5,433 bases of DNA, from IMG/VR virus record IMGVR_UViG_2671180846_000002; one strand, written 5' to 3'. Positions within the stretch are counted from its first letter, which is position 1. Each line of letters begins with the position of its first letter. The notes under the pieces were generated by a model, which had not been told where the DNA came from, did not search any database, and was given only the letters and a program-made list of their open reading frames with translations. This document shows positions 1 through 5,433 of the stretch, piece after piece. The translations under genes and the position numbers were made by a program. This stretch comes from a virus. Taxonomy: Duplodnaviria > Heunggongvirae > Uroviricota > Caudoviricetes.

Positions 1-1946
<1,946 letters not shown>

Positions 1947-1966
<20 letters not shown>

Positions 1967-3079
1967 TCTCCCGCATATTGCCAGCATGGCTTTTAATGAG
2001 CCGCTGATGCTTGAACCCGCCTATGCGCGGGTTTTCTTTTGTGCGCTTGCAGGCCAGCTTGGGATCAGCCGCCTGACGGATGCAGTATCCGGCGACAGCC
2101 TGACTGCCGGAGAGGCACCCGCGGCGCTGGCGTTATCCGGTGATGATGACGGACCACGACAGGCCCGGAGTTATCAGGTCATGAACGGCATCGCCGTGCT
2201 GCCGGTGTCCGGTACGCTGGTCAGCCGGACGCGGGCGCTGCAGCCGTATTCGGGGATGACCGGTTACAACGGCATTATCGCCCGTCTGCAACAGGCTGCC
2301 AGCGACCCGATGGTGGACGGCATTCTGCTCGATATGGACACACCGGGCGGAATGGTGGCGGGAGCATTTGACTGTGCTGACATCATCGCCCGTGTGCGTG
2401 ACATAAAACCGGTATGGGCGCTGGCCAACGACATGAACTGCAGTGCAGGTCAGCTGCTTGCNNNNNNNNNNNNNNNNNNNNNNNNNNNNNNNNNNNNNNN
2501 NNNNNNNNNNNGATGTTTGCGCAGAAGGTGTCGGCATATACCGGCCTGTCCGTGCAGGCTGTGCTGGATACCGAGGCTGCAGTGTACAGCGGTCAGGAGG
2601 CCATTGATGCCGGACTGGCTGATGAACTTGTCAACAGCACCGATGCGATCACCGTTATGCGTGATGCACTGGATGCACGTAAATCCCGTCTCTCAGGAGG
2701 GCGAATGACCAAAGAGACTCAATCAACAACTGTTTCAGCCACTGCTTCGCAGGCTGACGTTACTGNNNNNNNNNNNNNNNNNNNNNNNNNNNNNNNNNNN
2801 NNNNNNNNNNNNNNNGCGGTTGCGGCAGAAAACAGCCGCATTATGGGGATCCTCAACTGTGAGGAGGCTCACGGACGCGAAGAACAGGCCCGCGTGCTGG
2901 CAGAAACCCCCGGTATGACCGTGGAAACGGCCCGCCGCATTCTGGCCGCAGCACCACAGAGTGCACAGGCGCGCAGTGATACTGCGCTGGATCGTCTGAT
3001 GCAGGGGGCACCGGCACCGCTGGCTGCAGGTAACCCGGCATCTGATGCCGTTAACGATTTGCTGAACACACCAGTGTAA
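1947..3079 (+). CDS. C: Prohead protease / minor capsid protein gpC (S49/ClpP-like serine peptidase), interrupted by two N gaps
   Basis: GTG start at 1947 preceded by GAGGAGG (1934-1940), overlapping the B 3' end by 20 nt as in lambda. Reads (V/M)TAELRNLPHIASMAFNEPLMLEPAYARVFF...NDMNCSAGQLLA up to the gap at 2462-2511, resumes MFAQKVSAYTGLSVQ...ASQADVT, second gap 2766-2815, then AVAAENSRIMGILNCEEAHGREEQARVLAETPGMTVETARRILAAAPQSAQARSDTALDRLMQGAPAPLAAGNPASDAVNDLLNTPV and stop TAA 3077-3079. The apparent frame changes from 0 to 2 across gap 1, so the Ns do not preserve true length. Confidence 0.85.
2462..2511. other. N-run (50 nt), sequence gap inside C
   Basis: 50 consecutive N. About 72 codons of C, including the Nu3 start, are expected here from the lambda C length; the reading frame differs on the two sides. 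Confidence 0.95.
2512..3079 (+). CDS. Nu3: Scaffolding protein gpNu3, nested in-frame in the 3' part of C; start codon falls inside the N gap
   Basis: In lambda, Nu3 is translated from an internal in-frame start in C and shares its stop. The visible sequence begins at MFAQKVSA directly after the gap; the expected Nu3 start (about 6 codons upstream by my recollection) is masked. Shares the C stop at 3077-3079. Confidence 0.6.
2766..2815. other. N-run (50 nt), sequence gap inside C/Nu3
   Basis: 50 consecutive N between ...ASQADVT and AVAAENS...; about 24 codons are expected from lambda. Confidence 0.95.
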
Positions 3080-3088
3080 GGGATGTTT

Positions 3089-3240
3089 ATGACGAGCAAA
3101 GAAACCTTTACCCATTACCAGCCGCTGGGCAACAGTGACCCGGCTCATACCGCAACCGCGCCCGGCGGATTGAGTGCGAAAGCGNNNNNNNNNNNNNNNN
3201 NNNNNNNNNNNNNNNNNNNNNNNNNNNNNNNNNNNNNNNN
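3089..3240 (+). CDS. D: Head decoration protein gpD, N-terminal 32 codons visible; remainder and stop lie in the N-run
   Basis: ATG at 3089 with AAGGGA Shine-Dalgarno (3078-3083). Product [32 protein letters not shown] matches the lambda gpD N-terminus. Lambda gpD is about 110 aa, so roughly 78 codons plus the stop are represented by only 56 Ns (3185-3240). The sequence after the gap is D-E intergenic. Confidence 0.8.
3185..3240. other. N-run (56 nt), sequence gap covering most of D and its stop
   Basis: 56 consecutive N. D codons 33 to about 110 plus the stop (about 235 nt expected) are replaced. Confidence 0.95.
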
Positions 3241-3253
3241 ACCCTTCATCACT

Positions 3254-3279
3254 AAAGGCCGCCTGTGCGGCTTTTTTTA
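3254..3279 (+). terminator. Intrinsic-terminator-like hairpin in the D-E intergenic region
   Basis: AAAG-GCCGC-ctgt-GCGGC followed by TTTTTTT (3272-3278): a 5-bp GC stem (3258-3262 with 3267-3271) and 4-nt loop, extendable by A:U and G:U pairs with the flanking A and T tracts. Lies 13 nt before a second T-run and the E start. Confidence 0.5.
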
Positions 3280-3291
3280 CGGGATTTTTTT

Positions 3292-4955
3292 ATGTCGATG
3301 TACACAACCGCCCAGCTGCTGGCGGCAAATGAGCAGAAATTTAAGTTTGATCCGCTGTTTCTGCGTCTCTTTTTCCGTGAGAGCTATCCCTTCACCACGG
3401 AGAAAGTCTATCTCTCACAAATTCCGGGACTGGTAAACATGGCGCTGTACGTTTCGCCGATTGTTTCCGGTGAGGTTATCCGCTCCCGTGGCGGCTCCAC
3501 CTCTGAATTTACGCCGGGATATGTCAAACCCAAGCATGAAGTGAATCCGCAGATGACCCTGCGTCGCCTGCCGGATGAAGATCCACAGAATCTGGCGGAC
3601 CCGGCTTACCGCCGCCGTCGCATCATCCTGCAGAACATGCGAGACGAAGAGCTGGCCATTGCTCAGGTCGAAGAGATGCAGGCAGTTTCTGCCGTGCTTA
3701 AGGGCAAATACACCATGACCGGTGANNNNNNNNNNNNNNNNNNNNNNNNNNNNNNNNNNNNNNNNNNNNNNNNNNCCGGCTTACCGCCGCCGTCGCATCA
3801 TCATGCAGAACATGCGTGACGAAGAGCTGGCCATTGCTCAGGTCGAAGAGATGCAGGCAGTTTCTGCCGTGCTCAAGGGCAAATACACCATGACCGGTGA
3901 AGCCTTCGATCCGGTTGAGGTGGATATGGGCCGCAGTGCGGCGAACAACATCACGCAGTCCGGCGGCACGGAGTGGAGCAAGCGTGACAAGTCCACGTAT
4001 GACCCGACCGACGATATCGAAGCCTACGCGCTGAACGCCAGCGGCGTGGTGAATATCATCGTGTTTGATCCGAAAGGATGGGCGCTGTTCCGTTCCTTCA
4101 AAGCCGTCAGGGATAAGCTGGATACCCGTCGCGGCTCTCATTCCGAGCTGGAGACAGCGGTAAAAGACCTGGGCAAAGCGGTGTCTTATAAGGGAATGTA
4201 TGGCGATGTGGCCATCGTCGTGTATTCCGGACAGTACGTGGAAAACGGCGTCAAAAAGAACTTCCTGCCGGACAACACGATGGTGCTGGGGAACACTCAG
4301 GCACGCGGTCTGCGTACCTATGGCTGTATTCAGGATGCGGACGCACAGCGCGAAGGCATTAACGCCTCTGCCCGTTACCCGAAAAACTGGGTGACNNNNN
4401 NNNNNNNNNNNNNNNNNNNNNNNNNNNNNNNNNNNNNNNNNNNNNCGTGACAAGTCCACGTATGACCCGACCGACGATATCGAAGCCTACGCGCTGAACG
4501 CCAGCGGTGTGGTGAATATCATCGTGTTTGATCCGAAAGGCTGGGCGCTGTTCCGTTCCTTCAAAGCCGTCAAGGAGAAGCTGGATACCCGTCGCGGCTC
4601 TCATTCCGAGCTGGAGACAGCGGTAAAAGACCTGGGCGAAGCGGTGTCCTATAAGGGGATGTATGGCGATACGGCGATCGTCGTGTATTCCGGACAGTAC
4701 GTGGAAAACGACGTCAAAAAGAACTTCCTTCCGGACAACACGATGGTGCTGGGGAACACTCAGGCACGCGGTCTGCGCACCTATGGCTGCATTCAGGATG
4801 CGGACGCACAGCGCGAAGGTATTAACGCCTCTGCCCGCTACCCGAAAAACTGGGTGACCACCGGCGATCCGGCGCGTGAGTTCACCATGATTCAGTCAGC
4901 ACCGCTGATGCTGCTGGCTGACCCTGATGCGTTCGTGTCCGTACAACTGGCGTAA
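3292..4955 (+). CDS. E: Major capsid protein gpE (HK97-fold), present as three overlapping fragments separated by N gaps
   Basis: Fragment 1 (3292-3725) reads MSMYTTAQLLAANEQKFKFDPLFLRLFFRESYPFTTEKVYLSQIPGLVNMALYVSPIVSGEV...KGKYTMTG. Fragment 2 (3776-4395) reads PAYRRRRIIMQNM...ARYPKNWV. Fragment 3 (4446-4955) reads RDKSTYDPTDD...TTGDPAREFTMIQSAPLMLLADPDAFVSVQLA with stop TAA 4953-4955. Collapsing the 125-nt and 413-nt overlaps gives 1026 nt, i.e. 341 codons plus stop, exactly the length of lambda gpE. Confidence 0.88.
3601..3900 (+). repeat. Overlapping near-identical copies of an E segment flanking an N gap (125 nt each)
   Basis: 3601-3725 and 3776-3900 align without indels and differ at 3 of 125 positions (CTG/ATG giving L/M, CGA/CGT and CTT/CTC synonymous). 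The copy offset is 175, which equals overlap plus the 50 Ns. Confidence 0.9.
3726..3775. other. N-run (50 nt) between overlapping E fragments 1 and 2
   Basis: 50 consecutive N. Flanking sequences overlap by 125 nt, so this is a negative (overlap) gap. Confidence 0.95.
3983..4858 (+). repeat. Overlapping near-identical copies of an E segment flanking an N gap (413 nt each)
   Basis: 3983-4395 and 4446-4858 align without indels and differ at 16 of 413 positions (about 96% identity), giving 5 amino-acid changes (R/K, D/E, K/E, V/T, G/D). The copy offset is 463, which equals overlap plus the 50 Ns. Confidence 0.9.
4396..4445. other. N-run (50 nt) between overlapping E fragments 2 and 3
   Basis: 50 consecutive N. 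Flanking sequences overlap by 413 nt, so this is a negative (overlap) gap. Confidence 0.95.
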
Positions 4956-4957
4956 TC

Positions 4958-4980
4958 ATGGCCCTTCGGGGCCATTTTCT
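4958..4980 (+). terminator. Stable UUCG-tetraloop hairpin immediately downstream of the E stop (E-FI intergenic)
   Basis: ATGGCCC-ttcg-GGGCCAT (4958-4975): a perfect 7-bp stem with a TTCG loop, followed by the T-rich tract TTTCTCTCT. Begins 3 nt after the E stop codon. Confidence 0.5.
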
Positions 4981-4996
4981 CTCTGTGGAGGAGTCC

Positions 4997-5392
4997 ATGA
5001 CGAAAGATGAACTGATTGCCCGTCTTCAGGTGCTGGGTGAGCAACTGAACCGTGATGTCAGCCTGACGGGGACGAAAGAAGAACTGGCACTCCGTGTGGC
5101 AGAGCTGGAAGAGGAGCTTGATGACACGGATGACGCTGCCGGTCAGGACACATCTGTCAGCCCGGAAAATGCGCTGACCGGACATGAAAATGAGGTTGTA
5201 TCAGCGCAGCCGGATACCGTGACTGATACGGCTGATCTGGTCACGGTTGTGGCACTGGTGACGCTGCATACTGATGCACTTCACGCCACGCGGGATGAGG
5301 CTGTGGCATTTGTGCTGCCGGGAACGGCGTTCCGTGTCTCTGCCGGTGTGGCAGCTGAAATGACAGAGCGCGGCCTGGCCAGAATGCAATAA
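4997..5392 (+). CDS. FI: DNA packaging / head assembly accessory protein gpFI
   Basis: ATG at 4997 preceded by GGAGGA (4987-4992). Product MTKDELIARLQVLGEQLNRDVSLTGTKEELALRVAELEEELDDTDDAAGQD...VAFVLPGTAFRVSAGVAAEMTERGLARMQ resembles lambda gpFI, with a conserved N-terminal helix and C-terminal domain and a variable acidic linker. Stop TAA 5390-5392. The track ORF from 4958 is an upstream in-frame extension. Confidence 0.82.
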   Translation: MTKDELIARLQVLGEQLNRDVSLTGTKEELALRVAELEEELDDTDDAAGQDTSVSPENALTGHENEVVSAQPDTVTDTADLVTVVALVTLHTDALHATRDEAVAFVLPGTAFRVSAGVAAEMTERGLARMQ

Positions 5393-5403
5393 CGGGAGGC
5401 GCT

Positions 5404-5433
5404 GTGGCTGATTTCGATAACCTGTTCGATGCT
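5404..5433 (+). CDS. FII: Head-tail connector gpFII, first 10 codons (3' end outside the window)
   Basis: GTG at 5404 preceded by GGGAGG (5394-5399). Translation (M)ADFDNLFDA matches the lambda gpFII N-terminus as I recall it. Position immediately after FI. Confidence 0.65.
   Translation, partial: MADFDNLFDA

Follow-up and report, generated by a model that had tools for sequence, protein, structure and literature searches.

Overlapping tiles of the major capsid gene E in a lambda-like viral record are an assembly artefact, not a biological feature

Introduction

The closest described systems to the locus studied here are the multi-copy lambdoid prophages of EHEC strains, as they appear in short-read draft genomes. 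The locus shares with such drafts contigs of 254–988 nt, contig ends located at the branch points of a graph with a single k, adjacent arms having k-1 bases in common, two-copy stretches collapsed into one sequence and variant-dense stretches that are missing. There is no difference in kind between the two; what is unusual here is that parallel arms were kept and written serially with N spacers. O26:H11 chromosomes carry a Stx1a phage together with other lambda-like prophages that recombine, and Stx1a phage sequences from O26:H11 draft genomes could be obtained only with long PCR or long reads (PMC10042803).

The DNA analysed is a stretch of 5,433 nt from the IMG/VR record IMGVR_UViG_2671180846_000002, referred to below, as a whole, as the window. 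It is a lambda-type head module whose DNA shares 98–99% identity with lambda-like E. coli phages, Stx1a-converting phages among them. It has the gene order and gene lengths of the lambda module W-B-C/Nu3-D-E-FI-FII and an E of 341 aa that matches Phage_cap_E from end to end. In contrast to lambda gpE, the E of the window is not one gene: it consists of pieces of two alleles that are 29 nt and 8 aa apart. We report here that the overlapping tiling of E is an assembly/scaffolding artefact and not a biological feature.

Results

Genes of the window

Gene limits follow the RefSeq annotation of one of the E. coli prophages described below (L006), projected onto the window. All genes lie on the + strand. 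The window opens with the end of terminase A (to 165), followed by W (162–368), portal B (365–1966), the C/Nu3 S49 peptidase (1947–3079, with its stop at 3079), D (from 3089, with only the first 96 nt in the window), the major capsid gene E (3292–4955, with its stop at 4955), FI (4997–5392) and FII (from 5404). The complete E alleles matching the tiles scored 240.6 and 234.7 bits against the Pfam profile PF03864 Phage_cap_E (cut-off 22.9), over profile positions 1–328 of 329. The first E tile by itself covers profile positions 1–132.

Two hairpins were observed on either side of E. The GC-rich hairpin ATGGCCCTTCGGGGCCAT at 4958–4975, just past the E stop, was the sole terminator-like site reported by our scan, a count (n = 1) not above that of shuffled sequence. 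A second GC-rich hairpin, ggccgcctgtgcggc, followed by a T run in the D-E spacer (3255–3281), was missed by the scan and read by eye.

Five N runs and the distances they stand for

The window is interrupted by five N runs, of which four are 50 N long (2462–2511, 2766–2815, 3726–3775 and 4396–4445) and one is 56 N long (3185–3240). They delimit six fragments, f1 to f6, all on the + strand. Fragment f1 (1–2461) carries the end of terminase A, W, portal B and the 5′ part of C/Nu3. Fragment f2 (2512–2765) lies inside C/Nu3 and f3 (2816–3184) carries the 3′ end of this gene and the 96 nt of D. Fragment f4 (3241–3725) comprises the D-E intergenic region and E nt 1–434, f5 (3776–4395) comprises E nt 310–929, and f6 (4446–5433) comprises E nt 517–1026, FI and the start of FII.

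To obtain the true distances between fragments, these were mapped on the intact phage LC645429. The relations behind the spacers are, in order from f1 to f6, +216, +71, +241, -125 and -413 nt. The spacer at 2462–2511 thus hides a gap of 216 nt (in L001 coordinates, f1 ends at 3961 and f2 starts at 4178), that at 2766–2815 a gap of 71 nt, and the 56-N run at 3185–3240 a gap of 241 nt that takes in the remainder of D. The spacers at 3726–3775 and 4396–4445 were set between contigs which overlap, by 125 nt (f4/f5) and 413 nt (f5/f6), respectively. Since one spacer of 50–56 N serves for all five relations, its length carries no size information.

In an alignment of the three copies of the module found in E. 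coli strain 2014C-3057 (see below), 3.3% of sites were variable. The three true gaps have variant sites at their bounds and are dense in variants within, with invariant blocks of at most 83 nt. This maximum is reached in the 216-nt gap behind 2462–2511, which contains 10 variant sites. Variant density within the module is highest in the missing stretches, which comprise parts of C/Nu3 and all of D beyond nt 96.

E is written as three overlapping tiles

Overlap 1 is formed by 3601–3725 (E nt 310–434) and 3776–3900, two segments of 125 nt on the + strand with 3 mismatches (97.60% identity). Overlap 2 is formed by 3983–4395 (E nt 517–929) and 4446–4858, two segments of 413 nt, also on the + strand, with 16 mismatches (96.13% identity). 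Repeats this long and this identical cannot arise by chance. In both cases the first copy ends right before an N run and the second copy starts at the first base after it, which leaves no room for extending the repeat to the left. The copy offsets are 175 (125 + 50) and 463 (413 + 50). At the protein level overlap 1 contains a single amino-acid difference, M113L, and overlap 2 contains five, R215K, D216E, K237E, V248T and G261D.

As written, the frame of E is shifted at both junctions, as 175 and 463 each leave a remainder of 1 modulo 3, and the gene appears as three ORFs. An uninterrupted E ORF of about 341 codons is absent from the window as written and appears only upon manual collapse, in which case it is chimeric. 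Removal of either copy of each overlap together with the spacer gave 1026 nt, that is 341 codons with a single terminal stop. The collapsed E, whichever copies are kept, matches no real allele: the nearest O26 allele is at least 6 nt and 2 aa off. The initial annotation had described repeated E segments flanking both N runs with offsets equal to overlap plus 50 N, an E of 341 codons after collapse, and a sequence probably chimeric between prophage alleles. Alignment showed the first two to be exact, and the failure of either collapse to reproduce a real allele bears out the third.

The tiles match prophages located megabases apart

A search with the individual fragments found the module in at least one place in 3217 of 5,426 complete E. 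coli genomes. Complete O26-type chromosomes contain up to 5 E places each; three of their five or six copies were located here, the search giving the best place per record. Perfect fragment matches fell mostly in O26:H11 and related non-O157 EHEC strains, and we infer that the source strain was an E. coli of this type. At least six complete genomes carry 100% matches to both f5 and f6, and in one strain, 2014C-3057 (NZ_CP027387.1), every fragment found a 100% match.

The distribution of these matches within the 2014C-3057 chromosome is specific to each fragment. Fragment f1 matches at 100% only the prophage at 4.92 Mb (L005), compared with 99.47% for the prophage at 4.69 Mb (L006) and 97.9% for that at 0.53 Mb (L007). 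L005 and L006 both match f2 and f3 at 100%, and these two fragments represent a collapsed two-copy allele. Fragment f5 is 100% identical only to L006 and to L004, with 6 mismatches to L005 and 22 to L007. Finally, L007 and L003 are the only copies that match f4 and f6 at 100%. The same partition was found in O26:H11 strain 11368, where f4 and f6 match at 100% a prophage at 0.64 Mb, f2, f3 and f5 match at 100% a prophage at 2.19 Mb, and f1 is one mismatch away from a third prophage at 2.55 Mb.

The fragments therefore originate from three prophages, as seen directly in these matches. The first and third E tiles (f4 and f6) come from one prophage and the middle tile (f5) from another, megabases away; these two, L007 and L006, carry the E alleles differing by 29 nt and 8 aa. 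The earlier proposal of several lambdoid prophages with different E alleles is thus upheld, f4 and f6 being found only at 0.53 Mb and f5 only at 4.69 Mb in 2014C-3057. Judging from the sequence matches, the contributing prophages number at least three, not two. E is intact and 1026 nt long in all of the prophages described here, including the three of 2014C-3057.

The L005 and L006 E genes encode an identical protein (WP_000063258.1) and differ by 10 synonymous nt. Across u5534–5663, the L006 allele follows L005 and L007 by turns, a mosaic that suggests recombination between prophages.

Prophages of the L007/L003 type in complete O26 genomes carry an IS66-family element (ISCro1-like tnpA/tnpB/transposase) in the C gene, at 2881–5583 in L003 and 5713–8415 in L007. 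The insertion is flanked by an 8-bp target duplication which corresponds to window positions 2401–2408. Fragment f1 is uninterrupted at 2401–2408 because it comes from another copy. The prophage supplying f4 and f6 is probably defective.

Relation to Stx1a-converting phages

Among phages, the best whole-window matches were the Stx1a-converting phages of O26:H11 (LC645428–LC645437), with 98.6–98.9% identity. For LC645429, identity was 99.88% with f1 and 100% with f2 and f3, and only 95.6% with f6. No stx genes were annotated between the antiterminator and lysis genes in the f1-matching prophage of 2014C-3057 (L088, 4931000–4946000). Since f6 reaches only 95.6% and no stx is annotated in this prophage, the window cannot be called a Stx phage. 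In the phage database, f1 is matched best by Stx1a-converting phages, despite the existence of this 100%-matching prophage in which no stx is annotated in that interval. An origin of f1 in a Stx1a prophage is not claimed, as the 100%-matching prophage in 2014C-3057 is without annotated stx.

Fragment ends are branch points of a k = 63 graph

We compared the ten internal fragment ends with the three-copy alignment. Six of the ten adjoin a site variable among the three copies (binomial P ~3e-7), including both ends of f2. The remaining four are located exactly 62 nt from a variant site. A de Bruijn graph was then built from L005, L006 and L007 alone, with k scanned over odd values from 15 to 127 plus 62 and 64. 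All ten internal fragment ends coincided with unitig ends only at k = 63, as compared with two to seven of the ten at every other k tested; unitig ends make up ~1.5% of positions. The distance of four ends from variant sites is accounted for by the k-1 = 62 offset.

Two other explanations of the end positions were considered and rejected. Variants in unseen extra copies could have explained the four ends off variant sites; these positions, however, vary little or not at all among 80 IMG/VR lambda-like loci. Values of k of 21, 27 and 28, derived from the nearest tile-versus-tile mismatch distances, were mutually inconsistent. They failed because the relevant variants are those relative to L005, which are not visible in the window at the sites concerned.

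The geometry of the individual ends and overlaps agrees with k = 63. The right end of f1 is the last L005-unique 63-mer. Overlap 1 has a length of 125 nt, which is 2k-1 at k = 63, and is centred on the SNP site u5534, where L005 differs: f4 ends with the last 63-mer covering u5534, and the first of these 63-mers opens f5. Overlap 2 corresponds exactly to the 413-nt k = 63 unitig u5679–6091, which L005 and L006 have in common; the L007 unitig with which f6 begins runs alongside it. No 63-mer was present in more than one of the six fragments, and exact identity between any two of them extends over at most 62 nt (k-1), a length reached between f5 and the first 62 nt of f6.

In f2 to f5, three to five strict unitigs are chained per fragment (three in f2), so that the assembler also resolved simple bubbles. 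The path taken in f2 and f3 is the arm carried by two copies. That taken in f4 is the minority arm in the three-copy model, and on this model it would imply further copies or read threading.

The ends on either side of the 56-N run at 3185–3240 are both exact k = 63 unitig ends, so that the extra 6 N hide no contig bases. On the L007 path, a k = 63 unitig also stops at the right end of the window (5433, u6666), so that f6 may run to the true end of its contig. Position 1, on the left, does not coincide with a unitig end; the window is thus cut inside a longer contig there.

Break positions are therefore graph branch points and not the variant bases themselves. The earlier suggestion that contigs broke at variants holds with this precision, with six of the ten ends adjoining a variant site, the other four at 62 nt and all of them k = 63 unitig ends.

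In many other draft viral contigs of IMG/VR carrying E (L009, L010, L013, L017, L021, L022, L024, L026, L027, L070 and L082), the contig end lies no more than a few hundred bases from the gene. In L070, L082 and L009, for instance, 23–148 nt separate the E start from a contig end. Breaks in this head module thus seem to be frequent in assemblies.

Discussion

Origin of the three-piece E

We consider it highly probable (about 0.93) that the three-piece E represents k = 63 de Bruijn contigs of several lambda-like prophages, ordered on a reference and joined with N. The source genome would carry several lambda-like prophages whose head modules are 95–99.5% identical. A de Bruijn assembler running at k = 63 would fail to thread these copies and would yield short contigs ending at branch points, some copy-specific (f1, f4, f5 and f6) and others collapsed from two copies (f2 and f3). 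Graph pieces of the variant-densest stretches, which are absent from the window, would have been dropped or placed elsewhere. The surviving contigs would then have been sorted by their position on one lambda-like reference, with arbitrary N spacers set between them. Parallel graph arms from prophages that lie hundreds of kb to Mb apart in complete chromosomes would in this way be written in series and mimic overlapping E tiles. Several observations count against the model: one spacer has 56 N instead of 50 N, three copies were located against 5 E places in O26 genomes, the fragments chain several strict unitigs, and f4 takes the minority arm of the three-copy graph.

The concatenation of contigs with spacers, already proposed in the initial annotation, finds support in an N length that is fixed across +216, +71, +241, -125 and -413 nt. 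The ordering step itself was probably carried out on a reference, and all fragments lie on one strand, sorted by reference start. Paired-end or mate-pair scaffolding through the repeat graph, with negative or unknown gaps written as a minimum of 50 N, is an unlikely alternative for this step, even though some scaffolders do write a fixed minimum gap and the 56-N run could be a size estimate and not a constant. As f4 and f6 lie 82 nt apart in one prophage, read pairs should have linked these two instead of inserting f5, of another prophage, between them. Moreover, 50–56 N stand in for each of the true gaps (216, 71 and 241 nt), so that sizes were not estimated, and the order strictly follows the reference start coordinate.

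With the same assembly and spacer history, the alleles could also come from different cells, as would be the case if the culture was mixed, the library contaminated, the phage lysate heterogeneous or the sequence drawn from a metagenome bin. Sequence alone cannot separate copies in one genome from copies in several. Such a mixture is nevertheless unnecessary and quite improbable, as all alleles co-occur at 100% in single closed chromosomes, 3217 of the 5,426 complete E. coli genomes have at least one place for the module (4–5 in O26-type genomes) and three copies of one chromosome are sufficient to reproduce ten of ten fragment ends.

We regard as very improbable a source prophage in which E is truly part-duplicated or was freshly rearranged by recombination between co-resident prophages, with N runs masking the junctions, or, in a milder form, a mosaic of the middle allele that reflects ongoing capsid-gene conversion. 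No match to the end of f5, 50 nt and the start of f6 in succession was found in viral, species-representative and metagenome collections, in a search that matches N to N. Two real partial tandem duplications of E in a decaying prophage, with the N runs as short unsequenced stretches, are hardly credible: the literal layout of the window alone supports them and defective prophages are common, e.g. the L007 type with its C gene split by the IS66-family element, but both junctions fall exactly on N runs, the copies are 2.4–3.9% apart and each finds its 100% match in an intact E at another chromosomal locus, the fragment ends follow the k = 63 graph geometry, and each of 87 lambda-like loci has a single copy of either overlap segment.

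Consequences for the use of the record

The value of the finding is that of a data-quality warning only. The window mixes at least three prophages, without most of D and parts of C, and hides the true copy number. Annotators would label E as written a pseudogene. The approach provides a reusable test for this type of artefact, in which a small graph is built from the copies present in a related closed genome and fragment ends are checked against its branch points. An E protein, a capsid phylogeny, a prophage count or a phage typing derived from this record would be wrong.
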